Notes under the pieces: generated by a model
Database searches by the model: none
What the model saw: the letters and a program-made list of their open reading frames with translations, nothing else
What the model was told of the DNA's origin: nothing
Shown here: piece after piece, positions 1 to 64,000 of the stretch
Numbering within the stretch: the stretch's first letter is position 1
Layout: each line of letters opens with the position of its first letter
Program-made: the position numbers and the translations under genes
Assembly (NCBI GenBank): GCA_947165505.1
Contig: CAMVAT010000017.1
Span: 7,253 to 71,252 of the forward strand
Source of the DNA: an uncultured Prevotellaceae bacterium
GTDB lineage: Bacteria; Bacteroidota; Bacteroidia; Bacteroidales; Bacteroidaceae
Length of the DNA: 64,000 nt
Reading direction: 5' to 3'

Positions 1-1079
1 AGGAAGATGACATTCTCGGCAGCGGGACCTGCGCTCTTGCCATAGATGGGCTTCACGATCTTCTCGATGTGCTCGATAGGATAGCTCACACGGGTGTTCT
101 CGGTCACGCTCTTGTCAGCGAAATCAATCTTACCCTCGGCATCCACAGTCACGTTCTCCAGCAGAGCGTTGCGACGGATGGCGTTATAGATGTCGGGCTC
201 GCTCTCTTTGTCCAGGTTGATGACCTTGGCATAGCAACCGCCTTCGAAGTTGAACACGCCGTCGTCGTCCCATCCGTGCTCGTCGTCGCCGATGAGCAGA
301 CGTTTCGGGTCGGTCGAAAGGGTGGTCTTACCGGTGCCGGAGAGACCGAAGAAGATGGCGGTGTTCTTTCCTTCCATGTCGGTGTTGGCCGAACAGTGCA
401 TGGCTGCGATACCCTGCAGGGGCAGGAAGTAGTTCATCATCGAGAACATACCTTTCTTCATCTCACCGCCGTACCAAGTGTTGATGATGCACTGCTCGCG
501 GCTGGTGGTGTTGAAGGCCACGCAGGTCTCGCTGCGCAGACCCAGCTCCTTGTAGTTCTCCACTTTGGCTTTCGAAGCGTTGTAGATGACGAAGTTGGGC
601 TCGAACGACTCCAACTCGGCCTCGCTGGGCTGGATGAACATGTTCTTGATGAAGTGAGCCTGCCATGCCACCTCGACGATGAAACGCACGGCCAGACGGG
701 TGCCTTCGTTGGCGCCGCAGAAAGCGTCAACCACAAACAGGCGCTTGCCGCAAAGCTCTTTCACGGCAATCTCTTTCACGGTCTTCCACACCTCTTCGCT
801 CATGGGGTGGTTGTCATTGGGATAGGCCTCTGTGGTCCACCACACCTTGTCATGGCTGTTGGCATCGTCAACGATATATTTATCCTTAGGCGAACGACCG
901 GTGTAGATACCAGTCATCACGTTCACGGCGTCAAGCTCTGTCACCTGACCCTTGTCAAAACCAGTAAGACCCTCTTTGGTCTCTTCTTCGAACAACACTT
1001 CGTAAGAAGGATTGTAAAGCACTTCGGTAGTACCGGTGATACCGTACTGCTCCAAAACTGACTTTTCAAACTTTGCCAT
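1..1079 (-). CDS. pckA: phosphoenolpyruvate carboxykinase (ATP), N-terminal ~359 aa; the C-terminus lies left of the window
   Basis: Missing from the ORF track because it has no stop codon inside the window. Translating the reverse strand from the ATG (complement of 1077-1079) gives [45 protein letters not shown]...[10 protein letters not shown]...[45 protein letters not shown], the ATP-PEPCK P-loop and signature. The listed + ORF 69..1061 is its antisense shadow. Confidence 0.9.
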
Positions 1080-1308
1080 TTTCTTTTACTTTGTATGAAT
1101 TGTTAATGATACTAATCACCTCTTTTAAAACCGCTGCAAAGGTACTAAAAAATCACGTCAAATTGCACTTTGCACACTGAAAAAACGATGTGCAACGGCC
1201 GTTTTTTGGTTAAACTTTTTAAAAACAGCACCTTGCACCCGCATTTTGCCACGCTCACTTAGCAAAAAACATTATCTTTGCAACACTTACCTGCAAACAT
1301 CAAAGTCT

Positions 1309-1965
1309 ATGAAGATCATCAATCTGAGCGACAACAACTCCGTCGTCAACCAATATCTCGCAGAGATTCGTGACACACATTACCAACAGAGCCGCCATCT
1401 CTTCCGCAACAACATCAAGCGCATCGGCGAAATGATGGCCTACGAGATATCAAAAACTCTCAGTTATGAAAAGCGCGAGGTGACCACCCCGCTGGGCGTG
1501 GCACCCGTGAATGTGCCCGCCGACCAACTGGTCATAGGCACCATCCTGCGTGCCGGACTGCCCTTCCACGAGGGCTTCCTCCATGTGTTCGACCATGCCG
1601 ACAACGCTTTCATCTCAGCCTTCCGCATGTACACCAACCGCGAGCATACCGAGGTGGGCATACACACGGAATACATGGCTTCGCCCAGCGTGGGCGGCAA
1701 GACGCTCATCATCGCCGACCCCATGCTGGCCACCGGCGGGTCGATGGCGGCATGCTACGAGGCGCTTGCCAAAACAGGCATACCCGCCAAATTGCACATC
1801 GCATGCGTCATCGCCACTGAAGAAGGACTCGACGTGGTACGGCAGGCGGTGCCCGATGATGCCACCGTCTGGTGCGCAGCCATCGACCCGGGCATGAACG
1901 CCAACAAATATATTGTGCCAGGTTTCGGCGACTGCGGCGACCTCTGCTACGGCGAGAAACTGTAG
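1309..1965 (+). CDS. upp: uracil phosphoribosyltransferase
   Basis: MKIINLSDNNSVVNQYLAEIRD...LIIADPMLATGGSMAACYEAL...YIVPGFGDCGDLCYG carries the PRPP-binding loop and the UPRT C-terminal motif. I prefer the ATG at 1309 because a TATCTTTG -7 box sits at 1273-1280; the track start at 1246 is a TTG. Confidence 0.9.
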   Translation: MKIINLSDNNSVVNQYLAEIRDTHYQQSRHLFRNNIKRIGEMMAYEISKTLSYEKREVTTPLGVAPVNVPADQLVIGTILRAGLPFHEGFLHVFDHADNAFISAFRMYTNREHTEVGIHTEYMASPSVGGKTLIIADPMLATGGSMAACYEALAKTGIPAKLHIACVIATEEGLDVVRQAVPDDATVWCAAIDPGMNANKYIVPGFGDCGDLCYGEKL

Positions 1966-1984
1966 AAGAGCCTCCAAGAAACAC

Positions 1985-4420
1985 TTATAGCCGGGTCTGC
2001 AAGTCAAGGTGCGCTGAGAGCCGTCCGGTCACGCCACGCACATGCAGACGCACACGGCCGGGGGTGTTGCCACTACGCAGGATGACCAGCGCACTGCCGT
2101 GATACAACCGGCGGCGGTGCGCCACACAAGCCTCGTCGCTGCACATGTCGCCATTGCTCACGGCCACGATATCGGCATCACCCTCAACGCTGAACAGTAA
2201 CTCGTCGGCGGCATGGGGCACACGCCGCCCCTTGCCGTCCACGGCTTCGATGCGCACATGCTGCAAGTCGCAACCGTCGGCCTTCCATCGCTCATCGTCG
2301 GCTGTGATGCGCAGGCGCACGGCCTCGCCGGCCGTCTCTACACGGTGCTTGGCCACGGCCGTGGCCATACCGTCGCGGTAGGCACGTGCCTCAATAGTCC
2401 CAGGCTCATACACTACCCCACTCCACCACAGTTGATTGCGCTTGTCAGGATGACCCTTGTCATTGCGCTGCACACCCAGGCTGCGACCATTGACCCGCAG
2501 TTCGGCGGCATCGGCATTGGTATAAACCACTATGCTCAGTGTGTCGCCAGCATGGTAGTTCCAGTGGTCGCCCATCACGTCGTTGCCCGTCTGTATGCCG
2601 TTCCACATCTGGCTGCCGTGCTGCTCTACGATGCCGATGTGCACCACGGGGTCGTCGCTGAAGAGGCTCTTCATCAGGTAAGCCTTGGGCTTCGGCTCAA
2701 GGGCGATATCAAACACCCCCTGTGTCCATCCCTTGGCAGGCCATCCCTGACTCTCGCCCAGATAGTCAATGGCACCCCAGTAGGCCAGTCCGACGACGCG
2801 GTCGCGGTCCATGCCATAGTAGTTGGGGCCCATGTTGCTGACCGAGGCCTCGCTCTGGTAGAACGTCATCCACGGGAAGCGCCGGCCGTCGCCGGGGAAG
2901 TACATGTAGCGGTAGTTATACGACTGCACGTCGGTAGCCAAGGCCAGGTCGCACGGCAGCGAGTCGGTGCTCCAGTTGCGGTATCTCGGGTGCATGGCCA
3001 CGGTGACGCGCCGTGTGCTGTCGTAGCGTTGCAGCAGTGTCTTCATCAGCCGATAGGCCGTGACGCCCCAGTCGTTGTAAGGCATCGAGGCGTTCTGCTG
3101 TGTCTCGTTGCCCAGACTCCACATCACCACCGAGGGAGAGTTGCGGTCGCGCCGCACCCATTCAGCCACGTCATACTGCCATAGCTGCTGCCATGGCACG
3201 CGCCCGCCGGTATGCTGCTTCGTCCATTTGTCGTAGAGTTCATCCACCACGAGCAGACCGAGACTGTCGCACAGTTCGATGAAACGGCGGCTGTAGGGAT
3301 TGTGCGACGTGCGGATATGGTTGACACCGAACGACTTCAACAACCGCAGTCGTTTCTCGATGGCGCGGGGATAGGCGGCTGCACCCAAGGCACCGAGCGA
3401 GTGGTGGTTGGCGATGCCACGGAGCAATATCTTCCGGCCGTTCAACCGTAGTCCGTAGTCGGGACCGATGTCGATGGTGCGGATGCCGAAACGGCTGCTC
3501 ACCATGTCGGCAACTGTGCCATCAGGCCGCAACAGCATCACCTCGGCACAGTAAAGGTTAGGAGTGCCGGTGTCCCACAACTGTGGTTGAGCAATCTCTA
3601 TCTCAGGAAAAGCCCACTCGCGGGTGCGCGCCATGGGATGTCGTCCCACGGCCATGGTGTCGGCATAGACCAAGCGACCGTCAGGACCGGTGATGCGTAC
3701 CGCCATCTGTGTGGCGGGATTGCGCTGCCGGTCGGTGAAGGCAGCTGAGATGCGTACAAAGCGGTTGTCACGCGTTGTGATATGGAGGGGATGACGCTCA
3801 AAAAAGAGGTCGGAAGCAGTGACGACGAGATGTACGGGACGGAAGAGACCACCACCCGTGTACCACCGTGAGTTCTCGGGCGAACGGGTGTCGGCCATGA
3901 CCGCCACCACATTGTCCTGTTCCCACAATAACCGGTCGGTGATATCAATCTCAAACCCCACATAACCATAGTCGGTACCGCCGATGTGCTTGCCGTTCAG
4001 ATAGACATCGCCGGTGTAGATGATACCCTCGAAATCTAACAGCACACGCTGGCCGCGCATCGACTCGGAAGGGGTGAAGTGGTAGCGGTACCACCCGCGC
4101 CCCATGGCCTTGAAACCACGACCGGAAAGGAGACTCTTCACATTGGCAGCCACATCGGTAGTGTCGGCCTGCTCGCCGGACGACGGTGCCACCCACGGTT
4201 GTTCAATCTGGAAATCATGGGGCAGTCGTAGTGTGCGCCACTGACTGTCATTGAGCGAGGGTGAGGCACCATCACGCACCTCGCCAGCATGGAAAAGCCA
4301 TCCCTGGTCGAGATTGATGACCATACGCGGAGCCTCCACCTTCTGTGCCACAGCCGACAGGCAAAGCGACAGGAGGGCAAGAACGCTCCCAAGGCGTACA
4401 TTCCACCACGTCCTCACCAT
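1985..4420 (-). CDS. glycoside hydrolase family 2 (beta-galactosidase/glucuronidase-like), secreted
   Basis: GH2 sugar-binding, Ig-like and TIM-barrel layout with NGKHIGGTDYGYVGFEIDITD, NHIRTSHNPYS and WSLGNE (acid/base Glu). I chose the start MVRTWWNV... at 4420, which sits 1 nt after the upstream stop; the alternative ATG is at 4453. Signal peptide ends ...SAVA-QK. Confidence 0.85.
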   Translation of the reverse strand: MVRTWWNVRLGSVLALLSLCLSAVAQKVEAPRMVINLDQGWLFHAGEVRDGASPSLNDSQWRTLRLPHDFQIEQPWVAPSSGEQADTTDVAANVKSLLSGRGFKAMGRGWYRYHFTPSESMRGQRVLLDFEGIIYTGDVYLNGKHIGGTDYGYVGFEIDITDRLLWEQDNVVAVMADTRSPENSRWYTGGGLFRPVHLVVTASDLFFERHPLHITTRDNRFVRISAAFTDRQRNPATQMAVRITGPDGRLVYADTMAVGRHPMARTREWAFPEIEIAQPQLWDTGTPNLYCAEVMLLRPDGTVADMVSSRFGIRTIDIGPDYGLRLNGRKILLRGIANHHSLGALGAAAYPRAIEKRLRLLKSFGVNHIRTSHNPYSRRFIELCDSLGLLVVDELYDKWTKQHTGGRVPWQQLWQYDVAEWVRRDRNSPSVVMWSLGNETQQNASMPYNDWGVTAYRLMKTLLQRYDSTRRVTVAMHPRYRNWSTDSLPCDLALATDVQSYNYRYMYFPGDGRRFPWMTFYQSEASVSNMGPNYYGMDRDRVVGLAYWGAIDYLGESQGWPAKGWTQGVFDIALEPKPKAYLMKSLFSDDPVVHIGIVEQHGSQMWNGIQTGNDVMGDHWNYHAGDTLSIVVYTNADAAELRVNGRSLGVQRNDKGHPDKRNQLWWSGVVYEPGTIEARAYRDGMATAVAKHRVETAGEAVRLRITADDERWKADGCDLQHVRIEAVDGKGRRVPHAADELLFSVEGDADIVAVSNGDMCSDEACVAHRRRLYHGSALVILRSGNTPGRVRLHVRGVTGRLSAHLDLQTRL

Positions 4421-4421
4421 A

Positions 4422-4952
4422 TCATTCACCCAAGTATTCCTTCTTGATGGCACCTCCGAGCGACCGTCCTACGATGAGAGCCCACACCTTCATCTTTGCC
4501 AGTTTTGAACCGGGCAGGAAAAGTGGTTCCTTGCCGCCGTTTATTTTCTTCACACCGAAGAGCTCGTTGCCCGAGGCATCGACGACAGCGGCGTCGCAAA
4601 AGAGGTTACCCATGTCGGTGATGACTTTCACCTTCACCCGCAGCGTATAAGCAGCTTCGGGGTAGTTGCCCACTTTCAGCACACCGCTGAGACGACTGGT
4701 GATGCCTTTCTCAAATTTGTTGATGATGGATGGCTTATCTTTATACCAGTCTTTTTCGTAATCGGCAAATTCCTCTTCGGTCTTGCCCATGATGATAGCC
4801 TCGGAGAAGTCCATGACCAAGTTGATTTTCGACCCTGGTTTGACATTGGTCAGGGGGCGCTCGTCGGTCTCCTGGGCGGCTATGGTGTGGAAGACGAAAC
4901 AACACAACGCAAGCATAAGATACCTGCCGCTGAATAACATTGTTTTTTTCAT
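4422..4952 (-). CDS. hypothetical secreted protein (176 aa)
   Basis: Signal peptide MKKTMLFSGRYLMLALCCFVFHTIAA-QE. Tightly coupled to the downstream GH2. I recognise no catalytic motif. Confidence 0.6.
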   Translation of the reverse strand: MKKTMLFSGRYLMLALCCFVFHTIAAQETDERPLTNVKPGSKINLVMDFSEAIIMGKTEEEFADYEKDWYKDKPSIINKFEKGITSRLSGVLKVGNYPEAAYTLRVKVKVITDMGNLFCDAAVVDASGNELFGVKKINGGKEPLFLPGSKLAKMKVWALIVGRSLGGAIKKEYLGE

Positions 4953-5628
4953 TGTTGTCTGTTTTATAGGTTCATTGTTGATGAATGTGTTGATGAAATG
5001 TTTACTTGACCACCATTTTTTTGCCTTTGATGATATATAGGCATATGAAGAAAGGTATGATTCTTTTCATGAAATGGGGTGTAAAGGTTTTCGTGTGCAA
5101 AGATATGAAATCTGTCTTAAGCTGGCAAACGAATTTCCAAAATTATGCACGCGCGCACATGATATCGGCCGAAGGCAGACATCTTTCCCCCACGCAACCC
5201 TCCCATGGGAGGGCTTCCAACCCCTCTCTAAATCTCTCCCCAATCCTTGGGAAGAGACTTAACCGCTCCTACCCGTCGCTCTTTCACTAAGGTATGCTCG
5301 GCCCATCAGAGGGCCGGCATCATTGTTTTTGTTCGCATCGCTCACCGCGCTGTGACAAATGTCATATCAAGCCTAAGGCGTACCACGAATTCCCATAAAA
5401 AACCATGAATGAATCAATAATAATTGATGTAAAATTTGTGGCCATTTTTGTTAATTCATGTAGCGTCGCAGACATGCCCCTCGGCCGTGGGCCGACCAAT
5501 TCCTTGATTCCTATTTTCCGTAGAATCCATACCCCATCGGTCGAGGCCGAATATTAGCATCCGTTAGCATCCGTGATTTTGATTTGCATATTATGCTGTG
5601 AAAATTTGAAAATGTCATTTATTTTCAT

Positions 5629-5636
5629 TATATTTG
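5629..5636 (+). promoter_or_regulatory. Bacteroidetes -7 box TATATTTG upstream of the C10 peptidase gene
   Basis: Exact TAnnTTTG match 43 nt upstream of the ATG at 5679. Confidence 0.45.
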
Positions 5637-5678
5637 CGGCGGAAAGTCTATTAACCCTCTATTCAACGCGTTATACAG

Positions 5679-7970
5679 ATGAAACGGACATTGATGTTAC
5701 TATGCTGCCAGTGCCTCGTGGTGTGGTGCATGGCGCAAACGATATTGGCTGACGAGGCCTATGCCAAGGCGAAGTCGTTCATGAATACCCGTGGCAAGCA
5801 GGTGAGCAAGCTGCAGGTCAAAACCATTAAGATGGAAGGGCAGACGGACCCCGCCTGTTATGTGTATAATACCCCTGCAGGCGACGGGTTCGTCATCGTC
5901 TCGGGCGACCGCCGCATCGACGGTGTCATCGGCTATTCCGACAACGGCTCGTTCGACGGACAATTCATGCCTGAGAATATGCGGGCGTGGCTGCAGGATT
6001 ATGCCCGGGAGATAACGGCATTGCGCCAGGGACTTGCCTCACCCCGGCGGGTGCCCACCCATGCTGCCATCTCACCGTTGGTCGCCTCGAAATGGGACCA
6101 AGGTACCGCGTCGGAGGATGGTGATGCCTACAACCAACTGTGCCCCACCATTGGTGGTGTGCATTGCATGACGGGTTGCGTGGCTACGGCCATGGCACAG
6201 ATTATGCGCTACAACCGGTGGCCTACAGGCTATACGGAGGTCATCCCGGCCTATAAGTCGAACGATAAGTTGGGCACCCTCTCGGCTCTCTCTGCCGTGA
6301 AGTTCAACTGGAATCAAATGCAGGACAAATACCGTGGCACGGAGACCTCGACACAGCGTACTGCCGTGGCACGCCTGATGCGCTATTGCGGTCAGGCTTT
6401 GGAGATGGACTATGGCACGAAATCGTCTTCCACCACCTCCGATAAAGTGGCTATGGCGCTGCGCACTTATTTCGGCTACGATACCAACACGCGTCATGTG
6501 GTACGTTCGGACTATACCGCTGAAGGATGGGATAAGCTGATTTACAATGAGCTAAAGGAGAACCGTCCGGTTTATTACCATGGCTCGTCAACGGGTGGCG
6601 GCCACGGCTTTGTGTGCGACGGCTACGATGGCAATGGCCTCTACCATATCAACTGGGGATGGGAAGGCAAACATGACGGCTACTACCGTCTGTCGCTGCT
6701 CAATCCCGACGGCGGCGGCACTGGGAGCAGTGGCACGGAAGATGGTTACACGATGAGTCAGGGTGCTGTAGTGGGCATCCGTCAACCTGTCAGTTTCGAT
6801 GATGACATGCGAATCCTTTCATTGGATGAATTGAACACCAGTGGCTCGACTATCGAGGCTGCCTATTGGAACCGCACGGGTATGGATGGCACGTTCCAAT
6901 ACGGTTTCGCCTATCAGGAAATCAATACCGACGGCGACTCTTTCTGGCTGGATTATAAAACCAACTCGTTCAACCCGGGAACGATACGCAGTCATAGTGT
7001 AGATGTGAACACGATGGACCTTGGCAGCGGTACGTATCGCTTCTACCCGTTCAGCCGTCTCGAGGGGGCTGAATGGTATCGCATGCAGGGCGACTTCGGT
7101 ACATACGTCGAAGTCGTGATGAAAAACGGGGTGAAGCAGTCGATGTCGTATCATCCGCATGCCTCACTGACGGTCAGCCATGAATGTGTGGGCAACCGTA
7201 TCGTGAATATGCCGCAGGAGGTGAAAATCTCTGTCACCAATAAGGGTGAGGAGTTCAACGACCTGTTCTATCTGTTTGCTTCGAAGACCAACCAGAAAGG
7301 CGAATATGTGAATCAGACGAATATGGTGGTGGAAGCAGGGGCGACGGAACAAGGGAGTATGTTCTTCACTCCTACATCGACAGGGACATGGAAACTGTGG
7401 ATTGACATCGATGAGGAGGGGTCGCATGATCTCAGCCCCATCACCGTCGAGATTATCAGTGCTCCCACGGGTACGAACAATCTCTCGCTCGTCAGCTATA
7501 CTGTCGATGTGGTGGGTGATGGTGTGAATGTGCAAGCGAAGGTGAAGAACAATGCCTCGCAAGGTTATTACCGTCCGGTGGGGTGCGCCATCTTCACCGA
7601 GGATAGTAACACGAGCATCGTGTTGCAAGAGTCGGGCAACCTCAATCTGGCCGCTGGAAAGACGGTCACGTTGGATTATCATTTTGAGGGATTGTTGCCC
7701 GGTAAGCAGCATTATGCCATGGTGGCTCAATATAAAAAACACAGCGACACAAGCCTCTCCGTCTTTGGCAACAGGATGTGGTTCGTCCCGACGGTGACAG
7801 GCATCGAGGCCGTGCCCGTTGACAATGCAGCCTCGGATGATACTTGGGAGAATCCTTCAGATGTCTATACCATCACGGGCACACTCATCCGCCCGCAAGC
7901 CACCTCACTGAAAGGATTGCCGCGCGGGGTGTATGTGGTCAACGGAAGTAAACGGGTGGTAGGAGATTGA
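5679..7970 (+). CDS. peptidase C10 (streptopain / interpain / PrtT-like cysteine protease) with a T9SS C-terminal sorting domain
   Basis: Signal peptide ...VVWCMA-QT and an N-terminal Spi-type prodomain. Catalytic Cys context CMTGCVATAMAQIM and catalytic His context GGGHGFVCDGYDGNGLYHINWGWEG. Ig-like middle domains. The C-terminus VYTITGTLIRPQATSLKGLPRGVYVVNGSKRVV is typical of Por/T9SS CTDs. Confidence 0.85.
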   Translation: MKRTLMLLCCQCLVVWCMAQTILADEAYAKAKSFMNTRGKQVSKLQVKTIKMEGQTDPACYVYNTPAGDGFVIVSGDRRIDGVIGYSDNGSFDGQFMPENMRAWLQDYAREITALRQGLASPRRVPTHAAISPLVASKWDQGTASEDGDAYNQLCPTIGGVHCMTGCVATAMAQIMRYNRWPTGYTEVIPAYKSNDKLGTLSALSAVKFNWNQMQDKYRGTETSTQRTAVARLMRYCGQALEMDYGTKSSSTTSDKVAMALRTYFGYDTNTRHVVRSDYTAEGWDKLIYNELKENRPVYYHGSSTGGGHGFVCDGYDGNGLYHINWGWEGKHDGYYRLSLLNPDGGGTGSSGTEDGYTMSQGAVVGIRQPVSFDDDMRILSLDELNTSGSTIEAAYWNRTGMDGTFQYGFAYQEINTDGDSFWLDYKTNSFNPGTIRSHSVDVNTMDLGSGTYRFYPFSRLEGAEWYRMQGDFGTYVEVVMKNGVKQSMSYHPHASLTVSHECVGNRIVNMPQEVKISVTNKGEEFNDLFYLFASKTNQKGEYVNQTNMVVEAGATEQGSMFFTPTSTGTWKLWIDIDEEGSHDLSPITVEIISAPTGTNNLSLVSYTVDVVGDGVNVQAKVKNNASQGYYRPVGCAIFTEDSNTSIVLQESGNLNLAAGKTVTLDYHFEGLLPGKQHYAMVAQYKKHSDTSLSVFGNRMWFVPTVTGIEAVPVDNAASDDTWENPSDVYTITGTLIRPQATSLKGLPRGVYVVNGSKRVVGD

Positions 7971-7977
7971 AGCAAAG

Positions 7978-9015
7978 CTATTTCTCTTCGCTATAAAGCA
8001 CTTGCAGAATAGTCTGTCCTACTGCTTTCAGGGTATTGCGGTCGATGTGGTTCATGTCGTCATTGACGGTGTGCCACGTGGGACCGAACGAGCTTTGTTC
8101 GCAGTCGGGATAGAAGGGGATGATGTCGATGCAGGGGATGCCCGCCTTTTTGTTCACCGGCACATGGTCGTCGGTGATCATGCCGCCTTGCTGCTTGGGG
8201 AAGTAATTGCTGTAGCCTGCGTCGCGTGCCGCCGACCAGACCCTTTCCACGATGGCGGGGGCAAACTCTTTAGAGTACAGTTCTTGATAGAACATGGCAT
8301 TCTCGCCGCCCACCATATCGAGCAGTATGCCGTAGAGCGGTTTGCCGCCCGCGGCACTCTGGTAGTGCTCGGCCCAGTATTGCGCGCCCAGGGCCCATGA
8401 GCTCTCATCGCTCATGCGCATCCACTGCGGGGTGCCCCAGTCCTCGGCATCGAAGCAGACGAAGTCAACGCCTACCTGCAGGGTGGTGTCGTTTTGTATC
8501 AGCCGGGCTAATTCGAGCATCACAGCCACACCCGAAGCGCCGTCGTTGGCCGCCAACACAGGCTTGCGCCAGTTGGTGCTGTCGGGGTCGTTGTCGGCCC
8601 AGGGACGGCTGTCCCAGTGAGCGCACAGCATCACGCGAGTGGGTTTGTCGCTGTGGGCGCGGGCGATGATATTCATGCTTTGCAGGGGGGTGGCATCGTA
8701 ACCGCGCAATACCACCTTCTGGGTGGCCACCTCGCAACCATACCGCTCAAACTGCCCTACGATCCATTCGCCGCAAGCATCATGCGCACGGCAGTTCATC
8801 GTACGTGGACCGAAGTCGCATTGCGCGGCACAAAAGGCGAATGCCGAGTCGGCGTTGAATGCTGGAGCATTGACGGCCTTCGCCGCTTTGGCTGGCGAAC
8901 TGGATGATGATGTCTGTGTCTTGTTGCCGTTTTTACAACTGGCGGCGGTGCAGAGGATGATGAGCGTGGCAGCCAGCATGGAAGTGAAAAGGGCTTTAGG
9001 GGTATGATGTCTCAT
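7978..9015 (-). CDS. M28-family glutaminyl-peptide cyclotransferase-like lipoprotein
   Basis: Lipobox LCTAASC. M28 metal-ligand motifs are CAHWDSRPWAD, NDGASGVAVMLELARL and FVCFDAEDWG. The size and architecture match the type II (mammalian-like) QC of Porphyromonas and Prevotella. Confidence 0.75.
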   Translation of the reverse strand: MRHHTPKALFTSMLAATLIILCTAASCKNGNKTQTSSSSSPAKAAKAVNAPAFNADSAFAFCAAQCDFGPRTMNCRAHDACGEWIVGQFERYGCEVATQKVVLRGYDATPLQSMNIIARAHSDKPTRVMLCAHWDSRPWADNDPDSTNWRKPVLAANDGASGVAVMLELARLIQNDTTLQVGVDFVCFDAEDWGTPQWMRMSDESSWALGAQYWAEHYQSAAGGKPLYGILLDMVGGENAMFYQELYSKEFAPAIVERVWSAARDAGYSNYFPKQQGGMITDDHVPVNKKAGIPCIDIIPFYPDCEQSSFGPTWHTVNDDMNHIDRNTLKAVGQTILQVLYSEEK

Positions 9016-9066
9016 TTCTTTTTGATGTTGAGTGATGTCGTTATCACGTCATGACAATATTATTAT

Positions 9067-10899
9067 TTACTCTTTAGCATTCTGTATCTGTGCCATGACA
9101 CGGAGCCAGTTGCCGCCCCAGATCTTCTGGATGTCGCGCTCGCTGTATTTGCGGCGCAGCAGATGCAGGGTGAAGTTGATGAGCTCCGATGAGTCGGCGA
9201 TGCCTCGCACGCCGCCGTCGCCGTCGAAGTCTGTGCCCAGACCCACATGTTCCACGCCCATGATGCTGATGGCGTGCTCCAGGTGTTTGAGCGCATCGAG
9301 GATGGTGGCTTCGCCCTGTCGGCGCAGGAACCCGCCATAGAGGGTGATGTGGGCCACACCGCCCCGCCGTGCCAACTTGCGCATCTGGTCGTCGCTCAGG
9401 TTGCGGGGCACGTCGCACAGTGCCTTGCAGTTGGAGTGGCTGCACACGATGGGTGTCTTACTGATGTCGAGCGCATCGTAGAAACTGCTCTCGGCGGCAT
9501 GGCTCAGGTCAACCATGATGCCCTGCCGGTTCATCTCGTGAATCACCTGTTCGCCAAACTTGCTCACACCGTGGTGGGTCTCGCTGCCTTTGGCACTGTC
9601 GCAGATGTCGTTGTCGCCGTTGTGGCAGAGTGTGATATACACCACGCCCCGCTGAGCGAAGTGATGGATATTCTCCAGGTCGTGGTTGAGCGCCAGTCCG
9701 TTTTCGATGGCGAGCATGATCGAGCGGCGCCCCTTGCGCTTGTCGTCATACAACTCGGCCGGTGTGCGGGCGATGCTGATATAGCGGTAGTTGGCTTTCA
9801 CGATGTCTTCGATCTTATCGAAAATCAGGTCGGCGTATGCCTTCGGGCTATCTACGTCGAAATGTACTTTCGAAGCGAACGTCTCGCCCATCTTGGGTTG
9901 TGGCAGATAGGCGGCCATGATGACGGCGTTTTGGCGCCCCTCTGCCATCTTGTGCATATCGACGAGGATGCGTGGGTCGCGCTGCTCGAAGTGGATGCCC
10001 TGATGGAAGAACATAGGCGTGTCGCAATGCGTATCGAGGGTGAGAATGCGCTGGTGCAGCCGTTTGGCCACGTAGAAATTGTTGGCTTGATGCACGAGCC
10101 AGACGAAGAGTTTGAGTCCCTCCTCTTCGAGCCATTCTGGATGCCACTGCACACCCATCATCGGCTTGTACTCACTGCTCTCCATGGCTTCTATCACGCC
10201 GTCGGGAGCGGTGGCGGTGACGCGGAAGTGTGGGCCCGCGTCCTTGATGGCCTGATGGTGAAACGAGTTGACGAAGATTTGGTCTGCGCCGTATATCTCA
10301 TGCAGCATCGAGTCTTTCTCTATCTTGACGGTGTGCGAGAAGAGGTTTCGGTCGCCATCCTGACTGTGCTTGATGAGCGGCTGCACGGGTGTCTCCTCCT
10401 TGCCTTTTTTCGCGTTTTTCTTCTTGTCGTCATCGCCGTCGGCCGCCTGCTGCAGTCTGTCGGTCTGGATGTCCTGCACGACGGCTCCGTCGAGTGCCAC
10501 GGCCATGGTCTGTATGCCCCTGCAGATGCCGAGGATGGGTATCTGCCGGTTGTAGGCCAGTCGGGTGATGAGCAGTTCGGGCAGGTCGCGCGTGGCGTTG
10601 ATGCCGTGCAACTGCGGTATGGGTTGCTGTCCCGACCACAGGGGGTTGATGTCGCCGCCGCCTGTGAGCAGCAGTCCGTCGATTTGCTCCAGCGTGTTGA
10701 TGATGACGCTTTTGTCGTTGACGGGGGGGATGATGACGGGGGTTCCTCCGGCCGCCACCACCTGCTGGTAGTAACGGTCGCGCAGACAGGCGTCGCCGTT
10801 GGCATAGTTGGCGGTGATGCCTATCACGGGTTTGTGTGCCGCCTCGGGAAAGGTGGCGTATATCTCATTGAGATGTGCCTTCAGGTCAAAGTTTTCCAT
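9067..10899 (-). CDS. fusion of a class-I glutamine amidotransferase-like peptidase C26 (PuuD-like) and a membrane-dipeptidase M19 domain
   Basis: The N-terminal half has GICRGIQTMAVALDG and SFHHQA (the C26 Cys/His). The C-terminal half has LDTHCDTP and GVEHVGLGTDFDGDGG (M19 renal dipeptidase motifs). Confidence 0.8.
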   Translation of the reverse strand: MENFDLKAHLNEIYATFPEAAHKPVIGITANYANGDACLRDRYYQQVVAAGGTPVIIPPVNDKSVIINTLEQIDGLLLTGGGDINPLWSGQQPIPQLHGINATRDLPELLITRLAYNRQIPILGICRGIQTMAVALDGAVVQDIQTDRLQQAADGDDDKKKNAKKGKEETPVQPLIKHSQDGDRNLFSHTVKIEKDSMLHEIYGADQIFVNSFHHQAIKDAGPHFRVTATAPDGVIEAMESSEYKPMMGVQWHPEWLEEEGLKLFVWLVHQANNFYVAKRLHQRILTLDTHCDTPMFFHQGIHFEQRDPRILVDMHKMAEGRQNAVIMAAYLPQPKMGETFASKVHFDVDSPKAYADLIFDKIEDIVKANYRYISIARTPAELYDDKRKGRRSIMLAIENGLALNHDLENIHHFAQRGVVYITLCHNGDNDICDSAKGSETHHGVSKFGEQVIHEMNRQGIMVDLSHAAESSFYDALDISKTPIVCSHSNCKALCDVPRNLSDDQMRKLARRGGVAHITLYGGFLRRQGEATILDALKHLEHAISIMGVEHVGLGTDFDGDGGVRGIADSSELINFTLHLLRRKYSERDIQKIWGGNWLRVMAQIQNAKE

Positions 10900-10903
10900 G
10901 GCG

Positions 10904-11377
10904 TTATTCTTCGGTGCTGACAGTTTTGACGGGTATTTCGCGCTTGATGCTTTGCTCTAACGAGATAAGTGTCTCTGTGGCTACCACGCCGGGGATGGAC
11001 TGCAACTGATTATTGAGCAGGTCCATCAGTTGCTCGTTGTCTTGCGCGTAAAGCTTCACGAGCATGGTATAGGAGCCGGTGGTGAAGTGACACTCCACGA
11101 TCTCGGGGATGTGGATGAGTTTCTCGACCACGCTCTTATACATATTGCCACGCTCGAGCGTGATGCCCACGTAGGTGCAGGTGCTGTAGCCGAGGCTCTT
11201 GGGGTTGACGTTGAACCCGCTGCCCGTGATCACACCATCTTCGATGAGATGCTGCACACGCTGGTGGATGGCCGCTCTCGACACGTTGCATTCTGCCGCG
11301 ACGTCTTTAAACGGGATGCGTGCGTTTTTTGAGAGGATGCTTAGTATTTTCCTGTCTAAATTGTCTATCTTTTCCAT
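10904..11377 (-). CDS. AsnC/Lrp-family transcriptional regulator
   Basis: MEKIDNLDRKILSILSKNARIPFKDVAAECNVSRAAIHQRVQHLIEDGVITG is an HTH_AsnC domain, followed by a RAM/ACT-like C-terminal domain. I picked the start at 11377 because a TATTTTTG -7 box (complement of 11407-11414) lies too close to the alternative ATG at 11398. The track start at 11572 runs through repeats. Confidence 0.85.
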   Translation of the reverse strand: MEKIDNLDRKILSILSKNARIPFKDVAAECNVSRAAIHQRVQHLIEDGVITGSGFNVNPKSLGYSTCTYVGITLERGNMYKSVVEKLIHIPEIVECHFTTGSYTMLVKLYAQDNEQLMDLLNNQLQSIPGVVATETLISLEQSIKREIPVKTVSTEE

Positions 11378-11438
11378 ATCTGTTTGTTGTTTTGACATTT
11401 TGAAAGCAAAAATACGAATTATTATTGATTTATGCAAC

Positions 11439-11474
11439 AAAATCCCCTGATTTTTGTCAAAACCAGGGGATTTT
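11439..11474 (-). terminator. intrinsic terminator hairpin after the FKBP operon
   Basis: AAAATCCCCTG...CAGGGGATTTT forms an 11-bp stem flanked by U-rich sequence on both strands. Confidence 0.5.
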
Positions 11475-11500
11475 GTGTCATTTTTGTGGAATTTAAGGAG

Positions 11501-11532
11501 GGAGTATAGGAGTATAGGAGTATAGGAGTATA
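11501..11532. repeat. tandem octamer GGAGTATA x4
   Basis: Four perfect tandem copies read directly from the sequence. Confidence 0.95.
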
Positions 11533-11563
11533 GACAATAGTTATTGCAATTGTACCACATATC

Positions 11564-11638
11564 TCCTACCACCTGCCCCTTGCCCCCTGCCCCAAAACTA
11601 TCCTCCTACCTCCTGCCCCTTGCCCCCTGCCCCTAAAA
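11564..11638 (-). repeat. two tandem ~35-nt copies (40-nt period) of the G-tract module (sense strand GGGGCAGGGGGCAAGGGGCAGG), abutting the FKBP stop codon
   Basis: TCCTACC(A/T)CCTGCCCCTTGCCCCCTGCCCC(A/T)AAA occurs at 11564-11597 and again at 11604-11638. The stop codon is at 11639-11641. Confidence 0.95.
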
Positions 11639-12499
11639 TTATTTTATCTCTTCCAACTCCACGGTGAAGATAAGTGCCGAATAGGGGGGTATTTTTCCTG
11701 CCGGCCGTGAGCCGTATGCCAGTTCCTGGGGGATGTATATCTCCCATTTGCTGCCTACGGGCATCAGTGTGAGTGCCTCGGTCCATCCTTTGATGACCTG
11801 CTTGGGCGTGAACTCGTTGGTCTGCGGGTTGCGCGTATATGAACTGTCGAAGACGGTTCCGTCGATGAGCTTCCCTTCGTATTTCACCACCACACGGTCG
11901 TTTTCTTTCGGCACGGGTCCGTTGCCCTTGCGCAGCACTTTGTATTGCAGCCCGCTGGGGGTCACGACGACCCCTGCTTTCTTGGCATTCTCGGCCAGAA
12001 AGCGCTCACCGGCCTTGCGGTGTGCGTTGCGTGCTTCGGTCATCACCTCTTTTGCCGTCCGGGCATTCATCACCGTGGTGTCTTTCTGCAGAGAGGCGAT
12101 GAAACCGCGGTGAAACAGGGCAGTGTCGATGGTGTCGGTAGCGGCCTTCACCTCGCCGCCGATGCCTGGTATCATGCGGCTTACGGCCATCTGCGCCACT
12201 TGCACGCCTGCGCTATAGGCATTGAGCCGCGGGTCGTTGTGCCGTGCCACAGCCTCTTCGTATCCACGGACAAATTCATCCATCTGACTCTCATCCACAT
12301 TGAAGTTTTGTTTCAGAAACTCCATGAGTCCTTGTGTGGCGCTATTGCCTGCGGCATAGCTGATGGAGTCGGCGGGAGTGGCGAGCACGACAGACTGCGA
12401 CGCCTTGGTCTTTTTCTTCTTGTTCTTATCGCCTGCTGACAGGGGATTGAAAGAAGCACCCGCCAAGATGACGAGTGCCAAAAGGATGATTTTCTTCAT
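11639..12499 (-). CDS. FKBP-type peptidyl-prolyl cis-trans isomerase (FkpA/FklB-like), secreted
   Basis: Signal peptide, an FKBP_N dimerisation helix region, and a C-terminal FKBP domain ...[19 protein letters not shown]...[26 protein letters not shown]. Confidence 0.85.
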
Positions 12500-12505
12500 A
12501 CTACT

Positions 12506-13453
12506 TTATTTCTTTTGCTGTACGGGCTGCGCCACGGGCTGAGCGGGAGCCTTGGCGGGCTCTTCAATACCCAGCAGTTCCAGTTTGAAGATGAGTGCCG
12601 AGAAGGGCTGGATGGGACCCTGCTGACGTCCTCCGTAGGCTTTGTCAGCGGGGATATAGACCTCCCATGTCGAACCCACAGGCATATTGAGCAGCGCCTC
12701 GCGGAAACCGTCAATCAGCGCACCTTTAGCCAGGCTCATCTGCATGGCCTGACCACGCTCGTACGAACTGTCAAACACCTTACCGTCGATGGTCTTGCCC
12801 TCGTAGTTGAGTTTCACCATAGCGCCGTCTTGGGGTTTGGCTCCATTGCCCTCTTTGATCACTTTGTACTGCACACCCGACGGCAATGTCTTCACGCCCT
12901 CTTTCTTGGCGTTCTCGGCAATGAATTTCTCGCCGGCCTCTTTGTTGGCTTTGTACTTCACGCTGTTTTCTTTCTCTATCTCAGCATTTTTCTTGGCCAT
13001 CAGCTTCTGTTGGATGGCTTGCACCATGGGGTCGATGGTCGCCATCAGTTTTTCATTGCTGAAGACGGTCGAGTCGTTGTTGAGTCCGGCCATGAGTCCA
13101 GCCACGAGGTTCTGGTATGAGAGGTGTGTGGCCGAGTCGCCCATGAATATCTGGCGGTTCATGCCTTCGGCCATCTGTGCGCCGAGGGCCAGACCTTTCA
13201 TGTAGGCTGCATTCTTCTTGTCGCCAGTGGCGAGGATGGCCTCGCGCATGCCTTTGACGAAGTCGTCGAAGTAAAGCGAGTCGATGCCTTGCTGCTGGAT
13301 GGCAAACATTTTGAGTTGTGAGCCGTTGAGCTGTCCGATGGCATAGCTCACGGTGTCCACATCATTTTTCAGGTCGGCTTTCGTCGATTGGCCGCAAGAA
13401 ACGAATGTTGCTGCCGATGCGGCGATGGCAGCGATAAAAAAGATTTTTTTCAT
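12506..13453 (-). CDS. FKBP-type peptidyl-prolyl isomerase lipoprotein
   Basis: Lipobox ATFVSC. The FKBP domain reads MVKLNYEGKTIDGKVFDSSY...GFREALLNMPVGSTWEVYIPADKAYG. Confidence 0.85.
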   Translation of the reverse strand: MKKIFFIAAIAASAATFVSCGQSTKADLKNDVDTVSYAIGQLNGSQLKMFAIQQQGIDSLYFDDFVKGMREAILATGDKKNAAYMKGLALGAQMAEGMNRQIFMGDSATHLSYQNLVAGLMAGLNNDSTVFSNEKLMATIDPMVQAIQQKLMAKKNAEIEKENSVKYKANKEAGEKFIAENAKKEGVKTLPSGVQYKVIKEGNGAKPQDGAMVKLNYEGKTIDGKVFDSSYERGQAMQMSLAKGALIDGFREALLNMPVGSTWEVYIPADKAYGGRQQGPIQPFSALIFKLELLGIEEPAKAPAQPVAQPVQQKK

Positions 13454-13502
13454 TGTTATTATTTGTGATTTTTTGAGTTTCTGAATTTGGCGAGTTTGGG
13501 AA

Positions 13503-14108
13503 TTACTTCACCTCGATGAGCTCCACGTCGAACACGAGTGCCGAGAAGGGGGGGATGGAGGCTCCTGCGCCGCCCTCGCCGTATGCGAGGCGGTAGGGGA
13601 TGAAGAAACGGTATTTGGCACCTTCCTGCATCAGCTGCAGCCCCTCGGTCCAACCCGTGATGACCTGGTTGAGGGGGAATTCAGCGGGTTCGCCGCGCTG
13701 TATGCTGCTGTCGAAGACGGTACCGTCGATGAGGAATCCCTCATAGTGGCATTTCACGGTGTCGGTGGCTTTGGGCTTGCGGCCGTTGCCTTCTTTAATC
13801 ACCTGATACTGCAGACCGCTGGGCAGTGTGACGACGCCTTCGTTCTTGGCGTTCTCTTGCAGGTATTTCTCACCAGCCTCTTTAGCTATCTTTCCGCTGG
13901 CGGCACGCTCTGCATTCATCTTCGCTTCCTTTTTACGGAAATAGTCTTCTACGATGCTTTGTGCGTCGCGGTGTGATACTTTCAGCTCATTGCCGGCGAT
14001 GACATCCTTGATGGCGCTGGCAAAATCGTCGATATTCAAGTCATTGGCTCCCATCTGCACCAACTGGTGTCCGATGCCGAGTCCCAAAGCGTAACTTACT
14101 TTGTCCAT
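13503..14108 (-). CDS. FKBP-type peptidyl-prolyl isomerase (FklB-like, no signal peptide)
   Basis: [60 protein letters not shown]. Confidence 0.85.
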   Translation of the reverse strand: MDKVSYALGLGIGHQLVQMGANDLNIDDFASAIKDVIAGNELKVSHRDAQSIVEDYFRKKEAKMNAERAASGKIAKEAGEKYLQENAKNEGVVTLPSGLQYQVIKEGNGRKPKATDTVKCHYEGFLIDGTVFDSSIQRGEPAEFPLNQVITGWTEGLQLMQEGAKYRFFIPYRLAYGEGGAGASIPPFSALVFDVELIEVK

Positions 14109-14146
14109 TTTTGTTGTTTCTGATATGTATTTGTTAAATTTGGCTG

Positions 14147-14154
14147 CAAAGGTA
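14147..14154 (-). promoter_or_regulatory. -7 box TACCTTTG for the FKBP operon
   Basis: The complement of CAAAGGTA lies 39 nt upstream of the ATG at 14108. Confidence 0.45.
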
Positions 14155-14226
14155 CAATATTTTCACGATTACCTTATTATATTTGAAAAAAAATGCGTAT
14201 TTTTGTACTTTGTTAAGAAAATAAAA

Positions 14227-14298
14227 GAGGTGAGAGGTAAGGGGTAAGAGGTGAGAGGTATGCCAAGAACACTAAACACTAAACACTAAACACTCAAC
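14227..14298 (+). repeat. two adjacent heptad arrays: GAGGTGA/GAGGTAA/GGGGTAA x5, then AACACTA x3 plus AACACTC
   Basis: Read directly. The arrays end 13 nt before the cobB ATG. Confidence 0.95.
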
Positions 14299-14311
14299 AA
14301 CCAATAGAATC

Positions 14312-15001
14312 ATGAAAAAGATTGTAGTATTGACTGGCGCCGGCATGTCGGTAGAGAGCGGACTGCGCACCTTCCGTGGCGCCAACGGCATGTGGGAAGA
14401 CCAACCCGTAGAGCGTATCGCCACGCACGAGGGCTGGCTCAACGAACCCGAGTTCGTCAATGAGTTTTATAATAAGATGCGGCGTAAATACTCCGACGTG
14501 CAACCCAACGAGGGCCACCGATTGGTGGCGCAGTTGCAAGACAAATACGATGTGACGGTGGTGACGCAGAATGTAGATGACCTGCACGAGCGCGCCGGTA
14601 GCAAGAAAGTGATTCACCTGCATGGTGAACTGATGAAGGGCTGCTCCTCGCGCGATGTCGATGACGAGCGTTACCATCGTGTGCTGACACCGGAGCATCC
14701 CGACATCGCACCCGGCGAGAAGGCCGGCGACGGGTCGCTCATGCGACCGTTCATCGTGTTCTTCGGCGAGGCGGTGCCCAAGATCGAGGAGGCTGCCGAG
14801 GCGGTGAGCCAGGCCGACATCCTCATCATCATCGGCACGTCGCTGGTGGTCTATCCGGCCGCCGGACTGAAGAACTATGCGCCCAAGGGATGCCCCATCT
14901 ACCTGATCGACCCCGCCGACATGGGCTACCACGCCATGAACGTGACGCACATACAGAAAGGTGCCTCGGCCGGCATGCGCCAACTCATGGAGATATTATA
15001 G
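14312..15001 (+). CDS. cobB: NAD-dependent protein deacylase (Sir2 family)
   Basis: VVLTGAGMSVESGLRTFRG, QNVDDLHERAG, HLHGEL and IIIGTSLVVYPAA are Sir2 signature motifs. Confidence 0.85.
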   Translation: MKKIVVLTGAGMSVESGLRTFRGANGMWEDQPVERIATHEGWLNEPEFVNEFYNKMRRKYSDVQPNEGHRLVAQLQDKYDVTVVTQNVDDLHERAGSKKVIHLHGELMKGCSSRDVDDERYHRVLTPEHPDIAPGEKAGDGSLMRPFIVFFGEAVPKIEEAAEAVSQADILIIIGTSLVVYPAAGLKNYAPKGCPIYLIDPADMGYHAMNVTHIQKGASAGMRQLMEIL

Positions 15002-15034
15002 TTTTTACGAATCCGTAGGGACGCCAGAAGGGGG

Positions 15035-16741
15035 TTACGACTCTTTCTGGCGTACTCCCATGCGCGCCTCGACCACGTTGACCACGTAGTCGCCCAGTTT
15101 TTCGCATTCGCCGATGATGTCCATATACATCGTGCCGATGGCGTAGGTGTATTTGTGGTCGTTCACATCGTTGATGTTCTGGCTCTTGAGCTGGTTGCGG
15201 TAGTTGTTGATCTCGCTCTCGATATTGAATGACCGGTTCACGTCGAGCGCCTCGCGCCGGTTCGACAGCATCACGTTCATCTGCGTGAGGGCATCGTCGG
15301 TGAGTGCCATCATCTGGTGGATATGGTCGTACTGGGCGGCGGTGAAGTCGTCCTTGCCCTTGGCTCTGCGGTTGAGTGTGCGGGCTACGTTGTAGCAGGC
15401 ATCGCCGATGCTCTCTATCTCTGAGATCTCGCGTAGCATGGCGCGTATCTGAGCCTTGGTCTCCACCGAGAGGTGGGCATCGCTCACATGGTCTAAGTAT
15501 TTGGCTATCTCTATCTCCATGTTGTCGCTGATGCTCTCGTATTTCTCGATGCGTGTGAAGAGCTTGTCAAATTTGTCATTGTCTCTCTCTTCCACCAGTT
15601 CACGTACCATATTAAACATCTTTTGGATGCGCTCGGCGAAGAGGCGTATCTCCTTGCGGGCCTCCAGCACCGACAACTCGGGCGTCTTCATCAGACCGGC
15701 GGTGATGAAGTGCAGGCGCACATCCTCGTCCTCATCCACATTACGGGGTTTAATCACCCAGCACACGAAGCGCTCGATATACTGCACGAACCCTATCAGC
15801 AACAGCGTGTTGGCGATGTTGAAGAGGGAGTGGAAGGCGGCGAGCACCAACGAGGACTTGAAGGCGAAGCCCGGTGCCGAGACCTCCATAGCGGGGTCGA
15901 AGCCCATCATGTCGCACACCATGTTGAAGAAGGGCTTGAGCACGATGAGTGCCCACGTCACGCCGATGGCATTGATGACAAAGTGGGCGAAAGCCGCACG
16001 GCGCGCCTGCACGTTGGCCTTGGCAGCCACGATATTGGCGGTGATAGTGGTACCGATGTTCTCGCCCAGCACCAGCATGACGCCCTGGTCGATATGAAGC
16101 ACGCCCGTGGCGCACAACAGCATCGTGATGGCCATGATGGCGGCCGACGACTGCACACAGAGCGTCAGCACCGTACCCACAAACAGGAAGAAGAGCTTGT
16201 TCCAGAACGAGGGGTCGTTGAAATTGTCGAAGAAAGCACTGATGGCGGCGTTGGCCTCAGGATTGTCAACGAGGGCGAACCCCGTCTCCTTGAGGGTGCA
16301 AAGACCCAGGAAGAGGAAGGCCACGCCGAAGAGGAAGTCGCCGATGATGCGGCGCCTCTTCATATAGATGAGGATGATGCCGAGGAAGAATGCCGGATAG
16401 ACAAACGACAACATCTCGAACGAGAACCCGAGCGACATGATCCAGGCCGTGACGGTGGTGCCGATGTGGGCGCCCATGATGACTGAGATGGCCTGCAGCA
16501 GGGTGACTAAGCCGGCGTTGACAAACGACACGGTCATCAGCGTGGTGGCCGTAGATGACTGTACGGCGGCAGTGACGAACATACCGGTGAACATGCCGGT
16601 GAAACGGTTGGTGGTCATCGCACCAAGCACATGGCGCAACTGAGGTCCGGCCATTTTCTGCAAGCTCTCGCTCATCGATTTCATACCGTACATGAGCAGG
16701 GCAAGCGAACCCATCAGTTTAAAAATTACCCAAATCGACAT
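15035..16741 (-). CDS. Na/Pi cotransporter family protein with a C-terminal PhoU-like domain
   Basis: The N-terminus LMGSLALLMYGMKSMSESLQKMAGPQLRHVLGAMTTNRFTGMFTGMFVTAAVQSSTATT is the duplicated Na_Pi_cotrans repeat. The C-terminal half consists of PhoU-like helices. Confidence 0.85.
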   Translation of the reverse strand: MSIWVIFKLMGSLALLMYGMKSMSESLQKMAGPQLRHVLGAMTTNRFTGMFTGMFVTAAVQSSTATTLMTVSFVNAGLVTLLQAISVIMGAHIGTTVTAWIMSLGFSFEMLSFVYPAFFLGIILIYMKRRRIIGDFLFGVAFLFLGLCTLKETGFALVDNPEANAAISAFFDNFNDPSFWNKLFFLFVGTVLTLCVQSSAAIMAITMLLCATGVLHIDQGVMLVLGENIGTTITANIVAAKANVQARRAAFAHFVINAIGVTWALIVLKPFFNMVCDMMGFDPAMEVSAPGFAFKSSLVLAAFHSLFNIANTLLLIGFVQYIERFVCWVIKPRNVDEDEDVRLHFITAGLMKTPELSVLEARKEIRLFAERIQKMFNMVRELVEERDNDKFDKLFTRIEKYESISDNMEIEIAKYLDHVSDAHLSVETKAQIRAMLREISEIESIGDACYNVARTLNRRAKGKDDFTAAQYDHIHQMMALTDDALTQMNVMLSNRREALDVNRSFNIESEINNYRNQLKSQNINDVNDHKYTYAIGTMYMDIIGECEKLGDYVVNVVEARMGVRQKES

Positions 16742-16832
16742 AAAAAATGATTTTTTTCGTTGTTTTTGCTGAAATGTCGAAAAATCTGATTACCTTTACA
16801 CCGCCTTAGAACACTATCAAAATGTAATAAAA

Positions 16833-18494
16833 ATGGAACAGGTCATACAAATTCGGTGCAAAAATAATAAAAAAACTCAAATTTTCCCAAAAGGAAGCAC
16901 ACTTTCTGAAATTTTTCGTGGTTTTCAACTGCAAATGCCCTACGGACCGGTCAATGCAAAGGTCAACAACCAGGTGGTGGATATGGACTTCACGGTCTAT
17001 CACAACAAAGACGTGGAGTTTCTCGACATGACATCAGCCTCGGGCAACCGAGCCTATACGCGCACGCTCTTCTTCGTGCTCTGCAAGGCCGTGCACGACC
17101 TCTTCCCCGGAGGCAGCGTGGTCATCGACATACCCGTGTCTAACGGTTATTACTGCGACCTCAACATCGGACGGGCCGTGACCGAGGAGGATGTGGACCG
17201 ACTGCGCAGTCTGATGGAGCAGATTATCGGCGAGGGACACGAGATACGCCGGCACGAATGCCCTACCGAAGAGGCCATACGCATCTTCGAGGAGAGGGGC
17301 ACGTCGTCGAAGGCTAAACTGCTGCGCACAGCCGGACGACTCTACACGACCTATTACGACCTCGACGGCTACGCCGACTACTACTACGGGTCGCTGCTCA
17401 ACAACACCAACCAGCTCTACCTCTTCGGACTGGAGAAATACTTCGACGGCATCCTGCTGCGCATCCCCTCACGGCAAGACCCCTCGCAACTGGGCGAACT
17501 CATCCGCCAAGACAAGATGTTCGGCATCTTCCAGGAGCACCACCGCTGGCAGCGCATCCTGGGCGTGACCACCATCGGCGACTTCAACGAGGCGGTGGCG
17601 GCTGGGCACAGCGCTGAGATCATCACAGTGTCGGAGGCCTTGCAGGAGAAGAAGATCGCACACATCGCTGAGGTGATTGCCGAACGGAAAGATGTGCGTA
17701 TGGTGCTCATCGCCGGTCCGTCGTCGAGCGGCAAGACCACGACTTGCAAACGACTGTCGGTGCAACTGGTGTGCAACGGACTGCACCCGGTGATGATCTC
17801 GCTCGACGACTATTTCCTCGACCGCGACAAGACACCGCTCGACGATAAAGGCGATTATGACTTCGAAAGCCTCTATGCGCTCAATATACCACTGCTCAAC
17901 GACCAACTCAACGCACTGCTGCGCGGCGACGAGGTGGAACTGCCCAAATACAATTTCCAAGCGGGACGCAGCGAGCGCAGCGGCAAACGGCTGCAACTGA
18001 AAAACAACGAGATACTGGTCATCGAGGGCATACACGCGCTCAACCCCGAACTGACGGCTCAGGTGCCCGACGAACAGAAATTCCGCGTCTATGCGTCGGC
18101 GCTGACCACCATCCTGCTCGACCGGCACAACTACATCCCCACCACCGACAACCGACTGCTCCGGCGCATCATACGCGATGCGAAATACCGGGGTGTGACC
18201 GCCGAGGAGACCATCCGCCGATGGCCGTCGGTGAGGGCGGGCGAACAGAAATGGATCTTCCCCTATCAAGAGAATGCCGACGAGATGTTCAACACGGCGA
18301 TGATCTACGAGCTGGCGGTCATCAAACAACAGGCCGAACAACTGCTCGAACAGGTGCCGCAATCGGCCGATGCTTATTCCGAGGCCTACCGATTGCAGAA
18401 GTTCCTGCGATATATCAAGGCCATCCCCTACAGCAAACTGCCCCCCACGTCGTTGCTGCGCGAGTTTATCGGTGGTAGTTCATTTAAGTATTAA
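16833..18494 (+). CDS. nucleoside (uridine/cytidine-type) kinase with N-terminal TGS-like and SAD-like domains
   Basis: P-loop IAGPSSSGKTT followed by the uridine kinase/PRK fold (LVIEGIHALNPEL, RRIIRDAKYRG). The N-terminal ~250 aa resemble the ThrRS TGS and second-additional domains. Confidence 0.7.
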   Translation: MEQVIQIRCKNNKKTQIFPKGSTLSEIFRGFQLQMPYGPVNAKVNNQVVDMDFTVYHNKDVEFLDMTSASGNRAYTRTLFFVLCKAVHDLFPGGSVVIDIPVSNGYYCDLNIGRAVTEEDVDRLRSLMEQIIGEGHEIRRHECPTEEAIRIFEERGTSSKAKLLRTAGRLYTTYYDLDGYADYYYGSLLNNTNQLYLFGLEKYFDGILLRIPSRQDPSQLGELIRQDKMFGIFQEHHRWQRILGVTTIGDFNEAVAAGHSAEIITVSEALQEKKIAHIAEVIAERKDVRMVLIAGPSSSGKTTTCKRLSVQLVCNGLHPVMISLDDYFLDRDKTPLDDKGDYDFESLYALNIPLLNDQLNALLRGDEVELPKYNFQAGRSERSGKRLQLKNNEILVIEGIHALNPELTAQVPDEQKFRVYASALTTILLDRHNYIPTTDNRLLRRIIRDAKYRGVTAEETIRRWPSVRAGEQKWIFPYQENADEMFNTAMIYELAVIKQQAEQLLEQVPQSADAYSEAYRLQKFLRYIKAIPYSKLPPTSLLREFIGGSSFKY

Positions 18495-18521
18495 GCCCAC
18501 CCTGAAGCTAGCAAAATCAAT

Positions 18522-18565
18522 AAAAATGCAAATATGTGCGATATTTCGTGCATATTTGCATTTTT
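18522..18565 (+). terminator. intrinsic terminator after the kinase gene
   Basis: AAAAATGCAAATATG...CATATTTGCATTTTT is a 15-bp perfect inverted repeat ending in a T-run. Confidence 0.55.
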
Positions 18566-18648
18566 ATGCTAAAACATTTTGCCGTTTCAATAAAAATTTC
18601 GACCTTTGCACCCGATTTTAGGAAAAAAACATATAAATCAAGTTAGTT

Positions 18649-20511
18649 ATGGCAGAAAAATTGGAAGTGAAAGAACTCGACCAAGTGGTAGTGCGGTTCT
18701 CCGGCGACTCCGGCGACGGCATGCAACTGGCCGGCAACATCTTCTCGACCGTGTCGGCCACCGTCGGCAACGGCATCTCCACGTTTCCCGATTACCCGGC
18801 AGACATCCGCGCCCCGCAAGGGTCGCTCACAGGTGTGAGCGGTTTCCAGGTGCACATCGGCGAAGGAAAGGTATATACCCCCGGCGACCAATGCGACGTG
18901 CTGGTGGCAATGAACGCCGCCGCGCTGAAGACACAATATAAGTATGCCAAGCCGCAGGCCACCATCATCATCGACACCGACAGCTTCGGCCCGAGCGACC
19001 TGAAGAAGGCGCAGTTCGCCTCCGACGACTACCTGGGCGAGATGGGCATCGACCCCGACCGCGTGGTGCAGTGCCCCCTGACAACGATGGTGAAAGACTG
19101 CCTGGCCGACAGCGGCATGGACAACAAGGCTGTGCTCAAGTGCCGTAATATGTTCGCCCTGGGACTGGTGTGCTGGCTGTTCGACCGCGACCTGTCGCTG
19201 GTGGCCAATTTCCTGCGCGAGAAGTTCGCCAAGAAACCTGCCATCGCAGAGAATAATATCAAGGTGGTGCAGGCCGGCTACGACTATGGCCACAACACAC
19301 ACTCGTCGGCCATCAATGTCTATCGCATCGAGACCAAGCAGAAAGAGCCCGGACGATACATGGACATCACCGGCAACAAAGCCACAGCCTACGGCTTCAT
19401 CGCCGCCGCCGAGAAAGCAGGACTGAAACTCTACTTAGGCTCCTACCCTATCACACCTGCCACCGACGTGCTGCACGAACTGTCGAAGCATAAGTCGCTC
19501 GGCGTGACCACCGTGCAGTGCGAAGACGAGATCAGCGGCTGCGCCTCGGCACTGGGAGCCTCGTTTGCCGGCGCCCTGGGCGTGACATCGACATCCGGAC
19601 CGGGCATCTGCCTGAAGTCGGAGGCTATGAACCTGGCCGTCATCATGGAACTGCCGCTCGTGGTGCTCGACGTGCAGCGCGGAGGCCCCGCCACGGGACT
19701 GCCCACCAAGTCGGAACAGACCGACCTGCTGCAAGTGCTCTTCGGCCGCAACGGCGAGAGCCCCATGCCCGTGCTGGCCGCTACCAGTCCGGCCGACTGC
19801 TTCGACGCTGCCTATCAGGCTTGCAAGATCGCCCTGGAGCACATGACGCCTGTGGTGCTGCTCACCGATGCCTACGTGGCCAACGGCTCCGGCGCCTTCA
19901 AACTGCCCGACATCACTCGTCTCGACGCCATCTGTCCTCCCTACGTGCCCGAGGAGCTCAAAGGTAAGTGGACACCCTACATGCGCGCCGACAACGGCAC
20001 CCGCTACTGGGCTGTGCCGGGACGTGAGGGCTTCACACATATCCTGGGCGGTCTGGAGAAAGACTCTGCCACAGGTGCCATCTCGACCAACCCCGAGAAC
20101 CACGACCTGATGACACGTCTGCGCCAGCAGAAGATACAGAATATCGAGGTGCCCGACCTGGAAGTGGAGGGCGATGCCGCCGACGCCGACCTGCTCATCG
20201 TGGGCTTCGGCTCTACCTACGGTCATCTGCACGCGGCGATGGACGAGTTGCGCGCACAAGGCAAAAAGGTGGCGCTGGCTCAGTTTAAGTACCTCAACCC
20301 GCTGCCCAAGAACACCCCCGAGGTGATGAAGAAATACAAGCGGGTGGTGGTGGCCGAACAAAACATGGGCCAACTTGCCGCATACCTGCGCATGAAGGTC
20401 GATGGTTTCGTTCCCTGCCAATACAACGAGGTGAAAGGACAACCCTTTGTGGTGGGCGATATCGTAGCGCACTTAGCCCCCCTCCTTTCCTCCCCCGAGG
20501 GGGAGGCATAA
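18649..20511 (+). CDS. korA: 2-oxoglutarate (2-oxoacid):ferredoxin oxidoreductase subunit alpha
   Basis: The N-terminus VVRFSGDSGDGMQLAGNIFSTVSATVGNGISTFPDYPADIRAPQGSLTGVSGFQVHIG (gamma-like domain) is fused to the alpha domain (GSYPITPATDVLHEL). The last ~12 codons are encoded by a repeat hairpin. Confidence 0.85.
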   Translation: MAEKLEVKELDQVVVRFSGDSGDGMQLAGNIFSTVSATVGNGISTFPDYPADIRAPQGSLTGVSGFQVHIGEGKVYTPGDQCDVLVAMNAAALKTQYKYAKPQATIIIDTDSFGPSDLKKAQFASDDYLGEMGIDPDRVVQCPLTTMVKDCLADSGMDNKAVLKCRNMFALGLVCWLFDRDLSLVANFLREKFAKKPAIAENNIKVVQAGYDYGHNTHSSAINVYRIETKQKEPGRYMDITGNKATAYGFIAAAEKAGLKLYLGSYPITPATDVLHELSKHKSLGVTTVQCEDEISGCASALGASFAGALGVTSTSGPGICLKSEAMNLAVIMELPLVVLDVQRGGPATGLPTKSEQTDLLQVLFGRNGESPMPVLAATSPADCFDAAYQACKIALEHMTPVVLLTDAYVANGSGAFKLPDITRLDAICPPYVPEELKGKWTPYMRADNGTRYWAVPGREGFTHILGGLEKDSATGAISTNPENHDLMTRLRQQKIQNIEVPDLEVEGDAADADLLIVGFGSTYGHLHAAMDELRAQGKKVALAQFKYLNPLPKNTPEVMKKYKRVVVAEQNMGQLAAYLRMKVDGFVPCQYNEVKGQPFVVGDIVAHLAPLLSSPEGEA

Positions 20512-20972
20512 TTACCTCTGCAAATGAGCTATGATTACCAAACAGCAGACCCTATGTTATACAGTCTGTTGAAGGATTTAGCCAAAAAGAATCGTGAGCA
20601 TCCCACTCCTGCCGAGTCAGCTCTTTGGAAATTCCTGAAAAACAATGCCCTGGGATGCACCTTTAAGAGACAACATATCGTAGGTGCTTATATCGCTGAT
20701 TTTATCTGCATCCAGGCAAGGTTAATCATTGAGATAGATGGTGGATACCATCAACTGCCCGAACAGCAAATCAGTGATTTGGAGCGTCAACAATGGCTGG
20801 AGTCTCAAGGTTTCAAGGTAATCAGATTCACCAATGAAGAGGTAATGGCAGACATTGAGCGAGTAATAGATACAATAGAACGTTTTACATAGCCAACAAA
20901 GAATACATGGAATCAAATATCAACAACAACAGTAATTATTCCTCCCCCTCGGGGGAGGCCAGGTGGGGGGCT
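20475..20972. mobile_element. candidate mini-cassette: a DUF559 gene bounded by ~37-bp inverted repeats
   Basis: The left arm at 20475-20511, reverse-complemented, is TTATGCCTCCCCCTCGGGGGAGGAAAGGAGGGGGGCT. The right arm at 20936-20972 is TTATTCCTCCCCCTCGGGGGAGGCCAGGTGGGGGGCT. The enclosed gene is AT-richer by hand count: about 40% G+C in its first 60 nt versus about 57% in the last 60 nt of korA. Confidence 0.4.
20524..20892 (+). CDS. DUF559 (Vsr/PD-(D/E)xK-fold) endonuclease-domain protein
   Basis: PTPAESALWKFLKN...FKRQHIVGAYIADFICIQARLIIEIDGGYH...QWLESQGFKVIRFTNEEV is the typical DUF559 pattern (D...E.DG..H, then R.. and V.RF.N). Confidence 0.8.
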   Translation: MSYDYQTADPMLYSLLKDLAKKNREHPTPAESALWKFLKNNALGCTFKRQHIVGAYIADFICIQARLIIEIDGGYHQLPEQQISDLERQQWLESQGFKVIRFTNEEVMADIERVIDTIERFT

Positions 20973-22022
20973 TCTGACATCAACAACAACAGTAACTATT
21001 CCTCCCCCTCGGGGGAGGCCAGGTGGGGGGCTTCTGACTTCAAAAAAGGGCAGCCCCGTTGGTGTCCCGGTTGTGGCGACCACTTCTTCCTGGCATCACT
21101 CCATAAAGCATTGGCCGAGATAGGCGTGGCTCCCTACGACACCGCCGTCATCTCTGGCATCGGCTGTTCCAGCCGTCTGCCCCACTACATGGCTACCTAC
21201 GGCATGAACACCATCCACGGGCGCGCTGCCGCCATCGCCACAGGCGCCAAGGTGGCCAACCCCCGCCTCACCATATGGCAGGTGAGCGGCGACGGCGACG
21301 GTCTGGCTATCGGCGGCAACCACTTCATCCATGCCAACCGCCGTAATATCGACCTCAATATGATTCTGCTCAACAACCGCATCTACGGTCTGACCAAGGG
21401 ACAGTACTCACCCACCTCACCGCGCGGATTCGTGTCGAAGTCGAGCCCCTACGGCACCGTCGAAGACCCGTTCCGCCCGGCTGAACTGTGCTTCGGCGCA
21501 CGCGGACATTTCTTCGCCCGTGCCGTAGCCACCGACACCGCCGGCACGGTAGAGGTGCTCAAGGCCGCCTACGAGCACAAGGGCGCCTCGGTGTGCGAGA
21601 TACTGCAAAACTGCGTCATCTTCAACAATGGCACGCACGACTTGGTCTATACCAAGGAGGGACGTAAGAAAAACGCCATCTACGTGCGCCACGGCGAGAA
21701 ACTCGTGTTCGGCGAGAACAACGAATACGGCCTGGTGCAGGACGGCTTCGGCGTGAAGGTAGTGAAGATAGGCGAAAACGGCGTCACCCTCGACGATATC
21801 CTGGTGCATGACGCCCACTGCCAGGACAACACCTTGCAGCTGAAGCTGGCTATGATGACACCCGAAGACGGATTCCCCATCGCCCTCGGCGTCATCCGCG
21901 ACGTGGAGGCTCCCACCTACGACGCTGCCGTGCACGAGCAGATTGCAGAGGTGAGCGCACAGAAGAAATACCACAACTTCACCGAACTGCTCGAGACCAA
22001 CGACATCTGGGAGGTGAAATAG
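20907..22022 (+). CDS. korB: 2-oxoglutarate:ferredoxin oxidoreductase subunit beta (TPP-binding)
   Basis: RWCPGCGDHFFL, GIGCSSRLPHY and GDGDGLAIGGNHFIHANRRN (TPP-binding GDG...N). The only in-frame ATG is at 20907, so about 45 N-terminal residues come from cassette and repeat sequence. Confidence 0.85.
   Translation: MESNINNNSNYSSPSGEARWGASDINNNSNYSSPSGEARWGASDFKKGQPRWCPGCGDHFFLASLHKALAEIGVAPYDTAVISGIGCSSRLPHYMATYGMNTIHGRAAAIATGAKVANPRLTIWQVSGDGDGLAIGGNHFIHANRRNIDLNMILLNNRIYGLTKGQYSPTSPRGFVSKSSPYGTVEDPFRPAELCFGARGHFFARAVATDTAGTVEVLKAAYEHKGASVCEILQNCVIFNNGTHDLVYTKEGRKKNAIYVRHGEKLVFGENNEYGLVQDGFGVKVVKIGENGVTLDDILVHDAHCQDNTLQLKLAMMTPEDGFPIALGVIRDVEAPTYDAAVHEQIAEVSAQKKYHNFTELLETNDIWEVK
20919..21038 (+). 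repeat. 60-bp tandem duplication (2 units, 1 mismatch) inside the 5' end of korB
   Basis: ATCAACAACAACAGTAA(T/C)TATTCCTCCCCCTCGGGGGAGGCCAGGTGGGGGGCTTCTGAC occurs at 20919-20978 and again at 20979-21038. It is translated as INNNSNYSSPSGEARWGASD twice. Confidence 0.95.
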
Positions 22023-22048
22023 AGAAACGACCGAGTTCTACGGTATAT

Positions 22049-22086
22049 GCGGGCCAAGGCGACAGACACCTTGGCCCGCTATTTTC
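22049..22086 (+). terminator. intrinsic terminator after korB
   Basis: GCGGGCCAAGG-9 nt-CCTTGGCCCGC (11-bp stem) followed by TATTTTCT. Confidence 0.6.
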
Positions 22087-22195
22087 TCCATACCACGTCA
22101 TCGCCGGACGCGCCTTGGGCGGTGTCATCAAGAGGACATACGTTGGCGAATGAATCCGTCGGCTCGAAGCTTGAATCTTACAACTCTAAGAGAAA

Positions 22196-22230
22196 CCAAA
22201 AGTGGCGCAGCATTGCTGCGCCACTTTTGG
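22196..22230 (-). terminator. hairpin terminator after the GH10 gene (bidirectional shape)
   Basis: CCAAAAGTGGCGCAGC-loop-GCTGCGCCACTTTTGG is a perfect 16-bp stem with U-runs built into both arms. Confidence 0.6.
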
Positions 22231-22245
22231 TCTATGTAGCAGAAT

Positions 22246-24672
22246 TTATTTCACCGTCTCTGAGACGTTCTGCTTCTCGTAGTAAGCCTTGTAGTCATCG
22301 CCGCCATACTTCAGACCGAGGTCTTCGCCGGCGATACCGTCGCACACGCCCTTGTAGGCCCACTTGCGCAGGAAGTTGGCGTCAAACAGGTTGGGCACCT
22401 CGCCCTTGAGCCAATATTCGTGCTCGTCCTCGGCATCGGTGAGCGACCAGATGGTGATACCGTGCTGCTGTGCCTCGGGGATATTCTCCTTGTACGACTC
22501 GAAGATCATCTTGTAGGCATCGGCCTGGGCCTGATACTGCGCAGCCGACGGCGTACCGGTGCCAAGGGCGATGTCGAGCTCGGTCACGCGGATGAGCTTG
22601 CCGGTGGCGGCGAGCGTCTTGAACTGCGCATCCACCTTCTCCTTCAGTTCGGCCAGGATGCCGGCATTGGCCTCCACGTCGTCGGTAGGACGGAACGACA
22701 CGTGCATCTGCGTGCCGATGCCATCGACGATGGGCGAACCATTGGCAGCGTCGATCTCCTGCACCCACTTGATGAGGGCGGCCAGTTTCGAGGGCGATGT
22801 CTCGAGGTTGTAGTCGTTGATGAACAGCTTGGTCTCGGCGGGCAGGTACTTGCGGGCATACTGGAAGGCCTTCACACCGTAGTCGGGCACGTAGTAACCC
22901 CAGTAGAAGCGGTTGTTGCCCCAGTTGAGTTGCAGGCCGTTGGTGGTGTCTTCAGTGGGCACCGTGTCATACGTGGTGTTGCCGTCGTCGTCGGTGGTAG
23001 AACCGCCGAATACGCCGTTCAGACCGCGCACGCCGTTGCCGTTGCCGTCGGCGATGGCTTCGTTGATGACATCATAGCCGGCGGGCACCACGCCCTTCTC
23101 GGCGAAGTAGTCGGCCACGGCCTTCACCCAGCTCTCCATGGCACCAGTCAGCGCCTCATATTTCTCTTCGGGGGTCTTGAAGGTATAGACCATCTTCGTG
23201 GCTCTGCGGGGCGCAAACCACTTGGTGCTGTTGGCACCCTCGCCCTCTTCGCTCACCTTGGTCACCTTCACATCATCGATGTAATAGGTCACGCCCGGCT
23301 GAGTGCCCAGGTCGATGAAGAACTGCCATGTGTCGCTGCCCTCGACGAAGTCGGTGCTGAAGCGCTGCAGCACCACGTTGATCTCGGTCCATGAGGTAGA
23401 GGTCTCAAACGCCTCGGTCCAGCTCGACTGACTGCCCGTCCAGTTCATCCACGGCCAGCGGTTGCTCAGGTCGGCCGAGAACGACACACGTCCCTTGCCG
23501 GCCTGGTCGCTCTTGATGAAGAACGACAGGCGCACCTCTTCGCCCGGGAAAGTGGGTATGGGGTCGCAGCTCACCTGCAGGTCCCAGTAGTTGGCGCTGC
23601 TCTCCGAGGCGGTCATCTTCAGTGCGTGCGAACCGTCGGTGGCGTCGCTGAGTTCCACAGCCTCGACGCCAGCACCGGCGTTGTTGACGGTCCACCCGGT
23701 GGTGCCGTCCTCAAACGAACCGTTGTTGCAGTAGTTGGTGGGGCCGGAGATACGCTCACCCAGTTCCACATTGTCTATCCAATAGGTGCCGGCCACCTTA
23801 CCAAAATTGATGCAGAACTGGTTATACCCCTCGCCTGCCACAAACTCTTTCTCGTAGGTGCCCCAAGAGGTGCCCACGGCTTGCGAGCCGAGTCCGGCCT
23901 GCGCGTATGTAGAGTTGTTTTGTATCACGGCATCCAGACTGCCAGCAGGAGAGTCGGAGCGAGCCTTGAAGCGGAACACGTAGGTCTTGCCCTCTTCGAG
24001 GGGGTCGTTCAGATTCTGTGCAAACTGAGCCGAGTAGGTGTCAGCGGCATCAGAGGGGTTTATGAGCTTGGCGGCGCCGCTGCCATCGATACCGCCCGTC
24101 TCGTCCCATTCTTTCGATGAACCGTTGCCCCAGCTGTTCCAGTTGTCCAGTCCCTGGTCGAAGTAGCCGTTTTTCAGGATGCTGGCGATGTCGCCGTCGG
24201 TCTCGATGGTCACCGTGGGGGCGATGAGCGACTTCAGGTAAGTCTGGTTCTGCTGCTGATACCAGAAGAAGTTATGACCGTAGAGCTTCATGTCGGCGGG
24301 CATGGCATTGAGCACGGCATCCACGGTGCCGGTGTTCAGCGTACCGCTGTTGCTCAGGAAGGCGTCCATCTTCATGGCGTTGCCCAGGGTGATCATCTGG
24401 AAGTTGTCGTTGGCCAGTTGGCCGCGACCGTCTTCACCCAGATAGATAGAAGCTCCGAGCCCCAGTCCGATTATCTGGTTGGGGGTGTATTGTGCGGCGT
24501 AGGTCTTGATATTGTCATAGTTGGCCAGCACCTCACGCACCTCGAGCGGCAGTTCGGTCGATGTCACTGCTCCGTGCCCTTCGGGTGTGCGCCATTCCAT
24601 GATTTGCTCGTCGCACCCCACCAGCAGCATCGATGCCGCCAGTGCCGGTAGAATGATTTTATGGAATTTCAT
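22246..24672 (-). CDS. endo-1,4-beta-xylanase, GH10 interrupted by tandem CBM4_9 modules (Xyn10C-like lipoprotein)
   Basis: Lipobox LLVGC. The GH10 N-terminal part (LYGHNFFWYQQQN) comes first. Two CBM4_9-like inserts follow (NGYFDQGLDNWNSWGNG, CNNGSFEDGTTGWTV). The GH10 fold then resumes with DVINEA (acid/base) and RVTELDIA (nucleophile). I chose the start MKFHKII at 24672. Confidence 0.85.
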   Translation of the reverse strand: MKFHKIILPALAASMLLVGCDEQIMEWRTPEGHGAVTSTELPLEVREVLANYDNIKTYAAQYTPNQIIGLGLGASIYLGEDGRGQLANDNFQMITLGNAMKMDAFLSNSGTLNTGTVDAVLNAMPADMKLYGHNFFWYQQQNQTYLKSLIAPTVTIETDGDIASILKNGYFDQGLDNWNSWGNGSSKEWDETGGIDGSGAAKLINPSDAADTYSAQFAQNLNDPLEEGKTYVFRFKARSDSPAGSLDAVIQNNSTYAQAGLGSQAVGTSWGTYEKEFVAGEGYNQFCINFGKVAGTYWIDNVELGERISGPTNYCNNGSFEDGTTGWTVNNAGAGVEAVELSDATDGSHALKMTASESSANYWDLQVSCDPIPTFPGEEVRLSFFIKSDQAGKGRVSFSADLSNRWPWMNWTGSQSSWTEAFETSTSWTEINVVLQRFSTDFVEGSDTWQFFIDLGTQPGVTYYIDDVKVTKVSEEGEGANSTKWFAPRRATKMVYTFKTPEEKYEALTGAMESWVKAVADYFAEKGVVPAGYDVINEAIADGNGNGVRGLNGVFGGSTTDDDGNTTYDTVPTEDTTNGLQLNWGNNRFYWGYYVPDYGVKAFQYARKYLPAETKLFINDYNLETSPSKLAALIKWVQEIDAANGSPIVDGIGTQMHVSFRPTDDVEANAGILAELKEKVDAQFKTLAATGKLIRVTELDIALGTGTPSAAQYQAQADAYKMIFESYKENIPEAQQHGITIWSLTDAEDEHEYWLKGEVPNLFDANFLRKWAYKGVCDGIAGEDLGLKYGGDDYKAYYEKQNVSETVK

Positions 24673-24736
24673 AATATAGTTGCTTTTTTTTGTTTTTTTT
24701 ATATTGCTTTTTTTAGATACTATAGACACGATGTCT

Positions 24737-26119
24737 CTATTCTTCCGGGAAGTCGGAGACGGTCTGGGCGGTGGTCTTCACCACGCGCAGGTTGTCGATA
24801 TAGATCTTGATGCCGGTGTTGGTCGAGGGGAAGGTCTTCTCCTCGCTGAACTCCAGGTCGTTGTTGACGAAGAAGATGAGCAGGTTGCGATACGAACCGG
24901 CATTGCGGTCGTCGATCACGTTTTGGAAGGTGTATTCCGCCTCGGGGTCGCTGTAGTTGCCCAGGGTGTTGAAGGGGATGGTGACGGTGACCCAGCGCTT
25001 GCCTGTCTCGTATGGAGTGGTGGTGCCGTCTGCGTTGAGCCAGGGCACCCACACGCCGGCCTGGTGCAGGTAGCTGGTCGAGGGCTTTGTGTCGCCCGAG
25101 CCGTAGCCCGAGGTGGAGAGGTTGTTCTGGAGCGAGATTTCAAACTGTCCGGTCATGCTCCACACGCCATCTACATACACGTCCATCTGGATGGCCAGCT
25201 CGCTCACCGGCGTATTGCCGGGGATATAGGCGGTCATGCGGTTCCAGTCGTCAGTGGGCTCGTCGTTGCCGGCGGTGGCCCAGTAGCGGGTCACCTTGCC
25301 TGCGCCATAGACACCATCCACGTAGTCAGACTCGGGAATGAGTGTTGCCACCTTGCCGCGTCCGGTGCCGAGGGGGTCGTCAACCAGCTCGTCGGGACTG
25401 CATGTGGCGCTCCACGAGCCGAGTGCGCCCTTGCCGTTCTCCTCGAAGTCGATGATGAAGCAGCGGAAGTCGTTGAAGAACTCGGGCGACATGGCGGTGC
25501 CGTTGGCACCCTCGCTGCTGATGGCTCCGCACTCGGTCACGCCGTCGGGCATGACAAACGAGAACCATTTTCCCTCCTCGTCATTCTCGATGCCACTGTT
25601 GACGACGATGCCGCCGGGCAGCGTGACAGAGGTGGTCTCTTGCAGGTTGCTGCCATAGACAGTGACGGTCTCGCCCGGCCGCGGCATGGTGTTGTCCATG
25701 CTGGTGATGCTGGGCGACGAGGCGCGGATGGTGAACGCATATACCGTCTCGGTCTGGTCTTTCACCAGGCGGATGGTGTTGCGCACGGCGTCGTCGGCCG
25801 TCTCCACGGGTGTTTCAGTATTGAGGGTCACCCACACGTTGTTGTCGGTGAGCAGGGCATTGTTGAAATAGGTGTCATAGCCGTTGATATAGATTTTCTT
25901 CAGTCCCTTGAATCCTTCGCCCTGTATGCGGATGAGCTGTCCCAGGCGTGCGAAGTCCACCTCGCGGTCGGGCACGCTCGACTTCACGTCTTGCAGGAAG
26001 ACCTTGTCGATGCGCATGGCTTTCGACTGCGATCCGCTGTCATCGTCGTCCTTGCACGAGGTAAGCCCCAGGCCGATGAGTGCGACGCACAGCATCCATA
26101 AATATTTCATTGTTTTCAT
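24737..26119 (-). CDS. PUL-encoded surface glycan-binding lipoprotein (XusE-like; IPT/TIG-like domains plus a C-terminal beta-sandwich)
   Basis: Lipobox GLTSC. It sits between SusD and GH10, as in the Prevotella/Bacteroides Xus xylan cluster. There are two IPT/TIG-like segments (IRIQGEGFKGLKKIYING, VTVYGSNLQETTSVTLPGG). Confidence 0.6.
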   Translation of the reverse strand: MKTMKYLWMLCVALIGLGLTSCKDDDDSGSQSKAMRIDKVFLQDVKSSVPDREVDFARLGQLIRIQGEGFKGLKKIYINGYDTYFNNALLTDNNVWVTLNTETPVETADDAVRNTIRLVKDQTETVYAFTIRASSPSITSMDNTMPRPGETVTVYGSNLQETTSVTLPGGIVVNSGIENDEEGKWFSFVMPDGVTECGAISSEGANGTAMSPEFFNDFRCFIIDFEENGKGALGSWSATCSPDELVDDPLGTGRGKVATLIPESDYVDGVYGAGKVTRYWATAGNDEPTDDWNRMTAYIPGNTPVSELAIQMDVYVDGVWSMTGQFEISLQNNLSTSGYGSGDTKPSTSYLHQAGVWVPWLNADGTTTPYETGKRWVTVTIPFNTLGNYSDPEAEYTFQNVIDDRNAGSYRNLLIFFVNNDLEFSEEKTFPSTNTGIKIYIDNLRVVKTTAQTVSDFPEE

Positions 26120-26226
26120 ATATAGAATATGTTAGATGATACTTTAGATGATAGTTTAAATAATACGATATTTGATTACCTACCCGAATGACCGTTTTAC
26201 TTTTTTACTCTTTTACTTTTTTACTT

Positions 26227-27966
26227 TTAAAAGAGTTGCGCGTCGGTCACCTCACGCTCGCCGAAGGTATAGGGCTGCGTGGTGATTTGTCCGTTGACGT
26301 CGGTCTTCAAGAGCGGGTTCTTGGTCTGGTCGGTGGCCGACATGGGCAGCAGCAGGTCGCTGGCAGTGGCGATATCTACGCTCGGACCGGGCGAGGTGTA
26401 GGTGTCGCTCAGCTTATACTCGTGGGTCGAGGACTCATAGTAGCTGGCGTTGCGCTGCTGGTTGTTCAGGTAGTTGACCACCTCTTGCTGCTGATAGTAT
26501 CCGCGGCGGATGAGGAAGTACCAGTAGAGTCCTTCGAAGGCCAGTTCCACACGGTATTCGTGGCGCAGGTCTTCGTAGGTGACCTGTGTCTTCACGGGCA
26601 TCTGCGCGCGCTGGCGGATAGCGTTGAAGCACTCCAGGGCCTTTGTGTCTTGAGTGACCCCGGCGTTGCCCATCACGGCCTCCACATAGTTGAGATAGAC
26701 CTCGGCCAGACGGAGCATGTAGGTGTTGATGCCCGAGTTGTTGGGTACGCTGAATCCGTTGACCTTGTTGGTGCCGATGACGTATTTCTTGATGTTGGCA
26801 CCCTGCGAACTGGCGTTCTCTGTCTCGCCGTAGATATAGGGGTTCTGCGGGTCGGCGCTCAGTTCGGGATAGACCTCGCCGTAGGAAGCCACGCTGTAGT
26901 GACGGCGCACGGCATCGTCGATAGAGTTCACGCCCAGGGTGGCATCGGCATACTCCTTGAACTCACGCCAGAGGTCCCACGAGCAGTAGGTGGCGCCGCC
27001 CCATGCGTTGGTGTCGCCCACGGTGGTGCTCCATGCCAGGAATCGGGTCATGCTCTGTCCGGCGCCCGCCATGTCGGCGCCCGGCAGGAACTGCAACTGG
27101 AAGAGCGACTCGGCGTTGTTGTTCTGCGTCTTGGCGGCAAACAGGTCGGCATAGTTGGACAGCAGCGATGCTCCGCTCTCATTGATGACTTTCTCTGCGG
27201 CTTTCTTGGCCATGTCGAGGTAGTATTCATTGCGTGTACCGCGGTTTTTGTCGGTAGCCACGTTGGTGCCGTCGTAGCGGCCCGAGGTGGTGAGTCCGGC
27301 CATGGCGAGATACACGCGCGAGAGCATGCCATAGGCTGAGTATTTGGTCACGCGGCCAAGGTCGCCCTGCGATGCGGGCAAGTTGACGGCGGCATACTCC
27401 AGGTCGCGGATGGCAAACTCCATGGCGTCGGCCTGCGGCTGCGCATAGACCACGTAATTATCCACGAGCTGCTGTGTGTCGTCGTAGATAATGGCGCATC
27501 CCCACAGCGAGGCGATATACCAGTAGGCGGTGCCGCGCATGAAGCGTGCTTCGGCGATGGCCTGTGTCTTGGCCGTCTCACTCACGTTGGCGGTGCTATA
27601 GTCTCGGATGTTCTTGATCGAGTTGTTTGACTGTGCCACGACGGAGTAGAGTGCTGCCCACGCCTCGGTCAGACCCGTAGAGAGCGACGTCTCGGTGAAG
27701 TTGGTGTAGGGATAGATATAGTCTGAATACTGGGCGGTGATGTTATTGGCGCGGCCGTCGCCCATGCCGTAGTAGAACTTATCGTTGAAGTCGTACCACA
27801 CATGGCTGTAGAGCGGACTGGTGGCAGCCGCCACGGCGGCGTTGGAGTCGAAGAAGGTCTGCTGGTTCTGCTGGTAGGTGTTTTCCTGCTCCAGGAAGTC
27901 GTCGGCGCAGCCCGTGGTCATCATCAGTGCTGCGAGTGCTGCGGTATAGATTGCATATTTTTTCAT
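26227..27966 (-). CDS. SusD/RagB-family outer-membrane nutrient-binding lipoprotein (xylan PUL)
   Basis: Lipobox MMTTGC with the start MKKYAIY at 27966. SusD TPR-like core and the typical C-terminus ...LLPMSATDQTKNPLL. Confidence 0.9.
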   Translation of the reverse strand: MKKYAIYTAALAALMMTTGCADDFLEQENTYQQNQQTFFDSNAAVAAATSPLYSHVWYDFNDKFYYGMGDGRANNITAQYSDYIYPYTNFTETSLSTGLTEAWAALYSVVAQSNNSIKNIRDYSTANVSETAKTQAIAEARFMRGTAYWYIASLWGCAIIYDDTQQLVDNYVVYAQPQADAMEFAIRDLEYAAVNLPASQGDLGRVTKYSAYGMLSRVYLAMAGLTTSGRYDGTNVATDKNRGTRNEYYLDMAKKAAEKVINESGASLLSNYADLFAAKTQNNNAESLFQLQFLPGADMAGAGQSMTRFLAWSTTVGDTNAWGGATYCSWDLWREFKEYADATLGVNSIDDAVRRHYSVASYGEVYPELSADPQNPYIYGETENASSQGANIKKYVIGTNKVNGFSVPNNSGINTYMLRLAEVYLNYVEAVMGNAGVTQDTKALECFNAIRQRAQMPVKTQVTYEDLRHEYRVELAFEGLYWYFLIRRGYYQQQEVVNYLNNQQRNASYYESSTHEYKLSDTYTSPGPSVDIATASDLLLPMSATDQTKNPLLKTDVNGQITTQPYTFGEREVTDAQLF

Positions 27967-27986
27967 CGTATGTGTCCTCCTGTTCA

Positions 27987-30900
27987 TTAGAATGATATAT
28001 TAAGTCCGAAGGTATAAACGCGTGGCGAGGGATAACGGCTGTAGTCGAGTCCGTTGAGCAGTGCGTCGCCCTGGTGGCTGCCCACCTCGGGGTCGAAGCC
28101 TTTGTACTTGGTCCAGGTATAGACGTTCTGCAGGTTCATATACACCTTCACGTTTTGCAGGTAGAGCTTAGAGATCCATTTCTTAGGCAGCGTGTAGCTG
28201 AGCGAGATGTTCTGCAGGCGGATGAACGAGCCGTCTTCGATGTAGGCGTCGCTCACACGGTTGTTCTTATTGGCATACGAGTCGGTGTAGAGACGCGGCA
28301 TGATGGTGCCGGTGTTGGTGACGTGATAGTTGCGGTAGTCGTCGGGACCGTCGGCTACAATCTTCTCCACGTGAGCATAGTCGAGCACGCTGTTGAAGGA
28401 GTTGCTGGTCTGTCCGGTGATCTCCATGAAGCGGCGGGTGTAGTTGAGCAGTTTGTTGCCGTAGCTGCCGCTGAACTGGATGCTCAGCTCGATGCCCTTC
28501 CACGAAAAGCTGTTGCCGAAGCCCCAAGTGAACTTGGGTTCGGGGTTGCCGATGAAGGTCTCGTCGTTGGTGTCGATGACGCCGTCGCCGTTGATATCCT
28601 CGAAGATATAGTCGCCGAGCCATGCGCCGTTCTCGCCGATGCTCACGCCCTGGGGCAGTGCCACGGGCTTGACGGCTCCGCTGGCATCTTTATAGTAGAA
28701 GTCTTCGGGTTTGTCGAAGCGGCCGATGACCTTGTAGCCCCAGAACTGCGCGATGGGCTTGCCCACCACGGTCATGGTGGCGTTGGCGGTCTCTGAGCCT
28801 ACCTGCTTCGAGCGGGGCAGTGTGCCGGTGGCGGTGTCGAGCTCGGTCACCTTGTTGCGGTTGAGCGAGAAGACGATGTTAGAGCGCCACTGGAATCCTT
28901 TCTTGTCGATATTCACGGTGTTGAGGGTCAGTTCCAGACCTTTGTTCTCCAGGCTGCCCACGTTGGCCCAGGGGTTGGCGGCCACACCGTAGTTGCTGCC
29001 GGCGCCCGAACCGAGGAAGGCGGGCAGGTCGGCTCTGAGCAGCAGGTCTTTGGTCTTCTTATAGTACCAGTCGGCAATCAGCTCGATGCGGTTGTTGAAG
29101 AGGGCGATGTCGAGTCCGATGTTAGTGCTGTAGGTGGTCTCCCACTTCAGTTTCTCGTTGGCGTTGTTGGCGTTGAGCACACCGGTGCCCCACGGAGTGG
29201 CGTAGGTGTTGAGGGTGGCCAGATAGGCCCAGTTCTCTACGTTCTGGTTACCGGTGGTTCCCCATCCGAAGCGCAACTTGAGGTTGTTGACGGTGTCGGC
29301 CAGGGGCGAGAAGAATTTCTCGTTGTTGATGCGCCATGCGAGGGCTGCCGAGGGGAACCAGCCCCAGTTGCGGTCATCTACCTGTGCGAACTTCGACGAA
29401 CCGTCGCGGCGCAGGGTGAAGGTGACCAGATAGCGCTCGTCGAAGTTGTAGAAGGCGCGTCCGAAGTAAGAGAAGAGAGCCGAGGGCACGTTATACTCAT
29501 CGGCCTTGGTGGTGGTGGGGTCAGCGGCACGCAGGTCTTTGGCCACGTTCGAGAGGTAGCCCTGTCCGGAGCCTCGCATATACGACCACTCGTTGTGGCT
29601 CATCTCCTGACCGAGCATCACATTGATGGTGTGTTTGTCGGCAAAGGTGTTCTGATAGGTGAGGATATTGCGCCACGACCAGTATTTCGAGGTCTGCTGG
29701 GTCTTGGTACCCTCGCGCGAGTCGTTGGTCTTCAAGCCGAAGGTGTAGTCAGGGGTATAGGTGAAATACTTCGACTGGTTGAAGTCGGCCGAGAGCTCGG
29801 TCTTGAAGGTGAGCCCTTTGATAATCTCTGCCTCGAGATAGGTATTGACGCGGAAGTTGAGCTTCTTGTTGTAGTTGTCTTTGATGCTGGCCAGTGCCAC
29901 GGGGTTGTCGGGCATCCACTGGTCGTCGGGACCGTCGAACGAGCCGTCGGGGCTCTTCACGGCCACGGTGGGCTGCGAGCGCAGGGCGGTCATGATGATG
30001 TCCCAGTTTTTCTCCACTTCCTGCCGTGAGTTGGTGAGCGAGAAGCTGACGCCTCCGCGCAGCCATTTCTTCAGCTGTGTGTCGAGGTTGCCTCTGAGGG
30101 TCTGGCGGCGGTAGCCGGTCTGAATGGCGATACCGTCCTGGTCCAGGTAGCCGGCGCTGATGGCGTAGGTGGTCTTCTCGTTGCCGCCGGTGATGGAGAG
30201 GTTGTGGCTGGTCATCATGGCGTTGCGGAAGAGCTCGTCCTGCCAGTCGGTACCGTTGCCCATCAGGTCGGCGCGGATATAGGTGCTGCTGGCCTCCTTG
30301 ATGTGGGCGTCGGTGATGTCGTTGTAGTGCTGGGCATACTCTTGCAGGTTGAGCACGTCGAGCTTCTTGGGCATCGACTGCCAGCCCACGTATCCGTCGT
30401 AGGTGATGGTGGCCTCGCCGGCCTTACCGCGCTTGGTGGTGATCATGATGACACCGTTCGACGCGCGCGAACCATAAATAGCTGTGGCCGAGGCGTCTTT
30501 GAGAATGTCCATCGTGACGATGTCACTGGGGTTGATGGCGGCCAGGGGGTTGGAGTTACCATTGTCGTCGCCGTTGGCGGGGTCGATGATGACTCCGTCG
30601 ATGACGAAGATAGGCTGCGAACTGGCGTTGAGCGAGTTAGTACCACGGATGCGGATGCTGGCCGAGCCGCCCGGCGTACCGGTGTTGGCCTGTATCTGCA
30701 CACCGGCGGCACGACCCTGCAGCACCTGGTCGATACTGGTGGGCACCGACTTCTCGATGGCCTTGTCGCCCACCGACACCACGGCGCCGGTCAGGTCCGA
30801 CCGCTTCATCTGTCCGTAACCTACGACGACGACCTCGTTGAGCACGGTCTCGTCGCTGGCCAGTTCGACGTTGATTACACTCTGGCTGACGGTCACCTCT

Positions 30901-31151
30901 TTGGTCTGAAATCCGATGTAAGAGATTTCCAATACTTCGCCACGCTTCACCTTCAAGGTAAAGTTACCGTCAATGTCGGTAACCGTACCTTGAGATGAAC
31001 CTTTCACTTTGACGGTCGCTCCAATGGCTGGTTCGCCGTCGGCACTTACTGTACCCTGTACGTTGATGTCCTGAGCGAATGTCCCTAACGGAAACAGACA
31101 CAGCAGTAGCAGCAATCCAAGGGTTTTCATCATTTTACTTGTGCGTTTCAT
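27987..31151 (-). CDS. SusC/RagA-family TonB-dependent transporter (xylan PUL)
   Basis: Signal peptide ...GTFA-QD, a carboxypeptidase-regulatory-like domain (VQGTVSADGEPAIGATVKVKGSSQGTVTDIDGNF), a TonB-box/plug (VVVGYGQMKRSDLTGAV) and the terminal ...YTFGLNISF. I chose the start MKRTSKMMK at 31151. Confidence 0.9.
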   Translation of the reverse strand: MKRTSKMMKTLGLLLLLCLFPLGTFAQDINVQGTVSADGEPAIGATVKVKGSSQGTVTDIDGNFTLKVKRGEVLEISYIGFQTKEVTVSQSVINVELASDETVLNEVVVVGYGQMKRSDLTGAVVSVGDKAIEKSVPTSIDQVLQGRAAGVQIQANTGTPGGSASIRIRGTNSLNASSQPIFVIDGVIIDPANGDDNGNSNPLAAINPSDIVTMDILKDASATAIYGSRASNGVIMITTKRGKAGEATITYDGYVGWQSMPKKLDVLNLQEYAQHYNDITDAHIKEASSTYIRADLMGNGTDWQDELFRNAMMTSHNLSITGGNEKTTYAISAGYLDQDGIAIQTGYRRQTLRGNLDTQLKKWLRGGVSFSLTNSRQEVEKNWDIIMTALRSQPTVAVKSPDGSFDGPDDQWMPDNPVALASIKDNYNKKLNFRVNTYLEAEIIKGLTFKTELSADFNQSKYFTYTPDYTFGLKTNDSREGTKTQQTSKYWSWRNILTYQNTFADKHTINVMLGQEMSHNEWSYMRGSGQGYLSNVAKDLRAADPTTTKADEYNVPSALFSYFGRAFYNFDERYLVTFTLRRDGSSKFAQVDDRNWGWFPSAALAWRINNEKFFSPLADTVNNLKLRFGWGTTGNQNVENWAYLATLNTYATPWGTGVLNANNANEKLKWETTYSTNIGLDIALFNNRIELIADWYYKKTKDLLLRADLPAFLGSGAGSNYGVAANPWANVGSLENKGLELTLNTVNIDKKGFQWRSNIVFSLNRNKVTELDTATGTLPRSKQVGSETANATMTVVGKPIAQFWGYKVIGRFDKPEDFYYKDASGAVKPVALPQGVSIGENGAWLGDYIFEDINGDGVIDTNDETFIGNPEPKFTWGFGNSFSWKGIELSIQFSGSYGNKLLNYTRRFMEITGQTSNSFNSVLDYAHVEKIVADGPDDYRNYHVTNTGTIMPRLYTDSYANKNNRVSDAYIEDGSFIRLQNISLSYTLPKKWISKLYLQNVKVYMNLQNVYTWTKYKGFDPEVGSHQGDALLNGLDYSRYPSPRVYTFGLNISF

Positions 31152-31324
31152 GAAAACTACTTTTATTGTTAGAAAAATTACAGTCTGACAGATAGGCGGC
31201 AGCCGCCACGACCTCGACAGGCCTGTGCTTCGCCACGCAGGTGTATTATCTGCTGAAATAAAAAGAGTTTCGCAACTCGGTTTCTGTTTTAGGTTTTTAT
31301 TTGTGCTTTTAAAAAACTCCGCTG

Positions 31325-31332
31325 CAAAGTTA
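31325..31332 (-). promoter_or_regulatory. -7 box TAACTTTG upstream of the xylan SusC
   Basis: Complement of CAAAGTTA, about 175 nt upstream of the ATG at 31151. Confidence 0.35.
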
Positions 31333-31725
31333 CGCAAACGTTTTCGGTCGCTATTTCACAATCGTTGCATCTATGTTTCAAATTGTTTCATCCCTTGCGG
31401 GATTGTAAGGAAAAAGGGGATTTTTCGTGCAGTTTATGCTTTTTTGTGTACTAAAATTGAACGTTTCATTCAGTTTTGGTGCAAATATACGTTAATTTTT
31501 ACACACAACAAAAAAACAATCACTTTTTTTTGATTCCATTTTCGTCGGGAGCCGAGGGTTTATATACGATCTTTACGGCTGGTCAATAGGTAAAACCAAA
31601 CAACCATAAAGGAATACGATTGCATTGCAAAGATAAATATTTATATTTGCAACTACATAAAAAATGATATTTTTATAGTTGAAACTATAAAATTTTTATT
31701 GTTTTTGTATTTACAACTATAAAAA

Positions 31726-33075
31726 TTATCTATTATTCGTGATGCTCCGGCCGGCACACACCAGCAGCACCCTGCTGCCGTCGGCGCGGGTGGTGGCGAA
31801 GAGGTAATGGCTGCCGCCGTCGGCCAGACGCAGGCGGCGGCGCAGGTCGGCCACCGACAGGGGGAAATTCCTGACGGTGATATTGGCGCGCTCGATGCCA
31901 CAGAGGGCGTCGCGCAGGTCGCGCTTGTTGAGCGTGCTCTCACGGTCGATGCGAAACTGCCGCCCGGGGAAGTCGGCCACCGGCGCATCACTCACCAAGA
32001 GATGGCTGTTGGCGGCGATGGCCCGCAGACCGTAGCGCCGGCATACCTCGCCAAAGCACCCGGCTTTCATCAATGCCGCATTCGGCTCACAGAGCCAGCG
32101 GCCATCAAGCCGCTCACCTCCCTCTACGATGGGCACGGCTATCCCCTGTCCCTGATCCGGACAGTAGGTAAACACCTGTTCGTCGTTGACACAATCTATC
32201 TTCAGGTGAGAGCATTGTCCGTGTGGCTGCCCCTCTTGAGCGTCCTCCTCTTTGTCAGTTGATAGTGGAGATACGATTACGAGAAGCTCCTTGCACTCAT
32301 TGCCCGTGGCCACGATATGCACCTCGCGTACCACATCGGCCCCCGCGGCAAGATTCAGCTCTGCCACCACCTGGTGCCAGTCGAGCATGGGCGAGAGCTT
32401 CAGCATGACACAAGCGGCACGCTGCAACAACAGTGGCATCAGCCGGCACACATCGGGTGTGCAGTCGGCGATGGCGTAGGTGCGCTGCCCATGCTCGTCG
32501 CGCCGCGCCGGGTCGGCATAGATGAGCGAGGCGTAGGGCAACGTGGGCAACAACTCGGCAGAGTCGCCACAGAGCACTTCGGTCTGCCGCAATCGCAGCA
32601 GGGCGAAGTTGTGCCGTGCGATGTCACAGAGCTCTGACTGCCTCTCTATATAAAAGGTACGCGCGAAGTGCGTGGCCAGGGCGGCATGGTCGATGCCGAA
32701 ACCGCCCGTCAGGTCTATCAGTATCTTTTCAGCCTCGTGGGCTGCCTCGCCGTCAGCAACACCAGGGTGCGCCATCCATCTGCGGACCAGTTCGGCTTTA
32801 TAACGTGCGGTCTGCTCAGACGAGCATTGCTCCATGGCCAACTGCGGAGGGTAGATAATGCCCTCGACAGCGGTCCAGGAGGGCAGTTTGGTGCGTGCCT
32901 TCTGCCATCCGGCTATCTGCTCCACCACCCACCGGCGGTCGATACCAGGCTGCTTGGCGGCCTTCAGCGCCACCTCGCGCACATCCTCCTCACGATGGGC
33001 AAGGATGAAAAGCGTTGAGTGTTGAGTGTTGAGTGTTGAGTGTTCGCTTCGCGATGAAAAATTGAGAATTGCCAA
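31726..33075 (-). CDS. class I SAM-dependent methyltransferase with a THUMP-like C-terminal domain
   Basis: LIDLTGGFGIDHAALA (motif I) and LIYADPARRDEHG (motif IV-like). The first ~22 codons (MAILNFSSRSEHSTLNTQHSTL) are encoded by AATTGCC and CACTCAA tandem repeats, so the true start is uncertain. Confidence 0.7.
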   Translation of the reverse strand: MAILNFSSRSEHSTLNTQHSTLFILAHREEDVREVALKAAKQPGIDRRWVVEQIAGWQKARTKLPSWTAVEGIIYPPQLAMEQCSSEQTARYKAELVRRWMAHPGVADGEAAHEAEKILIDLTGGFGIDHAALATHFARTFYIERQSELCDIARHNFALLRLRQTEVLCGDSAELLPTLPYASLIYADPARRDEHGQRTYAIADCTPDVCRLMPLLLQRAACVMLKLSPMLDWHQVVAELNLAAGADVVREVHIVATGNECKELLVIVSPLSTDKEEDAQEGQPHGQCSHLKIDCVNDEQVFTYCPDQGQGIAVPIVEGGERLDGRWLCEPNAALMKAGCFGEVCRRYGLRAIAANSHLLVSDAPVADFPGRQFRIDRESTLNKRDLRDALCGIERANITVRNFPLSVADLRRRLRLADGGSHYLFATTRADGSRVLLVCAGRSITNNR

Positions 33076-33145
33076 TTGCCAATTTAGAGGTTAGAGGTTA
33101 GAGGTATGAGGTAAGAGACGAGTTGTTGAACGACAGTGAAAAATA
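33014..33145. repeat. stack of tandem heptads (GTTGAGT x4, AATTGCC x2.5, TAGAGGT x4) plus a 33-nt unique arm; left copy of a 61-bp inverted repeat
   Basis: Read directly. 33085-33145 matches the reverse complement of 34301-34361 at 57 of 61 positions. Confidence 0.95.
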
Positions 33146-33184
33146 ACTTCGTTGCAGAGAAAGATAAATCGAGAATCAATCAAC

Positions 33185-33216
33185 AAGTAGGGACAGGGCA
33201 CGCCCTGTCCCTACTT
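33185..33216. repeat. palindrome AAGTAGGGACAGGGCACGCCCTGTCCCTACTT (REP-like hairpin)
   Basis: Near-perfect 32-nt palindrome. Related copies lie at 34231-34256, 57716-57741 and 57773-57798, with half copies at 41596-41613 and 58353-58366. Confidence 0.95.
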
Positions 33217-33255
33217 ACGTGGCGAGGCTTTATAACTGCGCCCCAACAGTAATCA

Positions 33256-33290
33256 CAAAGCTCAAAGTTCAAAGCTCAAAGTTCAAAGTC
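33256..33290. repeat. tandem heptads CAAAG(C/T)T x5, abutting the lemA stop codon
   Basis: CAAAGCTCAAAGTTCAAAGCTCAAAGTTCAAAGTC, read directly. Confidence 0.95.
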
Positions 33291-33292
33291 CC

Positions 33293-33880
33293 TTAGAACT
33301 TCACCTGCGGTGCTTTCTGTGCGCCCTCTTCTGCTTGGAACGACTCGGTTTTTTCAAATCCGAACATACCCGCCAGCAGGTTGGTGGGGAACGAGCGCAC
33401 CGACTTGTTGTACTCTGCTACAGTACTGTTGAAAGCGTTGCGCGCCTCGTTGATGCGGTTCTCGGTACCCTCCAACTGGTGTTGCAGGTCGAGGAAGTTC
33501 TGGTTAGCTTTCAGGTCAGGATAGCTCTCACCCACAGCAATGAGTTTACCCAGTGCGCCACCCAGTTCGCTCTGTGCCTGCTGGAAGGCCTTGATCTGCT
33601 CGGGAGTGGCATTGGCCAGATCCACCTGTGTCTGCATGGCTTTGGCACGAGCCTCAACCACCGACTTCAATGTTTCCTCCTCGTGTTTGGCATAGCCTTT
33701 CACCGTCTCCACCAGATTAGGCACCAGGTCGGCCCTGCGCTGATAGGCCGACTGCACATTGGCTGAGGCCTTCTCCACCTCTGTCTGTTTGCTCACCAAT
33801 CCGTTGTACGAACTAAATCCCCAAATGGCTGCTACCGCCACGATTGCGATCAGCACCATCAATGATTTACTGATTTTCAT
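33293..33880 (-). CDS. lemA: LemA family protein
   Basis: An N-terminal TM helix followed by GLVSKQTEVEKASANVQSAYQRRADLVPNLVETVKGYAKHEEETL, the LemA signature. Confidence 0.9.
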   Translation of the reverse strand: MKISKSLMVLIAIVAVAAIWGFSSYNGLVSKQTEVEKASANVQSAYQRRADLVPNLVETVKGYAKHEEETLKSVVEARAKAMQTQVDLANATPEQIKAFQQAQSELGGALGKLIAVGESYPDLKANQNFLDLQHQLEGTENRINEARNAFNSTVAEYNKSVRSFPTNLLAGMFGFEKTESFQAEEGAQKAPQVKF

Positions 33881-33916
33881 AATGATATTTATTTAATTAG
33901 TATATGATTTTCAGTT

Positions 33917-34361
33917 CACAATGCACAATGCACAATGCTTCCGTTCGGGTGGAACCAGCGGTCGGCGGCCGAAGGGAAAGCCAATTGCAATCCACCCGCA
34001 GAGAGCAGATGGATTTGCAATCCATCCACTATTATTCTTTCCCCACCCAACCCTCCCATGGGAGGGCTTCCAACCTATCCCTAAACCCCTTCCCAATCCC
34101 TAAGAAGGGACTTAACCGCTCCTACCCGTCGCTCGTTCACTAAGGTACTGCTCCCTTTTTCTGCCGGTCGCAGTATTGTTTTAGGCAACAGAGTTGCGAT
34201 TATTTGTGTTCGCTCCGCTCACCGTGCTGCGGACAGGGCACGCCCTGTCCCTACTTGCGTGGAGAGCATATCTCCTGCCCCCTGCCCCTCGCCCCAAAGC
34301 TATTTTTCACTGTCGCTCAACAACTCGTCTCTTACCTCTTACCTCTTACCTCTTACCTCTA
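33917..34361 (-). repeat. largest composite repeat element; it fills the TPM-lemA spacer
   Basis: Module order in the sense (minus) direction: TACCTCT heptads, unique arm, G-tract, palindrome, the ~190-nt element also present at 5184-5352, GGATTTGCAATCC, the GGTGGAACC...TCCACC hairpin (also at 41649-41697), and CACAATG x3. Confidence 0.9.
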
Positions 34362-34363
34362 TA

Positions 34364-35194
34364 TTACCAGCTCGACCTGCCTCCTCCGCCACCGAACGAG
34401 CCGCCGCCGAACGAGCCGCCGCTGCTGCCGCCGCCCGACCAGCCACCACCGCTGCCGCCCGACCAGCCGCCACCGCCGCCGCCGACATACACGCTGCTGC
34501 CCTGGCTGTAGATGAGGAAGAGGATGATGATGACCAAGACGATGAAGTCGCCCCAGCCGAAGTCGTCGTCGCCCTCGGTGGTGCCCTGACTGTCGTCGAG
34601 CACGGGGTCTATGCCGGTGCTCAACTTGTCGTAGATCACCTGGCAGGTCTGCAGCACGGCATGGTCGGGGTCGCCCTTGCGCATGTTGCCCGAGATATAG
34701 GTGTCGCCGATGCGCCCGCAGAGCAGGTCGGTCAGGTCGCCCTCCAATCCGCGCCCGGGCGCGATAAACGACTCATGGTCTTCCACGGCGATGACCATCA
34801 CCAGTCCGCGGTTGGTCTCCTTGCGTCCCACGCCATATTTGTTGCCTATATCCTGCGCCATACGGAAGGTGTCGCCGCCCTTCACATGGCTCACGATGAC
34901 GAACACCGACTCTATCTGATAGTTCTTCTCCAGGTTGGCCAGCACCATGTCGGCCGAGTCGCGATACACCTGCTGCATGATGCCCTCAGGGTCGCACACA
35001 TAGCGGGTGCGGTCTTGCAGGTGCACCATCGGCAGATCGTCGGCGGTCCACTCGCGCTGCTGCCAGGTATTTGGGTTGTCCTGGTCATAGACGCGCTCGG
35101 TCTGCGTGGTCGTATCTGTCTGCTCCTCATCGAAGCAGGCGGCATAGATAAAGACCACGGCTATGAATGCGAAGATAATTTTTGCCTTACTCAT
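34364..35194 (-). CDS. TPM-domain (TLP18.3/Psb32/MOLO-1) protein with a Gly-rich C-terminal tail
   Basis: LANLEKNYQIESVFVIVSHVKGGDTFRMAQDIGNKYGVGRKETNRGLVMVIAVEDHESFIAPGRGLEGDLTD is a TPM phosphatase-like domain. A TM helix and GGGGGGWSGGSGGGWSGGGSSGGSFGGGSFGGGGG follow. Upstream partner of lemA. Confidence 0.8.
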   Translation of the reverse strand: MSKAKIIFAFIAVVFIYAACFDEEQTDTTTQTERVYDQDNPNTWQQREWTADDLPMVHLQDRTRYVCDPEGIMQQVYRDSADMVLANLEKNYQIESVFVIVSHVKGGDTFRMAQDIGNKYGVGRKETNRGLVMVIAVEDHESFIAPGRGLEGDLTDLLCGRIGDTYISGNMRKGDPDHAVLQTCQVIYDKLSTGIDPVLDDSQGTTEGDDDFGWGDFIVLVIIILFLIYSQGSSVYVGGGGGGWSGGSGGGWSGGGSSGGSFGGGSFGGGGGRSSW

Positions 35195-35243
35195 ATCGTC
35201 ATGATTACTCCCCTCCTATCTGAGGTGTCGGTATTATGCCTTG

Positions 35244-35251
35244 CAAAGATA
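35244..35251 (-). promoter_or_regulatory. -7 box TATCTTTG for the TPM-lemA unit
   Basis: Complement of CAAAGATA, 50 nt upstream of the ATG at 35194. Confidence 0.45.
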
Positions 35252-35361
35252 ATGTGAAGAATTGGAAAAAACAAAAAATATCCTACAATTTGCACAACTT
35301 CTTTTACAATCAGGGCTAATTGCAGAAGAACCTACCGACATCGCCAGCCCGAATCCTCCCC

Positions 35362-35395
35362 CAAAAAATAAAAAAACACCTCTATGCAAGAGGTG
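35362..35395 (-). terminator. hairpin CACCTCTATGCAAGAGGTG plus a long U-run on the minus strand; also the left arm of an inverted-repeat pair
   Basis: 7-bp stem at 35377-35395, with A14 on the plus strand at 35363-35376. The partner copy at 35544-35562 is in inverted orientation (18 of 19 match). Confidence 0.45.
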
Positions 35396-35420
35396 AAACA
35401 TTCGCACATAAACTGCTGTG

Positions 35421-35428
35421 CAAAGGTA
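35421..35428 (-). promoter_or_regulatory. -7 box TACCTTTG pointing left, located between the inverted hairpin copies
   Basis: Complement of CAAAGGTA. No annotated gene starts within 200 nt downstream of it except via the terminator at 35362-35395. Confidence 0.35.
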
Positions 35429-35689
35429 ACATATTTAATCTTTTCACGACCATTTCTTATTGAAAACTTTAGTTATTTAACACGATTTAACGCTTTACCC
35501 CCCGCAAATAGGGCTTGATGGCTGCTTTTTGGTTGCCCCCTCTCACCTCTTGCATAGAGGTAAACACCCCACGCCGTTCACAGCGATGAACGTATCAAGT
35601 TGTCAATCAACAAGTTATACCAGCCCGTGAGGGTAATTAGTTATTATATATATTATACAACTTTGTAAATATTTATTTTATGTTTTCTG

Positions 35690-35726
35690 AGGCACTAAGT
35701 CGTGAGATTACGAGTGCCTGTTTTTT
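35690..35726 (+). terminator. terminator-like hairpin plus T6 in the leader of the LRR gene
   Basis: AGGCACT...AGTGCCT (7 bp) with an inner CGT/ACG pairing, followed by GTTTTTTA. Confidence 0.4.
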
Positions 35727-35919
35727 ACCTCTTTCTGACCTTTACAAAAACTAACAATAGGCGCCTCCCTGCTAAAACTGCCGGTTCGGGTTCTGTCTCC
35801 GTCAACGCCAACATTGTTAATCTATCAAGCCTGCCCCCATGAGACTACGGAGCACTTGACACACAGCCGAAAAGGCATCCATGCACTGAAAAAAAATAAT
35901 ATCAAATATCAAAATAAGT

Positions 35920-38900
35920 ATGAAAAAACTATTACTGTTATTGATGGCGGTATTGGCCTCGGTCGGGGTCAATGCGGCGAAGTTTACTTGGACGTCTGAC
36001 GACGGACAGTACACTGTGACGGCTTCTAACGTCGGAGATGAGACCCAGAAACTGGAGGTCAATAAAGAAGGGGCTTTAGCCGCATTCGTTAAGGCAACGA
36101 AAGACTTAAGCGATTCCGAGGGCGGCTCATTGAAAGGTGTCGGTGGCAACAGCCAGCGCGTCAACTTGATCGTAGAAGGTCCGATGGGCGCTGACGACTT
36201 CAAGGCGATGAACTCTTCTACAGTTTCACGCTGGGGTAATTTCAAGAACATCGACCTAAGCAGTGCCACCATTTCGGGCATCGGCGACATGGGCGATATG
36301 AACCTGAGTGGATTGGAATATCTCCGTCTGCCCAATGGTCTGACCAGTGCTAAAGATGTACAGTTGATGTCAACATTGAAAGATGGTGGGAAAAATAACA
36401 ACTTGAAGATTGCTGGAGCCGTCAACTCGGAAGATAAGACGGCCTATTCGCTTCACTCTTTCTCTTCCAACAATGTACAGAATTTTCTTGATATATTCTT
36501 TGGAGGCTATAATGCCGTAGGAGCCGGCGAGGCGCCAGAGAAGAGCATGGTGCGTATGTCCGGCAACCTTGGTGACAAGGATTTGGTAGGTGGCAACGGC
36601 ACAGGCGGATTGAATTTCGGCAAGGTGTTAGCTTTTGACTTCACCGGTGCCACTTTTGATCCTTATACCATTCCTAAACTGTCTGTCTCTGGTTATACTG
36701 ACCCCGAGCATCCTTACGCAAGAGGGAAGGGTGATTCTGCGCCAAACGACCCGTTTGCCGAACCCGATATTAAGGGTACTATGGTGCTTGATGGATATGA
36801 AACCAACGCTCTGTATTTTATCAACGGCTACGAGATGTTCACTTCTATCATCCTGCCCACAGGCAACAATGACATACCCCCGCAGGCCTTTAAGGACAGA
36901 ACTGCACTCACAAGCATCTCTATCCCCGAAAACTATATCACGATAGGTCATGAGGCTTTTCTCCATTCAGGTATCACCGAAGTGGTGATTGGTAAGAATG
37001 TAAAGACGATTGAAGCTGGTGCTTTTACGAATTGTACGGAACTGCAGGATGTAAAATTCCAGCCAGGCCTGGATGACCAGATCTATGGACCAAGCGTATT
37101 TTATAACTGTCAGAACATCAAGCACATCGTACTGCCAGAAGGTATTAAAACATTAGGTGCCTTTATGTTCTCTGTTAGTAAGGAGGTTGAGTCTGTCCGT
37201 CTTCCTGAGACCCTGGAAAACATCGGAACAGGATGTTTTTGGGATTCAGAGTCGCTGAGCTCTATCACGTTGCCTTCAAACGTGAAAAAGATAGGCAAGC
37301 GAGCTTTCTGTTTGACCAGTATCAAAGATATTTATCTTACAGTGCAAGACCCAGAAAAACTGCCGATGATTTTTACACTGGGTTCAAACTTTGAAAATGG
37401 CGATCAGGATGCATCGTTTGGAACGAATGTCATCAACAACAATGGCTCAAACGGAAAAGAAAAAAAGACACATGCAGAAATAGCCAGTGAGACCTGGGAA
37501 GAAGCATGTCTGGATTTTTACTATGTGAATGGTACTGCAACATTGCACTACCCAGAGACATTGGCAGAAAAAGTGCGTGAGGATATTTCTCTTCGATATG
37601 CTCATACCACATCAGATGGTGGAAAAATCCCTGATCGTAACACTTGGGTAGATGGTTATTCTCAAGAAAGAGCTTGGAGTGACTTCGCTCTCCGTACTAC
37701 AGTAGATAATAGCGGAACTATAGGCACAAATGGTAAAGGTGTCTGGAGCACAGATGGTTGGGCTCAATTCTTGCTGATGGGGGCTTACGATCCTCACACG
37801 GAAACCATCGTTCACACCAAGGAATATGATGATGTGTGGTACACAATGTGCTTCCCCTTCGACCTCACCGATGAGCAACTGGCTACGGCTTTCAATGAGG
37901 GCTTTAATATCGTTGACTTCAGTGGCGTTGAAATAAAAGAGGCAGAGGAAACGGTGGACAACAAGAAAACGCTGATTCTGCACTTCAATACCGTAGGACA
38001 AACGGAATATCGAGATGAGGATAACAATGTCTATAACAAATTGGAAAAAGACGCAGACGGCTTTAATATCTTCGAACGCAATGGCGACAGATATGTGCAC
38101 TATTTAATTGCTAAGGCACCAGGCGCTAAAACCTATGTAAAGCAGGGCACCAAAGAACCTGTTTGCTATATTGAGGGTTACTTGGCTACTGCCGGACACC
38201 CCTACATGGTGCACCCGAACACTGGCACCTCTCCGGGCCAGCCGAAAGTGGCATGCCACTTCTCGGGCATCAAATGGATTGAGAGTACAGACGATAGCAA
38301 AACGACAGATGAGGTGCGTGCTGAGTTGTTTGAGGCCCGGAAACGTATGATTGACTTGGGCGTGGAAAAGAAAACAGACAACTATGTACAGGAGGCATAC
38401 GAAGGTTATAGCGGTCAGACTTACACTTTCAAGGGCAACCACAAAGTCTATAGAGATGGTTGGGAGTCCGATCCCGAGGTAGCAGATGAACCTCAATTCA
38501 CCATCGATTTCCCAGAAGTACCCGTCCAACCGACACCCGTTGAACCAAGCACACCCGAAATAACTGAGATACCCGTTCAAGGTGAAAACCCGCGGGATGA
38601 TAAAACCACCTATCCGGATGCATTCCAGACACTGTATGATACGGATTGGACTGATTATTATTATGATTCTAATACAGGTGAACGTTATGGAAACGGTCAA
38701 CCTAATTCTGCAACATACGGATTCATTCTTACCATAGCAAATTGGGATGCCAATACGTTCCAATGGAAGGTTCCCCTGAGGAGTTATTTTAATACAGGTG
38801 ATGCTGCCATAACAGAGGCACAATTCAATCAAGCAAAAGCAAAAGCAATAGCATTTAAAGATGCCCTTGACGACTATAATAGCTATGATGCCAAACTCGC

Positions 38901-39489
38901 AGCATACAATGCCAGCAAAAAGGAATGGGATGATTATCGAGCAGCACTCAGTTGGAATCAAGAGGAAGAAGAAGCTAAATACACAGCAGCGTTGAAAGCC
39001 TATCAAGATGCCTGGGATCAATATGTAATAGATCATGCGGCTTGGGAGCAGAAAATGGCTAATTATGGCATACTGATTCCTAAAAACGCTTACTTCCTTG
39101 GTCGTAGGAGGGCTACAGACTTTCCTAAATACTACCGCGAGATTGCCGATGACAGCACACCGCGCACCACTGGCCTGTGGACACAATACACAGCCATCGT
39201 TATGCCCAACGATGCTGCAGTAGCCGGCATCGAGGCTGAACTCGACGGCAAGAAGGCATCGGCCAACGGATTTAACATGGTCATTGACGAGAATTTCACT
39301 GCCGAGATGGTGACACCCACTCAGATCAAGCAAATCGTGGCCGAAGCCGAGGAGAATGGCGAGAAGGTGGAGTACATGAAAGTGGTGTACAACATCAACG
39401 GACAGGTGGTGCGCGAAGGCGACACCTCACTCGAGGGACTGCCCAAAGGCATCTACATCGTGAACGGCAAGAAATATTTTGTTCGCTAA
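35920..39489 (+). CDS. BspA-type leucine-rich-repeat surface protein with a T9SS C-terminal sorting domain
   Basis: Signal peptide MKKLLLLLMAVLASVGVNA. LRR_5-type repeats (ISIPENYITIGHEAFLHSGITEVVIGKNVKTIEAGAFTNCTELQDVKF, IVLPEGIKTLGAFMF, VRLPETLENIGTGCF, ITLPSNVKKIGKRAF). C-terminus VVYNINGQVVREGDTSLEGLPKGIYIVNGKKYFVR. Clearly AT-richer than its neighbours. Confidence 0.8.
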   Translation: MKKLLLLLMAVLASVGVNAAKFTWTSDDGQYTVTASNVGDETQKLEVNKEGALAAFVKATKDLSDSEGGSLKGVGGNSQRVNLIVEGPMGADDFKAMNSSTVSRWGNFKNIDLSSATISGIGDMGDMNLSGLEYLRLPNGLTSAKDVQLMSTLKDGGKNNNLKIAGAVNSEDKTAYSLHSFSSNNVQNFLDIFFGGYNAVGAGEAPEKSMVRMSGNLGDKDLVGGNGTGGLNFGKVLAFDFTGATFDPYTIPKLSVSGYTDPEHPYARGKGDSAPNDPFAEPDIKGTMVLDGYETNALYFINGYEMFTSIILPTGNNDIPPQAFKDRTALTSISIPENYITIGHEAFLHSGITEVVIGKNVKTIEAGAFTNCTELQDVKFQPGLDDQIYGPSVFYNCQNIKHIVLPEGIKTLGAFMFSVSKEVESVRLPETLENIGTGCFWDSESLSSITLPSNVKKIGKRAFCLTSIKDIYLTVQDPEKLPMIFTLGSNFENGDQDASFGTNVINNNGSNGKEKKTHAEIASETWEEACLDFYYVNGTATLHYPETLAEKVREDISLRYAHTTSDGGKIPDRNTWVDGYSQERAWSDFALRTTVDNSGTIGTNGKGVWSTDGWAQFLLMGAYDPHTETIVHTKEYDDVWYTMCFPFDLTDEQLATAFNEGFNIVDFSGVEIKEAEETVDNKKTLILHFNTVGQTEYRDEDNNVYNKLEKDADGFNIFERNGDRYVHYLIAKAPGAKTYVKQGTKEPVCYIEGYLATAGHPYMVHPNTGTSPGQPKVACHFSGIKWIESTDDSKTTDEVRAELFEARKRMIDLGVEKKTDNYVQEAYEGYSGQTYTFKGNHKVYRDGWESDPEVADEPQFTIDFPEVPVQPTPVEPSTPEITEIPVQGENPRDDKTTYPDAFQTLYDTDWTDYYYDSNTGERYGNGQPNSATYGFILTIANWDANTFQWKVPLRSYFNTGDAAITEAQFNQAKAKAIAFKDALDDYNSYDAKLAAYNASKKEWDDYRAALSWNQEEEEAKYTAALKAYQDAWDQYVIDHAAWEQKMANYGILIPKNAYFLGRRRATDFPKYYREIADDSTPRTTGLWTQYTAIVMPNDAAVAGIEAELDGKKASANGFNMVIDENFTAEMVTPTQIKQIVAEAEENGEKVEYMKVVYNINGQVVREGDTSLEGLPKGIYIVNGKKYFVR

Positions 39490-39508
39490 AAGAAAGGAGG
39501 ATACAGCA

Positions 39509-39760
39509 ATGAAAAAACACTATATCAAACCCGAAGTGGAGATAACGGCACAATGGTTTGAAAGCCATCTATGCGCCGGCACTGAAACAGGACAGCGCAT
39601 GGCCGACTGGGGTGCTAAAGGCGTCAACGACTACAGCAACAGCGCCTGGGATAATGAAGGATGGGGAAACACCACCACCCCGGTGATTATCGCTGGCGAT
39701 GACAACGGTGAACTCAATTCTACCGGTAACCAATACAACCTCTGGGAAGATGAGGATTAG
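39509..39760 (+). CDS. small acidic hypothetical protein (83 aa), no signal peptide
   Basis: MKKHYIKPEVEITAQWFESHLCAGT...NLWEDED. The ATG lies 20 nt after the LRR stop, preceded by AAAGGAGGA. Its last 11 nt overlap the next gene's start. Coding status unproven. Confidence 0.45.
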   Translation: MKKHYIKPEVEITAQWFESHLCAGTETGQRMADWGAKGVNDYSNSAWDNEGWGNTTTPVIIAGDDNGELNSTGNQYNLWEDED

Positions 39761-41381
39761 CCTGATGCTGATGACTCTGGGCCTGATGCTGCCGATGGCG
39801 GCACAGGCCCAAAGTTTCTCCGACAACTGGACACTGCCGTTCATTGCCGGAGAATTGGCGCCTGTGGCCCATACGCAAGAAGCGACATCTACGAGGCGGG
39901 CAGCTGCCGACGGAGTCTATTACCTGCGCCCGGAGGGGGCCTTCTACCAAGGCATGAGACCGCAAAACTGGTCGTACTACCCTGTGACGAAGATCATCGT
40001 CACACCGTGGCAGGCGTTCACCTACGAGAACCGCTGCACCACCACAGCACAATGGAGCATCGAGGGCAAGGACGTGAGCGCAGATGCCGACGGCCACTAC
40101 ACCGAGACCATTGAGCCCATCCCCGACGGATACATCGACCACTACCTGCCTACCGTCACGGCGGGCGATAAGAGTTACACGCTGGGCGAGGGACACGAAA
40201 ACTGGACCAAATACCACGGATGTATCGCCTGGGCCGACAGCATCGTCGAGATGGCTGTCTTTGACCCCGGACGTGTCATCCGACGGAGCGGCACGACGGT
40301 ATATACCAATTTCCGACCGCTGTCGATGACCGAAGGCCTGCGCTATAACTACGGCACCATGAGCATATCATCTGACGGCGACACCTACTACAGCCGAGGC
40401 GTCAGGCAGACATTCGAGAAGCCGATGGGCCGCCTGTGGGTGCAAGAGGTGACCATCCCGGCCATCAGCTATGCCGAGACGCTGCTGCCCGACGGGAAGG
40501 CGCTCACCATGACCATCAGCACCACCGCCGATGGCGAGACGGCGGCTGCGACGCTCGCCACGCTCACCTGCACGCCGGCCGACATCCTCATGATCGGATC
40601 GCAAAACGTGGGCGGCAACAAAGTGACGATGGCTTCACTCAGGTTTCACGCCGCCGACGAACTGGTCATCGACCAACCGTTTATCATCGAGATAGAGGGG
40701 TTCCAGCAAGAGGGGGTTGACATCGGGCTGGCGGCTGCACTCATCGACCCGTGCGACCAAGAGCGATGCCACACCGCACTCATCACGCTGCAGGATGAGA
40801 ACCATCAGGACATCAATGCCACTACATCGTATGCCGACCGGGTGCCCTGCATCAGTATCCGCGGTATGTACGACGGCATCAAGATGCTGACCGACGACGA
40901 TGCGCTGCAGCTGACGGCTCCCACCGAAGGCGGCGCATGCACGCAAGAGGGTGGCAACACGCCGGCCAAGATACAGCTGAAGACGGCCATCAGATGGAAC
41001 TACGGACTGGCTGATGCCAACTACACCATCGAGGGCCTGCCCGACTGGCTGCACGCCACGGTGGATGAAAGCCGGCGTGAGTTCAGCGGAGGGCAATTCG
41101 GCCACGGACAGGTGACTCTCTCCTTCACGGCCGACAACACACCCGACAACACACCCGACCGCAAGGCGACGCTCTACATCAAAGGGCGGGGCGTACAGAC
41201 CACCACACCCATCGTCGTCAGGCAAAAGGGCACATGGGTTGACGCCATTACAGAAACAGGCATCCTACCGGCAGATGAGCCGGATGAAGCCATCTACAAC
41301 CTGAACGGCCAACGTATCAACAAACCTGCGAGAGGCATTTATATCAAAGGAAAGCAAAAAAAGATAAAAAGGAATATATAA
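39750..41381 (+). CDS. secreted protein with a BACON-like domain and a T9SS-type C-terminus
   Basis: Signal peptide MRISLMLMTLGLMLPMAAQA-QS. BACON-like segment GQVTLSFTADNTPDNTPDRKATLYIKGRGVQTTTPIVVRQKG. C-terminus AIYNLNGQRINKPARGIYIKGKQKKI. Confidence 0.6.
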   Translation: MRISLMLMTLGLMLPMAAQAQSFSDNWTLPFIAGELAPVAHTQEATSTRRAAADGVYYLRPEGAFYQGMRPQNWSYYPVTKIIVTPWQAFTYENRCTTTAQWSIEGKDVSADADGHYTETIEPIPDGYIDHYLPTVTAGDKSYTLGEGHENWTKYHGCIAWADSIVEMAVFDPGRVIRRSGTTVYTNFRPLSMTEGLRYNYGTMSISSDGDTYYSRGVRQTFEKPMGRLWVQEVTIPAISYAETLLPDGKALTMTISTTADGETAAATLATLTCTPADILMIGSQNVGGNKVTMASLRFHAADELVIDQPFIIEIEGFQQEGVDIGLAAALIDPCDQERCHTALITLQDENHQDINATTSYADRVPCISIRGMYDGIKMLTDDDALQLTAPTEGGACTQEGGNTPAKIQLKTAIRWNYGLADANYTIEGLPDWLHATVDESRREFSGGQFGHGQVTLSFTADNTPDNTPDRKATLYIKGRGVQTTTPIVVRQKGTWVDAITETGILPADEPDEAIYNLNGQRINKPARGIYIKGKQKKIKRNI

Positions 41382-41414
41382 GCGTTTCAACTTATATTAT
41401 TTTTAGCACTTCTT

Positions 41415-41450
41415 CAGGGATGCGATGTGAATCGCGTCCCTGTCTTTTTT
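41415..41450 (+). terminator. intrinsic terminator after the surface-protein cluster
   Basis: CAGGGATGCGAT-GTGA-ATCGCGTCCCTG (12-bp stem) followed by TCTTTTTT. Confidence 0.65.
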
Positions 41451-41494
41451 ATTAAAAAACAGGCCAGACACAACCATATTTCGCATTTTTTTTC

Positions 41495-41502
41495 TAATTT
41501 TG
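41495..41502 (+). promoter_or_regulatory. -7 box TAATTTTG, about 420 nt upstream of the HTCS-like regulator
   Basis: Exact TAnnTTTG match. If it is used, the whole composite repeat at 41517-41921 is transcribed as the 5' leader. Confidence 0.35.
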
Positions 41503-41516
41503 CCACCGAAATCCTA

Positions 41517-41921
41517 AAGAGGTGAGAGGATAGTTGAGGGGCAGGGGATTTCTGAGGGGCGGGGAGCAAGGTGCAAGGGGCAGGAGATTACTTTGCCGCC
41601 CTGTCCCTACTTCCAAGCACTAAACCCTCAACCCTACCCCTCCGTTCAGGTGGAACCAGCGGTCGGCGGCCGAAGGGAAAGCCAATTGCAATCCACCTGA
41701 GTAGAAGAAAAAGCATTTGCAATGCTGCTCTCGGATTTCAAATCCTGTATTCCATGCGTCAGGATTACAAATCCCGACGAACGGGGACTTTGAACATTGA
41801 ACATTGAACTTTATGATTACCTCTCTATCCCCCATTTATCGTGATAGGCGTACTATCTGCTCCCCTCCCTACAAGGGAGGGGCTGGGGGGTGGGTCTGAT
41901 TGCAACTAAACCCTCAACCAA
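41517..41921 (+). repeat. composite repeat element filling the leader of the fructan regulator
   Basis: Module order: AAGAGGTGAGAGGA, G-tract 41537-41588, half palindrome, CACTAAACCCTCAACCC, the GGTGGAACC...TCCACC hairpin, three GGATTNNNAATCC-type palindromes, TTGAACA x2.5, the CCCCTCCC-TACAA-GGGAGGGG hairpin, and CTAAACCCTCAACCAA abutting the ATG. Confidence 0.9.
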
Positions 41922-44429
41922 ATGAAATATCTGCGACTATTTCTATACTTCACTGCCATGACACTATTGACGGCTGCGTGCGCCGACAACGACACACGCT
42001 ACCGCATCGGCGTGTCGCAATGCTCGGAAGACATCTGGCGCAACTGGCAAAACGCGGAAATGAAGATGGAGGCCAACTTCCACGACGGCATTGAACTCAT
42101 CTTCGCCTCGGCGCAAGACAACAGCGAGCGACAGACACAACAGATCGACAGTCTGGTGGCGGCCGGCATCGACCTGCTCATCGTGGCGCCCAACCAACTG
42201 CAAAACGTGTCGCCTGCCATCGACCGCGCCTACGACAAGGGAATACCCGTCATCGTGTTCGAACGAAAGACCGACTCGCAAAAATACACCGCCTTCATGA
42301 GCGCCGACAACTATGAGATGGGACGGCAGATGGGACAGTACATCGCCACGCGCATGGGGGGCAAGGGACGTGTCATGGAGATTCTCGGACTGAAAGGCTC
42401 TTCGCCCGCCGACGAGCGCCACAAGGGTTTCCGAGAGGTCATCGACAATTACCCGCAAATAGAGGTGACAGCCGAACTGCAAGGCGACTGGACCGAAGAG
42501 ACGGCCTATGGGCAGGTGCTGCAATACAAGGGCGACCTGTCACAGATTGATATGGTGTTCGGACACAACGACCGAACGGCCATCGGTGCACGACGCGCCT
42601 TCATCGAGCGCGGCGAAGACAGCACACTCACCCTCTTCTGCGGCATCGACGGACTCGCCGGGGCCAACGGGGGCATTCAGCAGGTGCGCGACTCGCTGCT
42701 CGAGGCCAGCTATATCTACCCCACACGAGGCGACCTGCTGCTCAAACTGGCGCTCGATATCCTCGACGGTAAGCCATACGAGAAAGAGACGCTGCTCAAG
42801 TCGGCCATCGTCACACACGACAACGCGCAGGTGCTGCTGCTCGAAAGCGACGAGGTGATGCGACAGGCGAAAAACCTTGAACAGATGCACCAACAGGCCG
42901 ACAACTATCTCAAAGAACTGGCCAACCAACGCACGCTGACACTGCTCGCCATCGGTTTCATCATCCTGCTATGCCTGCTGCTCGCGGCTATCTACCTCTA
43001 CTTCAGGCAGAAAGCACGCATCGCTGCCGAACGGACGAAAATGGAGCGCGAACAGCTCGACTTCTACACCCAGGTGAGCCACCAACTGCGCACGCCGCTG
43101 ACACTCATCGAGGGACCGCTCGACCAACTGGCACTGACCGACGACATCCGGCAGGCCGACAAGCAGGCAGCAGACCTCTTCGCCATCGTCAGACGAAACA
43201 CCCGACAGTTGGCACAGCTCATCAACCGCATGCTCGACGCGCAAGCAGGAGGCAGCATCGACGACGACAGTGCCGCACAACACGTACAGACCACGACCAT
43301 AACGACAGAGACGACAGACAATCACCTACACGCTGATACGGCCGTTCACGACGACATTCCTGCCGACGACGACCGCCACACGCTGCTCATCGTGGACGAC
43401 AATGCCGACATACGCGCCTACCTGCGGCATATACTCAAAGACAAATACCACATCTGCGAGGCCGCCGACGGACAGGAAGGACTGCGAGTGGCCAACGAAC
43501 AAGTGCCCGACCTGATTGTGTCTGACGTGATGATGCCCGTGATGAACGGACTGGAATTCTGCCAACACATCAAGAAAGACATGATCACCAGCCATATACC
43601 CGTGATCCTGCTCACCGCGCGCGCCCTGAGCCAACACCAGATTGAGGGATATGAGAGCGGGGCCGACGCCTATCTGACCAAGCCCTTCTCGGCCGAACTG
43701 CTCACCGCCCGCATCGACAACCTGCTGCAAAGCCGCCAACGCCTCAAAGTGCTGTGGGGCGACACCGAGGAGCTTTCTGAGGGGATTTCCGAGGGGCAGG
43801 GGCTTTCCGAGGGGCAAGGGGCAGGGGGCAAGGGGCTTTCTGAGGAGCAGGGAGCAGGGGGCAGGGGGCAGGAGAATACTATCCCCATCACGAAAGCTAA
43901 TGTCCAAACTCCTACACTCCCAAACTCCCAAACTCCCAACTCCCTAAACGACCAAACAACCACCTCCCCAAACTCCCAAACTCCCAAACTCCCAAACTCC
44001 CAAACTCCCAACTCCCTAAACGACCAAACAACCAAACAACCAAGCGACCAACTCCCCTCCCCCCAAAACGCTTTCATCGAGCGGTTTAAAAAAGTGGTGG
44101 AGCAGCATCTCGACAACAGCGACCTAAGCGTGGAAGACCTGAGCGCTGAGATGCACCTGAGCCGCGTGCAACTATACCGCAAGGTGAAGGCACTCACGGG
44201 TTACAGTCCCATCGACCTGCTGCGCAAGGCACGTCTGGCTCGCGCACACGCCCTGCTCAAGGCTGACAATGAGCTCTCCGTGAGCGAGATAGCCTACCAG
44301 ACGGGATTCTCATCGCCCTCGTACTTCACCAAATGCTTCAAAGAAGAATACGGCATCGTGCCGGGAGAGGCAAGAAAGACCTCCCCCTCAGAAAAAATAC
44401 AAAATCCTTGCAAATGTGATTTTTTTTGA
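41922..44429 (+). CDS. hybrid two-component-like regulator: periplasmic sugar-binding (PBP1) sensor, TM, HisKA, receiver, AraC HTH; no HATPase_c domain
   Basis: PBP1/LacI-type periplasmic domain (IGVSQCSEDIWRNWQNAEM...LIVAPNQ...GIPVIVFER). TM helix LTLLAIGFIILLCLLLAAIYLYF. H-box FYTQVSHQLRTPLTLIEGPL. REC domain LLIVDDNADIRAYL...DLIVSDVMMPVMNG...ILLTA. HTH_AraC SVSEIAYQTGFSSPSYFTKCFKEEYG. This is the architecture of the fructose-sensing BT1754 type minus the ATPase domain. Confidence 0.8.
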   Translation: MKYLRLFLYFTAMTLLTAACADNDTRYRIGVSQCSEDIWRNWQNAEMKMEANFHDGIELIFASAQDNSERQTQQIDSLVAAGIDLLIVAPNQLQNVSPAIDRAYDKGIPVIVFERKTDSQKYTAFMSADNYEMGRQMGQYIATRMGGKGRVMEILGLKGSSPADERHKGFREVIDNYPQIEVTAELQGDWTEETAYGQVLQYKGDLSQIDMVFGHNDRTAIGARRAFIERGEDSTLTLFCGIDGLAGANGGIQQVRDSLLEASYIYPTRGDLLLKLALDILDGKPYEKETLLKSAIVTHDNAQVLLLESDEVMRQAKNLEQMHQQADNYLKELANQRTLTLLAIGFIILLCLLLAAIYLYFRQKARIAAERTKMEREQLDFYTQVSHQLRTPLTLIEGPLDQLALTDDIRQADKQAADLFAIVRRNTRQLAQLINRMLDAQAGGSIDDDSAAQHVQTTTITTETTDNHLHADTAVHDDIPADDDRHTLLIVDDNADIRAYLRHILKDKYHICEAADGQEGLRVANEQVPDLIVSDVMMPVMNGLEFCQHIKKDMITSHIPVILLTARALSQHQIEGYESGADAYLTKPFSAELLTARIDNLLQSRQRLKVLWGDTEELSEGISEGQGLSEGQGAGGKGLSEEQGAGGRGQENTIPITKANVQTPTLPNSQTPNSLNDQTTTSPNSQTPKLPNSQTPNSLNDQTTKQPSDQLPSPQNAFIERFKKVVEQHLDNSDLSVEDLSAEMHLSRVQLYRKVKALTGYSPIDLLRKARLARAHALLKADNELSVSEIAYQTGFSSPSYFTKCFKEEYGIVPGEARKTSPSEKIQNPCKCDFF
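43766..44066 (+). repeat. about 300-nt composite repeat translated in frame in the REC-HTH linker
   Basis: G-tract (GAGGGGCAGGGGC...GGGGCAGGGGGCAGGAGAAT) followed by CCCAAACT octamers and two copies of CCCAACTCCCTAAACGACCAAACAACC. This is the same module order and polarity as the intergenic elements. Confidence 0.9.
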
Positions 44430-44430
44430 T

Positions 44431-44438
44431 TATCTTTG
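44431..44438 (+). promoter_or_regulatory. -7 box TATCTTTG, 2 nt after the regulator stop codon
   Basis: Exact TAnnTTTG match; about 500 nt upstream of SusC. Confidence 0.4.
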
Positions 44439-44444
44439 CAAACA

Positions 44445-44704
44445 TCTTCAAGTGAGGAGACCTAACATATTGGATTGATATTCGAGTGGCTGACTCTTTT
44501 CAGACCAAACTGCGACCTTGGGAATAGAATAGAGAGTACAGTACCGACACCATCATACCCTCCGGGTGCATGTATCAACGGCGTGCGCAACGGAATGTGT
44601 ATGGCTGACGATGCAAAATAATGGTGTGGACTGACGTTTCATCTATTCTGAGGTTGTCGCAGACCCGGTTTGAAAGTGAAACGCTCATTGTCCACACCTT
44701 TTTT
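44445..44704 (+). ncRNA. candidate ~260-nt PUL-associated small RNA or structured leader
   Basis: Bounded by the -7 box at 44431-44438 and by a long hairpin (GGTGTGGAC at 44623-44631 pairing with GTCCACACC at 44690-44698, plus an inner ACGTTTCA/TGAAACG helix) followed by T6. There is no ORF of 60 aa or more. Confidence 0.3.
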
Positions 44705-44887
44705 CATGCTGTGATACTATTTAACCGATGCTGAAGTGTGAGTGCGCCACCTTCAACACTGCAAAGGTACAACAACGAATGAACCATGACTTGCAATCTT
44801 CGTTCATTTCGTGAGAATAATGTTGCAATGTAACATTTCTTGCACCCGATGAACGATTTTTGAAACATGAAAACACCTTAATGACGC

Positions 44888-44895
44888 TATTTTTG
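44888..44895 (+). promoter_or_regulatory. -7 box TATTTTTG proximal to the fructan SusC
   Basis: Exact match 41 nt upstream of the ATG at 44936. Confidence 0.45.
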
Positions 44896-44935
44896 CACCT
44901 AAATCAAACCTATTACTAATCAAAACATCAATGCA

Positions 44936-47900
44936 ATGAAACAACTGAAGCGATTTCTTCTGAGCTTCGCGCTCATCTTTGCAAGTACTATTATGTACGC
45001 GCAAACGGAAATCACTGGAACTGTCGTCGATGAAACCGGAGAAGGGGTCATCGGCGCCACCGTGATTGAGAAAGGTACCTCGAACGGTACCGCCACCGAC
45101 CTGGACGGCAACTTCAAACTGAAAGTAGCCAACGGTGCCACTCTGGTCATCACCTACATCGGATATGATGCCGTAGAGGCCGTGGCCACACCAGGCATGA
45201 CCATCTCGCTGAAAGAGAACGCCGCCGAACTGGCTGAGGTGGTGGTCACCGGTTATCAGGTACAACGCAAGGCCGACCTGACGGGTTCGGTAGGCGTGAT
45301 TGAGACCAAGGACTTCAAAACCAGCAACACCGACCCCATGGCATCGCTACAAGGTAAGGTGCCGGGCATGACCATCACCTCAAACGGCTCTCCCTCGGGC
45401 GAAGCCAACGTGCAGATACGTGGTATCGGCTCTATGGGCGGCTCAAGCACCGCTCCCCTCTACATCGTTGACGGAATGCCCTACAGCGGATCGCTCAACA
45501 GCCTGAATGCCTCAGACATCGAGACAATGCAGGTGCTCAAGGATGCCGCATCGGCCAGTATCTACGGTTCACGCGCTGCCAACGGTGTCGTGGTCATCAC
45601 CACCAAGAAGGGTAAGAAAGGCGACAAGATCAACATCGACTTCAACGCCTCGCTGTCGGTGGCGTGGATGTCGCAGAAGATGAAACTGCTGAACAGCCAG
45701 CAGTATGCTACCGCCCTGGTGCAGGCTGCGCTGAACGACGGCAAGAACCCCGCCGACTACGCCCAGAACTATGGCCTGGCACTCAACGTAGAAAACGGCA
45801 CGCCTATCTCCGTTTACAACCCTGCCACCGGCACTATGGAGTCTTACTCTGTGGGGGGATTCTATGACGGATATATGAATGCCAAGATGACGATGCCCTA
45901 TAGCGACACCGACTGGGTGGACGAAATAGGACGTACGGGCATCACACAGAACTATGACCTCTCGCTCTCGAAGGCTACCGACAAGAGCTCTTCACTCTTC
46001 TCTGCCGGCTACAAGAAGGCGCAGGGTGTGCTGAAACATACCGACTTTGAGAATTTCTCGGCTCGTTTCAACAGTGTTTACAAAATCAACAGCATCGTCA
46101 CCGTAGGCGAGAATGCCACATTCGCTTATTCTAACAATGTGGACTGTGCACCCCTGGAGAACGCATTGAAGATGTCGCCCACACTGCCTGTCTATGAGAT
46201 AGACGGCGAGACATTCTCAGGCCCCGTGGGTGGCATGAGCGACCGCCAGAATCCTATGCGAGAGCTCTATCACAACAAAGACAACCGCCTGAAGAAGTGG
46301 CGCATCTTTGCCAACGCCTTTGTCGATATCACTCCCATCAAGGGCATGCTCTTCCGTTCCAACTTCGGTATCGACTATACCAACAGCTATATCCGCAGCC
46401 TGCAGCACACATGGAATTCTGATGTCGTGAAGAATAGCACCAACGCCAGCACCATGGCGCAAACACACAGCACCAAGTGGACGTGGTCGAACACCTTGCA
46501 GTATAATTTCGACATCGTAGAGAATCACAATCTCAACGTGCTCGTTGGTATCGAGGCCCATCAAGACAATGGCATCGACTTCTCAGGACGCCGCACCGAC
46601 TATCCGCTGGAGACCTACGACTATATGTGGCCCAACGCCGGCACTGGCATCCAGACCGTCACCGGCGCAGGCGACGCTTACAAACTGATGTCGTACTTCG
46701 GCAAGATCGACTACAACTGGAACGACCAACTGCTGGCCTCGTTCACGCTGCGTTACGACGGCTCCAGCCGCTTCGGTAAGAACAACCAGTACGGTACATT
46801 CCCCTCAGCATCGCTGGGTTATCGCCTCTCAAAACATATCAATGCCGACTGGCTGCACGACTGGAAAGTCCGTGCGAGCTACGGTATCACCGGTAACCAA
46901 GGCATGAACTCTAACACGGCACACTACGGACTCTACGTGGCCGACTACGGCTCAAGCCGTGAGAACTCTACCGCCTACGACGTCAACCTGCAAGGGTCGG
47001 GTACGCTGCCCTCAGGCTACTACAAACTGCAGTCGGCCAACGAGGACCTCAAGTGGGAGTCGTCGTCACAGCTCAACTTCGGTACCGACTTCTCGCTCTT
47101 CAGAGGCGACCTCTACGGTTCTTACGACGTGTTCTTCAAAGAAACAAAAGACATGCTTGTACAGCCTGCATTCCTCGGTGCCATCGGATTTGGCGGTCAG
47201 ACGTGGATCAACGGTCCCACGCTCAAAAACTGGGGTATGGAACTCATGCTGGGCTATCGCCACAACACATCCTATGGCCTGTATTACAACATCACGGCCA
47301 ATGCCGACTTCTATCGCTCTAAGGTGACCTATCTGCCTGAGAAGTCGAAAAACTCGTACGAGCACAACGACTACCACAACCTGGCACAAGACGAGCGCGC
47401 CTACGGTTCGCGCATCGGCTATGTGGTCGAGGGACTCTATCAGTCGCGCGAGGATGTGCTTGCACACGGACAGGCCGGTGCCCGCGTCGGCGGACTGAAA
47501 TATGCCGACCTCAACGGCGACGGACGCATCAACGAGCAAGACCGCACATGGGTCTTCAATCCCGTGCCCGACTTCTCTTACGGTATCAATATCAATCTGT
47601 CGTACCGCGATTTCGACTTCACCATGTTCTGGCAGGGTGTGGCTGGCGTTGACATCATCAACGACCAGAAATTCCAGACCGACTTCTGGAGCATCACCGA
47701 CGCCGGCTCAAACAAGGGCGAACGCGTGGTTGAAGCATGGACACCGGCCAACAGCGGCTCCTCCATCCCGGCACTGACCACATCCAACAGCGCCGACGAG
47801 GGACGTATGTCGTCATACTTCGTAGAGAACGGCTCTTATGTCAAGATGCGTACACTGCAGCTGGGCTACACCCTGCCCGCAGCACTGACCAAGAAACTGC

Positions 47901-48046
47901 TGCTGCAGAAAGCACGCATATTCTGCTCTGGCGACAATCTGCTGACCATCAAGTCGGGCTCGCTCACTTGCTCAGACCCCGAAAACACGGCATGGAACTA
48001 TCCCCACACTGCATCATTCACCTTCGGCGTACAGCTGGGATTCTAG
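44936..48046 (+). CDS. SusC/RagA-family TonB-dependent transporter (fructan PUL)
   Basis: Signal peptide ...IMYA-QT, CarboxypepD_reg domain (ITGTVVDETGEGVIGATVIEKGTSNGTATDLDGNF), plug (VVVTGYQVQRKADLTGSV) and the terminal ...SFTFGVQLGF. Confidence 0.9.
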   Translation: MKQLKRFLLSFALIFASTIMYAQTEITGTVVDETGEGVIGATVIEKGTSNGTATDLDGNFKLKVANGATLVITYIGYDAVEAVATPGMTISLKENAAELAEVVVTGYQVQRKADLTGSVGVIETKDFKTSNTDPMASLQGKVPGMTITSNGSPSGEANVQIRGIGSMGGSSTAPLYIVDGMPYSGSLNSLNASDIETMQVLKDAASASIYGSRAANGVVVITTKKGKKGDKINIDFNASLSVAWMSQKMKLLNSQQYATALVQAALNDGKNPADYAQNYGLALNVENGTPISVYNPATGTMESYSVGGFYDGYMNAKMTMPYSDTDWVDEIGRTGITQNYDLSLSKATDKSSSLFSAGYKKAQGVLKHTDFENFSARFNSVYKINSIVTVGENATFAYSNNVDCAPLENALKMSPTLPVYEIDGETFSGPVGGMSDRQNPMRELYHNKDNRLKKWRIFANAFVDITPIKGMLFRSNFGIDYTNSYIRSLQHTWNSDVVKNSTNASTMAQTHSTKWTWSNTLQYNFDIVENHNLNVLVGIEAHQDNGIDFSGRRTDYPLETYDYMWPNAGTGIQTVTGAGDAYKLMSYFGKIDYNWNDQLLASFTLRYDGSSRFGKNNQYGTFPSASLGYRLSKHINADWLHDWKVRASYGITGNQGMNSNTAHYGLYVADYGSSRENSTAYDVNLQGSGTLPSGYYKLQSANEDLKWESSSQLNFGTDFSLFRGDLYGSYDVFFKETKDMLVQPAFLGAIGFGGQTWINGPTLKNWGMELMLGYRHNTSYGLYYNITANADFYRSKVTYLPEKSKNSYEHNDYHNLAQDERAYGSRIGYVVEGLYQSREDVLAHGQAGARVGGLKYADLNGDGRINEQDRTWVFNPVPDFSYGININLSYRDFDFTMFWQGVAGVDIINDQKFQTDFWSITDAGSNKGERVVEAWTPANSGSSIPALTTSNSADEGRMSSYFVENGSYVKMRTLQLGYTLPAALTKKLLLQKARIFCSGDNLLTIKSGSLTCSDPENTAWNYPHTASFTFGVQLGF

Positions 48047-48103
48047 TAAGGTATAGTGACAAGAGAAAAATTTGCAACCGCTAAATATAAAAAAGTAAGA
48101 ACA

Positions 48104-49819
48104 ATGAAAAAGATCAATATATTCATAGCTACGCTACTGCTATCTGCTTTTGCTGTATCTTGCAGCGTTGACGACGTGAAGCCGCAGGGTACGCTCGACG
48201 AAGAGACGGCGTTCTCAAGCCCTGAGAAACTGGTCACCGCAGCCTATGCCAAACTGGGCGACGACTGGTATTCCTACCCCTTCAACCTCTGGCCTTACGG
48301 CGACATGAGTGCCGACGACTGCCTCAAAGGCGGTTCGGGCGAGAACGACACGGGCTATCACCCCATGGAGATCTTCTCTACGTTGCAGCCCGACCGCGGT
48401 GAGTTCGACGAACTGTGGTATCAGCTCTACAGTGCCATCTCACGCTGCAACCGCGCCCTGGAATCGATGCAAAACGTGGAGGAGACAGCAAAGATTAAAC
48501 AACTGAAAGCCGAGACCCTCTTCCTGCGCGCACACTTCTATTACAAACTGCAGCAGATGTGGTATGAGGTGCCTTTTATCACCGAGGGCATGGACAACGC
48601 GGCCATCGAGGCCTGTCCGCAAAGCTCGCACGACGAGATCATGCAGCAGATCATCAACGACTTCCAGTATGCCTACGACAATCTGCCCGAGATGGGTCCC
48701 GGCACCACGGGCCGCGCTCACAAGGTGGCCGCTGCCGCCTATCTGGCCAAGTGCTACCTGAACTGGGCCTACGGCGACGGCTATGAGGCTACAACGGGCT
48801 ACAGCCATGTGGACCAAGCGAAGATACAGAAAGTGATCGACTACACCGAAGTGGTGAAAAACTCACCCTACGGATACCTTGACACCTATGGACACATCTT
48901 CCTGCAAGAATTTGCCAACTCTAAAGAGAGCATCTTTGCCGTGCAGCACTCCAACAAGGCCGACGACGGTACGATGTATGGACGGGCCAACTGGTCGAAC
49001 ATGCTCAATGGCGTCTGGGGCATCTGGTCGTGCGGATGGGACTTTCACAAACCATCGCAGAACCTGGTCAACGCGTTCAAGACACGCAACGGACTGCCTA
49101 TGGACGACTTCGATGCCGACCACAATGCCATCGTGGTCAACGGTGCCGACTCTAAATACAAGTACGACCCGCGACTCTTCCACACCGTCGGCATGCCTAC
49201 CTATCCTTATAAGTATGAGGCAGACTTTACGCTGACCAAGGCCAACAGCCGCACACCCAACACCTACGGCTACTACTGCTCGATGAAAGAGGTGCCGCAG
49301 CGCTCGAAGGGCGAGGATTACGACAACCCCTGGCAGGCATTCGGACAGAACGACTACGTGCTGCGCTATACCGACGTCATGCTGATGCGTGCCGAGGCGC
49401 TCATCGAAAAGGGCGACTTCAACGGCGAGGCATTGCAAATCATCAATGAAATACGCGAGCGCGCCAAACGCGATATCAGCAGCACGTCGCTCATCAAGTA
49501 CGCTAAAGACCAGTGCGACATCGCATTGTATGGCTCCTTCGCCTCTAAAGACGATGCACGCAAGGCACTGCGCTGGGAGCGCCGCCTGGAACTGGCCATG
49601 GAGGGACACCGCTTCTTCGACCTTCGCCGCTGGGGCTTGCTCTCTACCACACTCAACAAGTATTTCGAGAGTGAGATGACCGACGAATACGACGGACAGA
49701 CCTACGCCCTGTATTACAAGGATGCCTTCTTCACCGCTGGTAAGAACGAGTACTTCCCTATCGCATCCAACCAGATGAACTACGTGCAAGGACTCTACCA
49801 CCAGAACAAGGGTTACTAA
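48104..49819 (+). CDS. SusD/RagB-family lipoprotein (fructan PUL)
   Basis: MKKINIFIATLLLSAFAVSC lipobox and a SusD-like TPR core. The track start at 48056 is a GTG upstream of the lipoprotein signal. Confidence 0.9.
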   Translation: MKKINIFIATLLLSAFAVSCSVDDVKPQGTLDEETAFSSPEKLVTAAYAKLGDDWYSYPFNLWPYGDMSADDCLKGGSGENDTGYHPMEIFSTLQPDRGEFDELWYQLYSAISRCNRALESMQNVEETAKIKQLKAETLFLRAHFYYKLQQMWYEVPFITEGMDNAAIEACPQSSHDEIMQQIINDFQYAYDNLPEMGPGTTGRAHKVAAAAYLAKCYLNWAYGDGYEATTGYSHVDQAKIQKVIDYTEVVKNSPYGYLDTYGHIFLQEFANSKESIFAVQHSNKADDGTMYGRANWSNMLNGVWGIWSCGWDFHKPSQNLVNAFKTRNGLPMDDFDADHNAIVVNGADSKYKYDPRLFHTVGMPTYPYKYEADFTLTKANSRTPNTYGYYCSMKEVPQRSKGEDYDNPWQAFGQNDYVLRYTDVMLMRAEALIEKGDFNGEALQIINEIRERAKRDISSTSLIKYAKDQCDIALYGSFASKDDARKALRWERRLELAMEGHRFFDLRRWGLLSTTLNKYFESEMTDEYDGQTYALYYKDAFFTAGKNEYFPIASNQMNYVQGLYHQNKGY

Positions 49820-49851
49820 ACAATTAAAATGATCATAAAAACTGTAATATT

Positions 49852-51408
49852 ATGAACAAAATATATCAATTATTCTTTGCAGGCTGGCTCTGCCTCAGCG
49901 GCACGGCAATCCTCTCCTCCTGCCAGGATCGCGACCTCCCCGGTTCAGCCGAAATGCAAATTGCCAGCCCCGACGCATCACAGATAACCGGTGCGCTCAG
50001 CGGAGAGAACAATTACGACTACACACTCACATGGCCCCAAAGCAGCAACGGTGCCATCATGCAGGTGGCCGTGTTTAAAAACGGCACACAGCAGCAGGCG
50101 CTCACACCCTGCGCCGGCAACTCCTTCACGCTGAAAAACCTGGAGACCAACCAACTCTACGAGTTCCTCTTCAAATATGCCAACGGCGAGACCCTCTCAA
50201 ACGGCGTGATGACATCGTTCACCCGACTGGGTGCCTCTACTCCAAGCGAGGTGAAGATGGAGCAAGTGGATATCTCTGACGAACAGCACAACCTGCTCAT
50301 TACCTGGGCGAAAAGTGCTGATGCCACATCATATATCTTGAAGGTGGTGAAAAACAGCACCGACGTGGTGGTCAACACCACGGTCAGCGACAACTCTTAC
50401 CTGCTGGAGGGTGTGCAGATGAAAGACCGCTTCGAGGCGACCGTCATCGCACAGAACAACGACGGCCGTGCGCTGCCCGTTGAGGCTTCTGCCAAGATCG
50501 GCGGCAAGATGCCCGGCTTCCTGTCTGAATATGCCACACCCGAGGAACTGATTGCCAACGGCGACGACGACGAGGCTTCGGCATGGCTGTGGTTCCACGA
50601 AAACTACCCCAAAGGCGAGTATATCTACTTTGGCAATATCAATACCGTAGAGGATATCGCCGACTACCGCATGCTCTTCTGGCTGCGCGACATCGAGACG
50701 GGTAATGTCGATGACATCTGGAACTTCTCAGACGTGGCACGCAATGCCGCTCCTTGCGTGGAGCAGTATGTCAAGAACGGCGGCAACCTGCTGCTGTGGT
50801 CGCATGCCGTGCCTTACATCGGCACCATCAACCGCCTGTCAACCTCGCTGCTGCGCGGCGTGAGCAATGCCTTCGGATGCGGCGCGGGCGGCTACAACCC
50901 CGACGTTTGGAAGATGGGCGTATGTATCAACACGGGCGCTTTCTCCAAGGACTTCAGCGGCCATCCCATCTATGCAGGCATCCCCACCGAGAAGCTGAAC
51001 GACAACTGCTTCGCCGCCATTGCCTTCAAGGGTAAAGGCTGGACCGAAGACCATAACTGCCTCTTCTTCGACATCCCGGCCAAATTGACCGACATGGACA
51101 ATACCTCAGAGGAATGCTACAACACTCTGACCAACGACTATGGCATCTATCCGCTCGGAACGTGGGACAGCCAGGCGTCATGGGTCAGCCAGCTCAACGT
51201 CTGGGAGGCTAAAGGTGCCAATTTGGCGCCCGAGGGATTCCAGAAAGGCGCAGGCACGGTGCTCTGTATCGGCAACGGCGGATGCGAGTTCTCGATGAAG
51301 AACGATGACGGCACACCCGACAAGAGTGCACATCCCAAGAACAACTCTTGCCAAGACAATATCCTGCGACTGGCCAAGAACAGCATCGAATATCTGATGT
51401 CGATCTAA
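49852..51408 (+). CDS. PUL-encoded surface lipoprotein, probable fructan-binding SGBP (possibly DUF4960-like)
   Basis: Lipobox ILSSC. N-terminal Fn3/Ig-like repeats (TLTWPQSS..., LLITWAKSADATSY). It occupies the same position as the SGBP of Bacteroides fructan PULs. The family assignment is from memory only. Confidence 0.55.
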   Translation: MNKIYQLFFAGWLCLSGTAILSSCQDRDLPGSAEMQIASPDASQITGALSGENNYDYTLTWPQSSNGAIMQVAVFKNGTQQQALTPCAGNSFTLKNLETNQLYEFLFKYANGETLSNGVMTSFTRLGASTPSEVKMEQVDISDEQHNLLITWAKSADATSYILKVVKNSTDVVVNTTVSDNSYLLEGVQMKDRFEATVIAQNNDGRALPVEASAKIGGKMPGFLSEYATPEELIANGDDDEASAWLWFHENYPKGEYIYFGNINTVEDIADYRMLFWLRDIETGNVDDIWNFSDVARNAAPCVEQYVKNGGNLLLWSHAVPYIGTINRLSTSLLRGVSNAFGCGAGGYNPDVWKMGVCINTGAFSKDFSGHPIYAGIPTEKLNDNCFAAIAFKGKGWTEDHNCLFFDIPAKLTDMDNTSEECYNTLTNDYGIYPLGTWDSQASWVSQLNVWEAKGANLAPEGFQKGAGTVLCIGNGGCEFSMKNDDGTPDKSAHPKNNSCQDNILRLAKNSIEYLMSI

Positions 51409-51621
51409 TATTTCTCAAGTAGTTAAGTAGTCAGTAGTTAAGCAGTTAAGCCGATACTCTGACGATGAGATTCCAGGTAAGGGGGTTGTTTTCAGGATAA
51501 CATTTTGATAAAATATTGTTGCGATGAACGATTATTGGCGGTTAATGTATCATAAATGACACTGAATACCGAAGAATATTCGTTACTTTGCAAACAGCAA
51601 TAACCAAATGAAACACCGACA

Positions 51622-53304
51622 ATGAGAAAGACAATCATGCTTTTGACCCTCGTGCTGATGGCTGTGACCACCAAGGCGCAGACTCCGCAGATCCTGGGCG
51701 ACAACCATGCGATGCTGCCACTCAAGGTCAGCGGCAAGTATCTGCTGCTGCCCGTGCAGGAGAAAGAGGAGATAGCCAACGTGCGCGTGGTAGTGAACAA
51801 TGAGCAACGCCAGGCGCTCAACGTGAAACTGGCTGTTGACAAAGTCGATTACTTCGTGCCGCTCGACATCCGACGCTTCGGCTCCGACCACGTGCTGCTC
51901 GACATCACCCTGCATGGCGACCGACGCGCCACCGGACCGGTGAAGGACTTCGCCTGCTGGAAGGAGATGCGACAGAGCGACACCTTCGACACCGCCAACC
52001 GCGAGCGCTTCCGCCCCGTATATCACCACTCGCCGCAGTACGGGTGGATGAACGACCCCAACGGTATGTTCTATAAGGATGGTGTCTATCACCTCTACTA
52101 CCAGTGGAACCCCTACGGATCGCAGTGGGAAAACATGACATGGGGGCACTCTACATCGACCGACCTCATTCACTGGCAGGCTCAGCCCACTGCCATCGAG
52201 ATAGACGCCCTGGGCTCTATCTTCAGCGGTTCGTGCGTGGTGGATAAGAAAAACGACCGTGTGGTGGCATTCTACACCTCGGCAGGACAGCACCAGACGC
52301 AGTCGATGGCTGTGTCGCGCGACAACGGACGCACCTTCGAGAAATATGCCGCCAACCCCATCCTCACCTCCAACGAACCCGACTTCCGCGACCCGAAGGC
52401 ATTCTGGAACCCCGACATCCAGCGCTGGAACCTGATACTGGCCGTGGGACAGGAGATGCGTATCTACTCATCGACCGACCTGAAGGAATGGACCTACGAG
52501 AGCAGTTTCGGCAAGGGCTTCGGATGCCATGACGGCGTATGGGAATGCCCCGACCTGATCAAGATGCAGGTGCGCGGCACCAACCAACAGAAGTGGATGC
52601 TTATCTGCAACATCAACCCCGGTGGCCCCTTCGGCGGCTCGGCTACACAGTATTTCATCGGCGACTTCGACGGACACCGTTTCACCTGCCAGCAGACCGA
52701 CACACGGTGGATGGACTATGGCAAGGACCACTATGCCACCGTCACCTTCGACAATGCTCCCGACGGGCGCCATATCGCACTGGCATGGATGTCTAACTGG
52801 CAGTATGCCAACCAGGTGCCCACCAAGCAATACCGCTCGTCCAACAGCATACCACGCGACCTGGGGCTCTTCGCCTATAACGGCGACGTGTATTGCAGCG
52901 TGACACCCTCGAAAGAGATGCTGGCAGCTCGTGGCAAGAAGGTGAAGAACCCGACGGAGACCTGCGAGATCATCGTCGATGTGAAGGCCAACACCGAGAT
53001 TACACTCTCTAACGCCAAGGGCGAACAGGTGGTGATGCGCTACGACGCACAGCAACAGACCTTCGCCATGGACCGCACCAAGAGCGGCGACTGCTCGTTC
53101 AGCGAGGCTTTCCCCGTCACAACCACGGCTCCCACCTACGGCAACATCAAGCAACTGCGCCTGTTCATCGACCGCTGCTCGATCGAGGCCTTCGATGCCG
53201 ACGGCAAGATGGCGATGACCAACCTGGTGTTCCCCTCAGAGCCCTACAACAAAATCACGGTGAAGGGCGGCAAAGCCACCATCTACACGTTGAACGTTGA
53301 ATAG
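51622..53304 (+). CDS. glycoside hydrolase family 32 (exo-beta-fructosidase / levanase-inulinase type)
   Basis: YHHSPQYGWMNDPNGMFY (nucleophile Asp), FRDPKAFW (RDP) and VWECPDL (acid/base Glu). Signal peptide ...TTKA-QT. Confidence 0.9.
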   Translation: MRKTIMLLTLVLMAVTTKAQTPQILGDNHAMLPLKVSGKYLLLPVQEKEEIANVRVVVNNEQRQALNVKLAVDKVDYFVPLDIRRFGSDHVLLDITLHGDRRATGPVKDFACWKEMRQSDTFDTANRERFRPVYHHSPQYGWMNDPNGMFYKDGVYHLYYQWNPYGSQWENMTWGHSTSTDLIHWQAQPTAIEIDALGSIFSGSCVVDKKNDRVVAFYTSAGQHQTQSMAVSRDNGRTFEKYAANPILTSNEPDFRDPKAFWNPDIQRWNLILAVGQEMRIYSSTDLKEWTYESSFGKGFGCHDGVWECPDLIKMQVRGTNQQKWMLICNINPGGPFGGSATQYFIGDFDGHRFTCQQTDTRWMDYGKDHYATVTFDNAPDGRHIALAWMSNWQYANQVPTKQYRSSNSIPRDLGLFAYNGDVYCSVTPSKEMLAARGKKVKNPTETCEIIVDVKANTEITLSNAKGEQVVMRYDAQQQTFAMDRTKSGDCSFSEAFPVTTTAPTYGNIKQLRLFIDRCSIEAFDADGKMAMTNLVFPSEPYNKITVKGGKATIYTLNVE

Positions 53305-53527
53305 GGGCAGGGAGCAGGGGGCAGGAGATATGCTCCGAGCACCCCGCAATAAACCAGGAATAACCCCGGAAATTCCGGAGAAACCGGAATTCCGGAAAAT
53401 CCGCCGCCCCCCCGAAAGCCCCCTCAACCCTAAACCCTAAACCCTCAACCCTAAACCCTCAACCCTCAACCCTAAACCCTCAACCCTCAACCCTCAACCC
53501 TAAACCCTAAACCCTCAACCCTCAACC
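53304..53527 (+). repeat. composite repeat filling the GH32-MFS spacer, ending in 15 tandem CCCT(C/A)AA heptads
   Basis: G-tract starting at the G of the TAG stop codon, then ATGCTCCGAGCACCCCGCAATAAAC, CCGGAAATTCCGG and CCGGAATTCCGG palindromes, then the heptad array at 53421-53525. The ATG is at 53533. Confidence 0.95.
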
Positions 53528-53532
53528 AAAAA

Positions 53533-54696
53533 ATGGCACAACAACAGAATAAATCCATTTATCTGATACCGGTGATGCTCTGCTTCTTCTGCATGGGCTT
53601 CGTCGATCTGGTCGGCATCGCGTCTAACTACGTGAAAGAAGACCTGCAACTGAGCGACTCCGTCGCCAACATCTTCCCCTCGCTCGTGTTTTTCTGGTTC
53701 CTGATCTTCTCCGTGCCCACCGGCATGCTGATGAACAAGATAGGACGCAAGAAGACCGTGCTGCTCTCGCTCATCGTCACCATCGTGTCGCTGATCATTC
53801 CGCTCTTCGGCAACAACTTCGGCATCATGCTCGTGGCCTTCTCGCTCTTAGGCATCGGCAACGCACTGATGCAGACCAGCATCAACCCGCTGGCCATGCT
53901 CATCATCGGCGACAAAAACCTGGCCTCTACCCTCACCTTCGGACAGTTTGTCAAGGCCATCGCCTCGTTTCTCGCTCCCTATCTGGCCATGTGGGGTGCC
54001 ACACAGGTCATCCCCTCGTTCGGCTACGACTGGCGCGTGCTCTTCCTGGTCTATTTCGTGGTGGGCACACTGTCGGCTCTGCTGCTGTGGTTCACGCCCA
54101 TCCATGAAGAGATAGCCGGCGGCAAGACATCGTCGTTCATGGACTGTCTGCGACTGCTGGGCAAACCCATCGTGCTGCTCTCGTTCTTCGCCATCATGTG
54201 CCATGTGGGCATCGACGTGGGCACCAACACCACGGCTCCCAAACTGCTGCAAGAACGTCTGGGCATGTCGCTCAACGATGCCGCCTTCGCCACGTCGCTC
54301 TATTTTATCTTCCGTACCGTGGGCGCACTCACCGGGTCGTTCTTCCTGCGGGTGATGAAGACACGCTGGTTCTTCATCTTCAGCGTGCTGCTCATGGCTG
54401 TGAGCATGGTGCTGATGTTCGGCGGCGACTCCAAGGCTACGCTTTACACCGCTATCGCACTGGTGGGCTACGGCAATAGCAACATCTTCTCGATGGCCTT
54501 CTCCGAGGCGCTGCTCTCCGTGCCCGACAAGCAGAACGAGGTGTCGGGTCTGATGATCATGGGTCTCTTCGGAGGCACCATCTTCCCGCTCATCATGGGC
54601 TTCGCCAGCGATGCCATGGGGCAGGCCGGCGCCGTCATCACCATGGCCGTGGGTGTGGCTTATCTCTTCACCTATATACCGAGGATTAAAAGGTAA
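53533..54696 (+). CDS. MFS sugar transporter (FucP/GluP-like; probable fructose importer)
   Basis: About 12 predicted TM helices and an MFS signature region (MNKIGRKKT). It occupies the same position as the BT1758-type transporter in fructan PULs. Confidence 0.8.
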   Translation: MAQQQNKSIYLIPVMLCFFCMGFVDLVGIASNYVKEDLQLSDSVANIFPSLVFFWFLIFSVPTGMLMNKIGRKKTVLLSLIVTIVSLIIPLFGNNFGIMLVAFSLLGIGNALMQTSINPLAMLIIGDKNLASTLTFGQFVKAIASFLAPYLAMWGATQVIPSFGYDWRVLFLVYFVVGTLSALLLWFTPIHEEIAGGKTSSFMDCLRLLGKPIVLLSFFAIMCHVGIDVGTNTTAPKLLQERLGMSLNDAAFATSLYFIFRTVGALTGSFFLRVMKTRWFFIFSVLLMAVSMVLMFGGDSKATLYTAIALVGYGNSNIFSMAFSEALLSVPDKQNEVSGLMIMGLFGGTIFPLIMGFASDAMGQAGAVITMAVGVAYLFTYIPRIKR

Positions 54697-54711
54697 TTAA
54701 ACTTTCAAAAA

Positions 54712-54752
54712 AACATTCCCCTTCATCCCCCTCGGGGGATAAGAGGGGGGCT
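54712..54752 (+). repeat. solo copy of the CCCCCTCGGGGG-hairpin / GGGGGGCT element
   Basis: CCCTTCATCCCCCTCGGGGGATAAGAGGGGGGCTCCC has the same layout as the arms flanking the DUF559 gene. Confidence 0.85.
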
Positions 54753-54769
54753 CCCAAACTCCTAACAAT

Positions 54770-55654
54770 ATGCAACAGAAACGCTACGTAGTAGGGCTGG
54801 GCGAAGCCCTGTGGGACGTACTGCCCGAAGGCAAGAAACTGGGCGGCGCACCTGCCAATTTCGCTTACCATGCCGGACAGATGCTCGGCAGTGACAATAC
54901 CATCGCCATCAGCGCCCTGGGCGAAGACCGACTGGCCGAGGAGACCATCGAGGCCCTGAAAGAGCACAATCTGCAATACCTGATGCCCCGCGTGCCCTAC
55001 CCCACCGGCACGGTGCAGGTGACACTGGCCGAGGGTGGCATACCTACTTACGATATCAAAGAGAATGTGGCGTGGGACAATATCCCCTTCACGCCCGAGA
55101 TTGAAGAGATAGCCCGTAACTGCCGCGCCGTGTGCTTCGGCTCGCTGGCTCAGCGCAATGTTGTTTCACGTGAAAACATTCACCGCTTCCTCGATGCCAC
55201 GCCGAACGACTGCATGAAGATTTTCGACATCAACCTGCGACAGCAGTTCTATACCAAAGAGGTGATCCAGGCTTCGCTGCGCCGCTGCAACGTGCTGAAG
55301 ATCAACGACGAGGAGTTGGTACTCATCGGTCGTATGTTCGGCTACCCAGGCCTCGATATCGAGAATAAATGCTGGCTGATATTGGGTAAATACAATCTTG
55401 ATATGCTGGTGCTCACATGTGGCACCAACGGCTCGTATGTGTTCACGCCGGGCCAGATGTCGTTCCAAGAGACACCGAAGGTGGAGGTGGCCGACACCGT
55501 GGGCGCGGGCGACTCGTTCACCGGTTCGTTCTGCGCTGCCATCCTCAGCGGCAAGCCCGTGGCCGAGGCACACGCCCTGGCTGTGAAGGTGAGCGCCTTC
55601 GTCTGCACGCAAAACGGCGCCATGCCCACTCTGCCCGAAGAGCTGAAGTGCTGA
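54770..55654 (+). CDS. PfkB-family carbohydrate kinase (fructokinase)
   Basis: VVGLGEALWDVLPEGKKLGGAPANFAYH and DTVGAGDSFTGSF (PfkB signature 2). Confidence 0.85.
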   Translation: MQQKRYVVGLGEALWDVLPEGKKLGGAPANFAYHAGQMLGSDNTIAISALGEDRLAEETIEALKEHNLQYLMPRVPYPTGTVQVTLAEGGIPTYDIKENVAWDNIPFTPEIEEIARNCRAVCFGSLAQRNVVSRENIHRFLDATPNDCMKIFDINLRQQFYTKEVIQASLRRCNVLKINDEELVLIGRMFGYPGLDIENKCWLILGKYNLDMLVLTCGTNGSYVFTPGQMSFQETPKVEVADTVGAGDSFTGSFCAAILSGKPVAEAHALAVKVSAFVCTQNGAMPTLPEELKC

Positions 55655-55776
55655 GCGGACCATCGCTTTCCTTATACCACGTTTCCCACCACTTTTCGTC
55701 TGCAAAAGTGGTGGGAAACGTTTTTATTCGTCTGAAAAAGTGGCGAAAATTCTAATTATTCGTCTGCAAAAGTGCC

Positions 55777-56694
55777 TCAGCGGGTGGTGGATTGTCTGAA
55801 AACCAGCCACGGGATGATGCCCTTCCACTTCTTGTGCGGATATCCAGCCACATCGCCGATGTCGTGCTTCTGGCCGTCGGCGGTGCGGTAATAGCTATAG
55901 TTGTCGCCGCCGGTGATATAGATGGCGTCAAGGAAGCCGTATTCGCGCAGCGCATCGGCAAAGTCCCACATGGTCTCTTTCGAGCGCGTCACCACAAAAT
56001 AATACCGCTCACCGATACGTGCGATGGCCTTGCGCTCCACCTTGCCATGCAACTCAAAGTCGTTCGGCAGCACACCGTTGCTCAGCAGCACCATCTGGCG
56101 GAAGAACGACCCGCCCCGCTCTGCCACATAATCCTTCACGGCATCGCTGGCCGACACACCAATCACATAACGGCCGTCGGCCATCGCCATATAGCCCAGA
56201 CGACCCTCGTACGCGGGTTTCTCCTCGCCACCCACCACGAGCGAACCGAGGTAGAGGCTGTCGGCCTTATGGTCGGCCGAGCGGCAGTAGAGAAAGACCG
56301 ACCGGTCGAGCGTGTCGGGCTCCTGCCACTCCAGACTGGCACTCACGCCGTGCAAGGCATAGAAGTCGAGCGCCACGCCGAGGATGCTGTCTTGGGTGTG
56401 CACCACGCCGGGGGTCTCTTTGGCGGCAGTCAGCGTGTCGCCGCTCTGCAGTTTCTCGATGTTTTCTTCGGGAGTGGCAGACAGGGGCAGGTCGAGGTCG
56501 GGCTGATGCCGGCACGACCGGTAGCCCCAGAGAGCCAGCAGCACCAAGGCGAGCACAGCCCCGGCGGCGGCCAGGCGGTGCAACCACAGATACCGTGGCG
56601 GCTGTGGCTGCTCAGCGGTCTGCTCCACGCGCTCTATCAGGAATACAGGCTCCTCAGGTTGCTGTATCTGCTGTTGTGTGTCGATATCGCTCAT
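55777..56694 (-). CDS. membrane-anchored protein with a phosphodiester-glycosidase-like (DUF2233-type) domain
   Basis: Cytoplasmic N-terminus, one TM helix (AAAGAVLALVLLALWGY) and an extracytoplasmic domain (...RQMVLLSNGVLP...AIARIGERYYFVV...DAIYITGGDNY). The family call is tentative. Confidence 0.45.
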   Translation of the reverse strand: MSDIDTQQQIQQPEEPVFLIERVEQTAEQPQPPRYLWLHRLAAAGAVLALVLLALWGYRSCRHQPDLDLPLSATPEENIEKLQSGDTLTAAKETPGVVHTQDSILGVALDFYALHGVSASLEWQEPDTLDRSVFLYCRSADHKADSLYLGSLVVGGEEKPAYEGRLGYMAMADGRYVIGVSASDAVKDYVAERGGSFFRQMVLLSNGVLPNDFELHGKVERKAIARIGERYYFVVTRSKETMWDFADALREYGFLDAIYITGGDNYSYYRTADGQKHDIGDVAGYPHKKWKGIIPWLVFRQSTTR

Positions 56695-56700
56695 AGTGTT

Positions 56701-57087
56701 TTAATACGCTTTTTCCAATTGTTCTTTGAGTGCTTTGAGTGCATCACGCGCCACCTTGACGGTATAGAGGTCGCCCGGGGCACGTCCTTCGGCACGGGCA
56801 TCGCGCAAGAGATGTTTTCCGCCGAAGATGACCACCTGATCCATCAAGTCGATCACCTGCACATACTGCCGGTTGACGATCAGACTGCGGCCCACCCGCA
56901 CAAAGAGGTCGGCATGCTCCAGAAGTTTGAAGTTCTCCTCGAAATGGTGCAGCTGAAACGTCATCTTGCGGCTCCGTCCGTTGATGAGGACCAAGTCGCA
57001 GTAGTTGCCGTCGGCTTTCACATAGACGATGTCGTCGATGTCAACGCGCACCAGCAGGCTCGATGTCTTGATGATAAAACGCTCCAT
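56701..57087 (-). CDS. LytTR-family DNA-binding protein (stand-alone)
   Basis: VRVDIDDIVYVKADGNYCDLVLINGRSRKMTFQLHHFEE...FVRVGRSLIVNRQYV. I chose the start MERFIIK at 57087. Confidence 0.8.
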   Translation of the reverse strand: MERFIIKTSSLLVRVDIDDIVYVKADGNYCDLVLINGRSRKMTFQLHHFEENFKLLEHADLFVRVGRSLIVNRQYVQVIDLMDQVVIFGGKHLLRDARAEGRAPGDLYTVKVARDALKALKEQLEKAY

Positions 57088-57197
57088 ACAGTATATATAA
57101 CGCAAGTATTTCGTGTTTTATTGTGCTTCGGGCGCACCGTAGAAAAAATCCCCACACCCGCCAAGCGGGGTGCGGGGATTTACTACTGAGTCAATCC

Positions 57198-57440
57198 TTA
57201 CTTGGCTTTAGCAGCCTCGGCTTTGTCCTCTGCGGGAGCGGTTTTCTCGTCGGCCTTGGCAGCCTCGCCGGCCTTCGCCTCGGGAGCAGCCTCGCCTTCT
57301 TTCACCTTGGTGGTGTCTTCAGCTGCTTTCACCTCGCTCTGCTCTGTTTGCGGCTGAGCATCCTGTTTCTTCTCATTTCCCGTGCAGGCGGCGAACGACA
57401 TGGCGGCAGCCACCACAACCAGTAACATCAATTTTTTCAT
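57198..57440 (-). CDS. small low-complexity (Ala/Glu/Lys-rich) lipoprotein
   Basis: MKKLMLLVVVAAAMSFAAC lipobox. A TATCTTTG -7 box lies at the complement of 57503-57510. Confidence 0.55.
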   Translation of the reverse strand: MKKLMLLVVVAAAMSFAACTGNEKKQDAQPQTEQSEVKAAEDTTKVKEGEAAPEAKAGEAAKADEKTAPAEDKAEAAKAK

Positions 57441-57595
57441 TTCTCTTTGCTTTTTTTGAGTTAGTAATACAATTTGTCTCTCTCTGTCTTATTCAGACGG
57501 TGCAAAGATAACGTCAAATGATGCTCCGCTCCAAATCTTTTCCCTCACGCTGTATGAAATGCCCCCTTTTTTGTACGAAATGGAGGGCTTCTTTG

Positions 57596-57905
57596 TTGAG
57601 GGTTGAGGGTTGAAGGTTGAGGGTTGAGGGTTGAGGGTTGAAGGTTGAGGGTTGAGGGTTTAGTGTTGAGGGTTCTAGCAGGGTTTTTGTTGAGGGTTGA
57701 GTGTTGAGTGTTTGGAAGTAGGGACAGGGCGTGCCCTGTCCGCAAGAAGCCGGCATTTGATATTCTCACTACGGACAGGGCACGCCCTGTCCCTACTTGC
57801 GCGGAAAAGTAATCTCCTGCCCCTTGCCCCCGGCCCCTCAGAAAAACCCCTGCCCCTAAGCTATCTACTCCCCTCCCTACAAGGGAGGGGCGGGGGTGGG
57901 TCTGC
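57596..57905 (-). repeat. composite repeat filling the ybeY-lipoprotein spacer
   Basis: Module order in the sense (minus) direction: CCCCTCCC hairpin (it holds the ybeY stop codon), G-tract 57811-57856, two palindrome copies 57773-57798 and 57716-57741, CTTCCAAACACTCAACACTCAAC, then 11 heptads (plus strand TTGAGGG/TTGAAGG/TTTAGTG) at 57596-57672. Confidence 0.95.
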
Positions 57906-58314
57906 TCACCATCTCCAGCGCCTTGTTTTCGGCGGCCTCCATCTGTTCGCGCTCTCCGGGTCCTTTGTCATTGATGCCGCAGAGGTGCAGGATGCCGTGT
58001 ATGATGACGCGGTGCAGTTCGGTATCGTAGTCTGTATGCTGCTCCTCTGCGTTAGATCGCACGGTGTCGAGCGAGATGACGATATCGCCGTTGATGGTGT
58101 CGCCCTCGTCGTAGTCGAAGGTAATGATGTCGGTATAGTAATCGTGGCCCAGGTATTGGCGGTTTACCTCGAGTATCTTCTCGTCATCTACGAAGAGGTA
58201 TCCCACCTCGCCTATTTTCTTGCCGTACGAGGCGGCCACCTGTTTGATCCAGGCCGTTGTGTCGCGTCGCCGTATTTTCGGCATCGGCACGTTTTCGTGA
58301 TTGTATGTTATCAT
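57877..58314 (-). CDS. ybeY: rRNA maturation endoribonuclease YbeY
   Basis: HRVIIHGILHLCGINDKGPGE is the H..H.....H zinc motif. The last ~9 codons (SRPTPAPPL) are encoded by a repeat hairpin. Confidence 0.85.
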   Translation of the reverse strand: MITYNHENVPMPKIRRRDTTAWIKQVAASYGKKIGEVGYLFVDDEKILEVNRQYLGHDYYTDIITFDYDEGDTINGDIVISLDTVRSNAEEQHTDYDTELHRVIIHGILHLCGINDKGPGEREQMEAAENKALEMVSRPTPAPPL

Positions 58315-58352
58315 AGTTGTTTTTGGGGAGTTTAGACATTAGTTATCGTGGT

Positions 58353-58477
58353 TGGAAGTAGGGACGAACTCGTTCGTTGGGATTTGCAATCCCGACGCAT
58401 GGAATATCAGGATTTATAATCCGAGAGTAGCATTGCAAATCTCTCACCTCTCACCTCTCACCTCTTACCTCTTACCT
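58353..58477 (-). repeat. composite repeat filling the coaD-ybeY spacer
   Basis: CACCTCT/TACCTCT heptads at 58441-58477 abut the coaD stop codon. Then GCATTGCAAAT, GGATTTATAATCC, GGGATTTGCAATCCC and a half palindrome. Confidence 0.95.
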
Positions 58478-58915
58478 CTATATAGGCAGAAACTCACTGA
58501 CATCCCGTCCGAAATGCTCCAGTTCGCGCACCATCGTCGAACTGACGCAGGCCAATGCGGGATCGGCAGGCAGCAGCAGGGTGTCGATGCCGCTGATACG
58601 TCGGTTGATATCGGCCTGTTCGCGCTCATATTCGTAGTCTTTGACGCTGCGCACGCCCTTGACGATGACGCCGGCCCCTTCGCGCCGTGCGAAATCGACC
58701 GTCAGGTCACTGTAGGCCTTCACCTCCAGTCGCGGTTCATCGGCATATCGTTGCCTGATGGCGTTGATGCGCTCCTCGGTCGTCTGCCGGTATGTCTTCC
58801 TCTCGTTGACCCCCACGCCCACAATCACCTGGTCGAAGAGTGCCAGTGTGCGCCGTACGATATCGTCATGACCGATAGTAAAGGGGTCGAAACTGCCAGT
58901 AATCAATGCTTTCAT
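58478..58915 (-). CDS. coaD: pantetheine-phosphate adenylyltransferase
   Basis: MKALITGSFDPFTIGHDDIV (the T/HxGH motif) and ...ISSTMVRE. Confidence 0.9.
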   Translation of the reverse strand: MKALITGSFDPFTIGHDDIVRRTLALFDQVIVGVGVNERKTYRQTTEERINAIRQRYADEPRLEVKAYSDLTVDFARREGAGVIVKGVRSVKDYEYEREQADINRRISGIDTLLLPADPALACVSSTMVRELEHFGRDVSEFLPI

Positions 58916-58934
58916 GTGTTGTGGTTTGTTCTTT

Positions 58935-59069
58935 TTATTGAGTGTTTAGGGCCGGGCTTTCTGGGCTTTCCGAGTTTATTGCGGGGTGCTCGGAGCATAT
59001 CTCCTGCCCCCTGCCCCCTGCCTCCTGCTCCCTGTCCCTTGCCCCAAAATATCCTCTTACCTCTCACCT
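58935..59069 (-). repeat. composite repeat filling the ruvB-coaD spacer
   Basis: Module order in the sense direction: GAGGT heptads at 59053-59069 abutting the ruvB stop, G-tract 58999-59045, ATGCTCCGAGCACCCCGCAATAAAC (the same 25-mer as at 53330-53354), and CCTAAACACTCAA. Confidence 0.95.
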
Positions 59070-60098
59070 CTAAAACAGCGTCGGCTCCATGATATTGCCT
59101 TGATAGGGGTTGCGCCCCAGGTGTTGGTAGGCCAGAGGTGTGACCATACGTCCGCGTGGTGTGCGTTTGATGAATCCCTCCATGATGAGGAAGGGCTCAT
59201 ACACCTCCTCCACCGTGCCTGCATCTTCGCCGATGGCGGTGGCGATGGTAGAGATGCCCACGGGGCCGCCTCGGAACTTATCGATGATCGTGAGCAGTAT
59301 CTTATGGTCGATGTCGTCGAGCCCGTACTGGTCGATGTTGAGCGCCTGCAGCGACAGCCGTGCGATGCTCATGTCTATGCGGCCGTCGCCGCGCACCTGT
59401 GCGAAGTCGCGCACGCGCCTGAGCAGCGCATTGGCGATACGTGGCGTGCCGCGGCTGCGCCGTGCTATCTCGTGTGCCGCCTCTTCGTCGATGGGCACGC
59501 CCAGTATGCCTGCCGAGCGCCGTATGATGTGCATCAGCGTGTCGGGGTCGTAGTACTCCAGGTGCAGGTTGATGCCGAAGCGGGCGCGCAGGGGTGCCGT
59601 GAGCAGTCCGCTGCGTGTGGTAGCGCCCACGAGGGTGAAGGGGTTCAGGTCTATCTGTATCGACCGTGCCGACGGTCCTTTGTCGATCATGATGTCGATG
59701 CGATAGTCTTCCATGGCGCTGTAGAGGTATTCCTCGACCACGGGCGACAGTCGGTGTATCTCATCGATGAAGAGCACGTCGCGCGGCTCGAGCGAGGTGA
59801 GGATGCCAGCCAGGTCGCCGGGCTTGTCGAGCACCGGTCCCGAGGTGAGTTTGAACCCCACGCCCAGTTCGTTGGCGATGATATTGCTCAGGGTAGTCTT
59901 GCCCAGTCCGGGGGGGCCGTGCAGCAGGGTGTGGTCGAGCGGTTCGCCGCGGTATTTGGCGGCCTCTACAAACACCTCCAGGTTTTCCACCACCTTCTGT
60001 TGTCCGCTGAAGTCGCCGAAGCTCAGGGGTCGCAGCGCGTTCTCGAAATCCTTTTCGCCGCGTGCCCCTTCGTGTCTGATGTCGAAGTTGTCGTTCAT
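59070..60098 (-). CDS. ruvB: Holliday junction branch-migration helicase RuvB
   Basis: [13 protein letters not shown] (Walker A), [10 protein letters not shown] (Walker B) and [19 protein letters not shown] chose the start [11 protein letters not shown] at 60098. Confidence 0.9.
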
Positions 60099-60189
60099 AT
60101 CGACCGCAAAATTACGCAATTCCTTTTAATTTTTGTCTCTTTTTCTCAAATAATTGCAGAAAATATTTGGAGGATTGCCAGAAAACGTT

Positions 60190-60197
60190 TACCTTTG
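60190..60197 (+). promoter_or_regulatory. -7 box TACCTTTG for the tRNA gene
   Basis: Exact TAnnTTTG match 37 nt upstream of tRNA position 1. Confidence 0.5.
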
Positions 60198-60233
60198 CAT
60201 CCGCTTTTATGCCATCCGTGGCATTTAGCGTTT

Positions 60234-60307
60234 GGACTTGTAGCTCAGTTGGTTAGAGCAACAGACTCATAATCTGGAGGTCCCAGGTTCAAGCCCTGGC
60301 TGGTCCA
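60234..60307 (+). tRNA. tRNA with a CAU anticodon (elongator tRNA-Met, or tRNA-Ile2 if lysidine-modified)
   Basis: GGACTTG-TA-GCTCAGTTGGTTAGAGC-A-ACAGA-CTCATAA-TCTGG-AGGTC-CCAGG-TTCAAGC-CCTGG-CTGGTCC-A folds as a cloverleaf with one U-U and one G-U in the acceptor stem. The initiator features are absent: no three G-C pairs in the anticodon stem. No encoded CCA. Confidence 0.85.
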
Positions 60308-60318
60308 CTTTGGAAATC

Positions 60319-60352
60319 AAGCACTTACGAGTTTCTCGCAAGTGCTTTTTCT
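60319..60352 (+). terminator. intrinsic terminator after the tRNA
   Basis: AAGCACTTACGA-GTTTC-TCGCAAGTGCTT followed by TTTTC. Confidence 0.6.
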
Positions 60353-60403
60353 TTTACTGGTGACCTTCAAGTGACCTTTTTGAAACAAAAGTGACCTCGC
60401 GTT

Positions 60404-60430
60404 ACCCTCTGAAACGTAGAGGGTTTTTTT
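60404..60430 (+). terminator. second hairpin plus T7
   Basis: ACCCTCT-GAAACGT-AGAGGGT followed by TTTTTT. It is preceded by three GTGACCT direct repeats at 60360, 60371 and 60391. Confidence 0.45.
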
Positions 60431-60736
60431 GTGAGTTCAAGAAATGTTTTCGCAAAGATTACAGCGAAAACAAGGAGCATTATCTCAAAGCGGCAAGCAG
60501 GAAAAGTAAACCAGACACCAGATTTAGGTATGTGGTTTGGAGTTGCCCCAGCTAATCACCAAGAAATCCATATTTGGTGGATATATGAACAGCAAAAACA
60601 CATAAAAAAGCATAAAATAGGGGCACACAACCACGATTATTTAAAAGAGAGTGGCAGAAATTGAAAGTATTTCACTACCTTTGCAGGGTAAACATTGCAT
60701 TAAATATAATATCTGGAAGATATTAACCGAATAAAG

Positions 60737-60946
60737 ATGGTTCTGTTCGAGAAGAAGAAAACTGCTAGATGGCTGGCAGGTGAAATGGGCGTCACCCCAT
60801 CTACCGTCAGCAAGTGGTGCACCAACTCTTCTCAGCCTGACCTCGCCACGATACTCAAAATTGCAGATTTGTTAGAGGTCGATATACGGGAGTTGTTTGT
60901 GAGGGAGTATAAGCAATATTTGGTTTCACAGGAACTGGAAAAATAA
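60737..60946 (+). CDS. XRE-family helix-turn-helix protein (69 aa)
   Basis: TARWLAGEMGVTPSTVSKWCTNSSQPDLATILKIADLLEVDIRELF is an HTH_3/Cro-C1 pattern. A TACCTTTG -7 box lies at 60676-60683. Confidence 0.75.
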   Translation: MVLFEKKKTARWLAGEMGVTPSTVSKWCTNSSQPDLATILKIADLLEVDIRELFVREYKQYLVSQELEK

Positions 60947-61093
60947 GAGTATAATTGTATTATGGGCAAGAGTCTAAATTTGCACGCTTTCCCTGAAGAA
61001 GTTATTCTACGTAAGAATACCATAACAACGGAAGCTCCACAACCAGATAGCATCCAGATTAAAGCAGCATCAGAACCAGCCAAATAACGCATT

Positions 61094-61681
61094 ATGAGTG
61101 ATATTCTGACAAACGCACAAAGACATACCTATATGGCGGCTATCCACGGCAAAGACACGAAACCAGAGATGGTGGTGCGTCGCTGGCTGTGGGGGCATGG
61201 GTATCGCTATCGGCTGAATCATAAGCGGTTGCCGGGGAAACCTGACATCGTGATGCGGAAGTACAGGACGTGCTTCTTTGTGAACGGGTGCTTCTGGCAC
61301 GGCCATTTGGTGAAGTTTTCACCAAATGATAGTTCAGAGTTTAGTGTTGAGCGTTTAGAGTCAGTTGAAAGTGGAGAGGTGAAAGGTTCCGAGTGCTGCA
61401 AGATTCCGAAGACGAATCGGGAGTTTTGGGTGGCAAAGATAAGGAGGAATCAGGAACGTGATGCGAGAGTGCAGCATGAGCTGGCTGAGATGGGCTGGCA
61501 CTCTATCACGATTTGGGAATGTGAACTGAAGCCGAAGGTCAGGGAAAAGACATTGGAATCGCTGGCATACACGCTCAACAGGATTTTCCTGCAAGATAGG
61601 ACTATCAAGCGTTATGAGATTCCAAAGGAAGAACCCATGATGGCGGCAGAGGACACACCTGAATACAACAATAACAGATAG
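61094..61681 (+). CDS. vsr: very-short-patch repair endonuclease (Vsr) carrying a 29-aa internal insertion
   Basis: RSKNM-equivalent N-terminus (NAQRHTYMAAIHGKDTKPE), LPGKPDIV, FVNGCFWHGH, then an insert at 61307-61393, then CKIPKTNREFWVAKIRRNQERD and GWHSITIWECEL. Confidence 0.8.
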   Translation: MSDILTNAQRHTYMAAIHGKDTKPEMVVRRWLWGHGYRYRLNHKRLPGKPDIVMRKYRTCFFVNGCFWHGHLVKFSPNDSSEFSVERLESVESGEVKGSECCKIPKTNREFWVAKIRRNQERDARVQHELAEMGWHSITIWECELKPKVREKTLESLAYTLNRIFLQDRTIKRYEIPKEEPMMAAEDTPEYNNNR

Positions 61682-61700
61682 AATAGGAACGTTATAAGAT

Positions 61701-62861
61701 ATGTCACAGAAAGAAGGTTATATAAATTTTGAGGAATACTCACAAGTAGGGGAACCTCAGAAAGCGGAAAGGGCTTACGCATGGAGCACTGCTATCGGTC
61801 TTCAGGCTGTAGATGGGCTAGCTGTGTCGCAATATCTCAAAGATACAGCCGTAAGGAATATTGAGGGTGAAATCTCCATTGATGAAGCTCGTGAACTTAT
61901 CAAGACCTATTATCAGACAAAAACAAACCGTGAGCCAGACGACGAAGAGAAGCAGGAAGCCGATAAGGTTTCAGGCAACATTGCGAAGATCTTAGCCGAG
62001 CAGTCGTTCTCCTTTAGTGTACCGACACTCATTTCCATCCATCGTCATATTTTCGAGGGAGTGTTCAAGCACGCCGGACAGCTGCGCAATTACGACATTA
62101 CGAAAAAGGAATGGGTGTTACGTGGCGATACGGTACTCTATGGACGGAGTCAAGACTTGCGAATGGCTCTGGAGTATGACATGGAGCAAGAACGACAGTT
62201 CGATTATAGCGGATTAAATATGGGACAGGTGGTGGAGCATCTCGCAAAGTTTGTGTCTGGCATCTGGCAGATACATCCTTTCCGAGAAGGAAACACGCGA
62301 ACGACGGCTGTTTTCACCATTAAGTATCTGCGTTCCATCGGGTTCGACGTTACCAATCACCTATTTTCCATGCATTCGTGGTATTTCCGGAATGCGCTTG
62401 TACGGGCCAATTACCAAAATATAGCCAAGGGGATTCAGCGTGACGCCCGATTCCTGGAACTGTTCTTCCGAAACTTGCTGATGGGCGAAAAGAACGAGTT
62501 GCGCAACCGTTATATGCTCGTTAATCCGCCAGAAGGACTTGCAGCCCCTGCAAGCACCCCATCAAGTACCCCCGCAAGTACCCCATCAAGTGCTGGCGTT
62601 CCATTCACGACCGACAATGAGAATATTTTGCGGTTGGTCAAAGCTATTGGCCATCGCCAGCTCTCCGTAAAGGAGATGCTTGCTGCCGTTGGTCTGAAAG
62701 ACCGAATGAATTTTATGGAGTATTCTCTTACCCCGGCAATGGCTGAAGGTTTTGTCTGCCTGCTCTATCCAGATAAGCCTCGACATCCAAGACAAAAGTA
62801 TTTGTTAACAGTCAAGGGTTCCGCCCTCTATAACGAACTGACAAAGGATGCGAGCAAATGA
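61701..62861 (+). CDS. Fic/Fido-domain protein with an N-terminal VbhA-like helix region and a C-terminal wHTH-like domain
   Basis: Fic motif HPFREGNTRTTA at 62274-62309 (canonical HxFx(D/E)GNGRxxR). The N-terminus AIGLQAVDGLAVSQYL...GEISIDEA resembles antitoxin VbhA. An STP-rich linker (PASTPSSTPASTPSS) follows, then a winged-helix-like tail. Confidence 0.8.
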   Translation: MSQKEGYINFEEYSQVGEPQKAERAYAWSTAIGLQAVDGLAVSQYLKDTAVRNIEGEISIDEARELIKTYYQTKTNREPDDEEKQEADKVSGNIAKILAEQSFSFSVPTLISIHRHIFEGVFKHAGQLRNYDITKKEWVLRGDTVLYGRSQDLRMALEYDMEQERQFDYSGLNMGQVVEHLAKFVSGIWQIHPFREGNTRTTAVFTIKYLRSIGFDVTNHLFSMHSWYFRNALVRANYQNIAKGIQRDARFLELFFRNLLMGEKNELRNRYMLVNPPEGLAAPASTPSSTPASTPSSAGVPFTTDNENILRLVKAIGHRQLSVKEMLAAVGLKDRMNFMEYSLTPAMAEGFVCLLYPDKPRHPRQKYLLTVKGSALYNELTKDASK

Positions 62862-62908
62862 AGTTAGACATTGGGGGGGAACTGCAAAGACACAATGCCA
62901 TTTGAAGG

Positions 62909-62947
62909 AAAACCGAATCACATTGGCGATTCACCAATGTGACTCGG
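62909..62947 (-). terminator. terminator for the convergent minus-strand pair
   Basis: CCGAATCACATTGG-7 nt-CCAATGTGACTCGG (13 of 14 bp paired), followed on the minus strand by TTTT. Confidence 0.55.
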
Positions 62948-63005
62948 AAAGGGAGTGTCAAAAATAACATCTCCTTGATTCCACAGTGAAAATTCGACCA
63001 TCACA

Positions 63006-63305
63006 TCACATTCCCCAACAGGGTCTTTTTCTTCGTGCCATCCCAGTTGGTAAGTTCACCATTGGAACCGTAGCCATCCTGCGTTGCTTTTCGTCAGTCG
63101 GGTCAAGGCCATACCTGAATGCTATTGCAATGATGCTCCATGCAACAGAGTTACCCTGCTTTGGCTGGAAGTCGTCGTCTTTGCCATCTGCATAATCACT
63201 GATGGCTGCAACTCCATCTTTAATCCATTTGTCAATCTGCTTCTTGAAGGCTTCTTTATTCTGTTGAACACTCTCCCAGATTTCCTTGATTTCAGGGATG
63301 TCCAA
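63006..63305 (-). CDS. hypothetical protein (99 aa), downstream partner of the HD hydrolase
   Basis: The ATG lies 8 nt after the upstream stop on the same strand. The N-terminal half looks protein-like (MDIPEIKEIWESVQQNKEAFKKQIDKWIKDG). I recognise no motif. Confidence 0.4.
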   Translation of the reverse strand: MDIPEIKEIWESVQQNKEAFKKQIDKWIKDGVAAISDYADGKDDDFQPKQGNSVAWSIIAIAFRYGLDPTDEKQRRMATVPMVNLPTGMARRKRPCWGM

Positions 63306-63313
63306 TAATTGAC

Positions 63314-63994
63314 CTATAGCCCAATTTGTTCTTGAAAGGCAGTCATCAGTTTCTCGTATTCTCTTTTATAGCGTTCCAACCTTTCCATATCCCTTTCCGT
63401 TGGCTCTGCAATGCGACTGATATCCATATTACTACGGAGGTCATTTAATTTTACCTTGAGTGCGAGTATGTTGGTACATATGCGAGAAAGGTATTCTTCC
63501 CTGTTTGGTGCTGTGTGGTGATCGAGCAATTGAAGGGCGGTGGCAATCTCATTCCACTCTTCTTCTGGAGGCATATGACACTGTTCGGCAGGATATTGAA
63601 AAAATTCTTCTTCAAAATCATCAATCCATGATCTGTCGTCTGGGTTGTTCATCCATGTCTCCAATTTCTTTTTTACTAATTGTAAAATCGTAGATATATC
63701 GTTAGGCGTGTCTTCTGCGGCATCATGCAGTAACCCTACCACCTGTTCTTTCCAATTATGTCCGCTCTTTCCTACAGGAAGTAAGTGAGAACTAAAGTAG
63801 TCGTTACCACCTTTATCTTTTTGCCCTTGATGCAAATCCCTGGCTACATGGGCCGCTGCAAATACAATATGAATTTTATATCCCAAATGTTCATCTAAAG
63901 ATTCTTCGTACTCCTTAGCCTTTTGAGGATTAAAAGTTGCTACATGAGCAAGGTATTCACGATAAAGAGCTTCTGTGTCACCCCCTGGGTCCAT
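63314..63994 (-). CDS. HD-domain protein of the RelA/SpoT-hydrolase type (small alarmone hydrolase-like)
   Basis: AAAHVARDLHQGQKDKGGNDYFSSHLLPV (the H..GQ.. and ..H motif), VVGLLHDAAEDT (the HD motif) and KVKLNDLRSNM (equivalent to KLADRLHN). The start is near the window edge and may lie further upstream. Confidence 0.65.
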   Translation of the reverse strand: MDPGGDTEALYREYLAHVATFNPQKAKEYEESLDEHLGYKIHIVFAAAHVARDLHQGQKDKGGNDYFSSHLLPVGKSGHNWKEQVVGLLHDAAEDTPNDISTILQLVKKKLETWMNNPDDRSWIDDFEEEFFQYPAEQCHMPPEEEWNEIATALQLLDHHTAPNREEYLSRICTNILALKVKLNDLRSNMDISRIAEPTERDMERLERYKREYEKLMTAFQEQIGL

Positions 63995-64000
63995 GAAATC

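Follow-up and report, generated by a model that had tools for sequence, protein, structure and literature searches.

Composite intergenic repeats in a Prevotella genome as ordered, BIME-like mosaics of REP palindromes and heptad arrays

The spacer at 57441-57876, downstream of ybeY in a 64,000-nucleotide stretch of DNA from an uncultured Prevotellaceae bacterium (hereafter the window), contains short repeats that recur in other spacers of the same stretch. What are these composite repeats, and why do they keep one order and follow the direction of the genes? The composites are best read as BIME-like mosaics that join two known kinds of bacterial repeat, REPs and slippage-prone heptads, in a combination that is apparently undescribed.

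One module set is common to ten loci in the 64-kb window and keeps a single order throughout. Read in the sense direction, the 5′ half runs from GAGGTRA heptads or the CCCCTCCC hairpin through GATAGCTT to a GGGGCAR tract ending in GGAGAT, and the 3′ half runs from a hairpin core through CTTCCAA and C/A-rich heptads to the ATG. The original prediction had assigned these modules to particular spacers, claimed a shared order and put the number of loci at eight or more. The modules are present in the spacers it named, at the coordinates given, and alignment A1 places nine copies, drawn from the window and sister contigs, in collinear order. Loci not named at first are 14226-14299, 33011-33289 and modules lying in frame within three genes (43760-44055, 20919-21043 and 57877-57905). 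In A1, 57811-57868 aligns with 41519-41589 and with the contigs L003 and L002. The G-tract GGGGCAGGGGGCAAGGGGCAGGAGATW has eight matches in the window (at most three mismatches) and none in 100 shuffles, and the 25-mer (two exact copies) and the palindrome (four copies) are likewise absent from shuffles, while CTTCCAARCACTMAAC, with only two copies, is not beyond chance when taken alone. Tandem arrays of period 7, defined as head-to-tail 7-nt units in at least three copies, number 15 (570 nt) in the window, compared with 3, 5 and 0 for periods 6, 8 and 9, and 13 of the 15 are intergenic. As had been claimed, the composites of the window carry no ORF, no transposase and no spacer-like unique units. 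A CRISPR array was rejected: the units are head-to-tail without spacers, and the hairpins are irregularly spaced.

The anatomy is seen most fully in the cluster around ybeY, coaD and ruvB (57441-59073), whose modules other than the inverted REP doublet lie on the minus strand. The composite next to ybeY starts at 57870-57905 with the sense sequence CAGACCCACCCCCGCCCCTCCCTTGTAGGGAGGGG, within which the hairpin CCCCTCCC-TTGT-GGGAGGGG overlaps the final codons and the stop of ybeY; the YbeY C-terminus ends in EMVSRPTPAPPL here, in SMLTVER in L001 and in YLLK in the sister species L132. There follow a GTAGATAGCTT linker and the G-tract GGGGCAGGGGTTTTTCTGAGGGGCCGGGGGCAAGGGGCAGGAGATT (57811-57868, the part aligned in A1), a REPIN-like doublet of two inverted GTAG double-foot palindromes 25 nt apart (57718-57797), and a CTTCCAA junction with about 16 C/A-rich heptads (CCCTCAA, CACTCAA, CACTAAA and CCTTCAA; 57595-57722), which are unpaired in the predicted fold. 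The doublet folds as one 30-bp hairpin (z = -6.5), the sole helix that survives in the centroid structure. The rest of the spacer (57441-57594) is unique, non-repeat DNA with a promoter-like region and the leader of an 80-residue gene. L001 and L132 conserve this part yet have no composite. Its TAnnTTTG-type box TATCTTTG (57503-57510) is, going by Bacteroides promoters, what we take to be a promoter motif. Since the repeat part is thus 57595-57876, extending into ybeY as far as 57905, the claim that composites fill whole spacers fails here; it is correct only for three operon-internal spacers (53305-53532, 58315-58477 and 58916-59069), which are filled from stop to ATG.

In the coaD-ybeY spacer (58315-58479, all repeats), five GAGGTRA heptads run from the stop codon; three hairpins (GCAATGC, GGATTATAAATCC and the CGTC-tagged GGGATTGCAAATCCC) come next, and after them CCCTACTTCCAA and a C/A-rich tail to the ATG. 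Copy number at this spacer is different in L001, L002 and L120, and the sister species has only 79 nt. The ruvB-coaD spacer (58916-59073, also all repeats) comprises GAGGTRA heptads, the G-tract, GGAGAT, the 25-mer ATGCTCCGAGCACCCCGCAATAAAC, CCCTAAACACTCAA and an A-rich leader, and a different module set occupies the same place in L001 and L003.

The other loci draw on the same set. On the plus strand, the GH32-MFS spacer (53305-53532), made entirely of repeats, carries a G-tract from the stop codon, the 25-mer, a CCGGAATTCCGG hairpin region and 15 CCCTMAA heptads, the last one 5 nt 5′ of the ATG. The 5′ leader of a hybrid two-component regulator gene (41505-41921, plus strand) lies 3′ of a terminator-like hairpin and a TAATTTTG box; its first part holds GAGGTGAGAGG, a G-tract, a truncated REP (GCCCTGTCCCTAC), CTTCCAA and heptads, and its later part a GGTGGA...TCCACC module, CGTC-tagged hairpins, TTGAACA heptads and an inverted CCCCTCCC hairpin unit (41853-41898). 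Five GAGGTRA heptads and then 4.6 CACTAAA heptads form the 5′ leader of a Sir2-family gene in a divergent spacer (14226-14299, plus strand), where they end 12 nt before the ATG and a TATTTTTG box lies about 25 nt upstream. On the minus strand, the TPM-LemA spacer (33881-34363) has GAGGTAA heptads at the stop, a GAGACGAGTTGTTGAGCGACAGTGAAAAATA unit, a G-tract, a REP, a 107-nt repeat (34041-34147), GGATT hairpins and CATTGTG heptads 5′ of the ATG. The spacer 3′ of LemA (32836-33292) contains CAAAGYT heptads, an exact REP at 33187-33214, AATTGCC repeats, CACTCAA heptads (33011-33044) and an inverted A-heptad unit (33084-33145), and the 3′ UTR of an FKBP gene (11501-11638) has two G-tract units from the stop codon and then four TATACTCC octads, all 5′ of a terminator-like hairpin and the next promoter-like box. 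An in-frame copy with TTTCYGAGGGGC, G-tract modules and CCAAACTC octads (43760-44055, plus strand) lies between the receiver and AraC domains of the two-component regulator gene and lengthens the linker by ~80-95 residues, compared with linkers of 15-30 residues in homologues (alignment A2).

The 28-nt palindrome GTAGGGACAGGGCRYGCCCTGTCCCTAC is a GTAG-tagged double-foot REP, with a 5′ foot GT[AG]G and a 3′ foot C[TC]AC. The copy at 33187-33214 reads GTAGGGACAGGGCACGCCCTGTCCCTAC, and three more copies have 2-3 mismatches; together with one truncated copy, all in the 64 kb are intergenic, and 57718-57797 is an inverted dimer of the REPIN type. The identical 28-mer occurs in 115 stretches from many classes of Bacteroidota and from other phyla, and 14 of 121 copies lie in frame within RayT ORFs of other genomes. 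There it follows MPNH[VI]H directly on the 3′ side in an HUH/Y1 ORF and is translated as VGTGHALSL. The ORF is identified as RayT by NCBIfam NF047646 (E = 8e-19), PDB 4ER8 TnpArep (E = 7e-7), Pfam Y1_Tnp and the JGI name 'RayT'. A REP in frame inside the transposase gene is the hallmark of TnpA_REP subclass 2.4, for which the double foot was also defined (PMC6006769). The Prevotella REP shares with the GTAG double-foot REPs of RayT subclass 2.4 (Bertels group 4) the 5′ GTAG and 3′ CTAC feet, GGG/CCC at the stem base, extragenic copies with an inverted doublet, and an identical 28-mer that, in RayT genes elsewhere, separates the HUH motif from the Tyr motif. Unlike them, it is one module of a longer ordered mosaic, there is no RayT in the window, and the loop centre is CACG/CGTG, compared with CATG in most other genomes. 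When searched by tblastn, the window and the contigs L001-L003 and L119-L122 gave no RayT gene; Prevotella is not represented among the named top matches of the RayT family, and no paper was retrieved when full texts were searched for the palindrome or the peptide it encodes.

A second REP type is present in GGATT-NNN-AATCC hairpins bearing CGTC...GACG end tags. The CGTC REP superfamily has been reported in Bacteroidetes (PMC3733652). Of the two tagged hairpins in the window, 41757-41779 reads CGTCAGGATTACAAATCCCGACG and the one at about 58375-58397 has one mismatch; L002 has an exact copy, and sister contigs give 18 strand-wise matches to the GGATT-hairpin pattern. As in the CGTC-tagged REPs of Di Nocera et al. 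(2013), the arrangement is CGTC-(A/G)GGATT-NNN-AATCCC-GACG and close pairs are able to co-fold, whereas the Prevotella hairpins are set in a fixed three-hairpin unit beside heptads. REPs and conserved non-REP motifs follow one another in a set order, as the nine-copy alignment shows and as is typical of a BIME. The BIME/REP analogy first drawn for these spacers is right, and more literal than supposed, given a true GTAG REP and CGTC-tagged hairpins. Like enterobacterial BIMEs, the composites are REP mosaics in probably transcribed intergenic regions of operons and vary among strains; they differ in phylum, in their integral heptad arrays and in their marked polarity relative to transcription. 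We rejected membership itself, since the sequences show no relationship (Bacteroidota GTAGGGACAGGGC and GGATT stems here, Y/Z REPs and the named extra-REP motifs there): the composites work like BIMEs without being such.

The initial view that the elements belong to no described family is right for the composite seen in Prevotella and for its lineage-specific modules, none of which occurs in 744 kb of further loci that bear REPs, and wrong for REPs and heptamer arrays, which have been described before. The Rfam comparison, proposed earlier as a check, gave no spacer match at the gathering threshold or at E ≤ 0.5, a tRNA-Met being the sole match at the gathering threshold. A metagenome scan with the G-tract/25-mer junction gave four matches, two in Prevotella relatives and two in unrelated GC-rich contigs. 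Viral scans yielded GAGGTRA arrays in six assorted phage contigs and one G-tract match within a gene, a chance match, and an exact-protein search for sister loci found no match. The BrickBuilt MITE of Porphyromonas gingivalis (Bacteroidales) is also modular and intergenic, with a tandem-repeat core between fixed end modules, but its units are 23 nt long, its ends are inverted repeats and it has promoter activity in both directions, in contrast to the 7-nt units and absence of inverted ends in Prevotella. BOX elements of Streptococcus pneumoniae are likewise modular and intergenic, with a tandem-repeat core between fixed end modules.

The heptads also have published counterparts. Intergenic heptamers are G-rich on the sense strand in the first 50 nt past a stop codon and on the antisense strand in the last 50 nt ahead of a start (PMC4692102). 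The arrays here obey the same rule, with two weak exceptions (33084-33105 and 33912-33938), and are in this respect identical to the heptamers of Rehm et al. (2015) from Xanthomonas and Nostoc. With these, cyanobacterial STRR and heptanucleotide long SSRs, they share the 7-nt unit, intergenic enrichment and copy number that varies among relatives. On the other hand, the Prevotella units are different, occur several per spacer and are physically joined to REPs, and the arrays lack the GGGNATC-type unit, the four-unit preference and the canonical G4 motif of the Rehm heptamers, their G4 potential being weak. MacGregor (2015) described TAACTGA heptamers in Beggiatoaceae, cyanobacteria and a few Bacteroidetes (PMC4679880). 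These too form forward arrays that end a few nt before start codons without Shine-Dalgarno sequences, and in some Bacteroidetes mixed heptamers occur in spacers, with reverse copies within ORFs; unlike the Prevotella arrays, they are built from another unit and have no described REP or G-tract partners. As a separate observation, GAGGUGA, arrayed at stop codons, is the exact complement of the 3′ tail of 16S rRNA, UCACCUC.

Turnover of the composites is rapid. At orthologous spacers, module content and copy number differ among sister strains and species, and the differences in presence and copy number that the original prediction suggested looking for were found. Heptads and octads vary between strains by whole units (4 vs 5 heptads; 1 vs 4-6 octads), and about 310 nt of the spacer 32836-33292 are missing in the sister strain L123. 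In the sister species the composite is absent from the same spacers, while the layout, with a G-tract behind the stop codon and C/A repeats ahead of the ATG, is kept with other unit sequences.

The G-tract is in sense in all eight copies, at seven loci on alternating strands, and polarity therefore follows transcription, not replication; a replication-linked orientation was rejected because orientation flips with the gene strand several times in 64 kb. Eight of nine spacers have every heptad, G-tract, 25-mer and junction module in the sense direction, and the polarity statistics count about nine independent spacers. Polarity is strong, but the strictness claimed at first is overstated, since the A-heptad unit 33084-33145 and the CCCCTCCC-hairpin unit 41853-41898 are inverted. 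Along the sense strand, GC skew passes from positive to negative. Over 39 starts, the stretch from -30 to -1 contains 46% A and 12% G, in agreement with published data (PMC6847099), and the C/A heptads are unpaired in predicted folds. Intrinsic termination by the hairpins was rejected: they have no T-runs, and no sense terminator is predicted within 57441-59069. Long-range pairing between G-rich 5′ and C-rich 3′ halves was also rejected, as it appears in minimum-energy folds and not in centroids, and one spacer (z = -0.8) folds no better than shuffles.

We consider it probable that the composites are mosaics of two kinds of repeat, REPs spread by RayT and heptads produced by slippage, with orientation filtered at the transcript level. 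Both REP types (GTAG double-foot and CGTC-tagged GGATT) would be recognised and spread by RayT of subclass 2.4. We infer such mobilisation in the present genome, where the cognate RayT may be encoded elsewhere, or the REPs may be relics of past RayT activity. The 7-nt (and some 8-nt) arrays would grow and shrink by replication slippage, their likely generator, and recombination would reshuffle them between spacers. The mosaics would lie within transcription units, in 3′ UTRs before terminators, between operon cistrons and in 5′ leaders after promoters, and selection on the RNA would be the cause of their polarity. Purine/G-rich GAGGTRA and GGGGCAR units would be kept beside the upstream stop, and only the G-free, C/A-rich orientation (CCCTMAA, CACTMAA) would be tolerated beside the next ATG, because Bacteroidota initiate without Shine-Dalgarno pairing and need A-rich, unstructured leaders. 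Since the central hairpins have no T-run, they are probably 3′-end barriers or stabilisers and decoupling structures, not terminators. Leader selection accounts for the start-proximal end, not for G-rich units exactly at stop codons. Against the proposal, the window and the sister contigs searched gave no RayT gene; the non-REP modules are lineage-specific, and RayT therefore need not move them; the C/A heptads of 57595-57876 occupy a position 5′ of the next promoter instead of a leader; and the two inverted modules (33084-33145 and 41853-41898) also count against it.

The same polarity could reflect a dedicated RNA cis-element, in which the G-rich/hairpin half protects or processes the upstream 3′ end, the C/A half is a single-stranded bS1 ribosome pad and heptad number tunes output. 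This seems unlikely to us, although the composites are sense-oriented within predicted transcription units, the sister species builds the same layout from different units, the C/A arrays are unpaired and stop 5-12 nt short of the ATG, and the same role was proposed by MacGregor for TAACTGA repeats (PMC4679880). Close relatives whose flanking housekeeping genes are identical or near-identical have short versions of these spacers with no repeats, and the elements are therefore dispensable; moreover, modules are also found in ORFs and upstream of promoters, and the flanking genes have no functional theme.

We give little credence to two further explanations. By one, the composite is a cassette made for intercistronic positions in Bacteroidota, which are blind to Shine-Dalgarno sequences. 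GAGGUGA arrays would capture or titrate ribosomes with an exposed anti-SD, e.g. bS21-free ribosomes, at the stop codon; the REP hairpin would set the 3′ end of the upstream mRNA; and G-free heptads, as a landing pad for bS1, would reload ribosomes on the cistron that follows. The arrays would arise by RayT nicking at the REP foot and primed slippage, which would explain tandem repeats that abut REPs here and inside RayT genes. By the other, the whole composite is a non-autonomous, MITE-like cassette whose orientation is fixed mechanically by ssDNA insertion into the transcription-displaced strand. Stretches of at least 120 nt in fixed order at unrelated loci (e.g. 57690-57895 vs 41505-41640), presence/absence polymorphism and the single-strand substrate of Y1 transposases (PMC6006769) point in this direction. 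However, at the one site compared in filled and empty form (window vs L123), there are no terminal inverted repeats and no target-site duplication, as a MITE would have, and the filled site shows several separate, piecemeal expansions around retained native sequence. Copies also differ through module swaps, not by gain of whole units, and two modules are inverted in otherwise sense composites.

A role at the DNA level, through G-quadruplex/i-motif, cruciform or gyrase/nucleoid-protein sites (as in BIME-2 and BIME-1) that insulate supercoiling between transcription units, is very improbable. The G-tracts and the (TTGAGGG)n strand are rich in G-runs, the doublet 57718-57797 is strongly cruciform-capable, related heptamers form G4 in vitro (PMC4692102) and BIMEs offer a precedent (PMC6006769), but canonical G4 motifs are barely enriched (8 in the window vs 3.3 in shuffles) and a double-strand binding site would not require transcription-linked polarity. 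The sole heptad array that gives a canonical motif is (TTKAGGG)n at 53407-53521, most arrays being interrupted every third unit or having only three G-runs, and we rejected the G-quadruplex as the organising principle. Phase-variation switches, in which heptad number toggles neighbouring genes, can be dismissed almost entirely: copy number does differ between strains (4 vs 5 heptads; 1 vs 4-6 octads), but the arrays lie outside reading frames or, where inside, amount to a multiple of three, the neighbours are housekeeping (ruvB, coaD, ybeY) or metabolic genes, and Rehm et al. were likewise negative for their heptamers (PMC4692102).

The two-kind mosaic extends REP/BIME biology, nearly all of which was established in Proteobacteria, to a genus dominant in the gut and rumen, and ties one exact 28-nt REP to a phylum-crossing RayT lineage. 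The repeats rewrite protein termini and linkers, as in YbeY, KorB and a sugar-sensing regulator, and in Prevotella they seem to interrupt metagenome assemblies and to cause errors in gene calling. Strain-variable repeats of this kind could serve as strain markers, and the polarity of the heptads is a natural experiment on the mRNA leader content that is permissible in a phylum without Shine-Dalgarno pairing.

Every intergenic spacer that the original prediction described as built from one small module set contains those modules, and nine copies from the window and its sister contigs align collinearly, in agreement with the predicted, largely constant module order. Read in the direction of the local genes, GAGGTRA heptads or a CCCCTCCC hairpin are followed by GATAGCTT, a GGGGCAR tract (hereafter G-tract) with an optional TTTCTGAGGGGC, and GGAGAT; then come either a segment beginning ATGCTCCGAG or TACTTT with a REP, the CTTCCAA junction, and CACTMAA/CCCTMAA heptads. 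The G-tract is present in eight copies at ≤3 mismatches (0 in 100 shuffles), the palindrome in four and the alternative 25-mer core in two exact copies, and there are 15 period-7 tandem arrays, versus 3, 5, and 0 for periods 6, 8, and 9. Additional loci lie at 14226‒14299 and 33011‒33289 and as in-frame copies within genes. Whole spacers were predicted to be filled, but only three operon-internal ones are occupied from stop to ATG; 57441‒57594 is a unique promoter/leader segment conserved in relatives without the repeats. Two further dispersed repeats without an Rfam match measure 107 nt (5188‒5294 and 34041‒34147, containing the hairpin CCCTCCCATGGGAGGG) and 57 nt (33940‒33996 and 41640‒41700, containing the hairpin GGTGGA...TCCACC).

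The window comes from an uncultured Prevotella; among the proteins that cluster with its RuvB at 90% is one named Prevotella sp. by NCBI. It has a GC content of 54% and carries a fructan utilization locus (hybrid two-component regulator, SusC/D-sized genes, GH32, and MFS) and, on the minus strand, the ruvB-coaD-ybeY operon. A tRNA-Met (CAT) gene upstream of ruvB (60234‒60308) is its sole Rfam or ARAGORN match. Between convergent genes, a 32-nt unit with a strong terminator-like hairpin is repeated 2.5 times (55679‒55774). On balance, we favor the reading that the composites are BIME-like mosaics, in which REPs would be spread in trans by the REP-associated tyrosine transposase RayT or be remnants of its activity, heptad arrays would be made by slippage and shuffled by recombination, and module orientation would be filtered at the RNA level.

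The G-tract is sense to the local genes in all eight copies, with those at 11.6, 34.3, 57.8, and 59.0 kb on the minus strand and those at 41.6, 43.9, and 53.3 kb on the plus strand. Since module orientation switches with gene strand several times in 64 kb, it follows transcription, not replication direction. In eight of the nine composite spacers, a small number of independent cases on which the polarity reading rests, every heptad, G-tract, 25-mer, and junction module is sense. The polarity is not as strict as predicted: an A-heptad unit (33084‒33145) and a CCCCTCCC-hairpin unit (41853‒41898) are inverted relative to transcription. The latter reads identically on the plus strand at 57870‒57905, where the local genes run in the opposite direction. 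In six of the nine spacers, sense-strand GC skew drops from values of +0.1 to +0.8 over the first third to values of -0.5 to -1.0 over the last. Promoter-like TAnnTTTG boxes, a motif known from Bacteroides, occur upstream of composites at 14196 and 41495 and downstream of one at 57503‒57510, and a terminator-like hairpin lies 3' of a composite at 11440‒11470. Together with the absence of predicted sense terminators in the ruvB-coaD-ybeY spacers, these positions suggest that the composites are located inside transcribed regions.

Upstream of the window's 39 start codons, the adjoining 30 nt average 46% A and 12% G, and the C/A heptads are unpaired in predicted folds. In Flavobacterium, A-rich, weakly structured leaders tune translation initiation without SD pairing (PMC6847099). 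These observations lend support to a putative orientation filter at the start-proximal end. Each GAGGTRA unit contains TAA or TGA, and three units close all three reading frames, which is enough to explain why the arrays begin exactly at stop codons. The favored reading leaves the stop-proximal preference for G-rich modules unexplained, and it is further weakened by the few independent spacers and by finding no RayT gene in the sequence available. That the composite is a selected RNA cassette is a tentative alternative, which we consider rather unlikely.

Spacer turnover is rapid: contigs with identical CoaD differ in the corresponding spacers in GAGGTRA units (five vs four), in AAACTCC octads (one vs four to six), and, between ruvB and coaD, in three different module sets. 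A strain with identical LemA lacks ~310 nt of composite downstream of lemA. The native sequence that the arrays expanded around is still present in it, and neither inverted ends nor a target duplication can be seen at this one filled-versus-empty site. Insertion of the composite as a single mobile cassette into the transcription-displaced strand seems improbable to us. In the sister species GCA_017548275.1, the coaD-ybeY spacer is 79 nt without hairpins and no composite lies 3' of ybeY. Since the ruvB stop still has a G-tract there and C/A-rich repeats still precede the coaD ATG, built from different units, layout is more conserved than sequence. About 25 GAACRTK heptads in a row separate two convergent genes in the sister species (L132, 7428‒7634), so the lineage has other heptad families as well.

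Repeats also enter genes. The fructan-locus regulator contains ~300 nt of G-tract modules and CCAAACTC octads, in frame and sense (43760‒44055), where its receiver and AraC domains are joined by a linker some 80‒95 residues longer than in homologues. A hairpin module overlapping the 3' end of ybeY (57877‒57905) rewrites the C-terminus of YbeY, which has 145 aa in the window vs 137, 140, and 150 aa in relatives. At the KorB N-terminus, 60 bp are tandemly duplicated in frame, and the duplication includes a related hairpin. Between two 2-oxoacid:ferredoxin oxidoreductase subunit genes, a DUF559 (Vsr-like endonuclease) gene (20524‒20892; region 20470‒21043) is bracketed by CCTCCCCC-GAG/TCG-GGGGGAGG hairpins, one of which ends the upstream ORF and two of which lie within the KorB duplication. 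The arrangement resembles a small selfish insertion, and each of three further contigs with the gene ends just past it.

The palindrome, GTAGGGACAGGGCRYGCCCTGTCCCTAC, was found exactly in 115 stretches (one genome per species) from Balneolia, Saprospiraceae, Chryseobacterium, Cytophagales, Chitinophagaceae, Sphingobacterium, and several Bacteroidales MAGs, and also from Spirochaetaceae, Ignavibacteriaceae, Chloroflexi, and one Limnohabitans MAG. Of 121 occurrences, 14 are in frame within an ORF, directly after MPNH[VI]HGI, where the palindrome is translated as VGTGHALSL. This ORF matches the NCBIfam REP-associated tyrosine transposase (E 8e-19), although the insert interrupts the match and thereby keeps its score under the curated cut-off. 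It also matches the structure of E. coli TnpArep (4ER8; E 7e-7) and, after insert removal, Pfam Y1_Tnp; JGI names its large family 'REP element-mobilizing transposase RayT'. RayT subclass 2.4, reported as common in Cyanobacteria and Bacteroidetes with scattered occurrence in other groups, has 'double foot' REPs (5' GT[AG]G and 3' C[TC]AC) that are inserted in frame in the HUH-Tyr motif interval of the transposase gene (Quentin et al. 2018, PMC6006769), a description that the palindrome and its in-gene copies match exactly. No RayT gene was found in the window or the sister contigs searched, and none of the family's top named matches is from Prevotella. The palindrome pair at 57718‒57797 is a REPIN-like inverted doublet predicted to fold as one 30-bp hairpin. 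The GGATT-NNN-AATCC hairpins bear CGTC...GACG tags like those of the CGTC REP superfamily reported in Bacteroidetes, where REPs supplying stop codons and REPs within genes are documented (Di Nocera et al. 2013, PMC3733652). The predicted BIME/REP analogy is thus borne out by both hairpin types.

In Saprospiraceae and other MAGs (L009, L012, L020, L023‒L025, L027, L039, and others), the precise midpoint of longer palindromes that differ at every site is occupied by the REP, as if inserted into loops of pre-existing hairpins, e.g., terminators. In the RayT ORFs L006, L017, L058, L087, and L107, it is flanked by 9- or 18-nt tandem repeats (QSQ..., VGTGHD...), multiples of three, whereas arrays near REPs outside genes have units of 7 or 8 nt. 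Tandem duplication beside REPs may generally characterize this REP/RayT lineage. In REP-bearing loci of other phyla, period 7 is the commonest among periods ≥5 nt, at ~1/5 of the window's density, and the non-REP Prevotella modules are absent.

Intergenic heptamer tandem repeats are a described class with a sporadic distribution. G-rich heptamers of Xanthomonas and Nostoc lie mostly <50 bp after stops in sense or <50 bp before ORFs in antisense, are transcribed, and differ in length among relatives, with function not known (Rehm et al. 2015, PMC4692102). TAACTGA arrays stop a few nt short of start codons that lack an SD sequence and also occur in some Bacteroidetes, with mixed heptamers in their spacers (MacGregor 2015, PMC4679880). 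The Prevotella heptads share the strand rule of the former, but their units are unlike either. GAGGTRA arrays occur in six unrelated phage contigs (L124‒L129, IMG/VR; GC 38% to 62%), and in three (L125‒L127) they again lie directly against a stop codon when sense or a start codon when antisense. We set aside G4 formation as a basis, since the window's 8 canonical G-quadruplex motifs barely exceed the 3.3 found in shuffles. It is quite improbable that the composites serve at the DNA level as structures or binding sites, and a role of the heptad arrays in phase variation is highly improbable.

The ingredients of the BIME-like mosaics that we favor, REPs and heptads, are already published, as is the strand rule, and the predicted lack of a described family does not extend to them. 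What appears to be new is that a gut or rumen Prevotella joins GTAG and CGTC REPs to several heptad families and a G-tract in a set order. No Rfam family matches this ordered combination, and neither the palindrome sequence nor such composites in Prevotella appear in the literature searched.
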